A stretch of DNA of 64,000 nucleotides, taken from the sequence record PV400810.1; one strand, written 5' to 3'. Source of the stretch: Pseudomonas phage vB_PaeM_GXNNA8. A program made the position numbers and the translations under genes. Shown here piece after piece: positions 1-64,000 of the stretch. Position 1 is the first letter of the stretch. Each line of letters opens with the position of its first letter. The notes under the pieces are model-generated. The model worked only from the letters and a program-made list of their open reading frames with translations. It was not told the origin of the DNA and ran no database searches.

Positions 1-78
1 ACCCGGCCCCAGCATAAGTGTACCGTCCGGTTGAAGATAGGCATCCAGGGTAACCGATCGTGGGAGTTGAACGTTCAT
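1..78 (-). CDS. partial hypothetical protein (N-terminus only; the gene continues past the window start)
   Basis: ATG at 78-76 on the minus strand, and the frame stays open to position 1 (MNVQLPRSVTLDAYLQPDGTLMLGPG...). It lies 22 nt downstream of the promoter-like 18-mer at 101-118. Confidence 0.3.
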   Translation of the reverse strand, partial: MNVQLPRSVTLDAYLQPDGTLMLGPG

Positions 79-100
79 TAGAGGTATTCCTTGCAAATGA

Positions 101-118
101 ATAATGTAGGTTTAAAAT
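101..118 (-). promoter_or_regulatory. promoter-like 18-mer, copy 1 (ATTTTAAACCTACATTAT)
   Basis: Lies 22 nt upstream of the ATG at 78 and abuts the stop codon of the Rad50-like gene. Confidence 0.45.
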
Positions 119-2586
119 TAATTGATAACACTGTGTTGATTGACTTCACCCGGTAAACTCAACCCTTCATAACACATCGCAATTACATTCGGGTTGGTGA
201 ACATTCCGTATTGAGTAATGTAATGGCTAATCATGAAGAGTTGTTTAGCGTCCTTCTGGGTGGTTAACTCGTGAATGAAATTGAAGAAACGACCGCGTTT
301 GATTTCATCGAAGGTGGTACCCACCTCATCCAGCATCAGGGGGAAGTTGCCGTGGTAGCGAATGGCGACATACCGGAACGCGAAGTCAATGATACCTGCT
401 TCACCCAAACTGCAATCACTGACATCTGGCGTGGGTTCATCATCACCGGTAACCACCGGGAACTTCCAGTTCAAATCCCCGTTGTCCTTATGGCAGGGTT
501 TAACAAACAGGGTGGTGTTCCACACCGATTGAATCACCGCATTCATATTGGCGCAATAGGTCTTGATGAAATCCGTCATCAGCTTACCGATCAACCCCTT
601 ATTCGGACACAGACCGTTCATTAACCCATCCACAATCTTCAGACGGCGTTTTAAACGATCAATGTCTTCCGAAATAGACGCGACGACTGCACTCAACGAA
701 CGGCTTTTGATAATGGAGGCGAGGTATTCATCCTTCTCATCCGTTAGCAAATGAATCCGTTCATCAACCCGTTTACGCAGTTCCACTAACCCTTGTTGTT
801 CCAGCCCATTGAAGATCTCGTCTTTAAGACAGCGGAGGGTCTCCAGGTCTCGGGTGTAGGTGTGGATGGTCTTTAGGTTCCTTGTAAGCTGTTCAATACG
901 CCGACGGTAGAAACCAATACGACTGTTCTCCACTTCCAGGTCGTGTTCCAGACTCTTTAAGTAGGTGGCGATGTCTAATACCGAATCCTTCTGTAACAGC
1001 CCTATACGCGTGTTTAAGAGCTTTTCTTCTTCCAATAGGGCATCGATACGTTTCTTACAGTTAAAACGCCCCATGAAGGCCCTGAGGGCGTTTAAAAGGA
1101 TGTTGGTATCCGACTTACCCATGTCGTATGCTTTAATCAGCTCAGGAAGGCATTTAACGTCACCATTCATCCGACAGAACTGATGTAAGGCTAACATGCT
1201 GTGGTACCACTCACTGTCCTGTTCGACTAATTTTTCCAGGGTTTCAACATCCTGCACCAGTTTAGTCACACTCAACTTAAGGGCTTCCGCTTTAACCCGT
1301 GCTGCACGCAGTTCATTCGCGGTAATCCCGACCTTGAATTCATGGGTACATTCCGGACAAGTCACCAGTTCCATGGCATCATAATGTTTCAACTGGTGGG
1401 TGAGAGTGTCCAGCTCATTCTTAGAGGCCCTCAGTTGATTACGGGTTTGCTCCAATTTGACGGTATACTCTTTATACCGCCCTCCGGTTAACTCAGGAGT
1501 ACTGGCATTCACCACCCGACGCAATTGAGCCACCAAGGCCTCGTACACCAATTCCAAACCGGTAAAGTCATAGGCGTCATCGTTGAACAAAGGGTAATTA
1601 CCCAATAGCACCCCATGTTGTTTGTATTCTTCCCGGAGAGCAGTGAGTTCCACCTTGAGTTGTTCCGCTTGATGATGGAAGACAAAGGGATCTTCTTTGA
1701 TCTCTTCCATTCCTTCCAAAACCCCTACATGCTCACTGATGACCATTTGAATGGCAGTGGCTTGACCTTCGTGAACACTCAAGATAGCTTGAACTGTTTC
1801 GATTCCCTGTCTGAGTTCAACCTCGGTCTCAAAGAACCCACTGACTCGGTTCAACGCCATCTGCTCAGCCAGGCGCTTGAAAGTATCAATCTTACTTTGG
1901 AGCTCAGGGTCTACTTTCACCTGCTCCAAACCCCCTCGTACCAACAAGGACTCCCTCAGTTCAGTCTCAATCGTCTTAACTCGACGTTCCAGCTCTTCCG
2001 GACCACATTCGGTGATCTGCTTGAGTTTAGCACTCTCTTCCGTATACCGCGTGACTTGGTTCTTAATTGCAGCCGCCAGTTCACGACGTTCTGTCTTAAG
2101 CTTGTTAAAGACCCCTAAGGCGTAACTCGTGTCATTCGGGTAGATGAACATAAAGAAGTCTTTACGTTGAGCCACTGGCATCGCTGAAAACAGACTGTTG
2201 GGTTTAAGCCCGGACAGAATACGGCTGATAGTACTGTCTAACCGGAAATGGATCCATACCAAGTCCTTCTGTTCCGTAAAGGTTCCATTCTTGTTTAACT
2301 CTTTCCCGTTAAACTTGAAACTGTGACCATTGCCTAAGTCTGTTTTAGAATCCAAAACGAAATGGTCCAATCCCCGTTTAATCTCCACGTACTTGCGTCC
2401 AACACCGCGGTAGTTGGCATTTTCAGGAGCCAGGGGATTGGCTTCTCGGAGGATACTGGTTTTCCCGACACCGTTCTGAGCGATCAACAGGTTAACCAAA
2501 TGATTCAGATCCAATTCTACCCGTTTGATTCCGCTGCTTAACAGAGGAATGTAATTCTCTAGGATCAATTTAGTTAATATAAACAT
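118..2586 (-). CDS. Rad50/SbcC-like recombination ATPase (T4 gp46-like)
   Basis: N-terminal Walker A (LIAQNGVGKTSIL), a long central coiled coil with a CPEC zinc-hook-like motif, and a C-terminal Walker B/D-loop (LMLDEVGTTFDE...LFMISHY). At 822 aa it is typical of SMC/Rad50-family proteins. Confidence 0.75.
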   Translation of the reverse strand: MFILTKLILENYIPLLSSGIKRVELDLNHLVNLLIAQNGVGKTSILREANPLAPENANYRGVGRKYVEIKRGLDHFVLDSKTDLGNGHSFKFNGKELNKNGTFTEQKDLVWIHFRLDSTISRILSGLKPNSLFSAMPVAQRKDFFMFIYPNDTSYALGVFNKLKTERRELAAAIKNQVTRYTEESAKLKQITECGPEELERRVKTIETELRESLLVRGGLEQVKVDPELQSKIDTFKRLAEQMALNRVSGFFETEVELRQGIETVQAILSVHEGQATAIQMVISEHVGVLEGMEEIKEDPFVFHHQAEQLKVELTALREEYKQHGVLLGNYPLFNDDAYDFTGLELVYEALVAQLRRVVNASTPELTGGRYKEYTVKLEQTRNQLRASKNELDTLTHQLKHYDAMELVTCPECTHEFKVGITANELRAARVKAEALKLSVTKLVQDVETLEKLVEQDSEWYHSMLALHQFCRMNGDVKCLPELIKAYDMGKSDTNILLNALRAFMGRFNCKKRIDALLEEEKLLNTRIGLLQKDSVLDIATYLKSLEHDLEVENSRIGFYRRRIEQLTRNLKTIHTYTRDLETLRCLKDEIFNGLEQQGLVELRKRVDERIHLLTDEKDEYLASIIKSRSLSAVVASISEDIDRLKRRLKIVDGLMNGLCPNKGLIGKLMTDFIKTYCANMNAVIQSVWNTTLFVKPCHKDNGDLNWKFPVVTGDDEPTPDVSDCSLGEAGIIDFAFRYVAIRYHGNFPLMLDEVGTTFDEIKRGRFFNFIHELTTQKDAKQLFMISHYITQYGMFTNPNVIAMCYEGLSLPGEVNQHSVIN

Positions 2587-2636
2587 GGTATGAATTCTTT
2601 AAGTGAAGTGAGTCTCTAGATAATGAGGACGCGAGT

Positions 2637-3644
2637 ATGAGTTTAGTGAACGTGGTTAAATGGTTGGGTGTAGGGACGGTTGCCGCCACGAAGGACACCA
2701 ATACCCACGAAGCAATGATCCACCTTCCGTTGCATTCCCCTACCGCCGACGGGAGAACCCTGGCTAAGACAGAACAGAAGGAAGAAACCAGCCAGAATAA
2801 AGAAGGGGAGATGATTACCAGTAAAACCCTGGTCTCTAACACTGTACCAGCGGTCTGGCGATCTATTGGGAATGGGAACCGACTTACCTCACCGGATGTC
2901 CGGGAAGGGGCTAAGGTGTGGGTGTTTCAAATCACAGGTCAGAACCAGTATTACTGGGACATCTTTGGGGACAATACGGATCGTTTCCGCTTAGAGACGG
3001 TTTTGTGGGGCTGGGGGGCTAACCCTGGATTGGCTCAGGACGTCGCCTTTAACCCGGATAACTTCTATACAGCCAGGGTCAGTACCCACGACGGGTTAGT
3101 GGGACTGCGGACCTCTCAGTCCAATGGGGAACGGTCGGGCTTTGATATCCAAGTCAATGCCAAAGAAGGCCGCATCGATATTCGAGGAACTGATGGGAGT
3201 ATCTTCAGTTTCGATGATTACAAACATCAGTTCACCTATACCAACAAGGAAGGGTCCACCATTGCTGTCAATAAGGAGAAGATGGCCTTTTACACCAAAG
3301 ACAGTATTAGCTTTCATGCGGAGAAGGAAATCAATGTCTTAACGAAGACCTTTAACCTTCAGTCCGACACCATTAACATGAAAGCCAATTTGGCGAACAT
3401 CGCCATTGGTCAGACGAACTGGGAAGGGAACATTACCCATACGGGCAATACCGAACAAGAAGGGAACTATACTCAAGAGGGTAATTATACCCAAAACGGG
3501 AATACCACCCGTACCGGTAACAGTGTGAGTACAGGTCTTGTTATTGGACAAACCGATGTGAGAACCGTGAGAGTGTCCCTGAACCTCCATATTCACGGAG
3601 GTGTAGACCCGGGCAATGGAACCACCTCGCCACCCGTGGCTTAA
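2637..3644 (+). CDS. central baseplate spike protein (P2 gpV / T4 gp5-like)
   Basis: An OB-fold-like segment (REGAKVWVFQITGQNQYYW) resembles the gpV N-domain. A C-terminal octapeptide repeat (GNTEQEGNYTQEGNYTQNGNTTRTGN) is typical of a triple beta-helix needle. The terminal HIHGG (HxH) matches the iron-binding apex of gpV/gp138-type spikes. The true start may be an internal Met. Confidence 0.6.
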   Translation: MSLVNVVKWLGVGTVAATKDTNTHEAMIHLPLHSPTADGRTLAKTEQKEETSQNKEGEMITSKTLVSNTVPAVWRSIGNGNRLTSPDVREGAKVWVFQITGQNQYYWDIFGDNTDRFRLETVLWGWGANPGLAQDVAFNPDNFYTARVSTHDGLVGLRTSQSNGERSGFDIQVNAKEGRIDIRGTDGSIFSFDDYKHQFTYTNKEGSTIAVNKEKMAFYTKDSISFHAEKEINVLTKTFNLQSDTINMKANLANIAIGQTNWEGNITHTGNTEQEGNYTQEGNYTQNGNTTRTGNSVSTGLVIGQTDVRTVRVSLNLHIHGGVDPGNGTTSPPVA

Positions 3645-3656
3645 TCCACTGGACCT

Positions 3657-3685
3657 CCCCTACCTCCCTTAACGGGGAGGTAGGG
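3657..3685. terminator. bidirectional hairpin between convergent genes (cccctacctccc/gggaggtagggg, 12 bp perfect stem)
   Basis: A perfect inverted repeat with a 5-nt loop lies between the 3' ends of the + gene at 2637-3644 and the - gene at 3700-6570. Confidence 0.6.
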
Positions 3686-3699
3686 GGATTCATTAAGGG

Positions 3700-6570
3700 T
3701 TAATCAATGATGTCACGTCGGGTAAAGAAGGTGTTAACCCCCAAGTTCCCGTCATCCACAAAGGTGGGAATAGCCGTACCCCGACGGGTAGAACTCACCA
3801 CATGACCACCCATCACGATGTACGAATGATCGATGGTAAGAATCCCGTTCGTTGCAATCCCAAAGAGGACTTCCGAGTTATTGACCTCTCGGCGTACGGG
3901 AGACCCCAACCCTACCAACGCATCCCCTTGGCGTACCAAATAACAGTACGTCGTTCCGGTAGGGTTGACCTTAATGGGGTATTCCTTATCCAGGATATAC
4001 GCACGACCCCTTATAACCACCCTGGATCGAGCAGGGATGCTCACCCAGCCGCTTTCATTTACGTCGTACGGATCCACCACCCCCGCTCCGCCGACCTCCA
4101 ACAGATTCGTGGAGTAGCCGGTGTTAGCAGGGTCGTACTGGTAGATTCCCTTCCGAGGGATCAAGACAGGTGGGTGAACTTCGTTCACCGTATCAAAGGG
4201 TGATGACGCCGTATACAGTTTCGCTGGATTGACCCGTCCTACGGTGTAGGTGGGTGTAAACGGGTAATCCGTGATTTTGAAACTGATATCCCCGTAGAGG
4301 TCCCCAAAGGGTCGACTGACCACAACCGCCCATTCATACCGTTGGGTTTCAATCACTTGGACATCCACGTAGGTCATCCACGGGTTATCACCGGAATGGG
4401 AATAGCGGTACGCGCCCGGTACGACCATACCTGCTGGGGTAACCGGTTTAGTAACGAAGCCCGTAGCGGAGGGGAAGTTCAGCCTAAAGACCCCACCACT
4501 CACCGTATACGGAACCACAGCAGCCTCTGCGTAACACATCCCATCGGTAATCACGACCAACGCGAAGTTATCCGCGACAGCAAAGACGTTGATCACACTT
4601 TCCCTGAGGGCGTTGTTGACTTGAGGGTTCGCGATGGCTGCACGAGCCAGAATACCCCCACTGGCGGCTTGCAGGGTAATCAAGCTGGTTGGGGAGAGTT
4701 TGACCTCAGCGCCCAACTGGACTCGTCCATTCGCCAGGGCGATTGAAGCATACCCGGTATACTGGTTATCCGGTGTGAAACACAGGGCGTTGATACTGAC
4801 TCCATCCACCAGCAGGCTAGCAAACGACGCCATAGCTCTAGGGATACGGGTCAACTCCCGATTAATAATCCCAACATCCGCTGGAACAATACCGAACTTA
4901 TTCCCAGTGGTTACACCCACAATGGAGGTGTTCGACCAGGTCAACTCACTCCACTCATACAACCCGGTTTCACTGTCAACGGAATAAGCCAGATACCGCG
5001 TGGTACCAGCGGTGTGTTCAATGGGGAATAAGCGATCAGGAACCGGCCCAAACGGGCTATGGCGTGACGGAGGATAAAACTCTGTACGAACTTCATCCAT
5101 CCCCACTTCAGCCCGTTCTCCCAACACCCATTCCCTCAAGCCTTTATGGGGGGTGGTAAATCGCTTAACCCGTAGACCGTTCTTCGTGGCGACCGCTTTA
5201 ACCACTTCCCCTGACTTCAGAACGACCCCGGGATACCAGGTCGGATTATTGAAATCCCAGGTGTTCGCGTACCGCAGCCATTTAGCATCGGCGGTGGGTA
5301 GCATATTCGGTTGAATAATGTCCTTGGCCAAATTACCCAGTTGGGTAAAGGTTGCCGTCCCTCCATTCTCCAAGGTACCCGGGGCAATGGATTCCACGAA
5401 GGAGAGGTTATACGGTCGGCGAATACCCCCTTGGACCACATTCACCGGAATAACGACAAAGAGGTAGATTTCCCGGTCTTGAATGTTCCAGAAGAGGGCT
5501 GTGGTGGGTTGCAGTCCTCCATTCATCTCCAGGGTCTGACCTGCACTCAGGGTCACAAAGTCATTAATGTCGTACGAATGACTCCCGTTAGCCGGTCCGG
5601 TATACGGTGCCTTATTGATTTGAGTAAACCGGGCGGTGTACGACGCAGTCACCTGCTCCACCAAAGTGGGATCGGTTTCCAGGAAGTTCACGTTGAAGAA
5701 ATAGTGCTTTAGGGTCAGAACCGTACCGACTCGGTCCCAGCTAATCCCCAGCCCTTTATACACCGCCGTGCTATACCCTTGATACAGCAGGAAGTTCGCA
5801 TTACTGGGGGTTAATGGGAGGGTGTTCTTGAACTCGTAGATCTTCTTCTCAGCCAGGGGTTTAAAGAAGGCTACTTTGCCCGAACTGGTAAACCCTCCTA
5901 CCGCATTCCAATTCCGTCCAGTGTAATACGCGTTGAGGTTCTGAATCTCCGAGAACTGTGTTCCCCCTGCGTTCGCCAGAGAACCAGACAGGAAGGCTGT
6001 GTACCGTTGGTAACGAGACGGATCGGTAACCGGAGACAACACCAGACGGTCATTGTTGATCATCATCCCGACATTCAGAGAGTACCCAAAATAACGAATG
6101 GGTTGAATCACTGTTGGAGCAACCACCGGGTATTCATCCGGGTTGTAGAACGACGAGAATTGGAACACGTCATTGGGTTGATAATCCGCACCGTTATAAC
6201 CGACGTTGTTGGTTACAACCGCAGCGCGAGCACCGTGAGGGGTCACATACGCCAACACAGGCGTTAGAGACTGTTGTTCCGCCAGGGTAGCCGTCCGGTA
6301 GTTGTCCTTAAGACCCAATCCAATCGTCAGTTTGGTTTCACCGTGGACCGCCCCCCGGGAATTGATGTGGGCGTCAATGGGGACAATGGCTTGGTTAATG
6401 AAATCATTCAGGTTTGCGTTGAACAACCGGATCTTTTCTTTAGTCCCCTCATTGTAGCTGTGAACACACGCTTCCAGTTTGTAGGTCATCTCATTGAGCT
6501 TGGAGATCACTCCACCGAACCTGGGTTCAGGGTTTTCGATGAAAGGGGGTTCCCCGCCAAGGATAATCAT
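3700..6570 (-). CDS. large virion protein, baseplate/tail-fibre candidate (956 aa)
   Basis: Long ORF with an ATG at 6570-6568, convergent with the spike gene and adjacent to the fibre paralogs. No catalytic motif was recognised. Confidence 0.45.
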   Translation of the reverse strand: MIILGGEPPFIENPEPRFGGVISKLNEMTYKLEACVHSYNEGTKEKIRLFNANLNDFINQAIVPIDAHINSRGAVHGETKLTIGLGLKDNYRTATLAEQQSLTPVLAYVTPHGARAAVVTNNVGYNGADYQPNDVFQFSSFYNPDEYPVVAPTVIQPIRYFGYSLNVGMMINNDRLVLSPVTDPSRYQRYTAFLSGSLANAGGTQFSEIQNLNAYYTGRNWNAVGGFTSSGKVAFFKPLAEKKIYEFKNTLPLTPSNANFLLYQGYSTAVYKGLGISWDRVGTVLTLKHYFFNVNFLETDPTLVEQVTASYTARFTQINKAPYTGPANGSHSYDINDFVTLSAGQTLEMNGGLQPTTALFWNIQDREIYLFVVIPVNVVQGGIRRPYNLSFVESIAPGTLENGGTATFTQLGNLAKDIIQPNMLPTADAKWLRYANTWDFNNPTWYPGVVLKSGEVVKAVATKNGLRVKRFTTPHKGLREWVLGERAEVGMDEVRTEFYPPSRHSPFGPVPDRLFPIEHTAGTTRYLAYSVDSETGLYEWSELTWSNTSIVGVTTGNKFGIVPADVGIINRELTRIPRAMASFASLLVDGVSINALCFTPDNQYTGYASIALANGRVQLGAEVKLSPTSLITLQAASGGILARAAIANPQVNNALRESVINVFAVADNFALVVITDGMCYAEAAVVPYTVSGGVFRLNFPSATGFVTKPVTPAGMVVPGAYRYSHSGDNPWMTYVDVQVIETQRYEWAVVVSRPFGDLYGDISFKITDYPFTPTYTVGRVNPAKLYTASSPFDTVNEVHPPVLIPRKGIYQYDPANTGYSTNLLEVGGAGVVDPYDVNESGWVSIPARSRVVIRGRAYILDKEYPIKVNPTGTTYCYLVRQGDALVGLGSPVRREVNNSEVLFGIATNGILTIDHSYIVMGGHVVSSTRRGTAIPTFVDDGNLGVNTFFTRRDIID

Positions 6571-6583
6571 AAAGCTACTCCAT

Positions 6584-6604
6584 TTAAAAGATCAGGGGGA
6601 GGTT
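6584..6604 (-). terminator. hairpin agggggag-gttta-ctccccct
   Basis: 8-bp GC stem between two minus-strand genes, with an A-run on the + side, which becomes a U-run in the minus transcript. Confidence 0.4.
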
Positions 6605-6619
6605 TACTCCCCCTTTACC

Positions 6620-9600
6620 TTAAGGTAAAAGTTCCGAGGCTTTCAAGAAGCTAAACGTACCTTCATCCTGCGGTAAACCAGAACTCACCGGAATAATCCC
6701 TCCCGTCCGTGTGTAACTTAATAGGAACTCACCGATGGTAAAGACTTTCTGCCGGGTAATACTGGCGATCTGGTTGGTGTTCGTCACGGCGGTTGCGACA
6801 TGCAGCAACTCACTGGAACGCCGCAGTTTAACATCGGAGACAATATACCGCCCTTCCGACTCTTCAACCGTCGCATAGATGTAGAACGTTTTGTTACGAG
6901 GATTCGAGGACACATTCCTCAAGTCGATAGACCCACCGGGCATTTTGTACACGGTACCGTTGATCATCATCTCGACTTCTTCTTGGAAGAAAATCGTCCA
7001 ACCCACTTCCGGGTAACAGGAACCAATCAGATACGTGTTCGCTCCGATCTTCCCTACATACCCCGCACCGCCAGTGTCCTCAAAGACGTAGCCTTGCTGT
7101 TGGGTAATTAACCCGGCTTTAGGAATGGCGTGGTTCTGCACGCACCACGCCGCGGACATTCCTTCCCCGTTGTTAAAAGGTGTAACACTGGAGAATTTCT
7201 GAGTGGTCTTATTAAGGCTGAAAGTCAGGACTGCTTTGTTGAACCCCAAGGCGTCGCCTCGGACGTTGTACAACGACGAAATACGCCCGGAGAGGGTATT
7301 CGTTGCTTCATCCACATAAAGCGACACTTGAGGACACGCCACAACATCCGCTTCTGTGTCACTCCACTCATCCCCAGCCCCACTGTTGTTCACCGTGGTG
7401 ATAAATGCGGTTTGATCAAGAATCGTAAGGTCATCAATCGGGTAGACCCCCGAGACTGGATTACCAATCACCGGTGCACAGGCCAACAGTTTACTCTTGA
7501 CCACATACCGACCCCCTTCGATGTCCCGGGTATGAACCAACACCAGCACGTAGTTCATCCGACTGAACCCTTTACCACTGACGGGATTGATCACCATCAA
7601 CTCAACCGCCCATTTCTCCCTGAGGGTATCGGGGATCAACTGGATCAGTTTATCCATGACGTTACGCTTAACACCCCAATGGCTTTCACCCTTCAGAGTA
7701 AAGGTTTGATCCCCAGCGTCCATTACCCGACTGAAGGTCCTAGGGCAGGATAACACGATCCCATTTCCTTTAGGGGCTTTAAAGGTAAACTCCCGAGGGC
7801 ATGTGGTATCGGATTCAACCCCTGAGGCCAGGTCGTCGAAATGGTTCATTCCCATTACAGAGAAACAACTGTTCCCCATTTCAATCCCTTCAGCGGTCAG
7901 GAACGCTGCACTCCCGGTTACACTGATCAGGGAAGTATTACGATCTAACCGGTTCTCGTACACCTCCGCACTGATCGGTCGAGCCGATAAGGTGGGGTAG
8001 TTGCTGTTGGTAATCCCAGGACGGACGGCGTATTCACCGCTGACCTTCCGGTAAAAAAACGACCGATTATTGTCCACAGCGCTGTCTGCCCAGAAATACT
8101 CCCCGGCAAGTTCATACCCCACTGCACTGACTCGCCCCCCGTTCTTGATAGGGTAACTGGGTGTTTCCCATTTTCCCACCCCCGAGAAGTTCGCATTGTC
8201 TGCGTGCATGTAATCCCGCAGCATCCCACTGGCGGTTACATTAGGGTTTTTGTTGAACTGCAAGCGACTAAACAACCCCGGGAAGGAGACCCTCAAGCCT
8301 AGACGTGACATCCCAACAATCACCTTATTCTCCAACAGGAGGTGACTGGAGTGATCAGAGATGTTGAAGAAGACGTCACTAATGCCTGCATAATGCACAG
8401 AGGCCGTTGAATTTTTGCTGATGATCTTGCTCAGATCAACGGTCTGTACGGGGGGTTGTTTAACCACTACGAAGGTCGCGGTTTCAGGGTTGAAATCGTA
8501 ACTGCAATCGATGTACACCCCGGTTACACGGTCCACCCCGTTGATGTTCCCAGTAAAGAACATCATCCCGAAGTAATGCATGGAACAATATTGAGGTCCT
8601 ATGTCACTGGTTTCAGAGAAGAACATCAGGGGACGTCGTTGGGATCCCTTAACCCCTTTCTTGGCCTTATAAGGCGCAAAGGTAATGGGGCCGTAGGTAC
8701 TGAATTCACCGTCTGGAGGAGCAGGGGTGAACTCAATGTAGTCAACATTGCTCTGTAAGGCCCCTGGGACGTTCGTCAGTGAGACTTTAACCCGACTGAA
8801 GGTAAGAGGCTGCCCATTCTTAATCGCGCTGAGAGGGGCCCTGTAGGCCCGTGTACGGCTATGCCCCCAACCACCCCATTGACCTTCAGTTATAGCTGTC
8901 ACAAACAAGTAGACCCAATTACCCAACGTGTGTATTTGACTCCACTCCGTTAGGCGAACCGACGTCCCCAGATCTTGGATAGCCAAATCAATGTTACACT
9001 TCACAAACACATGCGCGGAAGGATCCAGTGTGCCATTGGTCAGCGCCGCGTACACCTGGTTCGTCCCATCCCGGGTTACCATGATGATAGTCCGACCACT
9101 CCCTGTAAAGACCCGGTTAGGTACGAAGCCAATGGCCGTTAACGACGGGGGTTGGTATTTATACCCGGTGAAGGAAACGTCAGGATTCAGACTCAAATGA
9201 TTCCGAACCACGGTGTAATACAACCCTTCCGTCCGTCCGTCGTAATGAGCCCGAATAAAGACCAGGTTATCATTCAGTTCCAATACCGCTGCGCAGTCAG
9301 GAGTAACACCCCCTAACCCTTCAAACGAACCACTAATACCCGGAGGGATATAATCCGTTCCTCCAAATCGACTAATGGCAATAATCCCTGAACGCATGGA
9401 AGCCGACGTATCCGGTGTATACCCCCTGACCAGTTCCTTAACACCCAGCGTGGTACTGAAGAGGTTATCAGCCGTACCCGCCTTATCCTGTTCGGGAGTA
9501 GCTGTAGCAAAGTTATCCAGATTGCCCAGGTTAAGGTTGGTCTTCGTTTGGAGGTGAGGGGCGTTGTAATTCTTGTCGTGTTCGACAAGACGACGCATCT

Positions 9601-10201
9601 GGGCGTCACGGAAGTTCCTGAGCTTCGTAAACGCCTCATTGATCACAACTTCCGATTGATCCTCTAGCTCTGGATCTCGGCTCCGGTAAATGTTCGCCAT
9701 GGTGTCCAGGAAGAACGTCAGCTCATACCAATCCCCAATTTCGGTATCGGCTTTATGCAAATGGTATTCGGGAGGCAGAGTGGGTGGAACACCGAAGACC
9801 TTCTCCCACTCAATGGGAATCTTCCCTTCCCGCATTTTTTCCAGCCATTCATCCAGGTTATTACGCGGTACGAACCACGCCCCAATGGTTTGGTAGTCTC
9901 CGGTAACGAAAGCGTTGTTCTGACGAATACTCTCACTTAACCGAATGAAACAACAAACATTCCGACCGCTGATCTCACAGAACGGGATAAAGGCTTCCTC
10001 CAACCAGTAATCCCGGTTGAGGGTCATCTCAGCACCCCGTTCGTCATACAGCGTGAACAGGCCAGGTTCAGCAAAGAACGGGGACCCATTCGGGATCAAC
10101 CAAGGACAGGTCTTATCCTTGATCAGCATTTTCTCCCCGGTGATCTTATTCTCCGGGCGCGTTCCACGAATATCAAATTGAACGATTTTAAACGGATCCA
10201 T
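6620..10201 (-). CDS. tail fibre/spike-like protein, paralog 1 (1193 aa)
   Basis: Shares an N-terminal ~250 aa domain, an internal FIPPGISGSFEGLGG motif and a C-terminal ...ASELLP with the neighbouring 1184-aa ORF. The central and C-terminal regions are divergent. Confidence 0.5.
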   Translation of the reverse strand: MDPFKIVQFDIRGTRPENKITGEKMLIKDKTCPWLIPNGSPFFAEPGLFTLYDERGAEMTLNRDYWLEEAFIPFCEISGRNVCCFIRLSESIRQNNAFVTGDYQTIGAWFVPRNNLDEWLEKMREGKIPIEWEKVFGVPPTLPPEYHLHKADTEIGDWYELTFFLDTMANIYRSRDPELEDQSEVVINEAFTKLRNFRDAQMRRLVEHDKNYNAPHLQTKTNLNLGNLDNFATATPEQDKAGTADNLFSTTLGVKELVRGYTPDTSASMRSGIIAISRFGGTDYIPPGISGSFEGLGGVTPDCAAVLELNDNLVFIRAHYDGRTEGLYYTVVRNHLSLNPDVSFTGYKYQPPSLTAIGFVPNRVFTGSGRTIIMVTRDGTNQVYAALTNGTLDPSAHVFVKCNIDLAIQDLGTSVRLTEWSQIHTLGNWVYLFVTAITEGQWGGWGHSRTRAYRAPLSAIKNGQPLTFSRVKVSLTNVPGALQSNVDYIEFTPAPPDGEFSTYGPITFAPYKAKKGVKGSQRRPLMFFSETSDIGPQYCSMHYFGMMFFTGNINGVDRVTGVYIDCSYDFNPETATFVVVKQPPVQTVDLSKIISKNSTASVHYAGISDVFFNISDHSSHLLLENKVIVGMSRLGLRVSFPGLFSRLQFNKNPNVTASGMLRDYMHADNANFSGVGKWETPSYPIKNGGRVSAVGYELAGEYFWADSAVDNNRSFFYRKVSGEYAVRPGITNSNYPTLSARPISAEVYENRLDRNTSLISVTGSAAFLTAEGIEMGNSCFSVMGMNHFDDLASGVESDTTCPREFTFKAPKGNGIVLSCPRTFSRVMDAGDQTFTLKGESHWGVKRNVMDKLIQLIPDTLREKWAVELMVINPVSGKGFSRMNYVLVLVHTRDIEGGRYVVKSKLLACAPVIGNPVSGVYPIDDLTILDQTAFITTVNNSGAGDEWSDTEADVVACPQVSLYVDEATNTLSGRISSLYNVRGDALGFNKAVLTFSLNKTTQKFSSVTPFNNGEGMSAAWCVQNHAIPKAGLITQQQGYVFEDTGGAGYVGKIGANTYLIGSCYPEVGWTIFFQEEVEMMINGTVYKMPGGSIDLRNVSSNPRNKTFYIYATVEESEGRYIVSDVKLRRSSELLHVATAVTNTNQIASITRQKVFTIGEFLLSYTRTGGIIPVSSGLPQDEGTFSFLKASELLP

Positions 10202-10219
10202 GGACTAAACCTTGAAAAG

Positions 10220-10252
10220 AAGGAGGGAGGGGGGTTAACCCTCTCCCTCCTT
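10220..10252 (-). terminator. imperfect GC hairpin (aaggagggag...ctccctcctt)
   Basis: Inverted repeat between the two fibre paralog genes. Confidence 0.4.
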
Positions 10253-10256
10253 GGGT

Positions 10257-13200
10257 TTACGGAAGCATTTCAGAAGAACGTAACCACGGGAGTTGACCTT
10301 CAGCATTCACCAAGCCTGACGACGCCGGGATGCAGTTCCCCCGTTTCGTCTCGGAGATCCGGTTCCCGTTAATCGTAAAGACATTAAACCGTTCAATGGT
10401 GAGGATCTGACGGTCATTCGTAACGGCTCGTCCGACCCACACAATAAACGGTGTCTCAGCTCGTTTCTCCAAAGTCACTTCGTAGCTCGCATTCCCGTTC
10501 TTAAGAACTGCGTACAAATAGAACGTCTTATTAGCGGGATTAGGGACTATTGCCGACAAATCCACGGAGATGGTCTTCAACGTGTAGTTCTGTCCGTTGA
10601 AGACCACCCTGAGTTCCGATTGGAAGAACAAGTACCAACCGGTAGCGGGGTAAACCGATCCCAACAAGGGGTTATTCACCGACCCTTCAAAGATCGTAGC
10701 GGCTCCCCCAGTGGAAACGTTGTACGCCATTTGGTTAGCTACCCCGTTATCCGGCGTAACGGTCTTGTGGTTAGCACCCCCACTTTGACCGGTAATACCA
10801 GGTATACATTCAGTCCACCGTTTCGTACTACGGTTCGTATACCGGAACGTCCCAAACGAGGTGAGTGAGTCTCCTGGACCTGCTGCAATGACCCCACTGT
10901 CAATAAAGCCTTCCAACTCGGTGGCACTCTTGAGGTAATACCCTACCCTCATCGCTCCCCCACCCGATGTGTTAGCTCCCCCGCCCAGGAAAGCATCCCA
11001 ACTCGCAGGTGTCAACCCAGTAGCACCCTGCGGATGGACACCATGCACCACATCCAGCACAGTATAATCACTGACCACTCGGGCATTGACGGGTCCGGTA
11101 TAAACCGGGTCGATGACCAAGATTGTCCAGTGACGAGACGTGGTGCCAGGTTCTCCGTAGTTGATGATCATTATCACCGGTAACCAACCGAACTTATCGG
11201 TCAGGAAACCAGTGGGATCACACAGCCCGATAAACATCGCGGGGGAGTTTCTACAGGCAGTCGGATTGGCGACATGGTTTACAAACCGAGCTGTAATGGA
11301 CGATGGGTAGAGAATAGTCCCCGTAGGTACCATGGTCATCGAACCATCCGGATTGATCTGCTGGGTATGTCCTGACATAACCTTGATGTCTTGAGGAAGA
11401 TTACCAGCGGGCCATTCCCCTTCTGCTTTCGACAGGTCTAGGTTCACTTTCTGCGTTCCCATACAGAAGGTGAATTCCCCCAAGTCTGTGTTGTACTGAT
11501 CCAACAGGTTAGAAGGAACTGTCACATAAGCTCCACCCACCTGAGGAGGTCCTTCCACTCGGAAGACCGCGTTACTCAGAGGACGAGAAACAACCTTGTT
11601 GAAGAAGAGGTTAGAGACTTCAGGACGCTCCGCTAACTTCCCAGGGGACTGCCGGTACCACAGTTGGTTGGTAATAACACTCGGTAGGGTATTGGTCCCC
11701 GCGGTATACACGTCCCCTCCATTACCCAACAAGAAGGAACGCGGTTTGATCGAGGAAGCAATCGGGCTGGTAATTTTCTCCGCAATGAGTTGCTGGTTTT
11801 CAATATCCCCTAAGTCGGTCATCCACGTCCGGTTCATGACGTCATACCGGGACTTGAACGACCTGGGTACTACGTAGAAGGCTGACCGGGGGAACGACTG
11901 ATAGGCACCATAGGACGCCACAATCGTCCCATCATCCAGCACTTCCATGCCTTGTTCCGAATCGTTGAACACCAATTGGTTAAGGCGGCGGTTTTTTGGG
12001 TCGCCAGAGGACGGAATGTTCAGGAAATCGATTTCCCTTCGAGGTGTTTGATGGAGGAGGGTCATCACACCGGTTTCAGGGTCCATCTCATACACCATCT
12101 CTAGCGGGAGGTCCCAGGTACCTATTACTCCAGGAACCACGTACCGCCCCCACCAGGCCGCCATAAAGCGTACCAGGTATTTACCCGGCTTGTTCGGAAT
12201 AGGGCACACCGCCGTTGGCTGAGAACGGTAAATCCCCGTAAAGGCGAGGTTACTGCTTTGTTTAAAGGTAAAGTAATACCGTTCCCAGGTATCATTGTTA
12301 TTCACCCGCCGATACCCCTGAGGGGTACACCACCGGAAGAACGGTGCGTTATTCCATTGAACACCGTCACCGTCTTTAAAGGTGGGGCGCACCAACGTAG
12401 CGGTTACCGGGATCTGGGCGTTGACATCACTGGTTCTAACCCGGTACAGGTACCGATACCGGTAATCCGTTACACCATCAGCTTGTTCTCCATTCTCCAC
12501 GTTGTGGGCGTGGAAGATGTAGATCCAGTTCCCCAGATACGCCACGCTCAAACTTCTGAACCAAGTATTCCAGGAGAAGTTCGGATTGCCATTCCAGGGA
12601 GCCTTTAGCGCATCCAGGTTAATGGGGGTGAGAATGTGTTTAGTGGGATCCAAGGTACCATTGGTCAACCCAATGTAAAACAAGTTCTTGCGAATATCCC
12701 CCAGCATAATGACTTCACGTCCACTCCCTTGGACAATCCGATCACATTCCGCATTATCCGCTAAGAGCAGAGGGTGGGAATAGCGGTAACTGGTATAGAC
12801 TAACCGGGGGTTGGTATAGGGATCTTCCAGAACCGAGTAATACAGTCCGTCAATACGACCATCCATTCGGTTAGACAGAAAGACGATGCTGCCATCTGCT
12901 TCCATGGTAATGGCTGCACATTCACTCTTACCCCCCAAGCCTTCAAAGGATCCATCAATAGACGGGGGAATGAAGTTCGTGTTACCGAATTGAGCAATGG
13001 GAAGTTTACCGTTCTCAATGAAGTCCTTGGGATTAAAGCCATAGTGGTCAATAATGGCTTGAAGTCCCGATACCGTGAGGTGACGGTCACGTCTACCTTC
13101 CAAGGCACCGGAAGCGGTAGCGGTGGGGAAGTTGTCTACTTTCTCCAATCCCACTTGCAAGGCCGTCAGTCCGTGGCTGTTATAACTCGCTTTATGACGA

Positions 13201-13811
13201 GCCAAGAAATCAGCCAGTGACTTCTTGTAAATCCCCAGGTAATGATTGAACAGTTCAAACGCATGGTCAATCTTAATCTGAAGGTACGGTTTCCCATGCG
13301 TTTCAACCGCGTCAGAGATCATCCCCAAGACTTCAACAAAGTCACCAAAGGCCATGATGTCGTAGAGTAGGCTGTGAGTATGCCACTCCGGTGGGAAGAC
13401 CACGGGTTTGTTCTTGATGTTCTCCCACCAGACCGGACGGTCATCTTCAGAGGCGGCAATCACCATGTGGAGCAGGGTGGTATCAAACAGGCTGAATTCC
13501 CCTACCACATCGTAATCCAACTTCCCTTCGGTAATCGTAGGGTCCAGCAGTTCGATCATACACGCAACTTTCTGAGCGGTGAGTTCCGTCAACCGAGGCA
13601 TCAAGCGATAAATACGGTACTGGGACTCGTCCATGGGTTGACCGTTCGGGAACGTCACTTTCAGGCTGTCTACAAAGAACGGACTGTGGATAGGCACAAT
13701 AATCCGGGACCAGATTCCTGGATCGACTTTAAACGGTTCACCTCGAATTTGGTTCTCCAGGTTATTGTGAACAATATCGGTTTTGTATTCCCGGACGATT
13801 GGAAAATGCAT
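10257..13811 (-). CDS. tail fibre/spike-like protein, paralog 2 (1184 aa)
   Basis: Paralogous to 6620-10201 through FIPPSIDGSFEGLGG, TNGTLDP, an N-domain with PPEWHTH and NFPTATASG, and a C-terminal ...SSEMLP. Confidence 0.5.
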   Translation of the reverse strand: MHFPIVREYKTDIVHNNLENQIRGEPFKVDPGIWSRIIVPIHSPFFVDSLKVTFPNGQPMDESQYRIYRLMPRLTELTAQKVACMIELLDPTITEGKLDYDVVGEFSLFDTTLLHMVIAASEDDRPVWWENIKNKPVVFPPEWHTHSLLYDIMAFGDFVEVLGMISDAVETHGKPYLQIKIDHAFELFNHYLGIYKKSLADFLARHKASYNSHGLTALQVGLEKVDNFPTATASGALEGRRDRHLTVSGLQAIIDHYGFNPKDFIENGKLPIAQFGNTNFIPPSIDGSFEGLGGKSECAAITMEADGSIVFLSNRMDGRIDGLYYSVLEDPYTNPRLVYTSYRYSHPLLLADNAECDRIVQGSGREVIMLGDIRKNLFYIGLTNGTLDPTKHILTPINLDALKAPWNGNPNFSWNTWFRSLSVAYLGNWIYIFHAHNVENGEQADGVTDYRYRYLYRVRTSDVNAQIPVTATLVRPTFKDGDGVQWNNAPFFRWCTPQGYRRVNNNDTWERYYFTFKQSSNLAFTGIYRSQPTAVCPIPNKPGKYLVRFMAAWWGRYVVPGVIGTWDLPLEMVYEMDPETGVMTLLHQTPRREIDFLNIPSSGDPKNRRLNQLVFNDSEQGMEVLDDGTIVASYGAYQSFPRSAFYVVPRSFKSRYDVMNRTWMTDLGDIENQQLIAEKITSPIASSIKPRSFLLGNGGDVYTAGTNTLPSVITNQLWYRQSPGKLAERPEVSNLFFNKVVSRPLSNAVFRVEGPPQVGGAYVTVPSNLLDQYNTDLGEFTFCMGTQKVNLDLSKAEGEWPAGNLPQDIKVMSGHTQQINPDGSMTMVPTGTILYPSSITARFVNHVANPTACRNSPAMFIGLCDPTGFLTDKFGWLPVIMIINYGEPGTTSRHWTILVIDPVYTGPVNARVVSDYTVLDVVHGVHPQGATGLTPASWDAFLGGGANTSGGGAMRVGYYLKSATELEGFIDSGVIAAGPGDSLTSFGTFRYTNRSTKRWTECIPGITGQSGGANHKTVTPDNGVANQMAYNVSTGGAATIFEGSVNNPLLGSVYPATGWYLFFQSELRVVFNGQNYTLKTISVDLSAIVPNPANKTFYLYAVLKNGNASYEVTLEKRAETPFIVWVGRAVTNDRQILTIERFNVFTINGNRISETKRGNCIPASSGLVNAEGQLPWLRSSEMLP

Positions 13812-13821
13812 AACCGGCTCC

Positions 13822-14565
13822 TTAATTAAGGTTCAGCGTACCCGCAGCCAGTCGACGGAGGGCTTCCTTCATAACGGCTACAGTGACGACGAGGTTGTCC
13901 GAATTGCCCGTGATATCATTGACCGTGGCTTTGCCCAAGTTCTCTACATTGTCGAGACCCAGCATTCCCTTATCCGCCCTGTGGGCTTGCGCCAAGTCAG
14001 CCGCTAGGTGTTGTTCCAACAGGGTCTTCAAGGTCGTTGGGGAATCGGAGGTGGTTTGGGTAACCGCTAAGATCAGATCACGCAGGTAATCCATCATCTG
14101 AGCAAAATCATAGACCTGGGCAGCCGGCTGTTCATGAGGATCCGAAGGGAACTCGGTCGGGACATTGACCAGGTTCTCCCAGAGGGCTTCCCGGGGGCTG
14201 TTAATGATGTTGGCTACCAAGGTAGCGTACGCCACATCATCCAACACGAACGGTCCACCAATGGTGTCATATTCCCCCATCAGGACCACTTCAACCGGTT
14301 TCAGCAGAATCACGGAACTGTACACGTTCTTCTGATAGGTCTTAATAAACCGTTGGAAAGGATGACCAAAGATGAAGTCTTGTCCCGGAAGGAGTGGTTG
14401 GTTACTCCCTTGACGGTACAGTTTGAAGTTGTGGGCAAAGAAAGGAGCCGCACGGGGAACGAACTCGACGCGGTTGAGATTACCGGAGGTTTTAATGGTT
14501 TCGTTCGTTACTCTGCAATCTACACGTTCTTGGAAGGGGTTCCAACCATAGACGATGTTCGCCAT
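13822..14565 (-). CDS. N-domain-only paralog of the fibre proteins (247 aa); fibre-family/baseplate-associated protein
   Basis: Shares with the N-termini of both giant paralogs the motifs GWNPF..APFF, VNVPTEFPSDPHEQ (compare VVFPPEWHTH and PPTLPPEYHLH) and LGLDNVENLGKAT (compare LEKVDNFPTAT and LGNLDNFATAT). Confidence 0.5.
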   Translation of the reverse strand: MANIVYGWNPFQERVDCRVTNETIKTSGNLNRVEFVPRAAPFFAHNFKLYRQGSNQPLLPGQDFIFGHPFQRFIKTYQKNVYSSVILLKPVEVVLMGEYDTIGGPFVLDDVAYATLVANIINSPREALWENLVNVPTEFPSDPHEQPAAQVYDFAQMMDYLRDLILAVTQTTSDSPTTLKTLLEQHLAADLAQAHRADKGMLGLDNVENLGKATVNDITGNSDNLVVTVAVMKEALRRLAAGTLNLN

Positions 14566-14680
14566 TAGAATTTCTCCAAAGTCAATAAATGAGACATTTT
14601 ATGATTAATCCCCTAGAGAGTATAGTACCCATAGGGCCTGTAGGGTAGATTTCATAGAATCGTTAAGGAGTTGAACCCCT

Positions 14681-15922
14681 ATGTACATCTATAAAAGGGC
14701 GGTTGGGATCAACCAAATCTTCCCCCGAGGAGAGGAATTGGTGGATATCGGTGAGATGACCACCAAGGAACTGGTGGCTACGTTTTGTGAATTAAAGATT
14801 GTGGTGAAAGATGGGTTGTATGGCCGGGATGTGGTCATTGACCTGGTAGACTATCATAACCAGTTCCTGTTGTTCGATGGGGTGATCCAACAGTGGTTAG
14901 ACACCCAGATCAATGTCCCCCTTAAGACCAGTAATACCCTCCCCGGCAGTGAGTACCGGTATGTAACAGCTCAAGACATCCAATACAAATGGTTTACCCT
15001 GTATCCTGGTGACGCTAAGATTGCCAATGATCGCCAGGAACACCTGGACGTTGCGAGCGCACCGGATATTCGGGTTATCAAGACCGATCGAACGGCGGTG
15101 GATTATAACGCCTTGGTTGAACGGGGGTTGTGGACAATCAATGGAGGGCATTTGGTACGAGCGGTGGCGGATGACCAGGCGGTGTACCTGTTGAACGGTG
15201 GGAAGCACTTCAATGTGAATGACAACATTCATGTGAACTACCTTAACTTCAATACCCTCTCTAAACTCAAGACCTACACCTTCCAAGAGACGGATATCGA
15301 CTTTGAGGATCACGACAGTTACAACTTCCTGCACGTACGGTCTCCAGTCAGTCTAAGGAATAAGACAGTCTGGATGAGTATTGGAGGTCGGTTGTACCTG
15401 AATGACGTGGTACAGGTAATGAGTGACCGTACCTTAACGCTGCGTACGGAGAAGGTGGATTGGTTTTCCGCCCTCTTTATTTCGAAATCGATGATCGACC
15501 TCAGTCGGATCATTGATCCAGAACGTGAAGTCGTGGATAAACGGTTCTTCAGTACAGAGAGCTTCTGGAAGACTCTGTTAACCGATCCCAGTACCTTCCT
15601 CATCGTACTGGATAATCCCAACCTGTATGTGTCCGTGGAGCCCATCACCACGTACCAGTATCCCTTCACCTACCACACCCATGAAACCCGTTCTATTCCC
15701 TTAATGGTCAGTAATGGCCTTATTCCCAAGTACTTCACTCGCAAAATCATCAACAGGAGACTTTTAGACATCGACCTAGGCATTCAACGTAAATTCCTCA
15801 ACAAGACCACCGGTATTACCAACGGTGGAAACCTTTATCACGGGTATACCAATCGCTTCGAACCCAGTTCGTTGTACAACGGTTACCACCTTTACATTCG
15901 AAGTGTTATTCAAGAGGATTGA
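14681..15922 (+). CDS. hypothetical protein (413 aa) immediately upstream of the spanin pair
   Basis: Plus-strand ORF ending 6 nt before the i-spanin start. No lysozyme or peptidase motif was recognised. Confidence 0.5.
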   Translation: MYIYKRAVGINQIFPRGEELVDIGEMTTKELVATFCELKIVVKDGLYGRDVVIDLVDYHNQFLLFDGVIQQWLDTQINVPLKTSNTLPGSEYRYVTAQDIQYKWFTLYPGDAKIANDRQEHLDVASAPDIRVIKTDRTAVDYNALVERGLWTINGGHLVRAVADDQAVYLLNGGKHFNVNDNIHVNYLNFNTLSKLKTYTFQETDIDFEDHDSYNFLHVRSPVSLRNKTVWMSIGGRLYLNDVVQVMSDRTLTLRTEKVDWFSALFISKSMIDLSRIIDPEREVVDKRFFSTESFWKTLLTDPSTFLIVLDNPNLYVSVEPITTYQYPFTYHTHETRSIPLMVSNGLIPKYFTRKIINRRLLDIDLGIQRKFLNKTTGITNGGNLYHGYTNRFEPSSLYNGYHLYIRSVIQED

Positions 15923-15928
15923 CCTGTT

Positions 15929-16420
15929 ATGAACCCAATACCGTTAGGAGGATCCATTATGACATGGATTAGAGACGTGATTCTGATATTGATTCTGGCG
16001 GTTGTCGCGTGGCAGGCCATTGTGCCACGTAACCCCACTATCAGTGTAGAAGCGGTTAATGGGATTCAACGCGTTACCAACCAGTTGCAACGGGTGGCTG
16101 ACAACATGGAAAACAATTCCAATGCCACAGCCGCCTTAACCCAAACCCTCGCCCGTCAGTTGGAACAGCGAACTGAAGAGGACAACTCAGGCTATGCAAA
16201 ACTACTTGAAAAATATGGGGTGGATGTTAATCTGTCTAGTATCCCTGATCCTAGTGGGATGCAGCAACAACCCCAAACTGTCCGAGACCAACTCAATCCT
16301 CCAGGTTCAAGCGGAGCAAGTAAGGATCAACACGTACCGGAAGCAAGTCCTGGCAGCTCAGGAAAGGCTGACCCAAGTGCTCCCTCAACTCAAGAACCCA
16401 CCCGCGGAGATGCCTCCTAG
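15929..16420 (+). CDS. i-spanin (Rz-like), candidate
   Basis: N-terminal transmembrane helix (WIRDVILILILAVVAWQAI) in type-II orientation, followed by a helical/coiled segment and a Pro/Ser-rich C-terminus. Its 3' end overlaps an out-of-frame lipoprotein gene. Confidence 0.55.
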   Translation: MNPIPLGGSIMTWIRDVILILILAVVAWQAIVPRNPTISVEAVNGIQRVTNQLQRVADNMENNSNATAALTQTLARQLEQRTEEDNSGYAKLLEKYGVDVNLSSIPDPSGMQQQPQTVRDQLNPPGSSGASKDQHVPEASPGSSGKADPSAPSTQEPTRGDAS

Positions 16421-16643
16421 TCAGTTAAGTAGTTTAACGACCTTTCTGCTGGAGTATGACTGCTTGGAGAAACCCTCTCGGGAGGCACGAGAGCTCTGTT
16501 ATCGAGTTACCCGGGTACTGCTGATCAATACGACCCGGGCGTTGGATGACAGCAACATGAAGTTATACGCCAGCCAGCGTACCATTTCACAGTTGATTGA
16601 TAACATCAATGTGTTAATTGAGAGTTTAGCTCTACCTGAATGA
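16194..16643 (+). CDS. o-spanin (Rz1-like) outer-membrane lipoprotein, candidate
   Basis: SPII signal with lipobox (MGWMLICLVSLILVGC|S). It starts in a different frame inside the 3' part of the i-spanin gene (overlapped architecture) and carries further Cys and Pro residues. Confidence 0.55.
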   Translation: MQNYLKNMGWMLICLVSLILVGCSNNPKLSETNSILQVQAEQVRINTYRKQVLAAQERLTQVLPQLKNPPAEMPPSQLSSLTTFLLEYDCLEKPSREARELCYRVTRVLLINTTRALDDSNMKLYASQRTISQLIDNINVLIESLALPE

Positions 16644-16659
16644 CAGACGCGTGATAAAT

Positions 16660-16691
16660 CCTACCTGTAGCCCGCAAAGGCTACAGGTAGG
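16660..16691. terminator. bidirectional hairpin cctacctgtagcc-cgcaaa-ggctacaggtagg (13 bp perfect)
   Basis: Lies between the convergent o-spanin (+) and the membrane-protein gene (-). The ctacaggtagg core also occurs at 57740-57771. Confidence 0.6.
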
Positions 16692-16704
16692 ATTCCTATT
16701 GGGT

Positions 16705-17163
16705 TTATTCTGTCTTGGGCTTAGGCGCAATGATCTCAGCCACCTTGGTTCTCATTTTGTTACTAAACCCCGATTGAGACATAATAGTCTTTAAGGTACC
16801 GTTAACGTTCATCCACCCCCATGCACAGATCACCGGCCCCACCATCATGATGAACATACTCATCTCACTGGGCCATTTACCATTGGTGGTTACTGACAGG
16901 TAAATAGTAAACGAGTTAATCAGTGCCGTTAAACACACCACCAACACGGAAAGGATACCACCGAGGTTAATCAACAATACTTTCCATTTACCAAAGATCT
17001 CCCGTTCCACTCCTCCTTCAACAGGAGGAGAATTGGCGGGTAGCTCTGGGTCATCGTCTTGAGTTGTTTCAGTCATACGTTCACCTCTCTGAGACACCGT
17101 AATGCCGGGCGATCTGCTCACACCGATAGAGGCCGATAGCGACACTGTCAGCGGAGTGCTCAT
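16705..17163 (-). CDS. small membrane protein (2 predicted TM helices); holin is only a possibility
   Basis: Hydrophobic stretches VLLINLGGILSVLVVCLTALINSF and FIMMVGPVICAWGWM with an acidic N-terminus. It is convergent with the spanins. Confidence 0.4.
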   Translation of the reverse strand: MSTPLTVSLSASIGVSRSPGITVSQRGERMTETTQDDDPELPANSPPVEGGVEREIFGKWKVLLINLGGILSVLVVCLTALINSFTIYLSVTTNGKWPSEMSMFIMMVGPVICAWGWMNVNGTLKTIMSQSGFSNKMRTKVAEIIAPKPKTE

Positions 17164-17671
17164 CCAGAACCGTCAAATCAATCTCACCAGCGTCTAACCA
17201 CGGATAGTCCATCACCCCTTTATGAACATCCTCCTTCTTACTCCCACTGAAATCTGCACCCACCACGGCTTTAGCTAAACGAGGGAGGAGATACGACAAA
17301 TGAATACCGTGGGTAACGAAGGTTTCACGTAACAAGGAGACCACTTGAATCAACTGCTTAAATGTAAGCGGAGACATACCGAGGAAGTTATCCTCACAGA
17401 TCCCACTGTCGGGTTCGAAGATAGCTAACAGTTGACTTAAACTGCGCGCCATACCGTAACTTCTTGCCGCAATACCAGTGTCCGCGCGATCATCAAATTG
17501 TGCTGGAATGTCAAACAACAACTTATTACCAAAGATCGTGTTCGCGTAAATCAACTTAAACGGTTCAGCTTTAGCAATATTGATGTCGAAGACACTCACC
17601 CCCATACAGGTAGTGGACGGATCTATGGCTAAGACCCGTACACTATCAGAGGGCTTTAGGACGCAAAGCAC
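17081..17671 (-). CDS. RuvC-family Holliday junction resolvase
   Basis: N-terminal AIDPSTTCMGVSV, matching the RuvC/YqgF GIDPG...G catalytic Asp motif. It also has FEPDSGICED and a C-terminal DEHSADSVAIGLY, matching the RuvC D-x-x-DA-A-A motif. Confidence 0.6.
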   Translation of the reverse strand: MLCVLKPSDSVRVLAIDPSTTCMGVSVFDINIAKAEPFKLIYANTIFGNKLLFDIPAQFDDRADTGIAARSYGMARSLSQLLAIFEPDSGICEDNFLGMSPLTFKQLIQVVSLLRETFVTHGIHLSYLLPRLAKAVVGADFSGSKKEDVHKGVMDYPWLDAGEIDLTVLDEHSADSVAIGLYRCEQIARHYGVSER

Positions 17672-18288
17672 ACGTAACAGGCGGGGTGGGCGTAGGGTAG
17701 GTAAATCACCACGATGAACTCAGACACAAGATCATTCAACATGAACTTGGACGGAGCCCATTGGGCGTCACCACGATATGCCACGTGGAATGCCGTCACA
17801 GAGCGTGGAAGGTCCGCACTCCAGTTATTGGTCCACCGACCACCCGCAATGTTGTACTGATTCAACAGAGTGGCCATCCGTTTGGCATAATCCATCGGAT
17901 CAGGGGTCATGGGCGGCGGCGCGTCGGTAATATACCGCAGCCAATCCAGCTCTGTGACGCTCCCCACAAACTCCGGTGGACCCGCCCAGATGATGTTCTC
18001 ATCGGCATTCACGACCGCCGCCATGGGATTGACCAGGGTGGTGTCGTCCAGCGGCTTACGTGCAACACCCGCTTTGTTGACGAAATGCACCACAACCTCA
18101 CCCGTCACAGGGTCGAGCAGGTCCAGAATGACTTTATCACCATCAACGATGGCTTGGGCTTCCTTGAAGTCTTCCGGTTTCAGGGTGGTTTGATAGAAGG
18201 CGTTGGCTATCTCAATTGCCTGACCTGCCGTCATATTCTCAACCAGTGGAAGGTGAACTTCTCCTTTTAGTATGGCTGGGATTTCCAT
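17656..18288 (-). CDS. hypothetical protein (210 aa)
   Basis: Natural amino-acid composition. The antisense ORFs 17761-18270 and 17909-18193 are Arg/His-rich artefacts. Confidence 0.5.
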   Translation of the reverse strand: MEIPAILKGEVHLPLVENMTAGQAIEIANAFYQTTLKPEDFKEAQAIVDGDKVILDLLDPVTGEVVVHFVNKAGVARKPLDDTTLVNPMAAVVNADENIIWAGPPEFVGSVTELDWLRYITDAPPPMTPDPMDYAKRMATLLNQYNIAGGRWTNNWSADLPRSVTAFHVAYRGDAQWAPSKFMLNDLVSEFIVVIYLPYAHPACYVCFAS

Positions 18289-18291
18289 GGG

Positions 18292-19239
18292 TCAGTTTCC
18301 TTGTCCAGTTGGGGGTTGAGTTGAATTGGTATGCAAGAGCATGGGTGCGCTTGCACCGTGGTCAAACGCAAGCTGGATCTTGATGTTAGAGAGCGCATTG
18401 CGGCCATCACGTTCAGTCATGTAGTGGGCAAAGACTGCACTCATGACCTCGGTATACTGGATAGTCGCGCCTCCAGCAATCTCCCCACGGAATTGAGTAT
18501 CAATCCCATAAGCAACACCCACTTCGTTAATGGATGCGTATCCCGCATCCCCGTAGTAGATTTTGCAGGCTTGTGAAATCTCACGCAAATCAGATTGAGT
18601 CAACGAACAGTCCAAAATAGCCGAACTGTTAATGTACTCATTGCTGACAGGAATGTTACCCTCACTGGTAAAGTCAACCGGTTGTGGGTTATCCAGGTCG
18701 TCTTTACGGTGAATGTAAGGTTTAACATCCTCCAGACCGGTTACAGGATCACGAGTGATCTTGTTTTCGGTTGGATTATAGTTATCGAAATTAACCAACT
18801 TCAACCAATAGAACTCGTAAGGAATACCGTTTCTAGCCTCCACGGTCCTCATACGAAACTTCTCGCGGTTAAGGTTGTCCAAAGGGGCGTCCAAAGGACG
18901 TGCAATAAAGGGAACGGGTGTAAACAGGTTCATGTCAATCGGTTGGTGTTGGTTCACCTTCAATCGACTGACCCCCCGACTGTCTTTACCATCACAGTTG
19001 GATCCCCTTACACCAATCCCGAAATACTTCAAGTAGAAATCTCGGGAATTCTTACTTCCCAGGGATTCTTCAGCCAGAATACCATAATGCTCATTGAGCG
19101 TGGTGTACTTGGGAATGGTAATCGGTTGACCAGTGACGATACATTTCGCGATCAGATTACCCATGGAGGTATTCGTGGTCGTCTGAGCGGGAACCTCAGA
19201 TCGATTCTGATCCTGGAGTTCATTAGCAGAAAGTGCCAT
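18292..19239 (-). CDS. hypothetical protein (315 aa)
   Basis: ORF 3 nt downstream of the previous gene. No motif was recognised. Confidence 0.55.
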   Translation of the reverse strand: MALSANELQDQNRSEVPAQTTTNTSMGNLIAKCIVTGQPITIPKYTTLNEHYGILAEESLGSKNSRDFYLKYFGIGVRGSNCDGKDSRGVSRLKVNQHQPIDMNLFTPVPFIARPLDAPLDNLNREKFRMRTVEARNGIPYEFYWLKLVNFDNYNPTENKITRDPVTGLEDVKPYIHRKDDLDNPQPVDFTSEGNIPVSNEYINSSAILDCSLTQSDLREISQACKIYYGDAGYASINEVGVAYGIDTQFRGEIAGGATIQYTEVMSAVFAHYMTERDGRNALSNIKIQLAFDHGASAPMLLHTNSTQPPTGQGN

Positions 19240-19247
19240 GGTAATTC

Positions 19248-19646
19248 CTATTTAAAAGCCATCGAAAAGGAGTGCTTAAAGCGCATAGAATCCGTGGAAC
19301 AGATCACTGTTACGCGGTCTCCAATAATGAGTTTACCCACGTCCTGGGGCAGCAGGGATTCGTTCGTATGGGTATTAAACCAAGCGCTGATCATCTCAGC
19401 GTTAATATCAGAACGGTGGAGTTTAAGACTGCTGTCAAGGTCCAGGGAACGATTCAGGGTGTGGGGTGTCAAACTGATGCGTTCGTGCTCATACCGTGTG
19501 CAAGGGATGCCGTCCCCGTGAAGGATGAACATCGCATTGAGGGTGGTGGGATTACGGCCTTGATATTCAATGTTCAAGGCCGTTGCTTTATCTAACCCGT
19601 GAAGACGACAAAAAGACTCCTTAATGAGTCTCAACTCTTTGGTCAT
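19248..19646 (-). CDS. hypothetical protein (132 aa)
   Basis: Tightly packed between neighbouring genes. Confidence 0.45.
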   Translation of the reverse strand: MTKELRLIKESFCRLHGLDKATALNIEYQGRNPTTLNAMFILHGDGIPCTRYEHERISLTPHTLNRSLDLDSSLKLHRSDINAEMISAWFNTHTNESLLPQDVGKLIIGDRVTVICSTDSMRFKHSFSMAFK

Positions 19647-19660
19647 TAGACTCTTCTCCT

Positions 19661-22042
19661 TTAGTCCTTATTAACGTCTTTAAATTGAAGTCTTCCACTA
19701 GGAGTGACCGCCGTAACCGGCCCTCTTAAGACCAGTCTGCCGTAGTTGGCGGGGTCAATCACCGTCGGGGGACTCAGCTCCTTAAACACAAGGCGGCCAT
19801 AGTCCGCTGGACCTACGAGTGTTTCCTTATGCAGCTCTTTGAATACCAGACGCCCATAATTAGTTTCAGGGAGGCCCATACGATCTGCTGGTAACAGCCT
19901 GAAATAGGAGTCATCGATTATCCGAACTGCATAGTCCAACAGGTTGGTGCTGAGATCCACCCGTTCAAAGATATCATCGCTACGCGCCACCCCATACCCT
20001 TCTGCAATCGCTGCCACCTCAGGGATCATAGGTTCAACCAGGGGATGAACCTCTTCAACGGTACGAACACCATCGAAATGGGTGGGAACATCCATCTGAA
20101 CATGGGTGTAATCCCCGAAGGCACCATTTCCCTTCCCAATCCACCGGGGATCCCCAACAAAGATCTCACTGGGGAGCTCCGTTAAGTCCGTACCGTCATC
20201 GATTTCCTTAATGACCTGGATGGTGTAAGACGACAGCTGCATCATGATATCAATGAGGTTTGACTGTTTAATCCTCAAGGACGGGTTATTGTTGCTGTCC
20301 CAACCCGTGATGCGTTTGAAGATCTCCCAGGCAAAGTTACGGGCTTCTTCCGGGGTGTATTCCGTAAAGTCGAACTCATACCGATTCAAGAGTTGTTGGT
20401 AGGTAGTCAGGTCCGTGATCGTGGCGTTTCCAGACTCGTACATGAACTTCGTGGTGTTCTCCATCCGCGTACGCATGTTCAAGTCGTAGAACTGACTCGA
20501 CATCTTCTTGTGTTTCCACATGAGCGCGTAAACTTCTTCAGAATACGCCATGAGGTATTCCGGTGCAATAAAGGTGTTCACCGGAATCCACACGTTACGG
20601 ATGTCATACGCCATAATCGGCGTAATGAACGAAGGACCCCCAATATCAATCAAGGCTTCCAGGGTGGGAGGAACCGCTTTTAATACGTTGTGGTAATACG
20701 CCGGACAGATGTTGACCGGTTTTTGATCCCTGGCGAAGTCCACCAAGTACCGCCACACGTAGTAGGCATCCCCAACCGGGAGTCTGACCTGTTTACCGGA
20801 TTTAGGATCGGTAACCAGAATACGCCCTTTAAAGTACCCCTTAGCGGTTAAGTAAATCCATTCATTAAAGACTACCGACATCTTGGTATCGATGTGACGG
20901 TTGGTGTAATCCATCATTTTGGATTCCAACGTCTTCGTGGGCAGTTCAGAATGGTTACTGTGTTTCCCTTTCTGCAACGCGTCGTGATAGTACATGGACG
21001 CTTGATTAGGGTTCTCTTTTGCCAAGGGTTGTTGTTTATCGATCATGTGTCGGGTATCGATAAACGTGGCTTCTCGACCGTAGTCTTCCTGCAAGTTAAG
21101 CTGGAGCCTACGGTACAGGGGATTGGGAACCAATTCTTCCAACTGATTCGCTGTATTCTCCACCATATCAAACTTGGCCAGGGGAATACGAGCGTGGGTC
21201 AGGAGGTTGTCCATCAACTTCCCAAAGGTATACTGCTGACCGGGGTTGTTATCAATCCATGCGATGTTGCGGTACAACCACATGGTTTGATACCGATCTA
21301 AACTTTCCTTGTACTTGGAGAACGCCCCGTAGGAATCAATGTGACTCCAAATATAGAAATCATGAGCATACCGCGTCCCAATGGCTTCATGCCGAATGGT
21401 GCAAATGGCTTTGAACAGGTCAGCATACAGCAACATAATCCCGAAAGGGAGCATCAAGTCATCTGTTAACCGGTATTCGTGACGGAAGACTTGTTCCACT
21501 TCACTGTAGATCCAAGCTTGGAGTTGAGGGATCAATTGGTCCTCATTCCATTGCACCAAAGCCTTATTGTATTTGAGGATCTTATAGTCCTCAGCCTCTA
21601 TGGTCTCCTCGTAGGGGATTGGTGCAATAATGCCGCGAATCAATTCAGCTTGTCCCGGGTACCGTTCGACCAAGCGATTGAACCAATAGCCCCCGGTAGC
21701 ATACTCCCTGGCCGTCGCTAAATGGGTCACCAAGTTGTCTTTATTGAAGACAATTTCGTCACCGGTATCAATCGACGTAATAGTCATGATCTGATCATTG
21801 GGGTGGTAGTCCCCATTCAGGTTCATGTAGTACCGCCAGGTCCTTTTATCCAACCCGACAGGATAACCCGCTTCCTCCAGGACTTTGTTATCCCGTAAGG
21901 CAATGGCTTCTATTTTGATGACCATGGTTCTGACTAGACGAAACACGTCAGTCAGATAAGCATTAAATTCAATATTGTCCATAGTTCGCTCGAAGAGGTT
22001 AAGAATGGTCGATACATCTCGTAGACAGTCCAAGGGTAACAC
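19661..22042 (-). CDS. large hypothetical protein (793 aa) with three C-terminal YGRLVFKEL-type repeats
   Basis: C-terminus NYGRLVFKELHKETLVGPADYGRLVFKELSPPTVIDPANYGRLVLRGP. The likely true start is the internal Met (MDNIEFNAYL) near 21982, because the listed start overlaps the divergent gene. Confidence 0.55.
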   Translation of the reverse strand: MLPLDCLRDVSTILNLFERTMDNIEFNAYLTDVFRLVRTMVIKIEAIALRDNKVLEEAGYPVGLDKRTWRYYMNLNGDYHPNDQIMTITSIDTGDEIVFNKDNLVTHLATAREYATGGYWFNRLVERYPGQAELIRGIIAPIPYEETIEAEDYKILKYNKALVQWNEDQLIPQLQAWIYSEVEQVFRHEYRLTDDLMLPFGIMLLYADLFKAICTIRHEAIGTRYAHDFYIWSHIDSYGAFSKYKESLDRYQTMWLYRNIAWIDNNPGQQYTFGKLMDNLLTHARIPLAKFDMVENTANQLEELVPNPLYRRLQLNLQEDYGREATFIDTRHMIDKQQPLAKENPNQASMYYHDALQKGKHSNHSELPTKTLESKMMDYTNRHIDTKMSVVFNEWIYLTAKGYFKGRILVTDPKSGKQVRLPVGDAYYVWRYLVDFARDQKPVNICPAYYHNVLKAVPPTLEALIDIGGPSFITPIMAYDIRNVWIPVNTFIAPEYLMAYSEEVYALMWKHKKMSSQFYDLNMRTRMENTTKFMYESGNATITDLTTYQQLLNRYEFDFTEYTPEEARNFAWEIFKRITGWDSNNNPSLRIKQSNLIDIMMQLSSYTIQVIKEIDDGTDLTELPSEIFVGDPRWIGKGNGAFGDYTHVQMDVPTHFDGVRTVEEVHPLVEPMIPEVAAIAEGYGVARSDDIFERVDLSTNLLDYAVRIIDDSYFRLLPADRMGLPETNYGRLVFKELHKETLVGPADYGRLVFKELSPPTVIDPANYGRLVLRGPVTAVTPSGRLQFKDVNKD

Positions 22043-24977
22043 GCAGGTGGATTTTGCTGCTTTGCGTAAATCGTTGACGACTCAAAACCCAGTGGTTGCA
22101 GCGACCCTGCGTAATGCTACGCCTCGTAACGGTTCATCCCCTGAACGGGATGAGATCAACGGTCATCGGACGGTTAACCCTTACAAACTGGAAAAGCTGA
22201 GTAATATCATCAGCAACAACATTAACGCGGCTACTGATTTGCGGTTAATCACGCCGTATATCGACAAAGCCACCTTGATCTGGCAGACGTGTCTACTCTA
22301 CCCCAATGGGAAGCAAGACAAAATCCTCACCTACGACACCCAACCGTCCCCTATTAAAAATGCAAAATTGCATGATGAACTCCTCACCATCTGGGATGGC
22401 TACTATACCAATGACTATAAGATCGAGAAAGATTTGAGGGAAATGATCGCGGATATTCTCTTCAATACCGGGAGTTATGTGCTGTTTAACTTGAGTCGCC
22501 CAGGTCTCGATTATTTGATCAACGGTGCGGAGCAATCCGGGGATGTTGCCGGTAACGAACAGTTCATGACCCAGGCTAAAGAGATGCTAAGTCATGAGTT
22601 CGTAGTCGTCAACGGTAAAGTCCGGGTGAAGAACAAAGGTGTCTTTGTCGGTAATAGAACCAGTCATAATACAAATAACACCGTCAGTGGTCTAGAATCC
22701 CTTTTCCTGAACCCTTCTTCTCAGGATGCTGGAGTGGAATTCAATATCTTTGAAGACGATAAAGACTCTGTCTCGAAGGAATTGGCTCAGCTGATTGATA
22801 TTACCCTGACCGATAACCCAGCGGTCTTGTACCTCCAGAAGTTCGAGGAAAGTAAACGTCGGTCGAATGTTGCCGCGGTAACGGGAGCGGAAGGGTTGGA
22901 CCTTATTATCCAAACCGCTCTGGTGGCTCGTACGAACCCTGGAGATGATCAACAGCACTATACGGATGCAGATGGTAAGAAACGCAAACGTAAGAAGCCT
23001 GCTGATCCTCAAGCCACTACCGTTAACTTAACAGAAGGTGAATTGAATGAGTTGAGTAACCGTTTGTTCCCTCAACGGAATCCGGTGAGTCAGATCATTC
23101 AATTCAGTAAACCCGTCGATGCCTTGAAGATTGCACCCTATGGACGGGGGATTACCTACAAGGTTCCCAGTGAAGCGGTGATTCCGATTCACATTAACGG
23201 GAGTAATGGAACTCAAACGGACTTTATCCTCCTCACGGATCCTCGGGATGGGAGTTTCCTGAAGAATACGAATGACTTCGAGTACTACCAGAGTAACCGA
23301 AGCAATGCCAGTATGATTGCTAACCGCCCTAAAAACGGTAGTACGAACAACCTGGTTAAACAGCTTCGTCAGATCCAAGAAGGGAAAGAATGTGATTTCG
23401 ATATGACCGAGTTCATTGAGATCTCGAAATCGAATATCATTCGACGGTACATGCAGTCAGTCCTCAGTGGTCGCGGGGAGAATATCAGCATTGAAATCGA
23501 TGAGGAAGCCAACAAGATCTTCCTGCAACGCATTTTCCGTAGGCAGGGGATTCGGTGTTTGTATGTGCCTGGGGAAGCGATGACCTATATGGCCCTGAAC
23601 TATAACCGTTTAGGGATTGGTCAGTCGTTGACTCAAATGGCTAAAATGCACATTGCTCGTTTAGCGGCCTTAGACCTCGCTGACGCGTTGGCGAACCTAG
23701 AGGCGGCTACACCCCACACCCAAATGACGATTAACCTCCAGGAGAACGACGCAGAGCCTTTTGCGGGTATTGCGGCGACCAGGGCAGCGTTCTTTGAAGC
23801 TAACCCACGGTTGCACAGTATTCTCTCAACATCTCAACTATCAGTCCCCATGATTGTGGATACCTTGAGGGAGAACTCCTTAACAGTTAAAGTCAACGCG
23901 GGTGAGAACCCTTACTTCCCTGCCTCGGATATTCAGCTCGATCAATTGGAAAAGAACATCTTCCGCCCGGTCGATCAGAATAGTCGTACGGAGCTGTTGA
24001 ACAAGATCGCCAACTACTTCCACCTGTCTCGGAGTTGGTTGGATGTCAGTGACGATCAGAACAACTTCCAGATTGAGGCCCTGGCTGAACACCAGATGCT
24101 CCTGAACCAAATCGTTAACTGGCAAGAACGCCTGGCAGACTTCATTATTGACTTCGAACGTAAGCATGCTCACGTGAACGGGCCTTTAATGAAGAAGTTG
24201 GTGACCAAGATCTCGGAGAATAAGAAACTCTGGTCACCGGACAGTAAGGAGAAACTGGAAGGGTCTGACGAAGAGATCATTAAAATGATTCTCGTCGACT
24301 TCTTGACTAACCTTAAAGCCCACTTCCCCATCCCCAGTTCTGTTGAAACGACCGCTAAACTCAAGGACAGTTTGGATACGGTGAGTCAGCTGGTGGAGTC
24401 GTGGGTTGCCATGGCGGGTCATTCGGGTAACCTGAAACAGATTGCTGAGCTCTTGGGTATTCCGGAATCTGATGACGGAGAAGGGAATAACAAGAACCTG
24501 ACGGCGATTAACGAGCAAGTGAAGTCAGTGCTCACGGTTGAAGCCTTCAGGCGCTATAACCTCCCGATGCCATTTGACGACATCCTTAACGATGGTAAGG
24601 GTGGTGGTCTTGCTTCCTTGGTGAACGCCGTTGTGAGTCAGCGTCAGAATGTCGGGGAGTTCCTGGCAGCCCTGATTGCAGGGACTCGTGATGCGGATGC
24701 TAAGGTCATTAAGGCACACGCCAAGAAGATCGATAAGGCTGATAAAGACCTCCAAGAAGCCAGGGATAAGGCGAATCTCCCTGAAGGGGATCAGAACGCC
24801 TTAGAGAATACCCCTCCCGGGGAAGAGGAAGAACCGGAAGGTATAGAGGAAGAGGAAGGTTCTGAAGCAGGTACTGAAGGAGAGGAGGAAGAAGAAACCT
24901 CTCCTGAGGGTGAAGAAGGCAATGAGGATGGGACCAATCCTGAAGAGAACAGTCCCGATACCAATCCCTTTGCTTAA
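21975..24977 (+). CDS. large protein (1000 aa) with a poly-acidic C-terminal tail; virion, portal or ejection protein are guesses
   Basis: C-terminal EEEEPEGIEEEEGSEAGTEGEEEEETSPEGEEGNED. A high-codon-bias antisense ORF is absent. The start codon is uncertain because the listed start overlaps the divergent 793-aa gene. Confidence 0.55.
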   Translation: MSIVRSKRLRMVDTSRRQSKGNTQVDFAALRKSLTTQNPVVAATLRNATPRNGSSPERDEINGHRTVNPYKLEKLSNIISNNINAATDLRLITPYIDKATLIWQTCLLYPNGKQDKILTYDTQPSPIKNAKLHDELLTIWDGYYTNDYKIEKDLREMIADILFNTGSYVLFNLSRPGLDYLINGAEQSGDVAGNEQFMTQAKEMLSHEFVVVNGKVRVKNKGVFVGNRTSHNTNNTVSGLESLFLNPSSQDAGVEFNIFEDDKDSVSKELAQLIDITLTDNPAVLYLQKFEESKRRSNVAAVTGAEGLDLIIQTALVARTNPGDDQQHYTDADGKKRKRKKPADPQATTVNLTEGELNELSNRLFPQRNPVSQIIQFSKPVDALKIAPYGRGITYKVPSEAVIPIHINGSNGTQTDFILLTDPRDGSFLKNTNDFEYYQSNRSNASMIANRPKNGSTNNLVKQLRQIQEGKECDFDMTEFIEISKSNIIRRYMQSVLSGRGENISIEIDEEANKIFLQRIFRRQGIRCLYVPGEAMTYMALNYNRLGIGQSLTQMAKMHIARLAALDLADALANLEAATPHTQMTINLQENDAEPFAGIAATRAAFFEANPRLHSILSTSQLSVPMIVDTLRENSLTVKVNAGENPYFPASDIQLDQLEKNIFRPVDQNSRTELLNKIANYFHLSRSWLDVSDDQNNFQIEALAEHQMLLNQIVNWQERLADFIIDFERKHAHVNGPLMKKLVTKISENKKLWSPDSKEKLEGSDEEIIKMILVDFLTNLKAHFPIPSSVETTAKLKDSLDTVSQLVESWVAMAGHSGNLKQIAELLGIPESDDGEGNNKNLTAINEQVKSVLTVEAFRRYNLPMPFDDILNDGKGGGLASLVNAVVSQRQNVGEFLAALIAGTRDADAKVIKAHAKKIDKADKDLQEARDKANLPEGDQNALENTPPGEEEEPEGIEEEEGSEAGTEGEEEEETSPEGEEGNEDGTNPEENSPDTNPFA

Positions 24978-24996
24978 TCAAAAATAAACGTTATAC

Positions 24997-25039
24997 CCCC
25001 TAACCCCTAGCCCCTTTAACAGGGCTAGGGGTTAGGGGT
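24997..25039. terminator. bidirectional hairpin cccctaacccctagccc / gggctaggggttagggg (17 bp perfect) flanked by A-run and T-run
   Basis: A perfect inverted repeat with a 9-nt loop, aaaaataaa upstream and tttatt downstream, sits between convergent genes. Confidence 0.7.
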
Positions 25040-25049
25040 TTATTCAGTG

Positions 25050-25607
25050 TTACTCTTTACTCTCAATGATGTACGGCATGAAGAAGGTCGGACCCAGGCC
25101 TTCCATTGCACGGTAGAAGTTCAGCGAGCGCAGTTCTACCGAGGTTTCAGGATTACCCACCAGGATCGACAGGTTTTTCAGGTCGATCTTCTTGCGTTTG
25201 GCGAATTCCACATAACGCTGTACGGCGACATCGATGTAGTATTCTTCGGGGATAAGACCCGGACGGGTAACCTTACGGACTTCTTCCACCATCTCAATAA
25301 GGAGTTCTTTATTGAATTCCCCATTGTCATAGAGCGACAGTACATTGATCAGAATGTTGTCGAAGTCCTGGTTATCCTCTTCACTCTCGTCTTTCGAGGC
25401 TTTGGGAGACGTTTGAGGGGTAGCGGGAGCTGGCTGAGCGGGAGGAGTCACCGGAGGGGTGGTTACCGCTTTAGCCTTCTCGTCCTCAGGAGTGGAGGGG
25501 TTCTTCTGATCGTTGTTTTTCGACATCGCTTTAACCTCTTGGTAAGTCGGGGGATAAGACATAATATTCGTACAGTCTGTATCCGTTAGAAACCGGTCGA
25601 GTAACAC
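25050..25607 (-). CDS. hypothetical Pro/Thr-rich protein; probable start ATG at 25524 (MSKNNDQK...)
   Basis: An AAGAGG Shine-Dalgarno sits 8 nt upstream of the internal ATG. N-terminus TTPPVTPPAQPAPATPQTSP; C-terminal half is globular. Confidence 0.5.
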   Translation of the reverse strand: MLLDRFLTDTDCTNIMSYPPTYQEVKAMSKNNDQKNPSTPEDEKAKAVTTPPVTPPAQPAPATPQTSPKASKDESEEDNQDFDNILINVLSLYDNGEFNKELLIEMVEEVRKVTRPGLIPEEYYIDVAVQRYVEFAKRKKIDLKNLSILVGNPETSVELRSLNFYRAMEGLGPTFFMPYIIESKE

Positions 25608-25976
25608 GGCATTAAGACAAAAAATAAAAGGAGCGAGGGGAGGAGGAACCCACCTGCTTAGAGCCGATGGCTGTCCCTCCTCCCCTTAACTTGCTAGGTG
25701 TTCAACCAGCGCTAGTTTAGCACCTTCACAAGCCGCCTCACCGTCCGAGAACCTTCCCGCCGACAGCACCGAAAAGGAGACTGAAGTCCAGGTCAATAGC
25801 TCAACAGTGTGACTTGACGATAGCGGCTATACCGTCCATAGGGTTCGGAGTATGAGTTTTGCCAAGCTCATACTCGACGAGTACCACGCCTTATCACCCT
25901 TAAGTTCAGGCGGGACCCGCAGACGCGGATTAATATGACACGTTGTCCGTATATAATACCGTCAACGTGTTAAAAC
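25608..25976. other. 369-bp ORF-free, GC-rich, hairpin-dense region; candidate structured ncRNA or replication/regulatory element
   Basis: Stems include gaggggaggagg...cctcctcccc, ggagtatgagtt-ttgcca-agctcatactc and ccgcagacgcgg. No ORF of 60 aa or more exists on either strand. Confidence 0.3.
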
Positions 25977-26222
25977 TTACTCTCCGTAATCGAGAGTGTC
26001 GTAAACCATCGACCGAGCCACTTCGGCGATAGTGTCGTCGTCGATCAGACGATGACCGTCCTCATTGCGATCTGCTTTATTCCACGCAGAACTTTCACCG
26101 AGTGCGTTCACACATATCTTCCCCCGGTAACCCCTGGCGTCGAGGATAAGTCGAGCACGACGAATCACCTCCGTATCGAATTCCCCGTGGGTCTTGAACA
26201 CCTTAAGGTTCTTTTTAGCCAT
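25977..26222 (-). CDS. small hypothetical protein (81 aa)
   Basis: ORF only. Confidence 0.4.
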   Translation of the reverse strand: MAKKNLKVFKTHGEFDTEVIRRARLILDARGYRGKICVNALGESSAWNKADRNEDGHRLIDDDTIAEVARSMVYDTLDYGE

Positions 26223-26233
26223 GATTGACGTCC

Positions 26234-27259
26234 TTAAATTGCCACTAACTCAACATGAGTCAATTGATTGAGATCGGAGGTCAGTTGCTCAGTATAGGAT
26301 ACCTGATACGCACCGCCCAGGGTATCGATGTGGAACACAACAGCATCCAAGGCCAGCTTATTCACACGACGTACTTTAACCAGGATTTGCTGATCCTCAG
26401 GCACCGTAAGTTTCACGGTCTCTTTATCGGGTGTCACAGGGGGGTAGAGGGACTCAATGAAGAGTACAGCTTTCTTAGCCTCAAAGACCTGATCAATCCA
26501 TTCACTCCCGTTATGAAGCAAACGGTAACCCTTGTCTTCAGATCCCTCAATATGGAAAAAGGGTTTGGGATGTCCTATACCCTTAGTGACCCTTACGACC
26601 TGGACGTTGATAAGACCTACACCCAATCCTCGGAAGAGTATAGTCACGTGGCCCTCTGTAGAGAATTTTGTCATGGCAATGTCTCCCTTTACGAACTCGT
26701 GGTTTTCATCCAATTGGTAAGGAACGCCAGGTTCGAGACCGTCCTCACCGATATATCCAACTGCTGTGCGGTAACGATTGGCTTCACTGTCGAAGTACTG
26801 GATGTGGATCTTTCCATTCTTTCCAGCGGACGCAACGCCATCGAGTCCAACGATAGCAGTCCCCCAATCTCCAGCGGTAGCTTTCCCTTTCTTTCCGGCG
26901 GTGGCAGTACCTAAGTATCCGACAGTAGCCGTACTGTAATTTCCGGCGGTGGCGATGCCATGGTCACCAGCGGTGGCGCTGGCGCAATCTCCGGCGATAG
27001 CCATGCCTTTATTTCCGGCAGAGGCGATACCAAAGCGTTCAACGATGGCTGTCCCATAGTCTCCAGAAACAGCGTGTCCATTGTTCGCAGCGGTGGCGAC
27101 GCTATTTTTTCCAGCGATGGCGGTCCCGTGTTCCCCCACATGGCAAGACCCGTTGTCACCGACTTGAAGGACATGACCACAGCTGGCTCGTTGAAAGGGT
27201 GTTTCTTTATGTTTCATGACCTTCTCCAAAATACAGCGATTGGGTATCCAATCTGTCAC
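26234..27259 (-). CDS. octapeptide-repeat (beta-helix-like) protein
   Basis: About 13 tandem 8-residue units of the G-x-A-x-A-G-x-x type (GTAIAGKN, GIASAGNK, GMAIAGDC, ATAGDHGI, ...), followed by a non-repetitive ~200-aa C-domain. Confidence 0.55.
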   Translation of the reverse strand: MTDWIPNRCILEKVMKHKETPFQRASCGHVLQVGDNGSCHVGEHGTAIAGKNSVATAANNGHAVSGDYGTAIVERFGIASAGNKGMAIAGDCASATAGDHGIATAGNYSTATVGYLGTATAGKKGKATAGDWGTAIVGLDGVASAGKNGKIHIQYFDSEANRYRTAVGYIGEDGLEPGVPYQLDENHEFVKGDIAMTKFSTEGHVTILFRGLGVGLINVQVVRVTKGIGHPKPFFHIEGSEDKGYRLLHNGSEWIDQVFEAKKAVLFIESLYPPVTPDKETVKLTVPEDQQILVKVRRVNKLALDAVVFHIDTLGGAYQVSYTEQLTSDLNQLTHVELVAI

Positions 27260-27392
27260 TCTCGGTAGCTTAAAGGCTAAACGGCTTATTAAGCAAACCG
27301 CCCGGGTTCTACCGAAAACCCGTTTAAGAAGGGTTGGAGACTACACGTGTGATTTAACGGCGTTTACGTGAGTCCCCTCCTTCACGCAGGGG

Positions 27393-27896
27393 TTATTCCT
27401 TTAAAGACAGAGTGGAGTGGTCTTCAGGTTCAGGGGCATGCAGTACTTCAATGCAACGAAAGACAGCGAATGTAGCGTTATTCTCCGCCCTTAACCTTTT
27501 AGCTTCCGTAATAGCTTTTGCTCTGGAGGAATGTCGGTAAGGTCGAGGTGACATATACACGACACCATTTTCACCTACCCTCCCAATAACGTAACGTCCA
27601 ATCGGGTTGGTATAGTGTTCTTGAGTGACGTTATTTTGGAACAGTACGTTATTGTGATAAAATTTGAACCCTCTGAACATCCAGAGGGTTCTCTTATCTT
27701 TGTATTTCCCTTCCTGGTCCTTCTCCAGGTAGATCTCCGCTTTGTTTGTACCCATCACTGGCTGAAGATGTTTTTTCTTCATATGAAACTCAAACTCTTC
27801 ACGCAGATTGAGTTTCATATCCTCAGTAACCTTACGGTGATCGTTAGGAGAAGGGGGAGGTGTTTCATTTTGAATTATTCGATCGGTCACTTTCAC
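27393..27896 (-). CDS. hypothetical protein (167 aa)
   Basis: Has a 4-nt ATGA overlap with the upstream gene, suggesting translational coupling. Confidence 0.5.
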   Translation of the reverse strand: MKVTDRIIQNETPPPSPNDHRKVTEDMKLNLREEFEFHMKKKHLQPVMGTNKAEIYLEKDQEGKYKDKRTLWMFRGFKFYHNNVLFQNNVTQEHYTNPIGRYVIGRVGENGVVYMSPRPYRHSSRAKAITEAKRLRAENNATFAVFRCIEVLHAPEPEDHSTLSLKE

Positions 27897-28651
27897 ACCT
27901 CCGGGTCGTCGTAATCGTCTTCATAACGGTCATCAAACGACCTGTTGTATTCGAATGCTTCGATCCTGGCCTGACGTTCAGCTTCCTTACGCCGGCTGGT
28001 GCGCGCACGCGGCAGACAACGGTTGAAGATCTTGCGGAACTTCTTCTTACTGATGAGATAATGGCAGTAAGCACCATCACCACAGGAGGTTGCCTGACGA
28101 ATGATATCACCGCACATCAGCGAAATCAACTTATCCATATCGATCAGATGAGTGGCGAAGTTATTTTTATTAACCTCTTCCAATTTTCCGTAGATGAAAT
28201 GATAGATCGAGTCGATGTAGTAGTAGTTGGGGTGTTTGTTGATGGGAAGGTGGGTGTCAGGATCCAGGGGGTGGGTGGCTCTGGTTTTCCACAGACTGTC
28301 CTCCACGTCATTCTCCTCAGCACGGAGAGGACCATCCCCCCGTTTAATGATCTTGCGCGCCCAGTGGACGTTAATCGCCGCACGGTCCTTTAGAACAGCC
28401 ACCCAACTGTCCGGCCCATTGGGGACTACACCCTCCACTTCCGCTTCGAACGTTGCGTACCGCTGACCAGGAAACTCACGTTCGTCCTCTTTCAGAAAAC
28501 GCTGGGTTGGGGACTCGAACACCGCGATCGTTCCTTTGGGGAAGTGGGCAGCGCCAAAGGGACATTCGCGTTTCTTTTCTTTACGATTCTGGATGACCCA
28601 TTCCAGTCGGTCTTTACTGAGACGTCCAACAGGTACACGAAAAGGTTTCAT
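27893..28651 (-). CDS. hypothetical protein with a C-terminal Cys cluster (CGD...CGDGAYCH) and a basic/acidic tail
   Basis: ORF; possible zinc-binding motif. Confidence 0.5.
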   Translation of the reverse strand: MKPFRVPVGRLSKDRLEWVIQNRKEKKRECPFGAAHFPKGTIAVFESPTQRFLKEDEREFPGQRYATFEAEVEGVVPNGPDSWVAVLKDRAAINVHWARKIIKRGDGPLRAEENDVEDSLWKTRATHPLDPDTHLPINKHPNYYYIDSIYHFIYGKLEEVNKNNFATHLIDMDKLISLMCGDIIRQATSCGDGAYCHYLISKKKFRKIFNRCLPRARTSRRKEAERQARIEAFEYNRSFDDRYEDDYDDPEV

Positions 28652-28690
28652 AATACTATCCTTCTGTTTAACAGATTGTTTAACAACGGT

Positions 28691-28831
28691 TTAGTGGAGA
28701 TTCTCAACGAAGTGAATATCCCACTGGGTGTATTGGGTTTCCCGCATGAAGAGTTCAACCGCTTCTATCAAGGTCATTTGGTGGGGGGCTTCCCAAGTGT
28801 CCTTGTTGTAACACGTGAATTTCCAAAACAT
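28691..28831 (-). CDS. very small hypothetical ORF (46 aa)
   Basis: ATG at 28831. It fills an otherwise empty 186-bp gap but is not in the ORF track, which uses a 60-aa cut-off. Confidence 0.2.
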   Translation of the reverse strand: MFWKFTCYNKDTWEAPHQMTLIEAVELFMRETQYTQWDIHFVENLH

Positions 28832-28837
28832 GACCAA

Positions 28838-29392
28838 TTACCCCTGTGCTAGTTCATGAAGACGTCCAGCTGCTTTGAGTTTACGGATTTCACTGATCGA
28901 CTTACCGTATTTAGCGGCGAGTTCCCTGACCGTCCCTTCCGGAGCCGGTTTATTCGCAAAGCAGAACTTTTTGGGTGTTTCTTCTCGGCTGACACTCTGG
29001 GAGTGATCAGGGAAACGTCGACTGAGGTCTTCCAGGAATTCCTTAGCTTTGGTGATGTAAACCTTAAGGTAGGCGTGGCCTTCCGAGATATCACTTTCAG
29101 TCAATCGTTGTAACACAACCCTTTCTACGATTCCCTTGGCGGCACTGCCTTCAGTATCGTAGATCATTTTATTTATCAGTCCAACCGCATAACCATTTAT
29201 TGACTCTCCATAACCCTCTATTGACTCTCCAGAGGGCACACTCTTGAAACTGTGCAGCATGTGCTTCAAGTAGATAACATCACCAGTGTGCCCTGTTTCC
29301 ATCAGGAATAACGCCACTTCAAATCCGTTGTAACACCCCAGATCCTCTTGACGAGCAACGTCGAGTTCTTCCATTTGTTTTTCAGTAAACAT
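28838..29392 (-). CDS. HTH protein with a sigma-70 region-4-like C-terminus (possible phage sigma or transcription factor)
   Basis: C-terminal TVRELAAKYGKSISEIRKLKAAG resembles the sigma region 4.2 helix-turn-helix. A GAGGAA Shine-Dalgarno sits 9 nt upstream of the ATG at 29392. Confidence 0.45.
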   Translation of the reverse strand: MFTEKQMEELDVARQEDLGCYNGFEVALFLMETGHTGDVIYLKHMLHSFKSVPSGESIEGYGESINGYAVGLINKMIYDTEGSAAKGIVERVVLQRLTESDISEGHAYLKVYITKAKEFLEDLSRRFPDHSQSVSREETPKKFCFANKPAPEGTVRELAAKYGKSISEIRKLKAAGRLHELAQG

Positions 29393-29422
29393 TGGTTTAT
29401 TCCTCGTGGCTTAATACATCAA

Positions 29423-29440
29423 TAATCTAGGTTTAAAATA
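29423..29440 (-). promoter_or_regulatory. promoter-like 18-mer, copy 2 (minus-strand sense ATTTTAAACCTAGATTAT)
   Basis: Lies 30 nt upstream of the ATG at 29392 and immediately downstream of hairpin 29448-29482. Confidence 0.5.
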
Positions 29441-29447
29441 CGCTATA

Positions 29448-29482
29448 CCGTAATAAACCCTCCTACCTCCCTTCAAAGGGAG
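29448..29482 (-). terminator. hairpin ccctcctacctccctt / aagggaggtaggaggg (16 bp perfect)
   Basis: A perfect inverted repeat follows gene 29513-29809. Confidence 0.6.
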
Positions 29483-29512
29483 GTAGGAGGGTATTTACAC
29501 GGTGTTTACGGG

Positions 29513-29809
29513 TTAGAGCTTAGAAGAGAGTTTGTCTCGGGGGTTCGAGTGGGAAGTACCGGGGAGCAAGGGCTTATTCTTGAGGGTGCCGGAAATGGTC
29601 TTACCGTCCGCATTCACCACGTAAAGATCCCCATCAATCACCCGGAGCAAGGTTCTCCCATCAGCAAACTCGACCGTGAGCTCCCGCCGTTCCTTATGTG
29701 GGTCCCAAGAGATAGCAAACCGATCTCCCTGGCCCACAATAATACCTTCATAGTCACGGGAGGTGCCATTCCCACAGTCCTCTCGCATGACCTTTATAAT
29801 GAACGACAT
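29513..29809 (-). CDS. hypothetical protein (98 aa)
   Basis: ORF only. Confidence 0.45.
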   Translation of the reverse strand: MSFIIKVMREDCGNGTSRDYEGIIVGQGDRFAISWDPHKERRELTVEFADGRTLLRVIDGDLYVVNADGKTISGTLKNKPLLPGTSHSNPRDKLSSKL

Positions 29810-29846
29810 GACGGTATCCTCTGCACATAGCGGATAAAGAAAAGGT

Positions 29847-29883
29847 CCTGTTCCCTACCCCTCTGAGAAAGGTAGGGAACAGG
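29847..29883 (-). terminator. hairpin cctgttccctacc-(11 nt)-ggtagggaacagg (13 bp perfect)
   Basis: Sits in the non-coding island beside the tRNA. A second hairpin, ccatcctg...caggatgg, lies at about 29906-29936. Confidence 0.5.
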
Positions 29884-30026
29884 TACACCGTCACCCCTGT
29901 CAAGAAGCCGCGGTCCATCCTGGAAGAGAGAAGAGAACAGGATGGCTGGCGGAGCGGGACAGTGCAGGGCATTTGGGGGAGGGTAGTGCCGAGCCTGTGT
30001 GTCCCAGTCTTTGGGGTAACGATGTT

Positions 30027-30102
30027 TGGTTCCGTGACCAGGGTTCGAACCCGGGACCTACTGTTTACGAAACAGTTGCTCTACCTACTGAGCTATCACG
30101 GA
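30027..30102 (-). tRNA. tRNA-Thr (anticodon CGU), 76 nt with genomically encoded CCA
   Basis: The reverse complement folds as a canonical cloverleaf. Acceptor TCCGTGA/TCACGGA is 7 bp. D-arm is GCTC-AGTAGGTA-GAGC. Anticodon arm is ACTGT-TTCGTAA-ACAGT, giving U33 and C34-G35-U36. The variable loop is 5 nt. T-arm is CCGGG-TTCGAAC-CCTGG. Discriminator A is followed by CCA. Confidence 0.85.
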
Positions 30103-30443
30103 GTAAACTTAACCTAAATGGATCACCACGATTTCAGTTCCAAAGGTGTCAGCCACCCATTGGTTGAAGTCTTTACGCTTGAGTCCACAGTAGGAGAAAA
30201 TAACAGACGAAATTCTACCGGGCGAACCAGTCCAACAAACCGTATTCGTTCATTGTGTTTTTCTTCCAGTGTTACACTTGAATCGAAAGGGGGTCCGTTC
30301 GCCATTGTCATACCTATTCACCCCATCACAAGGAATAGATAGACCTGTACTGTTTTATGCTCTCGGCCACGGACGACTGCGAGTAACCGCTAAGGGTTAC
30401 TGTTACGAGAGCACCCCTTACAAGGGAAAGATTACGGAAACGA

Positions 30444-30635
30444 CTAACTGGACTTGGAAGGGGTCTTTTTCGAAGATTCCGCTTTATCGGAACTGGGGTC
30501 GAACCACCCCGCCTTCTTGTCTTCCTCGTACCAATGCTTAGCCACCTCGTGATCGATACCCACTTTCTTAGCGAACTCAGCGCTGTGGGCGGCGTCTCGC
30601 ATAAGGTTGGCTTGTTTACGTGATACACTTGGCAT
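30444..30635 (-). CDS. small conserved-looking hypothetical protein (63 aa; MPSVSRKQANLMRDAAH...)
   Basis: The N-terminal S-x-KQ-x-LM-x-AAH motif resembles a DUF3008-like family, recalled from memory and not verified. The overlapping 114-aa ORF in another frame is Arg-rich and probably spurious. Confidence 0.4.
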   Translation of the reverse strand: MPSVSRKQANLMRDAAHSAEFAKKVGIDHEVAKHWYEEDKKAGWFDPSSDKAESSKKTPSKSS

Positions 30636-30692
30636 AGGGTTACCTCTTCTAGAAAAAGAGCGCCCGACATAGATTGGAACGGATGTGGAAGA

Positions 30693-31040
30693 TTAATGCT
30701 GACCCTTTACCTCCGCCCAGAAGGAAGCCTTCAGGTTACAACCCCACGCATAGAACTTGACGTAGTAACGAAGGGTCTCCTCCACCGTTTCAACCAGTTC
30801 TTGGGCGTGTTCAGCGCTCATAACCGATTCCTTAGCCGGTGGGCCCAGGTCTACCCGTTCCTTAAAGGCGGCTGTAAGCACCGGGTAGTTGGCCTCGAGG
30901 GGAAGATCGTTGGTCAGGAAGTACTTGTGGTACAACAAACTCAACCCCGAGCAGACCCCCAGGTAGCGGTCATCGCTGACGGTTTGAAGTTGGAGACACT
31001 CTTTAACCAATCGAGCCCAATGGACCATTCTCATGTTCAT
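30693..31040 (-). CDS. hypothetical protein (115 aa)
   Basis: ORF only. Confidence 0.45.
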   Translation of the reverse strand: MNMRMVHWARLVKECLQLQTVSDDRYLGVCSGLSLLYHKYFLTNDLPLEANYPVLTAAFKERVDLGPPAKESVMSAEHAQELVETVEETLRYYVKFYAWGCNLKASFWAEVKGQH

Positions 31041-31073
31041 TCTCCCTCGGTGGAATAAGGATTAACGGAATGC

Positions 31074-31880
31074 TCAGTGATGAGCAGACGGTTTGGTGTT
31101 ACGCCGGGTGATTTCTTGGTAATGGACCTCCTCCAACGACAGGGAAGGATTGTCATTACGCTTACTCAACACATACCCCAACAGCAGGGGTTGGTGGATA
31201 ACGATTTCCCGGGAAGTGAGAGGGAATTTCTCACTGTAGTACGGCACCCAGCTCTGTTGTTTCAGCAGTTGTTCGATTACCCGGGTTTTCTCATCCTTAG
31301 CGAATTCGATGTTCTCGTGGGTGAATTCGAGCTCATGGGTAATGATGTACCAATGGATCCAAGGATGCGCACCGCCCAAGCGGTCGCAGTAGAAGACACT
31401 GGGTTCGTTGTCCCCTGGGACGTAGAAGCGTCCGGGGTCGCTCTCTTCAAAATTATCCCCTGTGTGGTATACGATAGAACTGAACTGACCGTTGGGTAGG
31501 GTTTTATTCCGATAGAACTCCACATCCCAACGATCCACCACTTCCATTCGAGGGTCCGAAGGATCCTCCGAATTGCAACGGATAATGTAGATCACGAAGG
31601 TGTAGGACCCATCCGGGTCTACAGGCCGATCCAACCCCGCAGAGCGGAGGTCGTACAATGCCCGATAAGGATCCTTGGAGTACAACCCCTCTTCCTCATC
31701 AACTATCCGTTTAACCACTTTAACGGCTTCAGGGAGCGTTGTGAAGGCTTTTGCGTCGTACCAGTGGGTCATGTAGCGGGGATGGTCAAACGCCTCACCA
31801 TAAGCGTTATAGAAGCGTGTAACGGCATCTCCTTGGTTATTGAGACGGGAATCAATCCGGATGATGTAGGAAATGGACAT
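31074..31880 (-). CDS. hypothetical protein, paralog family A, member 1 (268 aa)
   Basis: Clearly paralogous to 32911-33696: LGGAHPWIHWYIITHELEFT versus LEGAHPWVYWYIRSHELEFT, VDRWDVEF versus VDRWGVDF, and SLEEVHYQEI versus TLEEIHQQKL. Confidence 0.55.
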   Translation of the reverse strand: MSISYIIRIDSRLNNQGDAVTRFYNAYGEAFDHPRYMTHWYDAKAFTTLPEAVKVVKRIVDEEEGLYSKDPYRALYDLRSAGLDRPVDPDGSYTFVIYIIRCNSEDPSDPRMEVVDRWDVEFYRNKTLPNGQFSSIVYHTGDNFEESDPGRFYVPGDNEPSVFYCDRLGGAHPWIHWYIITHELEFTHENIEFAKDEKTRVIEQLLKQQSWVPYYSEKFPLTSREIVIHQPLLLGYVLSKRNDNPSLSLEEVHYQEITRRNTKPSAHH

Positions 31881-31935
31881 GATGATTTCCTTTTAAGGGG
31901 GGGTAGGGTTGTAGGACGTGGGGAAGAGTATTCCA

Positions 31936-32301
31936 TCAATGGAGGGTGTGTGGGATTTCTTCGACTTCACTCATGTATTCTTCGGCGACACGAAGCACGC
32001 CTTCCAACGTTTCGCCGCCGTACTTAGCATCTTTGTAGATTCCCATCGACAATTCGCCATCATTGTACATCATGATGACTCCCTGGGGATGGATACCTTC
32101 AACATTTTGAATACGGATTGAGATGATAATCGCAGTTAAGAGGGTGGGTTGATATTTATATCCCTGATGCAGGATGAAATCGACTATTTCGCCGTCAATC
32201 TCTAAGGTAATACACACCCTCGCGTTAGGACCCTTCAGGCGCTGGATATCTTGAAGATTCTTCGCCATCGATTCAAATACTTCTTTAATCGTTCTTTCCA
32301 T
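31936..32301 (-). CDS. hypothetical protein (121 aa)
   Basis: ORF only. Confidence 0.45.
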   Translation of the reverse strand: MERTIKEVFESMAKNLQDIQRLKGPNARVCITLEIDGEIVDFILHQGYKYQPTLLTAIIISIRIQNVEGIHPQGVIMMYNDGELSMGIYKDAKYGGETLEGVLRVAEEYMSEVEEIPHTLH

Positions 32302-32376
32302 AAATCACCCAAATACGAAATGGAGGGTTGTAGGTTAATCGCCGAACTGATCGTTTTGGGTACCTATAAACTCCTC

Positions 32377-32874
32377 CTAGTTACGGGGTTTTACAGCGAT
32401 AACTTCGAATGCTTCACCGATAGGCTTGTCAGCGTAGAGGGCTCCCAACGGAACGTTAACGTCGAAGTATTTACCAAAAAGGTGAACGAATTCATCCGCT
32501 CCAAAGGTAAACCCCTTATTCTCTCCATTACACACGTTGATTTCCTCCCCACGGAAATCATAGACCCGCCTGGGAGTAACGAGGATAGCGCGTTGTTCCG
32601 CATCCGCAATCAGGCTTTGCCATCCTTCAAGGGTCAAATGGCAGGGGAGGGTCGTCAGTGAATACGCCGCTTTCATGCGTTCGGGGTTGGGTTTCTTGTA
32701 GAACACCGCACAGAGAATCGGTTGGCCTTCAATGGTCGATTCAAACGGGCAGGTGTAAAAGAAGTCGCCCTTTTGGATGTCATTGGTTACCAGCGCGTAC
32801 TGGCGATGACGAATCAACATACATAGAGTTTTTCTAGCCATTACAAATTCCTTGACTACTGAAATAACTACCAA
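32377..32874 (-). CDS. hypothetical protein (probable start MARKTLC... near 32838)
   Basis: ORF only. Confidence 0.45.
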   Translation of the reverse strand: MVVISVVKEFVMARKTLCMLIRHRQYALVTNDIQKGDFFYTCPFESTIEGQPILCAVFYKKPNPERMKAAYSLTTLPCHLTLEGWQSLIADAEQRAILVTPRRVYDFRGEEINVCNGENKGFTFGADEFVHLFGKYFDVNVPLGALYADKPIGEAFEVIAVKPRN

Positions 32875-32910
32875 CAGAGGCCCTGTGAGGCCTCTGTTGA
32901 ATGATTGTCT

Positions 32911-33696
32911 TTATTGTTTATCCGAAACACGACGAGACAATTTTTGTTGGTGGATTTCTTCTAGGGTGAGATCGGGGTTCTTATTACGAAGAGCCAGAAC
33001 ATCCCCCAGGAGTACTAGATCCCCCACTGCAACCTGATCCCCTGCCTTAGGAAACATCTCGTCATAAAGCTCCACATTGGAACTTTGGTTACTGATCTTA
33101 CCGATGACCTTGTCTTTCTCTTCCAAAGCAGTTTTAACTGAAGCGGAAGTGAACTCAAGTTCATGACTGCGGATATACCAGTACACCCACGGGTGAGCGC
33201 CCTCCAATGCCTTGGGGTAGAAGAGACTCGGTTCATTCTTACCCGGCAAGTAGGGCATGTTGGGTTGATCGGGATTCGTTTCGACGCGGTAGAAAGTCCT
33301 GGCGAGTTTATCTCCTCCACCCCATATGAAGTCGACTCCCCAGCGATCAACTGTTTTGACTTTCAAGTCGGAGGGATCGGTGTAGGAGAACTCGACAATG
33401 GAGAGATCGAACTCGTATTTCGTACCGGGAACAGGTGCGTTGTAATCACGACGCAGTATCCGGAATGTGAGGGGAAGATCGACCGAACCATCACCGAAGC
33501 GGGTGTTCTTATCAGTGAGCATCCGGTTAATGACTTCAGTAGCACTTTCGAGGCTGTGGAAGGTACTACAGTCCATCCAGGACTTGCTGAAATCGGGATA
33601 ACCACGAGAAGAGGGATCCTCGGCATAATACTGAGTGATGGTTCCCGGGTGGGAAGTGGAACGTTGGTCGACTTGAATGATGTAAAACGTGTTCAT
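32911..33696 (-). CDS. hypothetical protein, paralog family A, member 2 (261 aa)
   Basis: See 31074-31880. Confidence 0.55.
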   Translation of the reverse strand: MNTFYIIQVDQRSTSHPGTITQYYAEDPSSRGYPDFSKSWMDCSTFHSLESATEVINRMLTDKNTRFGDGSVDLPLTFRILRRDYNAPVPGTKYEFDLSIVEFSYTDPSDLKVKTVDRWGVDFIWGGGDKLARTFYRVETNPDQPNMPYLPGKNEPSLFYPKALEGAHPWVYWYIRSHELEFTSASVKTALEEKDKVIGKISNQSSNVELYDEMFPKAGDQVAVGDLVLLGDVLALRNKNPDLTLEEIHQQKLSRRVSDKQ

Positions 33697-33713
33697 ACCA
33701 CCCCCTCGTCTTG

Positions 33714-34037
33714 TTAAGTCAAAAGGTCACTGAAATTGTCATGTAGGATTTGGGTGAACGGCTCTCCCAAGTCTTCACAACATGGGTCACCTATTCTCTC
33801 GGCCAGATGATCCATGTGTAGATTATCGAGGAATTCCGTGTGTTCTTCCTCGCTGTACCAAGATTCAACGAGATGGTCTAACACACAATAATTGATTTCC
33901 CCGTCGTACTCGATAACTCGATACGTCCCATTCTCCAGGTATTCTTTGTTGTTATGGAAATCAACGGAATCCCGTTCGCCTACGATGGGACTCGACAGAG
34001 GGGTCCGTTCTTTCCCTTCCTTACGAACTGTTGCCAT
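33714..34037 (-). CDS. small, strongly acidic hypothetical protein (107 aa)
   Basis: Asp/Glu-rich throughout, for example EEEHTEFLDNLHMDHLAERIGDPCCEDLGEP. Confidence 0.45.
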   Translation of the reverse strand: MATVRKEGKERTPLSSPIVGERDSVDFHNNKEYLENGTYRVIEYDGEINYCVLDHLVESWYSEEEHTEFLDNLHMDHLAERIGDPCCEDLGEPFTQILHDNFSDLLT

Positions 34038-34061
34038 GGGGGTTACTCCTTCTGAAAGATG

Positions 34062-34544
34062 TTAAAAGTCTTCGACGTAGAAGAGTTTGACCAATTCAAT
34101 ATGACGAACCACTTTACCCAGGAGTTCGTCTTTGTAATCCACACCCCCATGCAACAGGTGTTTGTTCTTGAAATCCCGTTCCAGATCTTTCATTCCCCAG
34201 CCCAGGGTCCCTACGGTCAACCCTGCAATGACCCCTTTAGTGTTCCGTACGATCTTAATCCGGAAACGAATGTTCCCTGAATACCCTTCTCCGAAACCGT
34301 GGATAGCACCTTTGTTCCGCTCCTGGTAGATGGTGTGGAGAAAGAAGAAGTCTTCCGTCTTGGCTTCACCCCGGGGTAGGTGATTGAGAATATCCTTATC
34401 GATAGGGAGTTGGGTGATTACCCGATCGAAGTTGGAGAAGAACACCCCAACTTCCTCGTACCCTTTGTAAATGTCATCCACAACGCCGGGGAGGGGTTGA
34501 GCATTAATGATCATTTCTTGTAGCCGTGATTTAATCGGTAGCAT
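34062..34544 (-). CDS. hypothetical protein (160 aa)
   Basis: ORF only. Confidence 0.5.
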   Translation of the reverse strand: MLPIKSRLQEMIINAQPLPGVVDDIYKGYEEVGVFFSNFDRVITQLPIDKDILNHLPRGEAKTEDFFFLHTIYQERNKGAIHGFGEGYSGNIRFRIKIVRNTKGVIAGLTVGTLGWGMKDLERDFKNKHLLHGGVDYKDELLGKVVRHIELVKLFYVEDF

Positions 34545-34629
34545 TTTGGATTACCTCAGGTGTTTGTGAAATTCTAAATGATTCTGGTCAATGTACGTAT
34601 TAGATACACTCAACAGAATAATTTAACCA

Positions 34630-34650
34630 CCGGTAGGTTATCCCTACCGG
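34630..34650 (-). terminator. hairpin ccggtagg-ttatc-cctaccgg
   Basis: 8-bp perfect stem after gene 34669-35136. Confidence 0.45.
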
Positions 34651-34668
34651 GGTATTGATGGTGAGGGG

Positions 34669-35136
34669 TTAGTCTTTACCACCTTCAATGACCTTGAACG
34701 GAGAGGTGTGTCCATTCTGAGGTTTAGGGGCGGAGGATTCTTTCTTATCGTCCTGACCTGGAGGAGTGATTTCACCAGGGGCGAGCATCAGGTGACCATC
34801 TTCATCCTGACCTACGATTCGACACACCCCACCCAGGTAAATCAAGTCTCTGTTATACCGTACACCCAAGATATCTTCATACTTGATGAAGAGCTCGTAT
34901 ACCTTCCCCTGGCAACGGCATTCGAAATGAACGTACTCCTCATGGAAATGAAGGTACTTCACCGCGAACCCTCCGATGTTGAAGAAGACGCTGGGGTTCC
35001 CTTGACCGATTTCTTTCACTTCAGGGCTGGCGTCGGTGTTAACCAGGATGACACACGCACCCGTGGTTTCATTCAGGTAGGTGTACAGGGCTTCCAGGTG
35101 CAGTTTACGGAAGTCCGGTGGCATTTTCTTCGACAT
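34669..35136 (-). CDS. hypothetical protein; possible SspB-like adaptor fold with a flexible C-terminal tail
   Basis: The hydrophobic pattern L-A-Y-YL...VILVNTD...VFFNIGGFAV..L.F.EEYVHF resembles the SspB substrate-binding domain. A Gly/Pro/Lys-rich tail ends in ...SPFKVIEGGKD, where the SspB ClpX-binding tail ends in LRVVK. The similarity is weak. Confidence 0.4.
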   Translation of the reverse strand: MSKKMPPDFRKLHLEALYTYLNETTGACVILVNTDASPEVKEIGQGNPSVFFNIGGFAVKYLHFHEEYVHFECRCQGKVYELFIKYEDILGVRYNRDLIYLGGVCRIVGQDEDGHLMLAPGEITPPGQDDKKESSAPKPQNGHTSPFKVIEGGKD

Positions 35137-35267
35137 AACGGTGTCCTATAAGTGGATTAATGACAAAAGGTTTTTAATCAACGATGGATGGACCCAGTTT
35201 ACTCCCTAGGTCAATCCTGTACTGCTTGGCGAATACCTCCTATGAGGCGCCAACATCCAGGTCTTTT

Positions 35268-35519
35268 TCATACGGTTCTCCTGTAGAACAGGTTGTATTT
35301 AAAGAAGTCTTCAAGGGAATAGATATACCTGGGATCAGTGACCAGCCAGCATTGACCATCCCGAACTTCAACACGACGGGCATGTTGATAGACGTGATGA
35401 TGGTGCGAAGGGGAGGTTACATAAGTCCCATTGGGGAGTTTCCGCAATTCCTCTTGACTCAGAAACTTTCCATTAGGATTTATTCCGGTAGGGTAACAAC
35501 CCTTATTCATTCTAAACAT
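35268..35519 (-). CDS. small hypothetical protein (83 aa; contains HHHH)
   Basis: ORF only. Confidence 0.35.
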   Translation of the reverse strand: MFRMNKGCYPTGINPNGKFLSQEELRKLPNGTYVTSPSHHHHVYQHARRVEVRDGQCWLVTDPRYIYSLEDFFKYNLFYRRTV

Positions 35520-35535
35520 ACGTCTTCCTCAAGAA

Positions 35536-35559
35536 AGTCTCCCCTAAGGAGGGGAGACT
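35536..35559 (-). terminator. hairpin agtctcccc-taagga-ggggagact
   Basis: 9-bp perfect stem between minus-strand genes. Confidence 0.45.
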
Positions 35560-35575
35560 GTTTGCCGTTAATCCT

Positions 35576-36007
35576 TTACACTTCGGAGGGAGGAAGGTTC
35601 TGATACGCATTCAACAGAAGCTCACCCACCTCCAAGGCATGGGAATGGGAATACCCCATAACCTGACTGTACCAAGTCACCCACTCAGGAGAGAGCTGAT
35701 TGTCTTCAGTCAAGAGAGGGGGTTGAGGAAGCCCTTGTCCAACGTTCACCCTACCCCCAGAATTCACCCCGACTTGCATCCAACGATTGTACTTCAAGGA
35801 AAGACAATTGGGGAATTCCTTTTTGTACGCATTCAACTTGGTATCCGCCTCTTCCAGGAGAGACATGGATAACGCAAACATCTCCTCACTCCTGTTAACA
35901 TTCGCGGCGGCCGAGACCTTAACCAGAAGCTGATTAGCTTCCGAAATCAGACTAAAGATTTCAGCCACTCTTGCCCGACGTTTCTTCGCTTCATCTGGCG
36001 TTAGCAT
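35576..36007 (-). CDS. hypothetical protein (143 aa)
   Basis: ORF only. Confidence 0.45.
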   Translation of the reverse strand: MLTPDEAKKRRARVAEIFSLISEANQLLVKVSAAANVNRSEEMFALSMSLLEEADTKLNAYKKEFPNCLSLKYNRWMQVGVNSGGRVNVGQGLPQPPLLTEDNQLSPEWVTWYSQVMGYSHSHALEVGELLLNAYQNLPPSEV

Positions 36008-36096
36008 GGTATTTCCCTATGTGAAAAATGAAAGAGACGTAAAGAACCCGCCTCCTCATCCCTCTTAAACAGGACAAGGAAGCGGGGGTGGGTTCT

Positions 36097-36294
36097 TCAG
36101 TGTTGGTAGACCAGGATCTCTTGCCCGTTAGGGGCGATGCGATGTCCCAAGATCACCTCTTGAGATTCATCTTCCTGAGTCTCTTGGCCGTAGTTCGCGT
36201 TCACGAACAAGAAGCCGAACATAACACCAACGCACAGAAGAAGCAGGCCGCTGGATTTCATAATAAACACCTTCCTGGCTGAGTGGGTTACCAA
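36097..36294 (-). CDS. small secreted or membrane-anchored protein (signal-peptide-like MKSSGLLLLCVGVMFGFLFVNA)
   Basis: N-terminal hydrophobic signal and an acidic mature part. Confidence 0.35.
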   Translation of the reverse strand: MVTHSARKVFIMKSSGLLLLCVGVMFGFLFVNANYGQETQEDESQEVILGHRIAPNGQEILVYQH

Positions 36295-36336
36295 AAAAGA
36301 AGAGGAGAAGGGATAACCTTCTCCTTGGAACAGACG

Positions 36337-36693
36337 TTACTCGCTGGCGCTTGGTAGGGCTTCTTGGGCGGCACCCATTACCGAACCAGCCAGTTCACCC
36401 GCGGTGATGGCGATCGACGCACCGAGCAGACCCGACCAGGCACTACCCAGAATGGTAGCTGGCGTACCGAGGTGTTGAACAGGGGACACCAGACGACCCG
36501 CCGCCCAACCGACGGTCACACCGGCCGCACCGGCGATCAGGGACGAACCGATGTTTTTGGTGCCATTGAAATGGGCGGCGGCACCCAGGACGCCTCCGAC
36601 GATCCCGGCGACAGTTGTGGCTGCGAAACCTTCCTTGCGCTCACCGGTGAAGGATTTGTTGGTGGTTTTGGCTTTGTCATTGGAAGTGGTCAT
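36337..36693 (-). CDS. glycine-zipper membrane protein (118 aa)
   Basis: GxxxG/AxxxG-rich hydrophobic segments (VAGIVGGVLGAAAH, LIAGAAGVTVGWAAG, LLGASIAITAGELAGSVMGAA) typical of glycine-zipper two-TM proteins. Confidence 0.5.
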   Translation of the reverse strand: MTTSNDKAKTTNKSFTGERKEGFAATTVAGIVGGVLGAAAHFNGTKNIGSSLIAGAAGVTVGWAAGRLVSPVQHLGTPATILGSAWSGLLGASIAITAGELAGSVMGAAQEALPSASE

Positions 36694-36825
36694 GGGTGAG
36701 TCCTCGTTCGTGTGTAGGAAATGGGGAGTAAAACAGTTAACAACTAATAGGATTGTTGCTATTCACCCTGATTATTTAGATCTGAAAATAACTGTAAGTT
36801 AAATAAATAAACCAATAAGGAATAC

Positions 36826-36855
36826 CTACCCTAGTGGAGATCCACTAGGGTAGGT
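36826..36855 (-). terminator. 30-bp perfect palindrome cctaccctagtggaGATCtccactagggtagg
   Basis: Fully self-complementary and centred on GATC. It lies downstream of gene 36892-39237. Confidence 0.55.
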
Positions 36856-36891
36856 TAATTGTTTTAATTCAATCGCGATTAAATCAAGTAT

Positions 36892-39237
36892 TCAGAAGAG
36901 ATCCAACAGGACCAAGGGACTTCTTCGACTGACCACCCGAAGAGTGGCGACATTCTTATCGACGGCTGAGTAACTGAATAACCAGAGTTGATCACCTCCG
37001 GAGAATTGAATCAGTTTATCAATAACGTCCAGGTTATCCGTCTCTTTCATCGTTCCCTTGAATCCTTTCTCTATGAGATCGAAGTACTCCGGGAATCGAC
37101 TGCGCTTAATGATCAAGGGTTCTCCCGATGGATCCGGCAACGGCCCATTGCGCTTATTGATCACCGTGATGTGGAAGCGGCGTTCCAACGGTAGCTCCAA
37201 CTTCTTCTGAGCTTCTTGGATTAGCCCGCCCTCTTCACTTTCTACGCCATCGTATTTCCCATCGGGAACGAACAGTTTCATTTGTTCCGTCAGGTAGTTA
37301 CCCGGCCCTCCCGGTTCGTTGAACCGTCGGTACCCTTCAGGATGATCTTCTTCCAGGATCTTATCCAGCTCGTCGAAGTCCTCGACGATGTCGGTTACCG
37401 ACAGATGGTTCCGTGAGCTGGGTAAGCGTTCATACCCCAGGGAACTGACGAACCACGCATTCACCGTTGCGGTCAGACGAGTCCGAATGAACTCACCCAA
37501 CTCCTCATCCAGAATCCCTTCATCCAGGTACTCCTTAACCGCTTTCATCCGGTGGTAATACGACGGGGAGTGATCGTCCTCCTTAAAGTCTTTAAACAGG
37601 AACGGGAGATCGTTCTTGAGTCGGATTTTATCCCGAGCGTCGGAACAGGTGAAGGTATCCCAGATCGTAGCAGAGAACGACGTGGCGTTGGTCCCTGGCA
37701 TGTTCTTACTCAGGGCGGTGTTGGTCGTCACCACAGCCGCCATCAGCTTCTTAGACGTCGCGCTGACGATACCTTCGGACACCGTAACCACTGGGATCCC
37801 TTCCAATTCTTCACAGGTCTCCAGCGTGATCTCCAGGGACTTGGTATCTTCTACCACCTTCTCCACCGGCAGGACCACCACGTCATTACCGTCTTCCGTA
37901 GCTTCCAGCAACGGCAACAGCTTTTCAGGGCTAGACAGAGCAGTGACCATATCGAGTGTACGACTCCTTACAACAGTGCTGAACCAGCCGTTATCCTTTT
38001 CCAGGTCAATAATCACAATACGGAAACAACCCGGGAGGATACTCTCTTCTTGAGCAGACTGTTCAGGGTGGCGTTTATAAACCTTCTTTATCCGCTTCCA
38101 ATCCGTTTCCGGAATCAGATAATGCTTGGGTTTACCGATGTAATGGAAATAACTGGTGAGATCAAACTCATCCTTGTTCTTAACGGTCAGGTTTTCAAGA
38201 TCATTCCGGACCTTATTCCAGCGTTGAACTTCTGGGGGTTGGAACCGAGGATCTTCAGGGCGAGTATACCCCTGGTTGTCCCGTCTGGCCAGCTCAGCCC
38301 GTTTCCTCACCATTTCAAAGATGTCTTCAGTGGTTGGATCGTTCTGGGATTCCACGCCGTTGTTCGCTCCAAAGTTAGAATGAAGGAAGGCGGTTTGTGC
38401 TTCGTGGATCAGATGGCTCTCCGTCGTGGTTGGCGTCTTCACCTCGTACACCAGGGACGCATAAGGATTCGTACAACCTAACGTGTTACAGGCGAGGCTA
38501 AACGTATCCTTGAAATGCTCCAGGTTAGCGATCATTTTCTGGATTTCAGGGGTCAACCTATACGTGAACTGTCGGCCTGCCGGACTCTTGCACAACCAGG
38601 AGATCATCTCCATGGTTAAAACCGACCGATAGGCAAAGACTGCGGATCCCATATAGTCCGACGTCGTCAACTCCGAAGACCCTTGTTTACCCAGGACAAT
38701 CAGTCGCTGGACAAACATCGGCACAGAGGCCGTTGAGATAAAGCGGAGGGTTTCAGGGTACTTGTTCAGGTTGTTAACGAATTCATCCCGAATGGGACAT
38801 TTAACCGGGGTTTTAGGAACAAAACGAAAGTTTTCTAAGGTCTCCCGGTATTCGTTATAGAACGCCCCTTGCCGTCTTCCTAGCTGCTGAATCAATTCCA
38901 CCCCAGCACGGGAAAACTTCTCCAAGAAGAGTTGGTTACTATCTATTTCAGAATTCGCATTCTCCCGGATCTCCCGGAGCGCAGCGTCTTCATAGAGGGA
39001 GTTACCGTAGCGTTCCCAATGGATGGAACCCCCACCCCCACCCTGACTATTCCCTTGCAGGCCGTGTTCGAGGACACCACGGAGTTGCATGGACGGTGAC
39101 ATCTGGTTGTACATACCTTGACGGGCGCCAAGGCCCATCGCCGTACCAGAAGCCCCGGGGATGGGTGCATTAGGATCTATTGAGACGGTTCCTCGGTTGA
39201 CTTGTCCGGATGGACGGAGGATGTTTGCCATGGCCAT
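36892..39237 (-). CDS. large hypothetical (probably virion) protein, 781 aa
   Basis: Long ORF. The antisense 309-aa ORF 37552-38481 is Arg-rich and was rejected. Confidence 0.6.
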   Translation of the reverse strand: MAMANILRPSGQVNRGTVSIDPNAPIPGASGTAMGLGARQGMYNQMSPSMQLRGVLEHGLQGNSQGGGGGSIHWERYGNSLYEDAALREIRENANSEIDSNQLFLEKFSRAGVELIQQLGRRQGAFYNEYRETLENFRFVPKTPVKCPIRDEFVNNLNKYPETLRFISTASVPMFVQRLIVLGKQGSSELTTSDYMGSAVFAYRSVLTMEMISWLCKSPAGRQFTYRLTPEIQKMIANLEHFKDTFSLACNTLGCTNPYASLVYEVKTPTTTESHLIHEAQTAFLHSNFGANNGVESQNDPTTEDIFEMVRKRAELARRDNQGYTRPEDPRFQPPEVQRWNKVRNDLENLTVKNKDEFDLTSYFHYIGKPKHYLIPETDWKRIKKVYKRHPEQSAQEESILPGCFRIVIIDLEKDNGWFSTVVRSRTLDMVTALSSPEKLLPLLEATEDGNDVVVLPVEKVVEDTKSLEITLETCEELEGIPVVTVSEGIVSATSKKLMAAVVTTNTALSKNMPGTNATSFSATIWDTFTCSDARDKIRLKNDLPFLFKDFKEDDHSPSYYHRMKAVKEYLDEGILDEELGEFIRTRLTATVNAWFVSSLGYERLPSSRNHLSVTDIVEDFDELDKILEEDHPEGYRRFNEPGGPGNYLTEQMKLFVPDGKYDGVESEEGGLIQEAQKKLELPLERRFHITVINKRNGPLPDPSGEPLIIKRSRFPEYFDLIEKGFKGTMKETDNLDVIDKLIQFSGGDQLWLFSYSAVDKNVATLRVVSRRSPLVLLDLF

Positions 39238-40889
39238 GGTTCTCTTTTCTTGAGGCGTTTATCTGTTCGTTCGTAGAGTTCTTTAAATTGAGGGTCTAAG
39301 CCCGTTGTACGATTATTGATCAGATAAATGCTTGGATTAAGGAATCCCCGTGCATCAGGATTAGGATTCGTAACCCGTAAAAAACTATGAACAAAGGGAA
39401 GCGACGCGTGGGTAAAGGTTGAGCTGTCTGACGTGTCGAAGTCACCCCGTTTACGCTTACCACCACCGGTATAGACCTTGTGTTGGGGCATGCAGCCCAA
39501 CCCGTAGTCTACGAACGGATTATCCGTAGGGGTGGGTTCCAGGATAAGGTTGGCGTATTGTGCATTGTCGATCTCCTTAATAGGGAAATTGTGAGTCAAG
39601 AACCTCGCCACCTTTTTCTGGTTGATTTCCGAGTTGTTCTTGATATCGTGCTTGAAGTTATTGGCAGACGTCAGCAGACTGTCCAGCGTGAATTCCAAAC
39701 TGGCCAAGTCTTTATTGAACGCTGACGCACGGTCGGTGGTCTGGACAATCTCACTGCGGTTCGCAATGATGTAGTTGAACAGATCAAACATATTGGTCAC
39801 TACGATCGATTTAGCAGCGAACTTCTTAATCGAATCTTCATCCAGGTACTCCCGGATGGAATCGAAGTGCTCATACATCAAACGCATGATGTACTCGTCA
39901 CTGTCACCCGCCTTAACGGAACACCGCCCTATGATCAGCTTCCAATAGTCCGGATCATCCAACCGTTCAATATCAAAGTACGACGAACAACAGTTCGCAA
40001 TGAACAATAAAGCACAGCTGTACTGTAACCCGACTGCGCTCAGTTCCTTACGACTGCTAGACTTGTTCCGTACCGCAATACCGATGTCCAAACTGACATA
40101 ATCACCTAACGAAGGTTTATTATCCGAAGCACGCTTAGGACCGGTAAAGACTTCCCACCGGTCTTCTGCCTTGCATTCGTTAAGCAGCGCATCCAGAGAG
40201 CCTATACGGAAGTCACACTCCGCATATTCCTCCATGGCCGTACTGAAGCCCATGTCCGCAAAGATATACCACGCCAACAACGGAACAGGGGTCTTACTGT
40301 CCTTGATCTTCCGGGATTCGGTTGGACTGTAGAAGCGGTTAGCCGCCAGGTTGATGTCCGTGTGACGATGGGTCTCAATCCCTGTGTCGGTAAAGACTTG
40401 ACAGAAATTGAAATGCTCGATTCCAATCTTAAACTTGAAACCCAGCACTTTCACGAACAAGGCGTTCTCTTTCGTTACGGGTAGACCCTGTTCAGCGAGT
40501 ACGATCTGAGGATTATACAACGATCCCCTCAACCACAGATCCCCGTACTTATTCGTATACGGGAGCATCGTGTAGGTGTAAAAGTCCGTTAACTTACCCC
40601 CTCGGTCCTTATACTGGATCCAGATCTTAACCGGATACAGGCTTTCCTTATGGACATCGAAGACTTTACGACTGCTGTTGATCAAGTAGTCAATGAACTC
40701 CCGGGGTGAAGCCCGTGTGGTTTTCTTGTAAAAGACACCCCGTTTCTCAACACTTTTCAGAATGGCCCTCATGGAATGATCGAACACTCCTAACGCATTA
40801 CTAAACTCCTTCTGATGAAATCCATCCACCAGTAACTTATTGAACTTCGGCATGGAATTTTCAATGTGTTTAATGAGTTGCCGGTCCAT
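39177..40889 (-). CDS. hypothetical protein (570 aa)
   Basis: ORF co-oriented with and overlapping the downstream gene. Confidence 0.6.
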   Translation of the reverse strand: MDRQLIKHIENSMPKFNKLLVDGFHQKEFSNALGVFDHSMRAILKSVEKRGVFYKKTTRASPREFIDYLINSSRKVFDVHKESLYPVKIWIQYKDRGGKLTDFYTYTMLPYTNKYGDLWLRGSLYNPQIVLAEQGLPVTKENALFVKVLGFKFKIGIEHFNFCQVFTDTGIETHRHTDINLAANRFYSPTESRKIKDSKTPVPLLAWYIFADMGFSTAMEEYAECDFRIGSLDALLNECKAEDRWEVFTGPKRASDNKPSLGDYVSLDIGIAVRNKSSSRKELSAVGLQYSCALLFIANCCSSYFDIERLDDPDYWKLIIGRCSVKAGDSDEYIMRLMYEHFDSIREYLDEDSIKKFAAKSIVVTNMFDLFNYIIANRSEIVQTTDRASAFNKDLASLEFTLDSLLTSANNFKHDIKNNSEINQKKVARFLTHNFPIKEIDNAQYANLILEPTPTDNPFVDYGLGCMPQHKVYTGGGKRKRGDFDTSDSSTFTHASLPFVHSFLRVTNPNPDARGFLNPSIYLINNRTTGLDPQFKELYERTDKRLKKREPWPWQTSSVHPDKSTEEPSQ

Positions 40890-40901
40890 CCTACCACCTT
40901 A

Positions 40902-42053
40902 TCAGGAAGTACATAGTTTATACCCCGCAGCAAACACGGTTGCAATCGCCCCGATCGCCTTAGCCACTTCTCCCCAGTTGTTAGCGCTGGCCCGTTGGCG
41001 GGTGAACTCCAGATTCGCCTTACTCAAGGTCTTGTCCATTTCACTCCGTACTTTGGTCGCATCATTGTTGATTTGCAGCCGATTCACCTCCAGTTGACGT
41101 TCATTTCTCGCTTGCATGAGTTCCAACCGATGAGCACTTTTGAGGTGGGTCAGCTCGATACCCAACTCAACACTCTTACGGACATTCTCGTCTACCAAGT
41201 CCTTCAGTTTGGAAATCTCGTTATTGGCTGAACTCAGTTGTTTATTCAGTTCAACCACTTTCTTCTCGGCAGTCATTGCCCGTTCTGTATTACCCCCCAT
41301 TTCGCATTCCGCTTTGGTCTTAAAGATACCCAGGAAACCCAGGGTTTCATCGCAGAGATGGTCAAAGGTGTAGAATAGCTTCTTCGGTAGTGAATTACCG
41401 TAGGCCAATCCCACATACAACCCATGATCTTTATTCATCTCCCTGACCGTAGGGACCATTACCGCTTTACCCATGACATTGGTGTACAACGGGTTTTGAA
41501 CACTCAGGGGATCGTTCAGATACACGTAGTAATGAAGACCTCCCGGCTCATCACTCTCACTGATCCCCCACTTCATCAGGTCATTGAGGGTGTAGTCTGG
41601 CGTATTCAGGGGATAGAGATCGCTGGTATTCTCTTCCCGGTTATACAACGTGATACCGAGGATATCACTGTGGATCGGTTCACCTTCCAGGTCTTCAACC
41701 ACATCCCTGTTCAGTTTGATCGTGACGCCGAAGTCATGATACTGCCGAATGTCCACGTGCGACTCTTTGCTCGACACAAAGCTCAGGTGAGCTTGGATCT
41801 TATCAATCAACAGACGATCGAATTTACTCCGCGCTGCTGACTTATCAAAACTGAAATCACCGACATACAGACGATCGAATTTGATGTCAATCATCGCCCC
41901 GGGATACCACGAAGCCTCTAGCGGTTTGCGAATAAGGTAACTCAATCCCCCTTTCGCTTTGACAATAATCTGTTTGCTGCTCATATTAGTGATATCATAA
42001 GTCAGCCGGAAATGCCGGTAGGGTGAAACATCATTCATGGTGAGGATCCTCAA
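40902..42053 (-). CDS. protein with a C-terminal coiled coil and a terminal hydrophobic segment (383 aa; ATG at 42038 more likely than TTG at 42053)
   Basis: Heptad-like region KVVELNKQLSSANNEISKLKDLVDEN...LEVNRLQINND with terminal AIGAIATVFAAGYKLCTS. The + strand reads caa at 42051-53, so the listed start is a TTG. Confidence 0.55.
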   Translation of the reverse strand: MRILTMNDVSPYRHFRLTYDITNMSSKQIIVKAKGGLSYLIRKPLEASWYPGAMIDIKFDRLYVGDFSFDKSAARSKFDRLLIDKIQAHLSFVSSKESHVDIRQYHDFGVTIKLNRDVVEDLEGEPIHSDILGITLYNREENTSDLYPLNTPDYTLNDLMKWGISESDEPGGLHYYVYLNDPLSVQNPLYTNVMGKAVMVPTVREMNKDHGLYVGLAYGNSLPKKLFYTFDHLCDETLGFLGIFKTKAECEMGGNTERAMTAEKKVVELNKQLSSANNEISKLKDLVDENVRKSVELGIELTHLKSAHRLELMQARNERQLEVNRLQINNDATKVRSEMDKTLSKANLEFTRQRASANNWGEVAKAIGAIATVFAAGYKLCTS

Positions 42054-42110
42054 GTTAGTGTCAAGATCATCTGGTGCGCGGTCAGATAACCTATTGTCTT
42101 GTACCCAAGG

Positions 42111-42128
42111 ATAATGTAGGTTTAAAAT
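42111..42128 (-). promoter_or_regulatory. promoter-like 18-mer, copy 3 (ATTTTAAACCTACATTAT)
   Basis: Sits immediately downstream of hairpin 42160-42193 and about 72 nt upstream of the ATG at 42038. Confidence 0.5.
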
Positions 42129-42159
42129 ATTCCAATAAACGGTATAACTGCAAATATAA

Positions 42160-42193
42160 CCCTACCCACTCCCCGTTAAGGGAGTGGGTAGGG
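42160..42193 (-). terminator. hairpin ccctacccactccc-cgttaa-gggagtgggtaggg (14 bp perfect)
   Basis: Directly follows the codon-optimised probable capsid gene. Confidence 0.65.
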
Positions 42194-42270
42194 CTAATGG
42201 TACACGCAATTTCCGTGAGGTACCTACTAAGGCAGCTCTGGATACTCAAGCCGCCCGTAATTCGCAGGAC

Positions 42271-44496
42271 TCACGGACCGGCGTTTGGGTCGGGTTTCGC
42301 ATCCTTGATGTTCTCAACCTTGACACGTTTGACGGCCAGTTGGTTGATGAGACCTTTGTCGCTCAGCAGGTCTTCAGCATCTTCGATGACCAGAGAACCA
42401 ATGACCACGTTGAGCGGCCAGTGTTTGTAGCTCGGCAGGGTCATCACGACACCGAAGTCGCTGTTGTCACGCGTGATGTTACCCTGTACAACGACGTTCT
42501 CCTTCGATACCAGAACACCAATACCCGCCAGCGGGTTAATGGTTTCGTTGTTGGAATCGTTGGTCGGAACGATGTACATCTTACCGATCATGCTGTCGAA
42601 GTTGGTTTCAACCACTTTCAGGTTGTTGATCGGACCAATGGTCCGTGCATCACCCGAACGGAAGATGAAACGGCTCAAGTTCTGATGGACGACCACCGTC
42701 CAGGCGTTCTTGGTATTACCAGTGCTGTATTCTGCAATGGATGCCAAGCCGGACTTGGTGTTCAGGGCCGCAACGATATCGGCGATCTCGTTGGTAATGG
42801 CCGATGCCACCGACACGAACACATCCGAAGAACTGTTAGCCGAGATCACATCAGACAGCTTGAAGCTACGGTTGATGGCGATCGGACTCACAAAGTGCTG
42901 ACCCGCGAGCACTTCCGAACCTTGGTCGTTGGCAACCACCGGCTGACCAGTAATCGAGGTGACATACTCGATGTGCTTCTCAGCCGCTTGGAAAGCGTGA
43001 GCGGAGCACTGGTTGTTAATCACCACCGACATCTGGCTCAGTGCGAAGTCCAGGCTCGCCTGGTTGACGTCATCAGCCGAGATCGGGTATTTCACCGAGA
43101 TCGGGGAACGACGTTTCACCGACAGGTGTTTCTTGGCATCGTACACTTCAATCCGATAACCGAAGTTACCGCGGTTGGTATTCGATACATTCTGGGTGGT
43201 AATAGCGCCGATCAGTTTACCTTCGGTGAAGGAGCGCATCAGAGCCTTAACCGTGCTGTCAGCGAAACCGATCTTGGTGACCACACCGGTGGTGATGTTG
43301 CGAACAGCGGTGATGGTCACAGTACCCGGTTGCAGGTTGAACTCGTTGGTCTGGCGTTGGTAGCTACCAGTCAGGCGGAAGGCCAGCAGCGGTTCGTAAC
43401 CTGCGGACTTGAAGCTGGCGAAAATGGTTTCACCCACCACTTTGCCGTCTTTGTCGCTCACCGAGAAGCCCGGCAGTTGTTTGACTTGCAGGTTCAGTTG
43501 ACGCTCATCGCTGGACTGGGTGTTGCCGCCCGGTGCGAAGGTGTTGTTCGACATGGCGCCGGTTTTGATGAAGAACGAAATATCGGTGCCGTCCAACTTA
43601 CCGCTCGCGGCGATGAGAGACACGGAGATGGAGTTGGATTCGAGTTCGTCGGTGGAATTCCACGGACGTTGACCTGGCGCTTGGGTCAGGGCGAGCAGGT
43701 TCGGAATCGATACCGGAACCGCCAGCATTTGGGTTTCGTGCTCACCACGACCGTAGGCGTCACCTTGCGGGTATTTCACAGGACGCGGGGCGATGACACT
43801 GTCAGCAACGAAGAAGGCACGCTCTTCGCTCGCGGTATCTTCCGGGTAAACCGGGTAGACGGCCAGGGCTTCGTCTTTGAACATATCGCCGCTGCGGAGC
43901 AGGCCGAAGATCGGACGCAGTTCCGAAGCCGATTGCCACGGGGTGTTGCCGTACGCGTAGGTACCCAGACCCGCTGCACGAACGATCAGCTCGGCACCTT
44001 CGTCTTGATAACGCACACCGACGGTGGCGAACAGGGCTTCAGCGCCTTCGGTTTGAAGGTGGCTCTGGGCGTTCAGGGTCAGGTTGGCGGCACGGATCTC
44101 TTGCTCACGACCCTCGAAGTTCTGCATCGAGAAGCCTTCAGCACCTTCCACCTTGGCGAAGTTATCACCGGCTTCTTGGAAGATACGAACGCAGTCCATG
44201 GGGATCAGGTCACGGCTCTTGCGTTCCAGGATACCTTGGACGATGTCGTAAGTAGCCGAGTTGAAGCCCGTGTGCAGGTCCAGGCCCTCGGTACCACTGA
44301 CGTTCGGAAGCGAACGACCGATCAGACGGTTGACCAGAAAACCTTCCTGACCACCCGCACTCTGAAGAGTGCTACGGAAGTCTGCGAAGCTCTCGTTACC
44401 GGTGATGTTGGAAAGACTACCGGCTACCAGGGACTTGCAGACATCGCTGAAAAGATTGTTGTCTCCATTAATGGAGGTTCGTAGTTGCTTTGCCAT
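42271..44496 (-). CDS. probable major capsid protein (about 742 aa from ATG 44496, MAKQLRTSING...)
   Basis: Strongly biased 'optimal' codon usage (CTG, GGT, CGT, AAC, TTC, ACC) that differs from most of the window. It is followed by a strong terminator, has an AGGA Shine-Dalgarno upstream, and its size fits jumbo-phage capsid proteins. No fold was checked. The antisense 766-aa ORF is an artefact. Confidence 0.5.
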   Translation of the reverse strand: MAKQLRTSINGDNNLFSDVCKSLVAGSLSNITGNESFADFRSTLQSAGGQEGFLVNRLIGRSLPNVSGTEGLDLHTGFNSATYDIVQGILERKSRDLIPMDCVRIFQEAGDNFAKVEGAEGFSMQNFEGREQEIRAANLTLNAQSHLQTEGAEALFATVGVRYQDEGAELIVRAAGLGTYAYGNTPWQSASELRPIFGLLRSGDMFKDEALAVYPVYPEDTASEERAFFVADSVIAPRPVKYPQGDAYGRGEHETQMLAVPVSIPNLLALTQAPGQRPWNSTDELESNSISVSLIAASGKLDGTDISFFIKTGAMSNNTFAPGGNTQSSDERQLNLQVKQLPGFSVSDKDGKVVGETIFASFKSAGYEPLLAFRLTGSYQRQTNEFNLQPGTVTITAVRNITTGVVTKIGFADSTVKALMRSFTEGKLIGAITTQNVSNTNRGNFGYRIEVYDAKKHLSVKRRSPISVKYPISADDVNQASLDFALSQMSVVINNQCSAHAFQAAEKHIEYVTSITGQPVVANDQGSEVLAGQHFVSPIAINRSFKLSDVISANSSSDVFVSVASAITNEIADIVAALNTKSGLASIAEYSTGNTKNAWTVVVHQNLSRFIFRSGDARTIGPINNLKVVETNFDSMIGKMYIVPTNDSNNETINPLAGIGVLVSKENVVVQGNITRDNSDFGVVMTLPSYKHWPLNVVIGSLVIEDAEDLLSDKGLINQLAVKRVKVENIKDAKPDPNAGP

Positions 44497-44523
44497 GGAT
44501 ATAAATCCTGTTCGAGATGAGTA

Positions 44524-44567
44524 ACAAACATGTTTGTTGCGCAATAGAACTGCACATAAAATGTGCG
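44524..44567 (-). promoter_or_regulatory. two perfect palindromes upstream of the capsid gene: aacaaacaTGTTTGTT (44524-44539) and tgcacat-aaa-atgtgca (44551-44567)
   Basis: Perfect dyads 28 and 55 nt upstream of the ATG at 44496. Confidence 0.45.
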
Positions 44568-44578
44568 CAGCCTTTTAA

Positions 44579-45124
44579 TCAGGGGTTTTGAAGGTGGATC
44601 AGCTTGAACACTTCAGCCAGAGTCAATTCCCCTAAACCTGCTTTCGGTACAGGACCGAAATGACTTTCCAAATAACCGACCCTTGCATAAAGTGTTTCCA
44701 ATACAGCGGTTGAGATTGTTTTGGCTTGAAGTTTCTCCCAGCTAGCGGTGGCTTTATGTTCCCCTACCTCGACTCCAATGAGAATCACTTGACCATTAAC
44801 CGTCGATCGGAAATGATTGGCGGTACGAAGGAGGGTGGCTATTGCATCACTGTCCACCCCATTAAATGCTTCGGCTACCATCCCCGCATTATACCCATGA
44901 CCAAAGTACGCCGTAGGGTCAGGCATTTCTACACCAAAGACTTTGGCCGCCGCATACTGTAAAGCTACAAAGTTAGCCATTTCACCAAAGGTGATCTTGT
45001 CATGGTATGCAGAAATTTCTTTCAATCCACAGAGCGGGATGGATTGAGCCACCAGGGTGTCAACCAACTCCCCGGTTATCACATACAACTCGAACGGTAA
45101 ACCGTTAGGGTATTTAAAAATCAT
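44579..45124 (-). CDS. hypothetical protein (181 aa) immediately upstream of the capsid gene
   Basis: ORF only; a head-assembly role is a guess from position. Confidence 0.5.
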   Translation of the reverse strand: MIFKYPNGLPFELYVITGELVDTLVAQSIPLCGLKEISAYHDKITFGEMANFVALQYAAAKVFGVEMPDPTAYFGHGYNAGMVAEAFNGVDSDAIATLLRTANHFRSTVNGQVILIGVEVGEHKATASWEKLQAKTISTAVLETLYARVGYLESHFGPVPKAGLGELTLAEVFKLIHLQNP

Positions 45125-46682
45125 CTACTTTACACTCTCAGGGGTTAGCATGAACGATTTGCTGGTGTTAGTAAAACTGTTATCAGCAATATATCAGGCC
45201 AAAAAACTAAAAGACACGAACCTGATCGAAGAACTGACAGACTTACTGGAAGAACTCCCAGCCCCAAATCCCGATGTGATGTCTCAAGACCGACGTGTCA
45301 GGGACAGCATCCGGTCTTCAATTAGCTGGCTGCTAGACCAGTCTAATGACGATCCACTTATAAAATCGTTGCTGATGCAGCGGGTAGCGATCTTCTGCAA
45401 GAATGATGACAGTCTCAGGGATGCGGTGAATGTTGGGTTGGAAGACCTGGAAACAGAGGAACTGTCTCGTCGTCTGGTGTATAAACAGATCACAGAGATT
45501 CGTTCCAGTATGGAAGATGAGGTCTTCGAGAAGCAGTTCAAGAAAGCTATGAAAGAAGTCCTGTACAAGGACCTCGTTGATACCAAACCCGAAGACTTTG
45601 CTAAACTGATTGATTTGATCCAAGAGCGGGTGAATAACGCGTATGGGGAACGTCAATCCGAAGTGGTGAGTTCCGTCAATACGGCTACACCGGAAAGTAT
45701 GCTCGATATCATCGAGATGGCGAAGACGGAGAACAGTTCAGAAGGGATCATTAAAACCGGTATTCAAGGTCTTAATCAAGGATTGGAACCGGATGGAGGC
45801 TTACGTCGAAGTAAGATGTACCTCCTAGAAGCCATGACGAACAGAGGTAAGTCTTTCGGTATGGCTCACCTGATTGCCTCAGCAGGGATGTACAACAAAC
45901 CCATGCTGCGGAATAAGGCTAAGATTCCAACGATCCTGTATGAATCGGCTGAGGATGCCATGGAACTGGTGATTCGTCGGATCTACAAGCTGGCAGTAAC
46001 CACCAAGTACAAAGAAGACCGGGACTTTCAGGTGACTGAAAGCATGGACATTGTAACTGCTATTGCGGATTGCTTCCGGAAGAATGGGTGGTACCTGGTG
46101 ATTAACCAGATTGAAGCCCATAAAGACAATCGGGACAAGATGTTCGCTCGTGTACGGCAATTGGAACTCAAAGGCCATGAGATCATCCTGTACGGGTATG
46201 ATTACTTGGCGTTGCAGAATTTCGATAAACTCCCTGGGGAGAATAAGTCCGATAAACTTCAATTACTATTCCGTACTGTCCGGTCATTTATGATTGCCCG
46301 GGGTATTTGTTTCTTAACACCTCACCAGTTGAGTCCTGAAGCTAAGAAACTACTAAAAGAACTGGATGATGAGTCTGAGGTCTACTTCGCTCGGGAAGTC
46401 TCTGGTAAGTCAATGACAGAAACGTCTACGAAGATTACCAACGAAGTGGATGGTGTCATTACCATTCATGTGGCGAAGACGTCCATGAAGAATTACTTTA
46501 CCTGTTCCATTGGTAAACAACGGGGTGAAGGGTGTTCACCTGAGAAGCGGTTCTTTATTTATGATCTTGATCCCGTGTTAGGGCTTGTACATGACATTAA
46601 TGGTAAACCCGCCTTTAGACGGTCTTTGCAACAACGCTTTAATGAGAATGGTGATGTCGTGAAAGATTGGGACGCCATGTAA
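45057..46682 (+). CDS. DnaB-like (RecA-fold) helicase, candidate; true start probably the Met at about 45150
   Basis: The C-terminal half carries helicase-like motifs in order: RGKSFGMAHL (Walker A-like), LYESAEDA (H1a SLEMS-like Glu), IILYGYDYLALQ (Walker B, hhhhDYLxL), TPHQLSPEA (H3 SQLNR-like) and DGVITIH. Confidence 0.45.
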   Translation: MSTNSPVITYNSNGKPLGYLKIIYFTLSGVSMNDLLVLVKLLSAIYQAKKLKDTNLIEELTDLLEELPAPNPDVMSQDRRVRDSIRSSISWLLDQSNDDPLIKSLLMQRVAIFCKNDDSLRDAVNVGLEDLETEELSRRLVYKQITEIRSSMEDEVFEKQFKKAMKEVLYKDLVDTKPEDFAKLIDLIQERVNNAYGERQSEVVSSVNTATPESMLDIIEMAKTENSSEGIIKTGIQGLNQGLEPDGGLRRSKMYLLEAMTNRGKSFGMAHLIASAGMYNKPMLRNKAKIPTILYESAEDAMELVIRRIYKLAVTTKYKEDRDFQVTESMDIVTAIADCFRKNGWYLVINQIEAHKDNRDKMFARVRQLELKGHEIILYGYDYLALQNFDKLPGENKSDKLQLLFRTVRSFMIARGICFLTPHQLSPEAKKLLKELDDESEVYFAREVSGKSMTETSTKITNEVDGVITIHVAKTSMKNYFTCSIGKQRGEGCSPEKRFFIYDLDPVLGLVHDINGKPAFRRSLQQRFNENGDVVKDWDAM

Positions 46683-46702
46683 AGACAAAATGAATAATAG
46701 AC

Positions 46703-46738
46703 CCCCTACCCCCTAGCCTGAGAGCTAGGGGGTAGGGG
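46703..46738. terminator. bidirectional hairpin cccctaccccctagc-ctgaga-gctagggggtagggg (15 bp perfect)
   Basis: Lies between the convergent helicase (+) and the ParB-like (-) genes. Confidence 0.65.
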
Positions 46739-46747
46739 TATGTCACG

Positions 46748-47107
46748 TTACATAACGCGATTACGGTAACCCTTTACTTTAAAGGGGCTTCCTTTACCTT
46801 TAAACCAGTCCGTTGGAATGACCTTAACGTTCAAGGTGGGTTGTCCTTCCCAATGGGCTTTAAGGAACCGGTGCCAGCCATCAATGATCACCCACTCTCC
46901 TTCCCATTCCGTAATCAGCAACGGAAAGGAATAATCCGCTCGCTTAATCCGGTCCTTGTCCTCTTCAACGGCATGCGCCAGGAGCCATTCAAAGTCCTTT
47001 AAGGGAACCGTTTGAACGGGGAGTGTCTCACTTCGACGGAGGAAGTCGTTGAGGTGGTAGACTTTACCGTCATGAACGAACGTAGATCCATATTCCTGAT
47101 ACGCCAT
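46748..47107 (-). CDS. ParB/Srx-fold (ParB-like nuclease domain) protein, candidate
   Basis: WVIIDGWHRFLKA contains the DGxHR signature of ParB N-terminal-like domains. Confidence 0.35.
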   Translation of the reverse strand: MAYQEYGSTFVHDGKVYHLNDFLRRSETLPVQTVPLKDFEWLLAHAVEEDKDRIKRADYSFPLLITEWEGEWVIIDGWHRFLKAHWEGQPTLNVKVIPTDWFKGKGSPFKVKGYRNRVM

Positions 47108-47814
47108 TAGTCCCCCTTAATGGGTAGATCCATCCGAACAGTTCGAGTCGGTTGGGTGTAGTCTTCCAACAGGCCCATGAGCTGCTCCCGGAGACGATCC
47201 CAGCTCGGTTGAGTAATCGTTAGGTTATCCAACTTCAGTCGGATATTCCGAACCTCAGGGTCTGCGAAGACTTCCGTCAACGGGAAATACGCATAGTTCC
47301 GTCCTATTTTAAACCGAACCTTGTATTTCTCGTCAAAGAACTTCAAACTGTGATTCAACCGTTCCAGCAAGATACTCGCCACGTGTTCTTCCGGTAGAGA
47401 CAGGTAATAATCCCCGTCTTGGGTAAAGACCAACCCTTCCTTATCGTGGAGGGTGACTTTACCGGCTTCTAATACGGCTTCAAACCGCCCGTCCTTGTTG
47501 TCGTGGAACATCAGGGTATGGGTGCTCCGTCCCATCTTCACCACCCGCTTATTGTGCTTATAGCACGCAATCACCACCAACAACGGTAACGTCTGGTAAT
47601 CATACGAACGATCGCTTAGGTATTCCTCCACTTCCCCCTCGCTGGTTTCACGGATAATCACCAGGTGTTCAGCATACACGTCATACAACACCGATTCGTT
47701 ATGATCCAGCAACGTGGTAAAAAACCGTTTGGATTCACCGTTAATGAACAGACCGGTGTCATGTGTATGGGTTTTACCCAATAGGTCTTGTTCAAACACC
47801 ACTTGGTAATGCAT
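47107..47814 (-). CDS. hypothetical protein (235 aa)
   Basis: An AGGAG Shine-Dalgarno sits 9 nt upstream of the ATG at 47814. The stop/start overlaps the next gene by 1 nt. Confidence 0.5.
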   Translation of the reverse strand: MHYQVVFEQDLLGKTHTHDTGLFINGESKRFFTTLLDHNESVLYDVYAEHLVIIRETSEGEVEEYLSDRSYDYQTLPLLVVIACYKHNKRVVKMGRSTHTLMFHDNKDGRFEAVLEAGKVTLHDKEGLVFTQDGDYYLSLPEEHVASILLERLNHSLKFFDEKYKVRFKIGRNYAYFPLTEVFADPEVRNIRLKLDNLTITQPSWDRLREQLMGLLEDYTQPTRTVRMDLPIKGD

Positions 47815-47856
47815 AAACCGAATCTCCTAAATGATCCATTGGGTATAATCACGACG

Positions 47857-47874
47857 GTAATATAGGTTTGATTT
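47857..47874 (-). promoter_or_regulatory. promoter-like 18-mer, variant copy 4 (AAATCAAACCTATATTAC)
   Basis: Matches the consensus at 14 of 17 positions. It lies downstream of hairpin 47904-47930 and 43 nt upstream of the ATG at 47814. Confidence 0.4.
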
Positions 47875-47903
47875 CCCCTTTAGCTTAAATGCGGTATAAC
47901 ACC

Positions 47904-47930
47904 CCCTACCTAAGCTCAGCTTAGGTAGGG
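47904..47930 (-). terminator. hairpin ccctacctaagct...agcttaggtaggg
   Basis: Inverted repeat after gene 47981-48421. Confidence 0.5.
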
Positions 47931-47980
47931 AGGTCAGTAATGGGGTAGTAAGTGGGTATACCAGTAAACATTTACTGTTT

Positions 47981-48421
47981 TCATGTCTCAAAGTCTACAG
48001 GGGGAGGAGCAGTCAGCAAGCGATCACCCGCATACACCGCCCCGTAATACCCGGGGCCTTCTTGATACAACGGTTCTGTCTTCGTAAAGGCTAAGAAGAC
48101 ATCTTCCAATCCGTCAGGGACTTTACACAACGGAGGATCAGTAGGGGGTTTATCTTGAAGTACTCTGTACGCTTCTGTAAGCTTCCAATAGAGCCGATTG
48201 TCCTTACCCGCCTCTACCGTACTCCTTTCTACCTGATCGCCTCGCCTAAGCGCTGCTAGACGCCTTACCAGCATCACAAACAACGCATCCGCCTTAGCAA
48301 AGGTAATCTTCGCCTCCCTTTCCAATAACCGTATCAATATCCCCGCATTCGTTTGATCCTCTACACTCACGTGTAAGAGATCAAATGTATTCTTAATTTC
48401 ATTAACCCCACGATGCGTCAT
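47981..48421 (-). CDS. hypothetical protein (146 aa)
   Basis: ORF only. Confidence 0.45.
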   Translation of the reverse strand: MTHRGVNEIKNTFDLLHVSVEDQTNAGILIRLLEREAKITFAKADALFVMLVRRLAALRRGDQVERSTVEAGKDNRLYWKLTEAYRVLQDKPPTDPPLCKVPDGLEDVFLAFTKTEPLYQEGPGYYGAVYAGDRLLTAPPPVDFET

Positions 48422-48702
48422 TGTTTTTCTTTTCCTTTAACCGTGATGCGTTCACCAAGCAGACCGAGCACACGTTCGTCTTTGCCGTCGTCGAGACAGG
48501 GAATGATATCAGGTAGAGGTTCAGTTGCCCGGAGGCGTTTTCGGATGAGTTTGAGCATTACAGGCCCGGGTATCTCGCTCGTCCGCGTAGTGCCGTACAA
48601 ATGGTAACCTGCCAGTAAGTCTGCCAGTTGACGGTTACTGAAATGGTCGAAATCCCCAGTCATGGTATTTACTCCGGTAGTGAATCGGTAATGGCAGAGC
48701 AA
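48418..48702 (-). CDS. hypothetical protein (94 aa)
   Basis: Has a 4-nt overlap with the downstream gene. Confidence 0.4.
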   Translation of the reverse strand: MLCHYRFTTGVNTMTGDFDHFSNRQLADLLAGYHLYGTTRTSEIPGPVMLKLIRKRLRATEPLPDIIPCLDDGKDERVLGLLGERITVKGKEKQ

Positions 48703-49018
48703 TCTTCTCAGCTCTGCTTGCTGAATGTATTAATCAGAACGTGTTGGAATACTGATTAACCTACGGTTCTCTCTCCTTTTTCCTCATCCCCCTTCCGGGG
48801 GTATAAGGGGGTATTCCCTCTCTTCCCTTTCTCTTCTCTCTCTGTATTCCGTATAGATCAAAAGAAAGATCTAAAGAGAATAGAGAAAGATCAAAAGAGA
48901 GAACAAGGAAGTCGTAGTTACTCCGTAACTACTCCACTCTTTATTAGGAAATAAACCCCTTTCCCCACTGCTTGTCAGCCAGTTTACAATACAATAAATA
49001 CATTAAGTGATAAATTAC
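48703..49018. repeat. 316-bp non-coding island with an 85-nt polypyrimidine tract, an AG-rich tract with three GATC sites and direct repeats, and several hairpins
   Basis: Elements: ttaatcag...ctgattaa; cccccttccggggg; ctctcttccctttctcttctctctc followed by gatcaaaagaaagatctaaagagaatagagaaagatcaaaagagag; and gtagttac-tcc-gtaactac. Confidence 0.5.
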
Positions 49019-50362
49019 CTAAGGAGCATCAAATACCCTGTCATTCAAGAAGAGGGTTAAAGCAGAATGTTCCCTGAAGATAATATCTGGACTTTCCGTA
49101 TCCTTCATGAGTTCAGTACGAGCACCAATCAAAGTACCCTCCTTGTACTTCAAGCGATCATCCCCACTCATAAAGAAGAACCGTACAGGCATACCCGGTT
49201 CTAGTAAGTCCCTGTTCGAGTTATTCCACTGGATCGTTTCCAATGTCCCATCATTGTAAGCATTCACGGATAAGTGCTTACAGAGGTTATTGGTAGGAGT
49301 CGGTTCAAAGGGTATAATCTCCTCCCCACTGCTCCGCTTAGCGGTTTGGTATTCGGAGAGGGAATCAGGACGGGTAGATGCTGACTGACCCTTAGCGTAG
49401 TAGTTGCCCACTTCACCCATGACCGCGTCCGAACTGATCAACCGTTTACCCGTACCCTCATTCTGACGGTCAATGTCAGCCCCATCCACATGTCGACCTG
49501 TACCGGTTGCCAAGATCGTTGTAACCCGGTCTTGGGTAAAGTACGTGGCGTGGAGGGTAGGGACTGCATCAGGGGGTAGTCGATAAATACTCAGTACCCG
49601 TTTACCGTTCTCATACCGACCGATCTTGAAGAGCGGGTAAATCATCCAAAGGCCTTTCTGGTAATACATCCCAAAGCCTTTGGTATAGATCCCAAACTCC
49701 TCATGGGTCTGCATCCACATCCCTAACTGGGGTAAAGGCACCGCAGACGGTATATCGATCAACTTAAAGACCCGAGGGTTATCAATAGGGCGTTCAATGT
49801 CCACCCCTCTAAAGGCATCCTTACCCGTCAACTGAAGTTGCTTACCGTATTTGGTGAGTTGGTAGTGGAGCGCGTCATCCAAGGTGGTCATTAAGTGTTT
49901 GTCAGACACCATCTCATTCTTCAGCAAAGCGTACCCCAGTTCAATCATCTGGAACTTAACCGTTATCAGGTTAATACTGTCCTTACCTTCCAGGTGAGCC
50001 AAATGGACGCTGTTACCGGCCATCTCAGGGTTCGAGTCACTCAAGGGGATACACCGGAACCGACTCATGGTTTGATGAAGACCTTGGCGTTCGACCACTT
50101 CAATAAAGAGATTGTCCTTATAGGGCAGGATTCGGTTCAGGTAAACCCCGGGTTGCAAGTTGCCCTGAATACGCCAGTCATCGGAACAGTTCGCTGAATA
50201 CATCGACAACCGAGCCATCCCCGTGGGGATAATCAGTTCAATCTGTTCAACCGGAGTAATGATCGTTGCAAACAGTCGGATCTTCTTATCCGACCGTTGC
50301 GTATTCACCGAGTTTGCTAAGGCGATTAAGTTAGCTAATGGACGTGGTAATTCCATACTCAC
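49019..50362 (-). CDS. hypothetical protein (447 aa), first gene of a 15-kb minus-strand block
   Basis: ORF with a 4-nt overlap with the next gene. Confidence 0.55.
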   Translation of the reverse strand: MSMELPRPLANLIALANSVNTQRSDKKIRLFATIITPVEQIELIIPTGMARLSMYSANCSDDWRIQGNLQPGVYLNRILPYKDNLFIEVVERQGLHQTMSRFRCIPLSDSNPEMAGNSVHLAHLEGKDSINLITVKFQMIELGYALLKNEMVSDKHLMTTLDDALHYQLTKYGKQLQLTGKDAFRGVDIERPIDNPRVFKLIDIPSAVPLPQLGMWMQTHEEFGIYTKGFGMYYQKGLWMIYPLFKIGRYENGKRVLSIYRLPPDAVPTLHATYFTQDRVTTILATGTGRHVDGADIDRQNEGTGKRLISSDAVMGEVGNYYAKGQSASTRPDSLSEYQTAKRSSGEEIIPFEPTPTNNLCKHLSVNAYNDGTLETIQWNNSNRDLLEPGMPVRFFFMSGDDRLKYKEGTLIGARTELMKDTESPDIIFREHSALTLFLNDRVFDAP

Positions 50363-51093
50363 AGTAATCCTGTCGGTTTATTGAACAACCAAGGACCGAG
50401 ATCCTCAGGTGTATCATGCGTGGCTAAACTATCCGCTACAGCTTTGTTCGTGATATACGGCTGTTCACTGAGTGAGAGACCCGGGTTCAACGTATCGTCC
50501 CCGAAGAGTTCATCCAAATGACTGACGAAACTGATCTCAGCTTTGGGGGTTCCCATGGCGTTGATACTAAACAGCGCTGACAACTGCATTAGGTTCCGTT
50601 TATCGGTCTCTTGAACATCACCCCCCAGTTCCCGTAGTTTCTTCTTATCCAAGTACGGTTTAATCCGTTTGTAGAAGTTAAAGAGGGTATACGCCAGGAG
50701 TTCCAGCTTACGAAGTTCATCAATGGAGGGTGTTGGAAACTCCGGTGCTTTCTTAAAGAGTTCACACCAGAGACAAATGTACTCCTGAATGGATTCGTAG
50801 ATCAACGGAATCACAATCTGAGGTTCCCTGAATCCCAAATCCTTCTCACTGGACAAGTTAGGCAGGATATCGATGATCCTGGGAACACTCATCCGTCGAA
50901 CTTGGTATTCGTTGTAGTAATTCGGATCTCCAACGAACCCCTCCTGGGAGTATTCTTCCCGATCCCGGAGTTCTTCCAAACTCATGAGCATTGCGGGCGT
51001 TACCCACACATCGAAGGACCGGTTATTCAGAATGTTGTAGAGTTCGATTAGTCGGGTGCGTATGGTGTTATACCGACTTAAGGGCATGCTCAT
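50359..51093 (-). CDS. hypothetical protein (244 aa)
   Basis: Translationally coupled with both neighbours. Confidence 0.55.
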   Translation of the reverse strand: MSMPLSRYNTIRTRLIELYNILNNRSFDVWVTPAMLMSLEELRDREEYSQEGFVGDPNYYNEYQVRRMSVPRIIDILPNLSSEKDLGFREPQIVIPLIYESIQEYICLWCELFKKAPEFPTPSIDELRKLELLAYTLFNFYKRIKPYLDKKKLRELGGDVQETDKRNLMQLSALFSINAMGTPKAEISFVSHLDELFGDDTLNPGLSLSEQPYITNKAVADSLATHDTPEDLGPWLFNKPTGLL

Positions 51094-52385
51094 AGCGGAC
51101 CTCCAAATTTACGCGCGTACTTCAGCAGCATCAGCAGAATAGCCCCTTCGTACAGTTGTTCTACCGGTTCCTTATCAAAGTACCCTTCGCAATAGGCTAA
51201 GAGTTCTTTATGATCCGTGACTTTCGTGGTAAGGGTTCGGTACAGGAGGTTCTCAAAGGCGCCTTCGGGTTTCCCTTGGTAAAAGCCTTGACTAAAGAGG
51301 TACGTAATGTCCTCTTGTTTCCCGGGAATAACAATGGGATACCCGTCCATATTGAAGTGAACCCGATACGCAATGAAGTCCTTAGGGTTGGTGGTCACGA
51401 ACCACCGGATCTTACTCGACGACAGGTTACCGTACAACCGGCTGTTCATTAAGCGGGTTACTTCCACCAAGGCGGCTTTGTTGTCGCACACCTTCAAGAG
51501 ATTCAAATCCCCCCTCAACAACACTTCCCAAATGTTGTTCGTTCCCCACCGGCTGTACTCCAATCCCCCGTACTGAACCGAGAACTGGTTAATGGGTGGG
51601 TAGTTCTGTCGCATGTCCGGGGTAATGAACGCAGACAGGAAGTTCACCAGATAAGGGTCATACACCTTATCCTTCTCATTGGTCCCCTTCTTATCGAACA
51701 CGATGGTGCGTTCGGGGTTCCAGTAGAACCGTTTCAGGATATGACTGGCGATGGTTTGATTCCACTGGAAGAGTTTCTGTCCAACCTCCTCTTCCCCTTT
51801 AGTAATCAGGGAAGCCCCTCCATGGAGTACAGAATCTTTGGAATACACCCGGTGTTGGACCACCCGTCCTTGGAGAATGGTATCCGTCTCCTGGTCCAGG
51901 ATACCCCTCAATACCGCGGTAACGAAGTACACCTTATTTGCGGTGAAATTACGAATTTCCGGTTGTTCCGTACACGCAAAGAGCCCTGCTCGACCATCCC
52001 CAATGTCCACAATAAACACATCATGGCGAATAGGGTTGGCATCGGTGGTAAACCAGAAGTTAAAGATCTTGGTGGATTCACCGGTCTGAGGATCAAAGTT
52101 AAACGTCTCATCCCCATCGATCTTGAGGGGTAACCGGTCAATACGCACGTAACTCTGGTACGTATCGGTGTTTCCAGGGTAGAAGGGTTTTGGTTCTTCA
52201 CCTGGATTCAGGAATTGACGGAAGTACTGACAGAGACGAGGACGTCCTTCAACTTCAGAGAGCAGGCTCTGTTCGGGTTGCCAAACGGAATCCACAATGG
52301 AATGCCGATACGTCTCGCTGTAGATCCGGGGCGTTTCAGGTTCAATCGGAATATCCCTTCCGATAGGGTTAATATCCAGAGACAT
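51090..52385 (-). CDS. hypothetical protein (431 aa)
   Basis: ORF only. Confidence 0.55.
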   Translation of the reverse strand: MSLDINPIGRDIPIEPETPRIYSETYRHSIVDSVWQPEQSLLSEVEGRPRLCQYFRQFLNPGEEPKPFYPGNTDTYQSYVRIDRLPLKIDGDETFNFDPQTGESTKIFNFWFTTDANPIRHDVFIVDIGDGRAGLFACTEQPEIRNFTANKVYFVTAVLRGILDQETDTILQGRVVQHRVYSKDSVLHGGASLITKGEEEVGQKLFQWNQTIASHILKRFYWNPERTIVFDKKGTNEKDKVYDPYLVNFLSAFITPDMRQNYPPINQFSVQYGGLEYSRWGTNNIWEVLLRGDLNLLKVCDNKAALVEVTRLMNSRLYGNLSSSKIRWFVTTNPKDFIAYRVHFNMDGYPIVIPGKQEDITYLFSQGFYQGKPEGAFENLLYRTLTTKVTDHKELLAYCEGYFDKEPVEQLYEGAILLMLLKYARKFGGPL

Positions 52386-52400
52386 GGTTTCATTTCCTTC

Positions 52401-53909
52401 TTAATCGTTCCGGTAGGCCCACAGGCCAAAGCCCATCTCATATCGGTTAAAGCGCTCGGTCCAACGACCCCATCCCTTATGGATGTGTTTCCGGAGGTAG
52501 TTGATGTGTAAGTACCACGGTTCAGGTACTTCACTGAAATCGAACCAATCAAAGATCTGAGGCAAAATACCCCAGTCTTCAGGATGATCGATTAAATCGC
52601 TCCAGAATGCGTCAGAATAGTCTCTTATCGCATAGTCGAGGGTTACCACTACTCGATACGTTTTGTTTAAAACAGGCCTGCTGTGGAGCGTTATAGACCC
52701 CTTCTCATCCAGGGTCAGGTGTTCGGGGGCAATTAACTGGTCATTTTCAAAGACTTGAATCAGAAAAGGGGTTTCAAAATGCTGGAAGGCAACCGCATGA
52801 CGACGAAGTAAATACGCCTTAGCATTGTCGTACCAAACAAAGTCAGGAATATCAAATAGGTTACAAAGTACCTGAGTGGGTTCATCCTCGACTTTGAGTC
52901 GTGCTTGGATCACCGGTTGCATCCAATCGAAGTTAGGCCACGCCCAAGGATCGTGCTTAGGCAGCTTCAAATAGAAGGGGGTGTGTCTGAACCCTTCCGG
53001 GAACATAATCTCCCGACCGGCTTCTACTTCAGGAGCGGCTTTAATGAACTCCGGTAATTCATGTTGAGGTTGGACTCTCGGAATATACTGACTGGGTATT
53101 TCATCCTGATAAATGTTCAGGGGATACTCAAACTCCCACCCAATGAAATCATTGAAGAAGAAGCTGTACGTAAACTCCACTTCCCACCGACCATAAGTCG
53201 CGCTCTTATTCGTCTTCGCTACAAAGGGTTCGGAGAACTGAATACCAACTCGGTTCTGTTTAAGCGGGATAACTACCCGTTTGTGGTTACCCGCTACGTT
53301 ACTGATCACACGCACCGGAAATTGCCACATCTCACCCAGCCATTCAGACGGGTCGGGTACCGACGGGTTGTTCTTCTTCAAGAGGTCGTAAATCACCTCC
53401 AGGAATTCCATAATAGGAGGATTAATGACCATATGAGTCGTTGGGGAGAAGGTGAAGTCAACGACTTGGTTCTCCTTGAGCCGGTTCATACGGTCTTTCA
53501 TCTGACGAGCGGTGTTCTCCGAGTTGAACATCGACACGACTTTGACATCAATCCGTTTGTTCTCAAACGTAGGGCACAACAGGATACCCGGTTCCTTGTT
53601 GTACAGTACGGGTCGTTCTACCATCTGACGACGGTTCGTCCAAGCTTCACTACGGTTCACCTCAGGAACAATAAAGATCTTGTTCCTGAAAATCCCATCT
53701 GTGTACCGATCTGCATGAGGGCCGTCACTCATATTGCTCCCTACGGTCTTCGCAATCTCATTCTCACCGTTGTAGTAAATGGCGGTGGCGGAGTCTAGCC
53801 CGTAGAAGTTCAATACAGCCTTAATGGAATCATAAATCGCAGGACGCAAATAAGCGTCGTAGTTTTCTTCGCATTCAACAAAAGTTTTAAGCATATTCAC
53901 TGCCTGCAC
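52401..53909 (-). CDS. hypothetical protein (502 aa)
   Basis: ORF only. Confidence 0.55.
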   Translation of the reverse strand: MQAVNMLKTFVECEENYDAYLRPAIYDSIKAVLNFYGLDSATAIYYNGENEIAKTVGSNMSDGPHADRYTDGIFRNKIFIVPEVNRSEAWTNRRQMVERPVLYNKEPGILLCPTFENKRIDVKVVSMFNSENTARQMKDRMNRLKENQVVDFTFSPTTHMVINPPIMEFLEVIYDLLKKNNPSVPDPSEWLGEMWQFPVRVISNVAGNHKRVVIPLKQNRVGIQFSEPFVAKTNKSATYGRWEVEFTYSFFFNDFIGWEFEYPLNIYQDEIPSQYIPRVQPQHELPEFIKAAPEVEAGREIMFPEGFRHTPFYLKLPKHDPWAWPNFDWMQPVIQARLKVEDEPTQVLCNLFDIPDFVWYDNAKAYLLRRHAVAFQHFETPFLIQVFENDQLIAPEHLTLDEKGSITLHSRPVLNKTYRVVVTLDYAIRDYSDAFWSDLIDHPEDWGILPQIFDWFDFSEVPEPWYLHINYLRKHIHKGWGRWTERFNRYEMGFGLWAYRND

Positions 53910-53920
53910 GATGTGGTCTA

Positions 53921-53951
53921 GGAGGGAGAGGGGTTCCCCCCTTCTCCCTCC
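53921..53951 (-). terminator. imperfect GC hairpin ggagggaga-gggg-ttc-cccc...tctccctcc
   Basis: Inverted repeat between minus-strand genes. Confidence 0.4.
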
Positions 53952-53968
53952 CCAGTACCAGACGTTGG

Positions 53969-54724
53969 TTATTCCGGGTCTACGTCACCGGGCGATGGTT
54001 GGGGATCTTCTTCCCCTTCGGAACGGTACCGAATAAACAGATGAGGACCCTCCTCAAGCTTAATGATCACCAAGCCTGAGAAACAATCCGATACGTTATC
54101 GATCAGTTCTCCCCCTTTCAACCGATCCACCGTAACCGACTGGATCTTAACGGAGTTCAGGTAATCCACCACCTGCTGACAGAAAGTGTCAGACAACCGA
54201 GACCGGTTCTCCGTAAAGAGGTTCCCATTCCCCTGGAAGATTTTAGAACTTAACGCCATCTGGAGACGAGGGGTATCCAAGTCGGTGGCTTTAAGAATCC
54301 CTGAAGGCCCTAAGCGGGCTTTATTGAGCAGTTTAAGGATCAGGCGCCCTTTCCACAGGATACTGGTCGGAGCGATCTCCAGGGTGACCATCTGGAAAGG
54401 AGAAGGTGCATTCTTGGGCAGGTCTACTTTCCCTTCTGGAACCGTATAGTCCACCCCTTCCACGAGGAAGAGTTTAAACGTGTTACTGAGCCGTTTAAAC
54501 ACCTGAGCCAACGGTTCTTGGTCAGCCACCGGGAGCTCAGGAATACTGACCCCCATGTAATCCCCAATATCCTTCTTTGGAATAGGGAGTATGGTTTCGT
54601 CGTTATTCAACTGAACCACCACATACCCGACGTCTTCATCTCCAGGTTGAGTACCCAGGATAACGCTGTCTTTGGGCAGCTGTGTTTGGATCTGTTCCAA
54701 GACACGTGGATGGAGTGTTTTCAT
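53969..54724 (-). CDS. hypothetical protein (251 aa)
   Basis: ORF only. Confidence 0.5.
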   Translation of the reverse strand: MKTLHPRVLEQIQTQLPKDSVILGTQPGDEDVGYVVVQLNNDETILPIPKKDIGDYMGVSIPELPVADQEPLAQVFKRLSNTFKLFLVEGVDYTVPEGKVDLPKNAPSPFQMVTLEIAPTSILWKGRLILKLLNKARLGPSGILKATDLDTPRLQMALSSKIFQGNGNLFTENRSRLSDTFCQQVVDYLNSVKIQSVTVDRLKGGELIDNVSDCFSGLVIIKLEEGPHLFIRYRSEGEEDPQPSPGDVDPE

Positions 54725-56193
54725 GTGTTCGTACCCCCAGTGTTCCCACCCTCTTTAATAAAGATGTGGGGTGTAATACCTTTAATGGCTTTACGAAGAC
54801 CTTTAACCAACTTATCGTGCTCACCAATCTTCTTCTTGGCCTCCGCAACGGCTTCTTTAGCAGCTTTAACCGTTTCCTGTACTGCTGCCTTAGCCGCACT
54901 AACCGCTTCTTTGTCTTCATCATTCCCACTGGTCTGCTGAGAGGCTTTCCTCAATTCAGCCAGGGTGGTATCAACCGCTTTCTTATCAGCCCGGAGTTTC
55001 TCACCGTTGACTTCTTCTTTCTTAAGAAGACCCAACAGTCCATCGATTACACCCCCTACGTCCGTGGGTGTCCGAAGCCGATTCACAACCTGAGACATTG
55101 CCCCAGAGACATCCACCTTCTCCGCTAGGGTCTTAATCCCCTCACGTGCCTTGTCGTTGATGCTGACATTCTTGGTGGGCATGGATTGGACCGCTTTCTT
55201 ATTGTCCTCCCCAGTCTTTGCTACGGCATCGTTGTCGGCTTTCTCTTTCTCAGACGACTCGTACCAAGCTTTCAGTTGTTCCCAGCCACTCAAAGCCGCT
55301 TGGTAGGCGTTCCGAGCAACCGCTTTAATGGAGTCAAAGACTTGACCCTCACTCCCTTCAATGGAACGGAGTTTAACCCCGTTCATTTCAGCAACAGTCA
55401 TGAAATAATCACGGTCGGTGCTTTGAATACCATCCAGGTAATCTTCCAGACCCTGGAGAACATGCAATGGGTGGTCGAGCACACACCCGCATTCACAGGT
55501 ATCACCTCCCGCACACTCCAACCCAGGAACCCCCCAATGATTGACCTCAATCGGATGGAGGTAGGTGTAGTCCATCGGCGCATACTCTTCCAAGCCCGCC
55601 AACAGCCCCTGACGAGAGGTTACGAAGATGTCCACCAAACTCAGAATCTTGTCAATGTATTCCAGTTTACGCGCGGTAGCGGAATACACTTCAGCTGGGG
55701 TGAGCTTCAGACTATCCTCATCCTGTTCCAGCAGGTAATTGACCAACCCTTTACCCTTGCTGATCAGTGCACCTACTCCTTCCGCCTCCGTAAATGCACC
55801 ACCCTTATTCCCCAACGAACAAATCAGCATGGAAATGTCCCGAGGGAATTGATAGATTCCGTTCTCAATACTACTCAGGGTTTCCTTCAGGTAACGGTCC
55901 AGGACAGCATTCACTTTCAACTCACTGGCGTCGTAATAGTCAAACTCACGACTGATAATATTCAGTGTGTTGACAATCTGACCCATGATGTGTTCTTCAG
56001 TTAATTGACTAATCCCATGTTTCTCCAGGTAGCTAATCAATTCAGGGGTCTTCTCCTCGGAGAGAACGTCCTTACCCACTTCCCCCAGGATCATCCCCAG
56101 CAAACCTAAACGATAGGCTGCGTTCATCATCGTCCCCTTACTTAACCTTAACGGTGACATTACCCTTGTAAATCGTCGAGTAACGTGCGTCAA
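54721..56193 (-). CDS. hypothetical protein with a Cys cluster (CAGGDTCECGC) and a Lys/Ala-rich C-terminus; true start probably the internal Met near 56130
   Basis: The listed 5' end overlaps the upstream gene by 56 nt. Confidence 0.55.
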   Translation of the reverse strand: MTHVTRRFTRVMSPLRLSKGTMMNAAYRLGLLGMILGEVGKDVLSEEKTPELISYLEKHGISQLTEEHIMGQIVNTLNIISREFDYYDASELKVNAVLDRYLKETLSSIENGIYQFPRDISMLICSLGNKGGAFTEAEGVGALISKGKGLVNYLLEQDEDSLKLTPAEVYSATARKLEYIDKILSLVDIFVTSRQGLLAGLEEYAPMDYTYLHPIEVNHWGVPGLECAGGDTCECGCVLDHPLHVLQGLEDYLDGIQSTDRDYFMTVAEMNGVKLRSIEGSEGQVFDSIKAVARNAYQAALSGWEQLKAWYESSEKEKADNDAVAKTGEDNKKAVQSMPTKNVSINDKAREGIKTLAEKVDVSGAMSQVVNRLRTPTDVGGVIDGLLGLLKKEEVNGEKLRADKKAVDTTLAELRKASQQTSGNDEDKEAVSAAKAAVQETVKAAKEAVAEAKKKIGEHDKLVKGLRKAIKGITPHIFIKEGGNTGGTNT

Positions 56194-56623
56194 TTATGAG
56201 AGTGTCGTTAACCAGGCCCAAGTCGACTTCGTGACGGTAGAGACCGGGTAACCCTACAAAACTCCGCCAGAGTTCAAAGTACGTGGTATGAGGATCATCC
56301 TCCTTGAGGACGAGGGGGGTGCTGGGTTGAACAATCGGTTCCTGTTCCTCTGGGATCACCCCCAGCTTTTCCTGGAGAAGACTCACAACGATCTCAGGCG
56401 TTTCCTTATAAGTCACCTGGCTAATGTCCTGGGGAATCCCCTTTAGGAACTCTCCGAGATCCAAGCGTTCAATCAGGACACCCTGACGCAGTTCTCCATG
56501 GGGGATGTATTTGAACACCGCATCGTTAACCCTCGTAGTAATCCCAAACCGAGGGTTAATGTCAGTGTAACCACCCAATGCGGCTTTCACCACAACAGAT
56601 TGATTCAATAAGCTAAGCTGCAT
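56138..56623 (-). CDS. hypothetical protein (161 aa)
   Basis: ORF only. Confidence 0.5.
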   Translation of the reverse strand: MQLSLLNQSVVVKAALGGYTDINPRFGITTRVNDAVFKYIPHGELRQGVLIERLDLGEFLKGIPQDISQVTYKETPEIVVSLLQEKLGVIPEEQEPIVQPSTPLVLKEDDPHTTYFELWRSFVGLPGLYRHEVDLGLVNDTLIIDARYSTIYKGNVTVKVK

Positions 56624-56628
56624 AGCCT

Positions 56629-57696
56629 TTAGCTCCTTCTCTTCACAGCGGCTTCCAACACCGCGTAAACAGCGTTAGCACTCCGGTACACTTCCGTCTC
56701 CATGACTTTAAGACTCGCCATGGCATTACGAATCACGGCTTTCATTTCCTTGATGACAACCTGAGCTTCAGGAGACGCCTCTTTAACGTTCAGACTTGCC
56801 ATTAACGCCGTTACAAAGTCATTCTCCAACGAATGGACCTTAGTGTTCATGTCCTTGAGGGATTCTGTTAGACGATTGTGCTTGACCAGGAGTTCACGTA
56901 CCTGGGAGACATTGGTCTTAAAGGTCGCGTTCTTCACTCGATCATTCGACAAGACACCCAGTTCCCGCGTCAGGTTAATCGTCACGTCCACGGTGTTCTT
57001 ACCCACGACCAGGTCATCTTTAAACACCAGTGTGGCTTCCTGGTTCGCATTCACCCCTAACAGACCCTTAACCTCTTGGTAGAAGGCATTCCCCTTGGTA
57101 CTGAATTCCGTGTATTTCGAATGGTCAATCAGACGACCCAATTCCTTACAGAAGTTCCCTACACTCGAACTGTACCGTTCAATCGTCTTAATCCCACGCT
57201 CAATATCCCCGATGACGGTACCTACCCACCCCACATTCGACGGTAACCTGCCCGTTTTAGGGAAGATATAAAAGGCGGCTTTGGGATACGGAATGTCATC
57301 CTCCCGTACACCGTTGGCTTTAAGAGCGACCTCCAGTTCATCTCCTTTGTCTTTCAGGGCTTTCCCTTTGGTCCCAAAGAAACTCCAGATCCACTTAAAG
57401 AAATCCTTAACCACTTGAATGAGTTTACCGATACCGTGTTTAACGGAATCAATAAACCCCTCAGTACCGGTCGAAGCAGTCAACCGATTCTGATGTCGGT
57501 GGAGAACGTAGTTGTAGACACTTTCTAATCCACTGATCTTGTCGTTCTCTCTGGAGAGTGCAACCATAGTCGTTTCGTCGTTGACTAGATCATAACCCTC
57601 CCTATCCTCCTCATACTCTTCATACACCGTCGGTGAATTCACGTATCGGAGGGGTGCTACAGGATGCGTATTCATCGTTAACAACCTAATAGTCAA
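56629..57696 (-). CDS. hypothetical protein (355 aa)
   Basis: ORF only. Confidence 0.55.
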   Translation of the reverse strand: MTIRLLTMNTHPVAPLRYVNSPTVYEEYEEDREGYDLVNDETTMVALSRENDKISGLESVYNYVLHRHQNRLTASTGTEGFIDSVKHGIGKLIQVVKDFFKWIWSFFGTKGKALKDKGDELEVALKANGVREDDIPYPKAAFYIFPKTGRLPSNVGWVGTVIGDIERGIKTIERYSSSVGNFCKELGRLIDHSKYTEFSTKGNAFYQEVKGLLGVNANQEATLVFKDDLVVGKNTVDVTINLTRELGVLSNDRVKNATFKTNVSQVRELLVKHNRLTESLKDMNTKVHSLENDFVTALMASLNVKEASPEAQVVIKEMKAVIRNAMASLKVMETEVYRSANAVYAVLEAAVKRRS

Positions 57697-57739
57697 GTTG
57701 AGTACATAGCATCGAAATTACAGTATTGCGACATAAAGG

Positions 57740-57771
57740 CTACAGGTAGGGGGATATCCCCCTACCTGTAG
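57740..57771 (-). terminator. hairpin ctacaggtaggggg-atat-ccccctacctgtag (14 bp perfect)
   Basis: Directly follows the second codon-optimised gene. Confidence 0.65.
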
Positions 57772-57802
57772 TACCTCTAGGAATAGATCCTAACACTCGA
57801 CC

Positions 57803-59059
57803 TTACAGGTGAGCCGCAACCAGATCCAGCGATTGCTTGGCTTGGTAAGCCAGCAGACGGTTGACCGACTGGGTCAGGCTCGCACCGGTGCTGTACAGCG
57901 CGCGCACCAGTTTGATCGCCTTGTCAGCATCACCCTTGGCGTCTTTGTCACCACCTTTGGCGTTCAGGGTGCCGACGACACGGTCACGTTCAGCCTTGGA
58001 GAACTTCTGGCTGATCTTGCTGTCTTTCAGAACGAATACAGTAGCGCTCACAGTTTTCAGCAGGCTTTCCAGTTGTGCTTTGGTTGCCTTGACAGCCACT
58101 TCACCTTTGGCGAACTCGGCAGCGTCCTTGTTCTTGCCGAAGGACAGCTTGACGGAACGCGCGGCAGCCAGGACTTCTTCATCGGTATCGACCTTCTCTT
58201 CGTAGGTCAGGTAGATACCGAAGCCGGCACGTGCAGCCAGGACTTGACGCTTGTCACCGGAACCTTTCTCAGTGGCATTGCCACCGGTTTCTTTCACAAC
58301 GGCTTTGACGTCAGCGACCAGGCTGTTGTACGCAGTCTTGAACTGGGAGGCGTTGACACCGTCGAGGTTCTTGCCGATGTCGATGAAGGCCGGCAGGGAT
58401 TCGCTCAGGACTTTGGTAAACGGACCTTTGTCCAGGATGTCCGCGCCGTTCTTGGCATAGTCGACACCGATGTTCCATTTGCCCAGCTTGACTTTCTCTT
58501 TCAGCTTGTCGGCTTTACCGAGTTTGTCGGCGAGCTGAGCACGACGACGGTCGATACCGGCAGCGGTGCTGAACAGACCCACGAAGAAGTTGATGACGGT
58601 GTTGAAGATCGCCTTGATGAACTCGGCGGCTTTCTTACCGGCATTCTTCACGGTGTCCATGAAGGCTTCAACGCCGGTCACCGAAGCGATCTTGGCGGTG
58701 GCAGCGTCGGAGATGGATTCCGCACCCAGGCGTTCGAAGGATTGGCCGCCCAGCTTGGCGTTCAGACGCAGGGCCTTGTTGTAGCTGTGAGCGAAACCAA
58801 CGGAGCTGAACTGACCCGAGCTCAGCATGCTTTCCAGGCCTTCGACTTCTTCAGCCAGTTCTTCGACGACTTCTTCGTGCTCTTCCAGGTCATCACGCAG
58901 TTCTTCGACTTCAGCCGCGACCTGTTCTACCTCTGCCACAACCTCGGCGATGTCAGCACGCACTTCTTCGACAGCGGCTTCGGTCACACCATCTTCGAGG
59001 TTGTCCGCGCCGTTCTCCAGAAGCTCTTCCATGCCAGTGTAGCGATCGAGAATACTCAT
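57803..59059 (-). CDS. highly expressed-looking acidic coiled-coil plus Lys/Ala-rich protein (scaffold or internal head protein are guesses); start ATG at 59059 (MSILDRYTGMEELLE...)
   Basis: Codon usage matches that of the capsid gene. The N-terminus is EEL...EEVRADIAEVVAEVEQVAAEVEELRDDLEEHEEVVEELAEEVEGLE. An AAGGA Shine-Dalgarno sits 8 nt upstream. The antisense 424-aa ORF was rejected. Confidence 0.55.
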   Translation of the reverse strand: MSILDRYTGMEELLENGADNLEDGVTEAAVEEVRADIAEVVAEVEQVAAEVEELRDDLEEHEEVVEELAEEVEGLESMLSSGQFSSVGFAHSYNKALRLNAKLGGQSFERLGAESISDAATAKIASVTGVEAFMDTVKNAGKKAAEFIKAIFNTVINFFVGLFSTAAGIDRRRAQLADKLGKADKLKEKVKLGKWNIGVDYAKNGADILDKGPFTKVLSESLPAFIDIGKNLDGVNASQFKTAYNSLVADVKAVVKETGGNATEKGSGDKRQVLAARAGFGIYLTYEEKVDTDEEVLAAARSVKLSFGKNKDAAEFAKGEVAVKATKAQLESLLKTVSATVFVLKDSKISQKFSKAERDRVVGTLNAKGGDKDAKGDADKAIKLVRALYSTGASLTQSVNRLLAYQAKQSLDLVAAHL

Positions 59060-59074
59060 GAGTTGTTTCCTTTG

Positions 59075-59110
59075 TTTCGTTAACGAAATGAAATGATTGT
59101 TTATAAACAA
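59075..59110 (-). promoter_or_regulatory. two perfect palindromes upstream of the acidic protein gene: tttcgttaacgaaa (59075-59088) and ttgtttaTAAACAA (59097-59110)
   Basis: The dyad half-site TTGTTT/AAACAA is shared with the palindrome upstream of the capsid gene. Confidence 0.45.
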
Positions 59111-59111
59111 A

Positions 59112-60203
59112 TCAAGCGAATACCCCAAGTACACCATGAATGTACTTATCGGTATAACCGACCACACGAGGAGTGAATCCGCTATAAAATGCGAGCGCTC
59201 CCATGTTTCCAGCCATCAGCTTCTCAGCTTCGCCTATTACCGTCTTACTCACTTGATCCAATTGACTCAAGTTACCATCAACACCTTTGACCATTTCTGC
59301 CCAAGATTTGATGAATCCGAGATAACTCTCATACGATGCCTTAACCCGCAAGTGCAACGCATTGACCTTCCCGAGTTTATTCAGGATGTCAGTGACCTCG
59401 GTTTTAGACAGGTTCAGGGTCACCCCTTCCCCTTCATGCGGTTCACCCCCAATGGAATACACCGCAGGTTTATCGTCTTCTTCCTGTTTGAAGAGGAAGA
59501 AACGACCACCCGGTAGCACCTCAGACTTATACGCCTTATCCAACCGGTCAGCGAACTTCATAACGGGATATTCCAACCCGTTGAACGCATCAATGACCTT
59601 GTGAATGTCTTCGGACTTCTTAGCCGATTTCAACTGCTTCAAGGTCACCAATTCACGGTCCAAGAACCCCATCAGGTCTTTGGCGTGTTGTTCAACGACT
59701 TCGAGGTCCTTAACCAGAAGATCCATGTCGTGGAGAATACGGTCAGGGTTACCCGTCGCAGTAATCAGTCCAATCTTCTTGCCAGTAACCTGAATATCTT
59801 TGTCAGCCACCTTACCAGCGTCTTTAAGGACATTTTTAATAAGTCCTTGATTGTCATTGAAACTCTTATTCAGTTGATTACCTGCGGTCGTCATACCACG
59901 AATAAAGCCATCAATCGCTTTACCCCCGACCCATTTACTCACACTGAACAAACCCCGACCCACCGAAGACAAGCTGTCCATGGCGGCTTCTTTCAACGCC
60001 TCACTGCCCTCGACATCATCCATTCCCATGATACTGCCCAACTCAAGGAGTTCTGAGTGAGCCTGCATCAGGTCCTGGTGTTGTTCGAGGGCATCAACGT
60101 ATTGGCTTTTATAACCCGCGCTCATACCCTCACCCCGCTTAGTCCAGGCTTTCTTCGTAAAGCCCAATGGAATCGTTACAGATAGACACCATCCCGTTGA
60201 CAA
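59112..60203 (-). CDS. hypothetical protein (363 aa; start possibly the internal Met near 60125)
   Basis: ORF only. Confidence 0.5.
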   Translation of the reverse strand: MSTGWCLSVTIPLGFTKKAWTKRGEGMSAGYKSQYVDALEQHQDLMQAHSELLELGSIMGMDDVEGSEALKEAAMDSLSSVGRGLFSVSKWVGGKAIDGFIRGMTTAGNQLNKSFNDNQGLIKNVLKDAGKVADKDIQVTGKKIGLITATGNPDRILHDMDLLVKDLEVVEQHAKDLMGFLDRELVTLKQLKSAKKSEDIHKVIDAFNGLEYPVMKFADRLDKAYKSEVLPGGRFFLFKQEEDDKPAVYSIGGEPHEGEGVTLNLSKTEVTDILNKLGKVNALHLRVKASYESYLGFIKSWAEMVKGVDGNLSQLDQVSKTVIGEAEKLMAGNMGALAFYSGFTPRVVGYTDKYIHGVLGVFA

Positions 60204-61449
60204 TCAGAGTGAGGTAGTTCGAGACCTCAGCGCGAATACCCAAGAGCTCGGTTTGGTTCTTACGAACGACTTTAGCGAACGTCTTCGACAACACCGTCTT
60301 CGCCTCATCACTGATATCGGCTTCCAGGAAACCTTTAATGATGTCGTTGTAATCCGAATCCGTTACGCGGTAGGTCTCCGCCATCTCAAAGACCTTACCC
60401 CAGTCTTTCAAGAGCTGGCGCAGGAGTTTGATGACGGTCTTAATGTCTTCACTCGACAACGCCTTCACTTCAGCCCCAACATCCCGAAGGGTATACTCTT
60501 CGTTGTTATCGAAACCGGTGTGATCAATTTCAGTGTAACGGATCACAAAGTCTTGAATGTCGTCAGGGTTCTTCAGGATCACCGGTTTAACGGTACTGCG
60601 AACATCGTAGAAGTATGCACCGCCCATCAGCTCGACCGACCGTTTAGCCACCACGTTAGGTCCCGAACGGCGTTTATCCGGATAAGTACATTCCTTAAAC
60701 GGCGTTGATGGCAGACTCACCGGCATCATGCAGAGGCGTTCATCCACTTCCACTTGGGTCAGACCTGAGAACCCACCGAAGTAACTGAACGATGCCGCCA
60801 ACGCATTCTTGCTGTTGAGGTAGTAGTTATTACTCAGACCCGACAGGGTTTGATTGAGCTTGGTCAGGTTACCCACCCAGTTCTCATCCACTTTACCGTT
60901 GATCTTAAACCGGTTAAAGAGACGGTGACCCAGGATAAAGGTACCTTGACTCCCAAACTTCTCAACAGAGGACAACCGGGTTTCCAGCAGGTCAATCTGC
61001 TTACTCAGACTCTCCTGGGATTCCATAAAGAGAACGTACGAATCCCGGAAGAAGGTCCCAATCAAACTGACTACTTCCCGGGAGCTCTTAAAGAAGTCGC
61101 TCAGGAAGCTCTCACAGCCCGCTAGACGCGTTGCAAGGTACGCCTTAGGGAGAAGGGTAAGCCCCAAGGCTTCCGCCCCTTCTACGGCCTCTGGGAGGGC
61201 TTCTGCGGCAATCAGGTCTTTATCGAGCTGTTCAGCCAGCTCCGGCGTCACCTCGTGGGCTTCCAGGGTGTTCAACGTGCGTTGGACTTCAATCACGCGA
61301 TCGAACAGATCATCGAGGCTGTTCTGGTACTCCGACAGTTCCGCCGTGGAACGGGCGGCTTCCACGATCTCCTGGGATTTGACTGCACTGACCGCAGCCA
61401 TTTCAGCAGCCAACGTCTTTTCATCATCATTCATTGCACTCTTCTCCAC
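60139..61449 (-). CDS. hypothetical protein (436 aa)
   Basis: ORF only. Confidence 0.55.
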   Translation of the reverse strand: MEKSAMNDDEKTLAAEMAAVSAVKSQEIVEAARSTAELSEYQNSLDDLFDRVIEVQRTLNTLEAHEVTPELAEQLDKDLIAAEALPEAVEGAEALGLTLLPKAYLATRLAGCESFLSDFFKSSREVVSLIGTFFRDSYVLFMESQESLSKQIDLLETRLSSVEKFGSQGTFILGHRLFNRFKINGKVDENWVGNLTKLNQTLSGLSNNYYLNSKNALAASFSYFGGFSGLTQVEVDERLCMMPVSLPSTPFKECTYPDKRRSGPNVVAKRSVELMGGAYFYDVRSTVKPVILKNPDDIQDFVIRYTEIDHTGFDNNEEYTLRDVGAEVKALSSEDIKTVIKLLRQLLKDWGKVFEMAETYRVTDSDYNDIIKGFLEADISDEAKTVLSKTFAKVVRKNQTELLGIRAEVSNYLTLIVNGMVSICNDSIGLYEESLD

Positions 61450-61456
61450 CTAAGGG

Positions 61457-62062
61457 TCAGCTGTAGTAATTCTCACCGCCCAGTAGCAACAAGGTCCGCC
61501 CTACATTGGAAGGACTGATACCGGACATTAGGCGATAGAGATCGTAGTCGTGGACGATGTAGCCGTCTTCCAGGAGCGGAAGCGGACTGCCCGTGGTTTG
61601 GGTTTGGCGGTAGGTCGCTTTACGTACTTTCGACGCACTCAGGAGTTTACGCTCCTCAATACGAAGCGACGTAATCAGCGAGTGGTGACCCATACGCCCA
61701 TTGAGGTAATGAACAATGTCTTTGATCAATCCTGCAATAGGTCCACGGCCACTGTCGTAGTTGGCTTCCATGAACTGACGGAAACTGGGACCCACCAACC
61801 GAGTGACATCCCGAATGGTTTCAATGGCCACATGACCTTTGATGACCAATTCGAAATCACTGTACGCATCCTTCCGGAGGAGATTGAGGTTAGTAAAGGC
61901 CTCCGTCATCTCCGCATCCGTCAGCTTTGCGTTCACAAACCCATTGGGGGAGCGACGAAAACTATTCATAGCGTCTCTCGATGGTTTCAATGGTGTTAAC
62001 GTTCTTGATGATCTCGTCCTGAAGCACCTCGATCTGACGATCGATTTCAGCATCGTTGACAC
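61457..62062 (-). CDS. hypothetical protein (201 aa; start uncertain)
   Basis: ORF only. Confidence 0.45.
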   Translation of the reverse strand: MSTMLKSIVRSRCFRTRSSRTLTPLKPSRDAMNSFRRSPNGFVNAKLTDAEMTEAFTNLNLLRKDAYSDFELVIKGHVAIETIRDVTRLVGPSFRQFMEANYDSGRGPIAGLIKDIVHYLNGRMGHHSLITSLRIEERKLLSASKVRKATYRQTQTTGSPLPLLEDGYIVHDYDLYRLMSGISPSNVGRTLLLLGGENYYS

Positions 62063-62846
62063 CGTTCTTCATGTTCACGGCTTTCGAGATCTTCATGGCG
62101 AAGAGTTCGTTGTCCCGACGCATCTTCTCGATACGTGCAATGTTCAGGTTCATGTTCGCCAAACTGATCCAATACTTCGGATTCAGCAAATGGACCCCAA
62201 AGCCTCGCTTCAGGTAATCCGGAGCGGCTTTAGGGTCAGTGGCTTCCAGAACAGCCAACGAGGTTTCATTGACTTCCACGTCCGGAAGATCATCCAGACC
62301 CTCCAGGAGACGACGAGAGCCTTTCAGGAGGTCCAAGGTAACCGACTTGTAGAACTCCAGGGTCCCATTCACCAGTTTCAAGTCGGCCTTATCCAAGGCC
62401 TTCTCAGGGGTGGTGACCGACTGGTTGTTCAAGTCCAGCAGAACATTGTAGACCATATTGGTGTATTTCAACCAATACTCCATGTGTTCCATCAGGTTCA
62501 GGATATTGACTTGACGCAAGGTCAGGAGCTTACCGTCCCAGACTTCGTCTTTATACCCATTCACCCGTTTCGTTAACTCGGGGACCAAACTGATAATCGT
62601 TTCACACGATCCCCGGGTAGCACCCACCAAGCCTACACCCCGGTACCCGTTATTGTCCAGTTCACGAACAATACTCTTGGTAATCACCCACTGATTGATT
62701 TCATGGCTCAAATCCACCTTATTCGCCACCATTCGTTCGAGGTTCGAAATCAGGTCGTTACTGGCCACCGTGAGGGTAGTGAGTTTGGTTATCAGTTCGT
62801 TCTTCTTGAACGTCTTAACACCCTTCACGTATTCAAAGATATTCAT
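61962..62846 (-). CDS. hypothetical protein (294 aa)
   Basis: ORF only. Confidence 0.5.
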   Translation of the reverse strand: MNIFEYVKGVKTFKKNELITKLTTLTVASNDLISNLERMVANKVDLSHEINQWVITKSIVRELDNNGYRGVGLVGATRGSCETIISLVPELTKRVNGYKDEVWDGKLLTLRQVNILNLMEHMEYWLKYTNMVYNVLLDLNNQSVTTPEKALDKADLKLVNGTLEFYKSVTLDLLKGSRRLLEGLDDLPDVEVNETSLAVLEATDPKAAPDYLKRGFGVHLLNPKYWISLANMNLNIARIEKMRRDNELFAMKISKAVNMKNGVNDAEIDRQIEVLQDEIIKNVNTIETIERRYE

Positions 62847-63940
62847 TAGAGACCCCCGTTGAGCAATTTAACGAGATCTTGTAGCGTGTTCGCAGAGCCT
62901 TCTTTCTTGGACTTAACGGACAAGTCTCGACGTGTGTAAACTTCCGGCATGGTTTGACCATCGGTGTAGAACGTGAAAATACCCCGGTCATCATTCACGA
63001 TAACGAGGGTATTCGCCGAAATACTCTCGAAGATTTTTTCACGGCTAACCGGGTCCGCAAACTTACGACCGATTTCCAGTTCGAGCTGAGTCGCCGTATC
63101 CTGAGTGATGATGACCGTGTTCGCCATGGAGTTCATGCTAATGATACCCGTGCGAATCGCTTCCAGCTTATTCTGGGTATCCCGCTTCATGGCTTCCTTG
63201 TAATACCCAGAGGTATCACCCATCTTCGCTTTAAAACGGGCTTTAACGATGTCACTACCATCAAACCACTGAGGCGTGGTGATCTCGCCACTCTTCTTCA
63301 TGATCCACCGCATCTTCAACCCTTCATCGGGTTTAGCGGCAGAGAAGAGGGTCACCAGGTTCTCATGGGTCACCGGGATCGGGATCTGACGGATAGTAAG
63401 GGGAACTTCGATCTTGTTACCATTCGCTCCGTAGAGCGTGGCGTTCACCACTTTACCCACCGCCAGGGGGGTGAACTCCATCAGTTCACTGTAGGTCTTG
63501 CCATTGACTTGAACTTGGTTCGGGGTAGCCGGGTCTTTGGGTTTGATGTTGTTATCCATCGCTTCCAGTCCCGAGAAGAGACTCATCATCCCACCGCGGT
63601 TGGGACTGATGCTCCCGATGAGGTTCTCTACCTTAACCCCCACTTCCACGGAATTCTGCAACGCGAGGTGAGTCAGTGTTGCGGTAATATCCCGTAGGGT
63701 CACCACTGTCATGAGATCCGGGGTGTATTCCTGGTGGATAAGGGACCCCTCAATGGCGACCATCGGATTCAAAATAGTGCGGGCTGCACTACGTTGTACC
63801 GAGCTCGTGGAAATCACATTGTATGAATGTTTGGCCCGGTCCGTTACTTGGGCCGCCGAGGCAATATCCTTGCTCTCAGGATACAGCTGCTTGGCGATGT
63901 CCAAGAAGAAGGAACCTAGAGACAATACTTGTCCTATCAT
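62846..63940 (-). CDS. hypothetical protein (364 aa)
   Basis: Stop/start overlaps the neighbouring gene by 1 nt. Confidence 0.55.
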   Translation of the reverse strand: MIGQVLSLGSFFLDIAKQLYPESKDIASAAQVTDRAKHSYNVISTSSVQRSAARTILNPMVAIEGSLIHQEYTPDLMTVVTLRDITATLTHLALQNSVEVGVKVENLIGSISPNRGGMMSLFSGLEAMDNNIKPKDPATPNQVQVNGKTYSELMEFTPLAVGKVVNATLYGANGNKIEVPLTIRQIPIPVTHENLVTLFSAAKPDEGLKMRWIMKKSGEITTPQWFDGSDIVKARFKAKMGDTSGYYKEAMKRDTQNKLEAIRTGIISMNSMANTVIITQDTATQLELEIGRKFADPVSREKIFESISANTLVIVNDDRGIFTFYTDGQTMPEVYTRRDLSVKSKKEGSANTLQDLVKLLNGGL

Positions 63941-64000
63941 GATAAACCCCTGATCACTTTAAGGTAATAAACAATGGCTGAAGACCCGAATAATTACGAC

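Follow-up and report, generated by a model that had tools for sequence, protein, structure and literature searches.

The non-coding spacer at positions 48703–49018 of the window (the whole stretch of 64,000 nt that was analysed) lies between two minus-strand genes, and we lean towards the view that it is the terminator or insulator boundary of a late operon, with the CT/AG island inside it as an Elvirus-specific extension. Shortly behind the stop codon of the upstream gene lies a structured motif of about 50 nt that is absent from Rfam. Judged from its sequence pattern, it belongs to a single-copy RNA-type element that takes up one third of the spacer, is conserved among related jumbo phages and is apparently tied to transcription termination. 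The CT/AG stretch, in which the GATC sites lie, is a hairpin repeat of young age and variable length and is itself of minor importance.

The spacer and its flanking genes

The window was 95–99% identical to phage EL and its relatives, which places it among the Elvirus (EL-like) phages. The ORF list and the EL annotation agree with the first-pass annotation that the region separates two minus-strand genes, the homologues of EL gp071 and gp072. The gp071 homologue matched phrog_3245, a virion structural protein family, with E = 2e-134. Its tblastn matches in RisingSun, OBP and others are labelled 'virion structural protein', and the family is distantly related to phiKZ gp101. The gene is the final one of the block gp068–gp071. 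For the gp072 homologue a family assignment was sought and none was obtained. A DnaB-like helicase gene is found about 2 kb from the spacer in EL and 0.2–2.5 kb from it in the relatives, and the content of the cassette between the spacer and this gene differs among the relatives. The features of the locus are as follows.

49019..50362, minus strand: upstream gene, EL gp071 homologue (ORF list and EL annotation)
48985..49018, minus strand: AT-rich segment (82% AT) right after the stop codon (composition and alignment)
48939..48987, minus strand: element core (covariance model R1, P1 covariation)
48968–48982, minus strand: P1, degenerate hairpin CTGGCT-GACA-AGCAG (covariation in relatives)
48956–48966, minus strand: G-tract GGGGAAAGGGG
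48949–48955, minus strand: U-tract TTTATTT, directly after the G-tract
48914–48932, minus strand: P2 hairpin GTAGTTAC-gga-GTAACTAC (inverted repeat I16)
48900–48913, minus strand: CU-rich tail GACTTCCTTGTTCT after P2
48806..48912, minus strand: CT/AG island, as RNA an imperfect hairpin of about 37 bp (folds, shuffles, repeat families D2, D3, I1 and I2)
48788..48801, minus strand: small GC hairpin CCCCC-GGAA-GGGGG (sequence and Elvirus alignment)
48664..48787, minus strand: gp072 leader (inverted repeats)
48730–48759, minus strand: leader hairpin TTAATCAG...CTGATTAA (48730–48737 with 48752–48759)
48694–48717, minus strand: leader hairpin GCAGAGC...GCTCTGC
48673–48676, minus strand: ribosome-binding site GGAG, preceding the ATG at 48661–48663
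48418..48663, minus strand: downstream gene, EL gp072 homologue, 81 amino acids (ORF list and EL annotation)
48721–48734 with 48994–49007, no strand assigned: 14-nt imperfect inverted repeat I3, core AATGTATTWA, bracketing the whole spacer

Small ORFs were annotated in the spacer by some depositors, and their strand and position disagree between the records. A protein-coding spacer was rejected, since the indels found there among seven Elvirus genomes (−11, −9, −7, −1 and +5 nt) break any reading frame. No tRNA or tmRNA was found in the spacer region. Scanning the window with Rfam gave sub-threshold chance matches, the gathering score being reached solely by a tRNA elsewhere, and the same scan at the conserved element in eight relatives gave nothing. 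A literature search on EL transcription and jumbo-phage replication origins returned nothing specific to the spacer locus.

The conserved element and the candidate terminator

Constraint in the spacer falls on the first 124 nt past the gp071 stop codon, from 49018 to 48895. In the direction of the genes it consists of an AT-rich box, the P1 hairpin, the G-tract, the U-tract, the variable hairpin P2 and a CU-rich tail. Among the Elvirus genomes, the element had 1.6 variable sites per 100 nt, compared with 15.6 at the third codon positions of gp071 (Fisher test, p = 7e-6) and 1.1 at the first and second positions. Ranked by AT content among all stretches of 34 nt in the window, the AT-rich segment is at the 99.96th percentile; it was invariant in the seven Elvirus genomes and aligns with a 'cTATG..TATAC' box of the relatives.

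The covariance model R1 was scanned against the window, the whole EL genome and 8-kb loci of the relatives. It scored 26.6 bits at the element core, and neither the window nor the 211-kb EL genome had a second match with E < 1; each relative locus gave one match at an unchanged position. About 30 related environmental jumbo-phage contigs carry the element, always behind a gene of the gp071 family, and contigs with a gp071 homologue of 44–72% identity have the same motif order immediately past the stop codon. OBP and phiKZ retain the gene neighbourhood without the element; in phiKZ, gp101 abuts gp102.

P1 was independently predicted by RNAalifold. In the relatives it is a GNRA-type hairpin with the loops GAAA, GGAA or GAGA, and two-sided changes were observed at seven of its nine pairs, for example from GC to CG, UG, AU or GU. 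Pairing was kept in 79% of the cells, and the observed covariation score was reached in none of 500 shuffles. The many G-U pairs fit the transcribed strand only, which would be that of the two flanking genes. The canonical P1 is lost in the closest clade (L010, L012, L044, L045 and L047), and it is degenerate in EL. No robust covariation was found in element helices other than P1, and a long-range CAGCC/GGCUG pairing is broken in L056. Extra helices between the post-stop region and the G-tract, or between the CU tail and the ribosome-binding site, appeared in single-sequence folds only and failed the comparison. A G-quadruplex was also rejected as a special feature: the G4Hunter score of 1.64 is unexceptional, as 619 scanned stretches of the EL genome score at least 1.5.

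P2 and its tail (48900..48932) form a weak intrinsic-terminator-like module. P2 is a genuine hairpin as annotated at first, with arms at 48914–48921 and 48925–48932; in EL it has 8 bp and is AT-rich (38% GC). When 32 sequences (31 relatives and the window) were compared, 24 had a perfect P2 stem of 6 bp or more, which in 22 of them was combined with a tail of 64% pyrimidine or above. The hairpins of those 24 are 6–14 bp long with a stem GC content of 38–83%. The stem sequence differs by lineage and the tail is pyrimidine-rich, so that structure alone is kept. In EL, the tail GACTTCCTTGTTCTCTCTTTTG is CT-rich and resembles those of other terminators of this phage, in which a perfect hairpin precedes a T-rich or CT-rich tail such as tgttctctct. 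A pyrimidine-rich 5' arm was rejected as an EL terminator style, as both arm orientations occur with a mean pyrimidine fraction of 0.47.

Among the relatives, the subclade of L015, L017, L032, L077 and L078 has a canonical hairpin with the G-tract as one of its arms and TTTTTG behind it, and in L025, L026 and L064 a helix begins a few nucleotides past the stop codon and closes at the U-tract. The corresponding EL structure closing on the U-tract reaches about −15 kcal/mol only. In L012 and L045 a match to the EL early-promoter consensus was found just 3' of P2, so that the element would be where the upstream operon has its 3' end. A scan for sigma-70 promoters and simple terminators was uninformative: its sole match was terminator-like and on the plus strand, at 48806–48824, with none on the transcribed strand.

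Terminators made of a hairpin and a TTAT behind it, as well as many short structured UTR RNAs, are known from phiKZ-type phages (PMC10914365; PMC11512511). Both phiKZ and 201phi2-1 were studied by ONT-cappable-seq (PMC10914365; PMC11512511), and one short RNA derived from a 5' UTR of these phages is conserved in EL at another locus (PMC10914365; PMC11512511). The spacer would resemble these systems in having a hairpin with a TTAT or T-rich tail at an operon end, in its tandem or elongated hairpins and in being a structured intergenic RNA that is syntenic across genera. The RisingSun sequence CCCTCCTCTC-gtga-GAGAGTGAGGGGAGG-TTATTAT is a good fit to the published phiKZ terminator motif (PMC10914365). 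Unlike the phiKZ terminators, however, the P1/G-tract/U-tract element is single-copy and conserved in sequence instead of being a generic motif, and it is missing from phiKZ itself. In addition, the EL hairpin is far longer, has a low GC content and no U-tract behind it, and the transcript ends in EL are putative.

We propose that the spacer is a minus-strand boundary between the late virion-protein block gp068–gp071 and the small accessory cassette gp072–gp075. The first 124 nt would serve the late operon as an elaborate module of terminator and 3' UTR, probably a tandem one, in which P1 and the G-tract would be under a sequence-specific constraint, possibly through the binding of a factor. 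Since the sequence conservation of P1 and the G-tract exceeds the need of a plain terminator, part of the function of the element is left unexplained.

The same region might instead be a dedicated cis-regulatory RNA or small RNA, with P1 and the G-tract as a factor-binding or riboregulatory element. It would set the passage from the late operon into the variable cassette by antitermination, attenuation or an anti-SD/SD switch, in which the G-tract upstream and the purine-rich ribosome-binding region downstream are alternative pairing partners of the CU tail, and the EL island would be an exaggerated CU:AG pairing. In line with this, the P1/G-tract sequence is kept where the flanking protein is only about 50% identical, whereas P2 keeps its structure alone, and the element is single-copy in the EL genome and at the relative loci. 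In L017 and L036 the terminator is only about 20 nt away from the ribosome-binding site of the next gene, which therefore must be expressed by read-through. The CU tail or a post-stop CUCCC of L010, L018, L019 and L021 can pair with a downstream GGGGA/GAGGG ribosome-binding site, and short 5' UTR RNAs from premature termination are documented in phiKZ and 201phi2-1 (PMC10914365; PMC11512511). We consider a dedicated regulatory RNA rather unlikely, however, because robust covariation is confined to P1 while CAGCC/GGCUG fails in L056, and because the closest clade is without the canonical P1 that is already degenerate in EL. Moreover, G-rich and CU-rich tracts pair promiscuously in silico, a promoter upstream of P1 was not identified, and the AG arm of EL no longer adjoins a start codon.

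In the nut layout of phage lambda, a gene end is followed by a boxB hairpin with a GNRA-like loop, a terminator and the downstream genes. As a lead only, the spacer likewise has a short GNRA-type hairpin between a stop codon and one or more terminators that would gate the downstream genes, and a CUCUU string that resembles the boxA core. The differences are that the hairpin here has a tetraloop and not a pentaloop, that CUCUU is inside a stem, that there is one site per genome, and that transcription is by phage RNA polymerases and not by the host polymerase with Nus factors.

A further reading, which we hold tentatively and rather doubt, is that P1, the G-tract and the U-tract are more than a terminator and represent a cis-acting RNA of a new class, or else a DNA signal of single-stranded or R-loop type, specific to the EL/RisingSun-like nucleus-forming jumbo phages. 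The element always stands behind a virion gene of the gp071 family and always near a DnaB-like helicase gene. It might be the site of a phage factor that licenses read-through, as an antitermination analogue for the phage RNA polymerase, or a transcription-primed replication start. The CT/AG hairpin of EL would then be a lineage-specific elaboration of the element.

On the downstream side of the spacer, the small GC hairpin at 48788–48801 and the leader hairpin at 48730–48737/48752–48759 are also real, as had been annotated. The stem of the GC hairpin is constant and its loop varies (GAAAAAAAG in EL and phiRU, GAAA in HHBS8_1). The gp072 leader had 5.6 variable sites per 100 nt among the Elvirus genomes, and its comparison with the long spacers of L012, L045 and L047 gave nothing but purine-rich strings resembling ribosome-binding sites. 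No promoter of gp072 was found: the matrix of the 19-nt EL early-promoter consensus ATTTTAAACCTACATTATT, with nine annotated sites of at least 25 bits, scored at best 3.8 bits in 48651–49060, and its sites elsewhere in the window had 13.6–30.4 bits. WATGTATTWA was rejected as a general promoter word, as it matched in the window at the two spacer ends only and thus constitutes an inverted repeat. Pairing of I3 in the RNA could enclose the spacer as a single domain.

The CT/AG island

The plus strand had first been described as carrying an 85-nt polypyrimidine run. Two pure-pyrimidine blocks were confirmed, of 19 nt (48767–48785) and 30 nt (48814–48843), but the run is not continuous: it is 79% pyrimidine overall and split by TTCCGGGGGTATAAGGGGG, a G-rich hairpin with 32% pyrimidine. 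No purine or pyrimidine run of the window is longer than the 30-nt block; in 200 shuffles the longest run had a mean of 16.5 nt and was never above 25 nt. The adjoining purine-rich run was found as described. It covers 57 nt (48855–48911) with 84% purine and an interruption about every 10 nt, and only one other 60-nt stretch of the window reaches 80% purine. The repeat agatcaaaaga (AGATCAAAAGA) likewise has exactly two copies in the window, both in the island, at 48855 and 48888.

Read as RNA, the island has a CU-rich 5' arm (48856–48912) with three TTTCT(Y)TTWGATC-like units, a loop (48844–48855) and an AG-rich 3' arm (48806–48843) that carries a (GA)n microsatellite, with palindromic GATC sites pairing at the apex. 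The direct repeats are three imperfect 14-nt units at irregular spacings of 12 and 21 nt. No further copy of the island was found in the EL genome. The arms fold at −39.8 kcal/mol, compared with −22.9 ± 3.7 kcal/mol when each arm was shuffled separately. None of 500 such shuffles was as stable (z = −4.6), so the complementarity goes beyond composition, and the large imperfect stem proposed in the first-pass annotation is borne out. Since the two strands fold almost equally well (−39.8 and −36.1 kcal/mol), the RNA strand of the island is unproven. Since there is no U-tract 3' of this large, AU-rich hairpin, it is not a canonical intrinsic terminator.

All seven Elvirus variants kept the hairpin, with folding energies between −27 and −42 kcal/mol and a pairing register that shifts, and a change of GATC to GATT kept the pairing as G-U. 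In other Elvirus genomes the island is 11, 9 or 7 nt shorter. With 8.0 variable sites per 100 nt and 22 gap columns, a near-neutral rate and (GA)n indels, it is the least constrained part of the spacer within Elvirus. The island and its repeats are restricted to Elvirus genomes and were not found in the nearest relatives beyond the genus. A lack of conservation in relatives, which had been named as a refuting outcome, therefore applies to the island, whereas the adjacent 124 nt are strongly conserved.

It is conceivable that the island is functionless debris, a low-complexity inverted repeat that is tolerated in a non-essential spacer, being the remnant of a decayed or rearranged ancestral downstream gene, enlarged by replication slippage. 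The near-neutral substitution density and the microsatellite-type indels agree with this, as does the lack of the island in L010 and L011, the nearest non-Elvirus relatives, whose spacers are about 145 nt long. The downstream ORF of L010 (572 amino acids) has partial homology to EL gp073, which matches its middle only, and the cassette between spacer and helicase gene is variable. Nevertheless, debris is unlikely: the complementarity of the arms is clearly above that of composition-matched shuffles and outlasts the indels in all seven genomes, and a shorter CU/AG hairpin, of independent origin or inherited, occupies this position in RisingSun.

In the boundary model that we favour, the CU tail of the terminator would have grown as a unit of about 12 nt, in which GATC happened to be present, was duplicated in tandem. 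The string CTTTTGATCTTT, with one GATC site inside, is already in the terminator tail of L047 and L012. The expanded tail would pair with the AG-rich tract bearing the (GA)n microsatellite. As short purine-rich matches suggest, this tract probably derives from a purine-rich stretch in which an ancestral downstream gene had its ribosome-binding region; the 9-mer GGGAAGAGA of the AG arm is identical to the ribosome-binding region of the L010 downstream ORF. In the transcript, the hairpin of about 37 bp would be at most an RNA insulator or a processing or stability structure between the two units. It resembles the RNase III hairpins of T7-like phages in being a long imperfect intergenic hairpin with internal loops between transcription units, but its stem is a CU:AG low-complexity sequence of strain-variable length, and any cleavage of it would be hypothetical.

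Replication origin, GATC sites and H-DNA

Nothing that we found marks the spacer as a replication origin. The likeness to an origin had been drawn from the clustered GATC sites and the asymmetric purine tracts. Three GATC sites are indeed present, but their clustering is at chance level: the window has 374 sites, and triplets spanning at most 33 nt occurred five times when 5.9 ± 2.6 were expected from random placement. One of the three reads GATT in four of the seven Elvirus genomes. Chance-level clustering and this loss ruled out a GATC/Dam cluster. To our knowledge, Pseudomonas is without Dam methylase, and no methyltransferase was found in the phage EL annotation. The cumulative GC skew of EL reaches its extreme values at position 8 and 150.9 kb, and no switch was seen at 84 kb, the site of the spacer.

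An origin or other DNA-level site would use the AT-rich segment as an unwinding element and the three AGATCWAAAGARAG units as iterons, or else the hairpin and G-tract as a priming signal of single-strand or R-loop type close to the DnaB-like helicase gene. The spacer region is non-coding and single-copy, it contains one of the most AT-rich 34-nt stretches of the window and three imperfect 14-nt direct repeats, the helicase gene is nearby (about 2 kb in EL, 0.2–2.5 kb in the relatives), and the literature search gave no report of a replication origin for the EL-type phage group. It thus shares with lambda ori, plasmid oriV and oriC an AT block by short repeats in non-coding DNA near a replication gene. 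For the AT-rich segment, a 3'-UTR or box region that matches the alignment with the relatives would be just as good an explanation. We nevertheless regard an origin as very unlikely. Conserved, regularly spaced iterons were not found; the 14-nt units are irregular, occur in this one genus and sit where the spacer is least constrained. Unlike at these origins, the GATC density is ordinary, there is no adjacent initiator gene and the skew gives no signal. Furthermore, the covariation of a hairpin whose G-U pairs suit the transcribed strand, as seen in the conserved part, is unexpected for a binding site in duplex DNA, and OBP and phiKZ share the gene neighbourhood but not the element.

The homopyrimidine-homopurine tract had also been suggested to form H-DNA, an intramolecular triplex, which might have a structural or regulatory role. 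The pure 30-nt pyrimidine run has a partial mirror symmetry (TCCCTCTCTTC...CTTCTCTCTCT), but the mirror arms are only 10–11 nt long with a mismatch, the tract is 7–11 nt shorter in other Elvirus genomes, and the 57-nt purine tract is broken throughout. H-DNA is therefore extremely unlikely. The more general suggestion of a regulatory site is supported in a broad sense.

The island illustrates that palindromic tetranucleotides in tandemly duplicated units can mimic an origin-like cluster. No mapping of the transcription signals of EL-type jumbo phages was found in the literature, and the spacer offers a concrete candidate for a terminator or boundary module. If the conserved motif controls read-through into the hypervariable cassette or marks replication initiation, it would provide a handle on gene regulation in the phage nucleus and would be useful for engineering EL-type phages.

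The gp071/gp072 spacer and its CT/AG island

The segment 48400-49300 is 95-99% identical to eight EL-group records of Pseudomonas phages (Elvirus, phiKZ-like jumbo phages), and the studied region corresponds to the gp071/gp072 spacer of EL (83,718-84,066). As the first-pass annotation had described, it lies between two minus-strand genes, the homologues of EL gp071 and gp072. For RisingSun, OBP and other phages, the gp071 homologues carry the annotation virion structural protein. The protein is distantly related to phiKZ gp101, and its gene closes a block to which that of the virion structural protein gp069 also belongs. Protein family searches gave no family assignment for gp072 and gp073. 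A DnaB-like helicase gene lies on the opposite strand, about 2 kb beyond the gp072 side.

Features of the spacer and its flanks
49019-50362, minus: gp071 homologue (phrog_3245)
ATG at 48663, minus: start of the gp072 homologue, ribosome-binding site GGAG
48767-48785: pure pyrimidine block, 19 nt
48814-48843: pure pyrimidine block, 30 nt
48855-48911: purine tract, 57 nt, 84% purine

The CT/AG feature is a real and statistically unusual sequence. No other purine or pyrimidine run in the window is as long as the 30-nt block; the shuffle maximum was 25. The 85-nt polypyrimidine run described before is pyrimidine-rich (79%) but not continuous, as a 19-nt G-rich segment breaks it. The purine-rich run (48855-48911), the three named hairpins and the direct repeat AGATCAAAAGA, with two copies here and none elsewhere in the window, were all found. 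The supposedly unusual GATC cluster proved ordinary: the window holds 374 GATC sites and 5 triplets spanning at most 33 nt, with 5.9 +/- 2.6 expected. Only one further 60-nt stretch of the window reaches 80% purine (24819-24899, including a 22-nt pure purine run at 24876-24897); it lies close to the end of a plus-strand ORF and shortly upstream of a strong terminator that looks bidirectional (24990-25045).

The whole spacer folds at -102 kcal/mol on the transcribed strand (z = -4.3) and at -83 kcal/mol on the other (z = -4.25). For the island alone (48806-48912) a hairpin of about 37 bp with -39.8 kcal/mol was predicted. When the CU and AG arms were shuffled separately, the mean was -22.9 +/- 3.7 and none of the 500 shuffles reached the observed value. 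The proposed partial complementarity of the two runs in a large stem is therefore genuine, beyond what composition alone would produce. At the apex of the predicted stem two palindromic GATC sites pair with each other (UAGAUC...GAUCUA). Since the plus strand folds nearly as well (-36.1 kcal/mol), the island alone cannot tell which strand matters.

Among seven Elvirus genomes the spacer shows indels of -11, -9, -7, -1 and +5 nt, so that no reading frame is kept. The three largest deletions affect the (GA)n stretch in the AG arm. Immediately 3' of that stretch, next to the small CCCCC/GGGGG hairpin, are the 1-nt deletion and the 5-nt insertion. One GATC is GATT in four of the seven genomes, which leaves the apical pair as G-U, and through register shifts the hairpin is predicted in all seven variants (-27 to -42 kcal/mol). 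No part of the spacer is less constrained than the island. The constraint on 48895-49018 equals that of non-synonymous sites and is stronger than at gp071 third codon positions (Fisher p = 7e-6).

Variable sites per 100 nt among seven Elvirus genomes
48895-49018 (first 124 nt past the stop codon): 1.6
Island: 8.0, with a further 22 gap columns
Leader of gp072: 5.6
gp071, codon position 3: 15.6
gp071, codon positions 1 and 2: 1.1

The conserved element behind gp071

Protein searches returned gp071 homologues in a graded series from 72% down to 36% identity, and scans of metagenome and viral collections gave about 45 distinct loci, here numbered with L. Behind the homologue, the spacer mostly measures about 130-150 nt and has a fixed order: a cTATG..TATAC-like AT box, the hairpin P1 (YYTGS-GRRA-SCRGG), consecutive G-tracts, TATTTTTGC, a segment rich in A and U, the hairpin P2, perfectly paired but of lineage-specific sequence, a CU-rich tail (C)CTTCCTTSTWYGCTTTTGATC and the ribosome-binding site of a variable downstream gene. 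The same order was found in the window from 49018 down to about 48900.

Elements in the window
P1, degenerate: CTGGCT-GACA-AGCAG
G-tract: GGGGAAAGGGG
U-tract: TTTATTT
P2: GTAGTTAC-gga-GTAACTAC
CU tail: GACTTCCTTGTTCT

The tails of L047 and L012 already contain CTTTTGATCTTT, which holds one of the GATC sites. TATG, the phiKZ late-promoter signature (PMC7598289), occurs in the AT box of many relatives; the window has AATG.

A covariance model built on P1, G-tract and U-tract gave a single hit of 33-52 bits at every one of 31 relative loci, each time close behind the stop codon. The only hit with E < 1 in the window was 48939-48987 on the minus strand (26.6 bits), and the complete 211-kb EL genome likewise had one (29.7 bits), the next-best match scoring 14.6 bits with E about 1. 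The model did not find the clade nearest EL (L010, L012, L044, L045, L047), where CTCTGGGGAAAGGGGATTATTTTG stands in place of the canonical P1 and can form its own hairpin, followed by a U-tract. The motif of about 50 nt (GNRA-loop hairpin, G-tracts, U-tract) overlaps the studied region and is distinct from the CT/AG island. About 30 jumbo-phage contigs of the EL type carry it once per genome, in the same syntenic place.

The motif in relatives
L081:33749-33798
L011-L077: about +40 to +90 after the stop of the gp071 homologue

The element is absent from OBP, where the gp071-family gene converges directly on the helicase gene, and from phiKZ, where gp101 abuts gp102. No Rfam family matched it in the window and eight relatives, and a tRNA search found no tRNA in the region; a minus-strand tRNA gene lies at 30030-30102 (RF00005, 69 bits). 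In one clade (L018-L024, L054, L056, L062) a conserved ORF of about 47 aa (MLNDLTKKKI...) lies around +150 after the stop, between the element and the convergent helicase gene, with no obvious EL counterpart.

P1 was also predicted independently by RNAalifold. Across 26 sequences, seven of nine tested pairs change on both sides; columns 13-18 alternate GC/CG and columns 8-23 show UG, AU, GU or CG. Pairing was found in 79% of the cells, compared with 36-56% when the partner was slid by 1-3 columns, and 0 of 500 shuffles reached the covariation score. In several pairs about half of the cases are U-G. Read from the opposite strand, each of these would become an A-C mismatch, which assigns the P1 structure to the minus strand, as RNA or single-stranded DNA.

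Transcription termination, replication and H-DNA

The sequence comparisons favour reading the conserved element as a terminator module. A perfect P2 stem of at least 6 bp is present in 24 of 32 sequences (31 relatives and the window), 22 of them with a tail of at least 64% pyrimidine, and the stem sequences vary by lineage. In L015, L017, L032, L077 and L078 the G-tract supplies an arm to a canonical hairpin, and TTTTTG comes next. In L025, L026 and L064 a long helix starts a few nucleotides past the stop, encloses P1 and ends at the U-tract, which leaves no space for a promoter between gene and structure. L012 and L045 have a good match to the EL early-promoter consensus just 3' of P2, so the element belongs to the upstream transcription unit.

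This consensus, ATTTTAAACCTACATTATT, was derived from nine annotated sites ('putative phage promoter') and had no match inside the spacer.

Matches to the consensus in the window (13.6-30.4 bits)
118, 29439, 36788, 42128 and 47874, minus
38074, plus

The moderate match at 47874 (13.6 bits) lies upstream of the gp074 homologue and would drive the gp074-gp075 homologues, which would leave gp072 and gp073 without a recognisable early promoter.

Other terminators, both of EL and of the window, consist of a perfect hairpin and then TTTATT or a CT-rich tail, e.g. TGTTCTCTCT. RisingSun gp078 (48% identical) has a 297-nt spacer in the same position with a CU/AG hairpin, CCCTCCTCTC-gtga-GAGAGTGAGGGGAGG, then TTATTAT. 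This fits the motif published for phiKZ, where 61 mapped terminators combine a C-rich/G-rich hairpin with a TTAT behind it and short structured UTR RNAs are numerous (PMC10914365); the picture in 201phi2-1 is similar (PMC11512511). P1 and the G-tract are kept in sequence, whereas P2 is kept in shape only, and on this difference rest the alternatives of a regulatory RNA and of a new RNA class. A minus-strand spacer at 25608-25976 (369 nt, GC-rich, between minus-strand genes, many potential helices) ends in a long hairpin and then a TTTTATTTTTT terminator; it matched no Rfam family at gathering score and could be another structured RNA.

That the spacer is a replication origin is highly improbable. 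Its single copy, a 34-nt block of very high AT content, the short direct repeats and the nearby helicase gene speak for an origin. Against it, GATC sites are no denser than usual, the repeats are confined to the genus and under weak constraint, no GC-skew inflection occurs at the spacer, and the conserved part shows strand-specific hairpin covariation. Pseudomonas is not known to have Dam, and no methyltransferase is annotated in EL, which also counts against an origin. The origin-like character proposed for the region was thus not upheld, and the proposed H-DNA is judged very unlikely.

Possible history of the island

EL gp073 (146 aa; window 47981-48421) is 38-43% identical to an ORF of 572 aa in L010, the closest metagenomic relative (L010:4988-6703), and matches only its middle, residues 202-311. 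This points to a fragmented or decayed gene in the EL lineage, which may have rearranged or lost the 5' part of the L010-type gene. In the vB_PQ1 record (PQ516283.1, 184 kb) the depositors annotated many tiny ORFs and, at 107676-107866 (L004:428-618, roughly window 47830-48020), a 'CRISPR' repeat_region that resembles an artefact of annotation or assembly more than an array.

Three related units with spacers, TCTTTTGATC, TCTTTAGATC and TCTTTTGATC, make up the CU arm (repeat families D2 and D3); short matches suggest that they continue the ancestral terminator tail. The AG arm contains a (GA)n microsatellite and the string GGGAAGAGA, identical to part of GAGGGAAGAGAAATG, the ribosome-binding region of the ORF after the element in L010. 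By inspection, the L010 CU tail can pair with the GAGGGAAGAGAAATG region; the computed fold instead pairs the tail with an upstream G-rich segment. From these short matches, an old pairing between tail and ribosome-binding region may have been left in the spacer and then enlarged by slippage.

Taken together, the spacer is best regarded as a structured region at the end of an operon in an EL-type phage, and its interest lies in the conserved single-copy element adjoining the island, not in the island itself.
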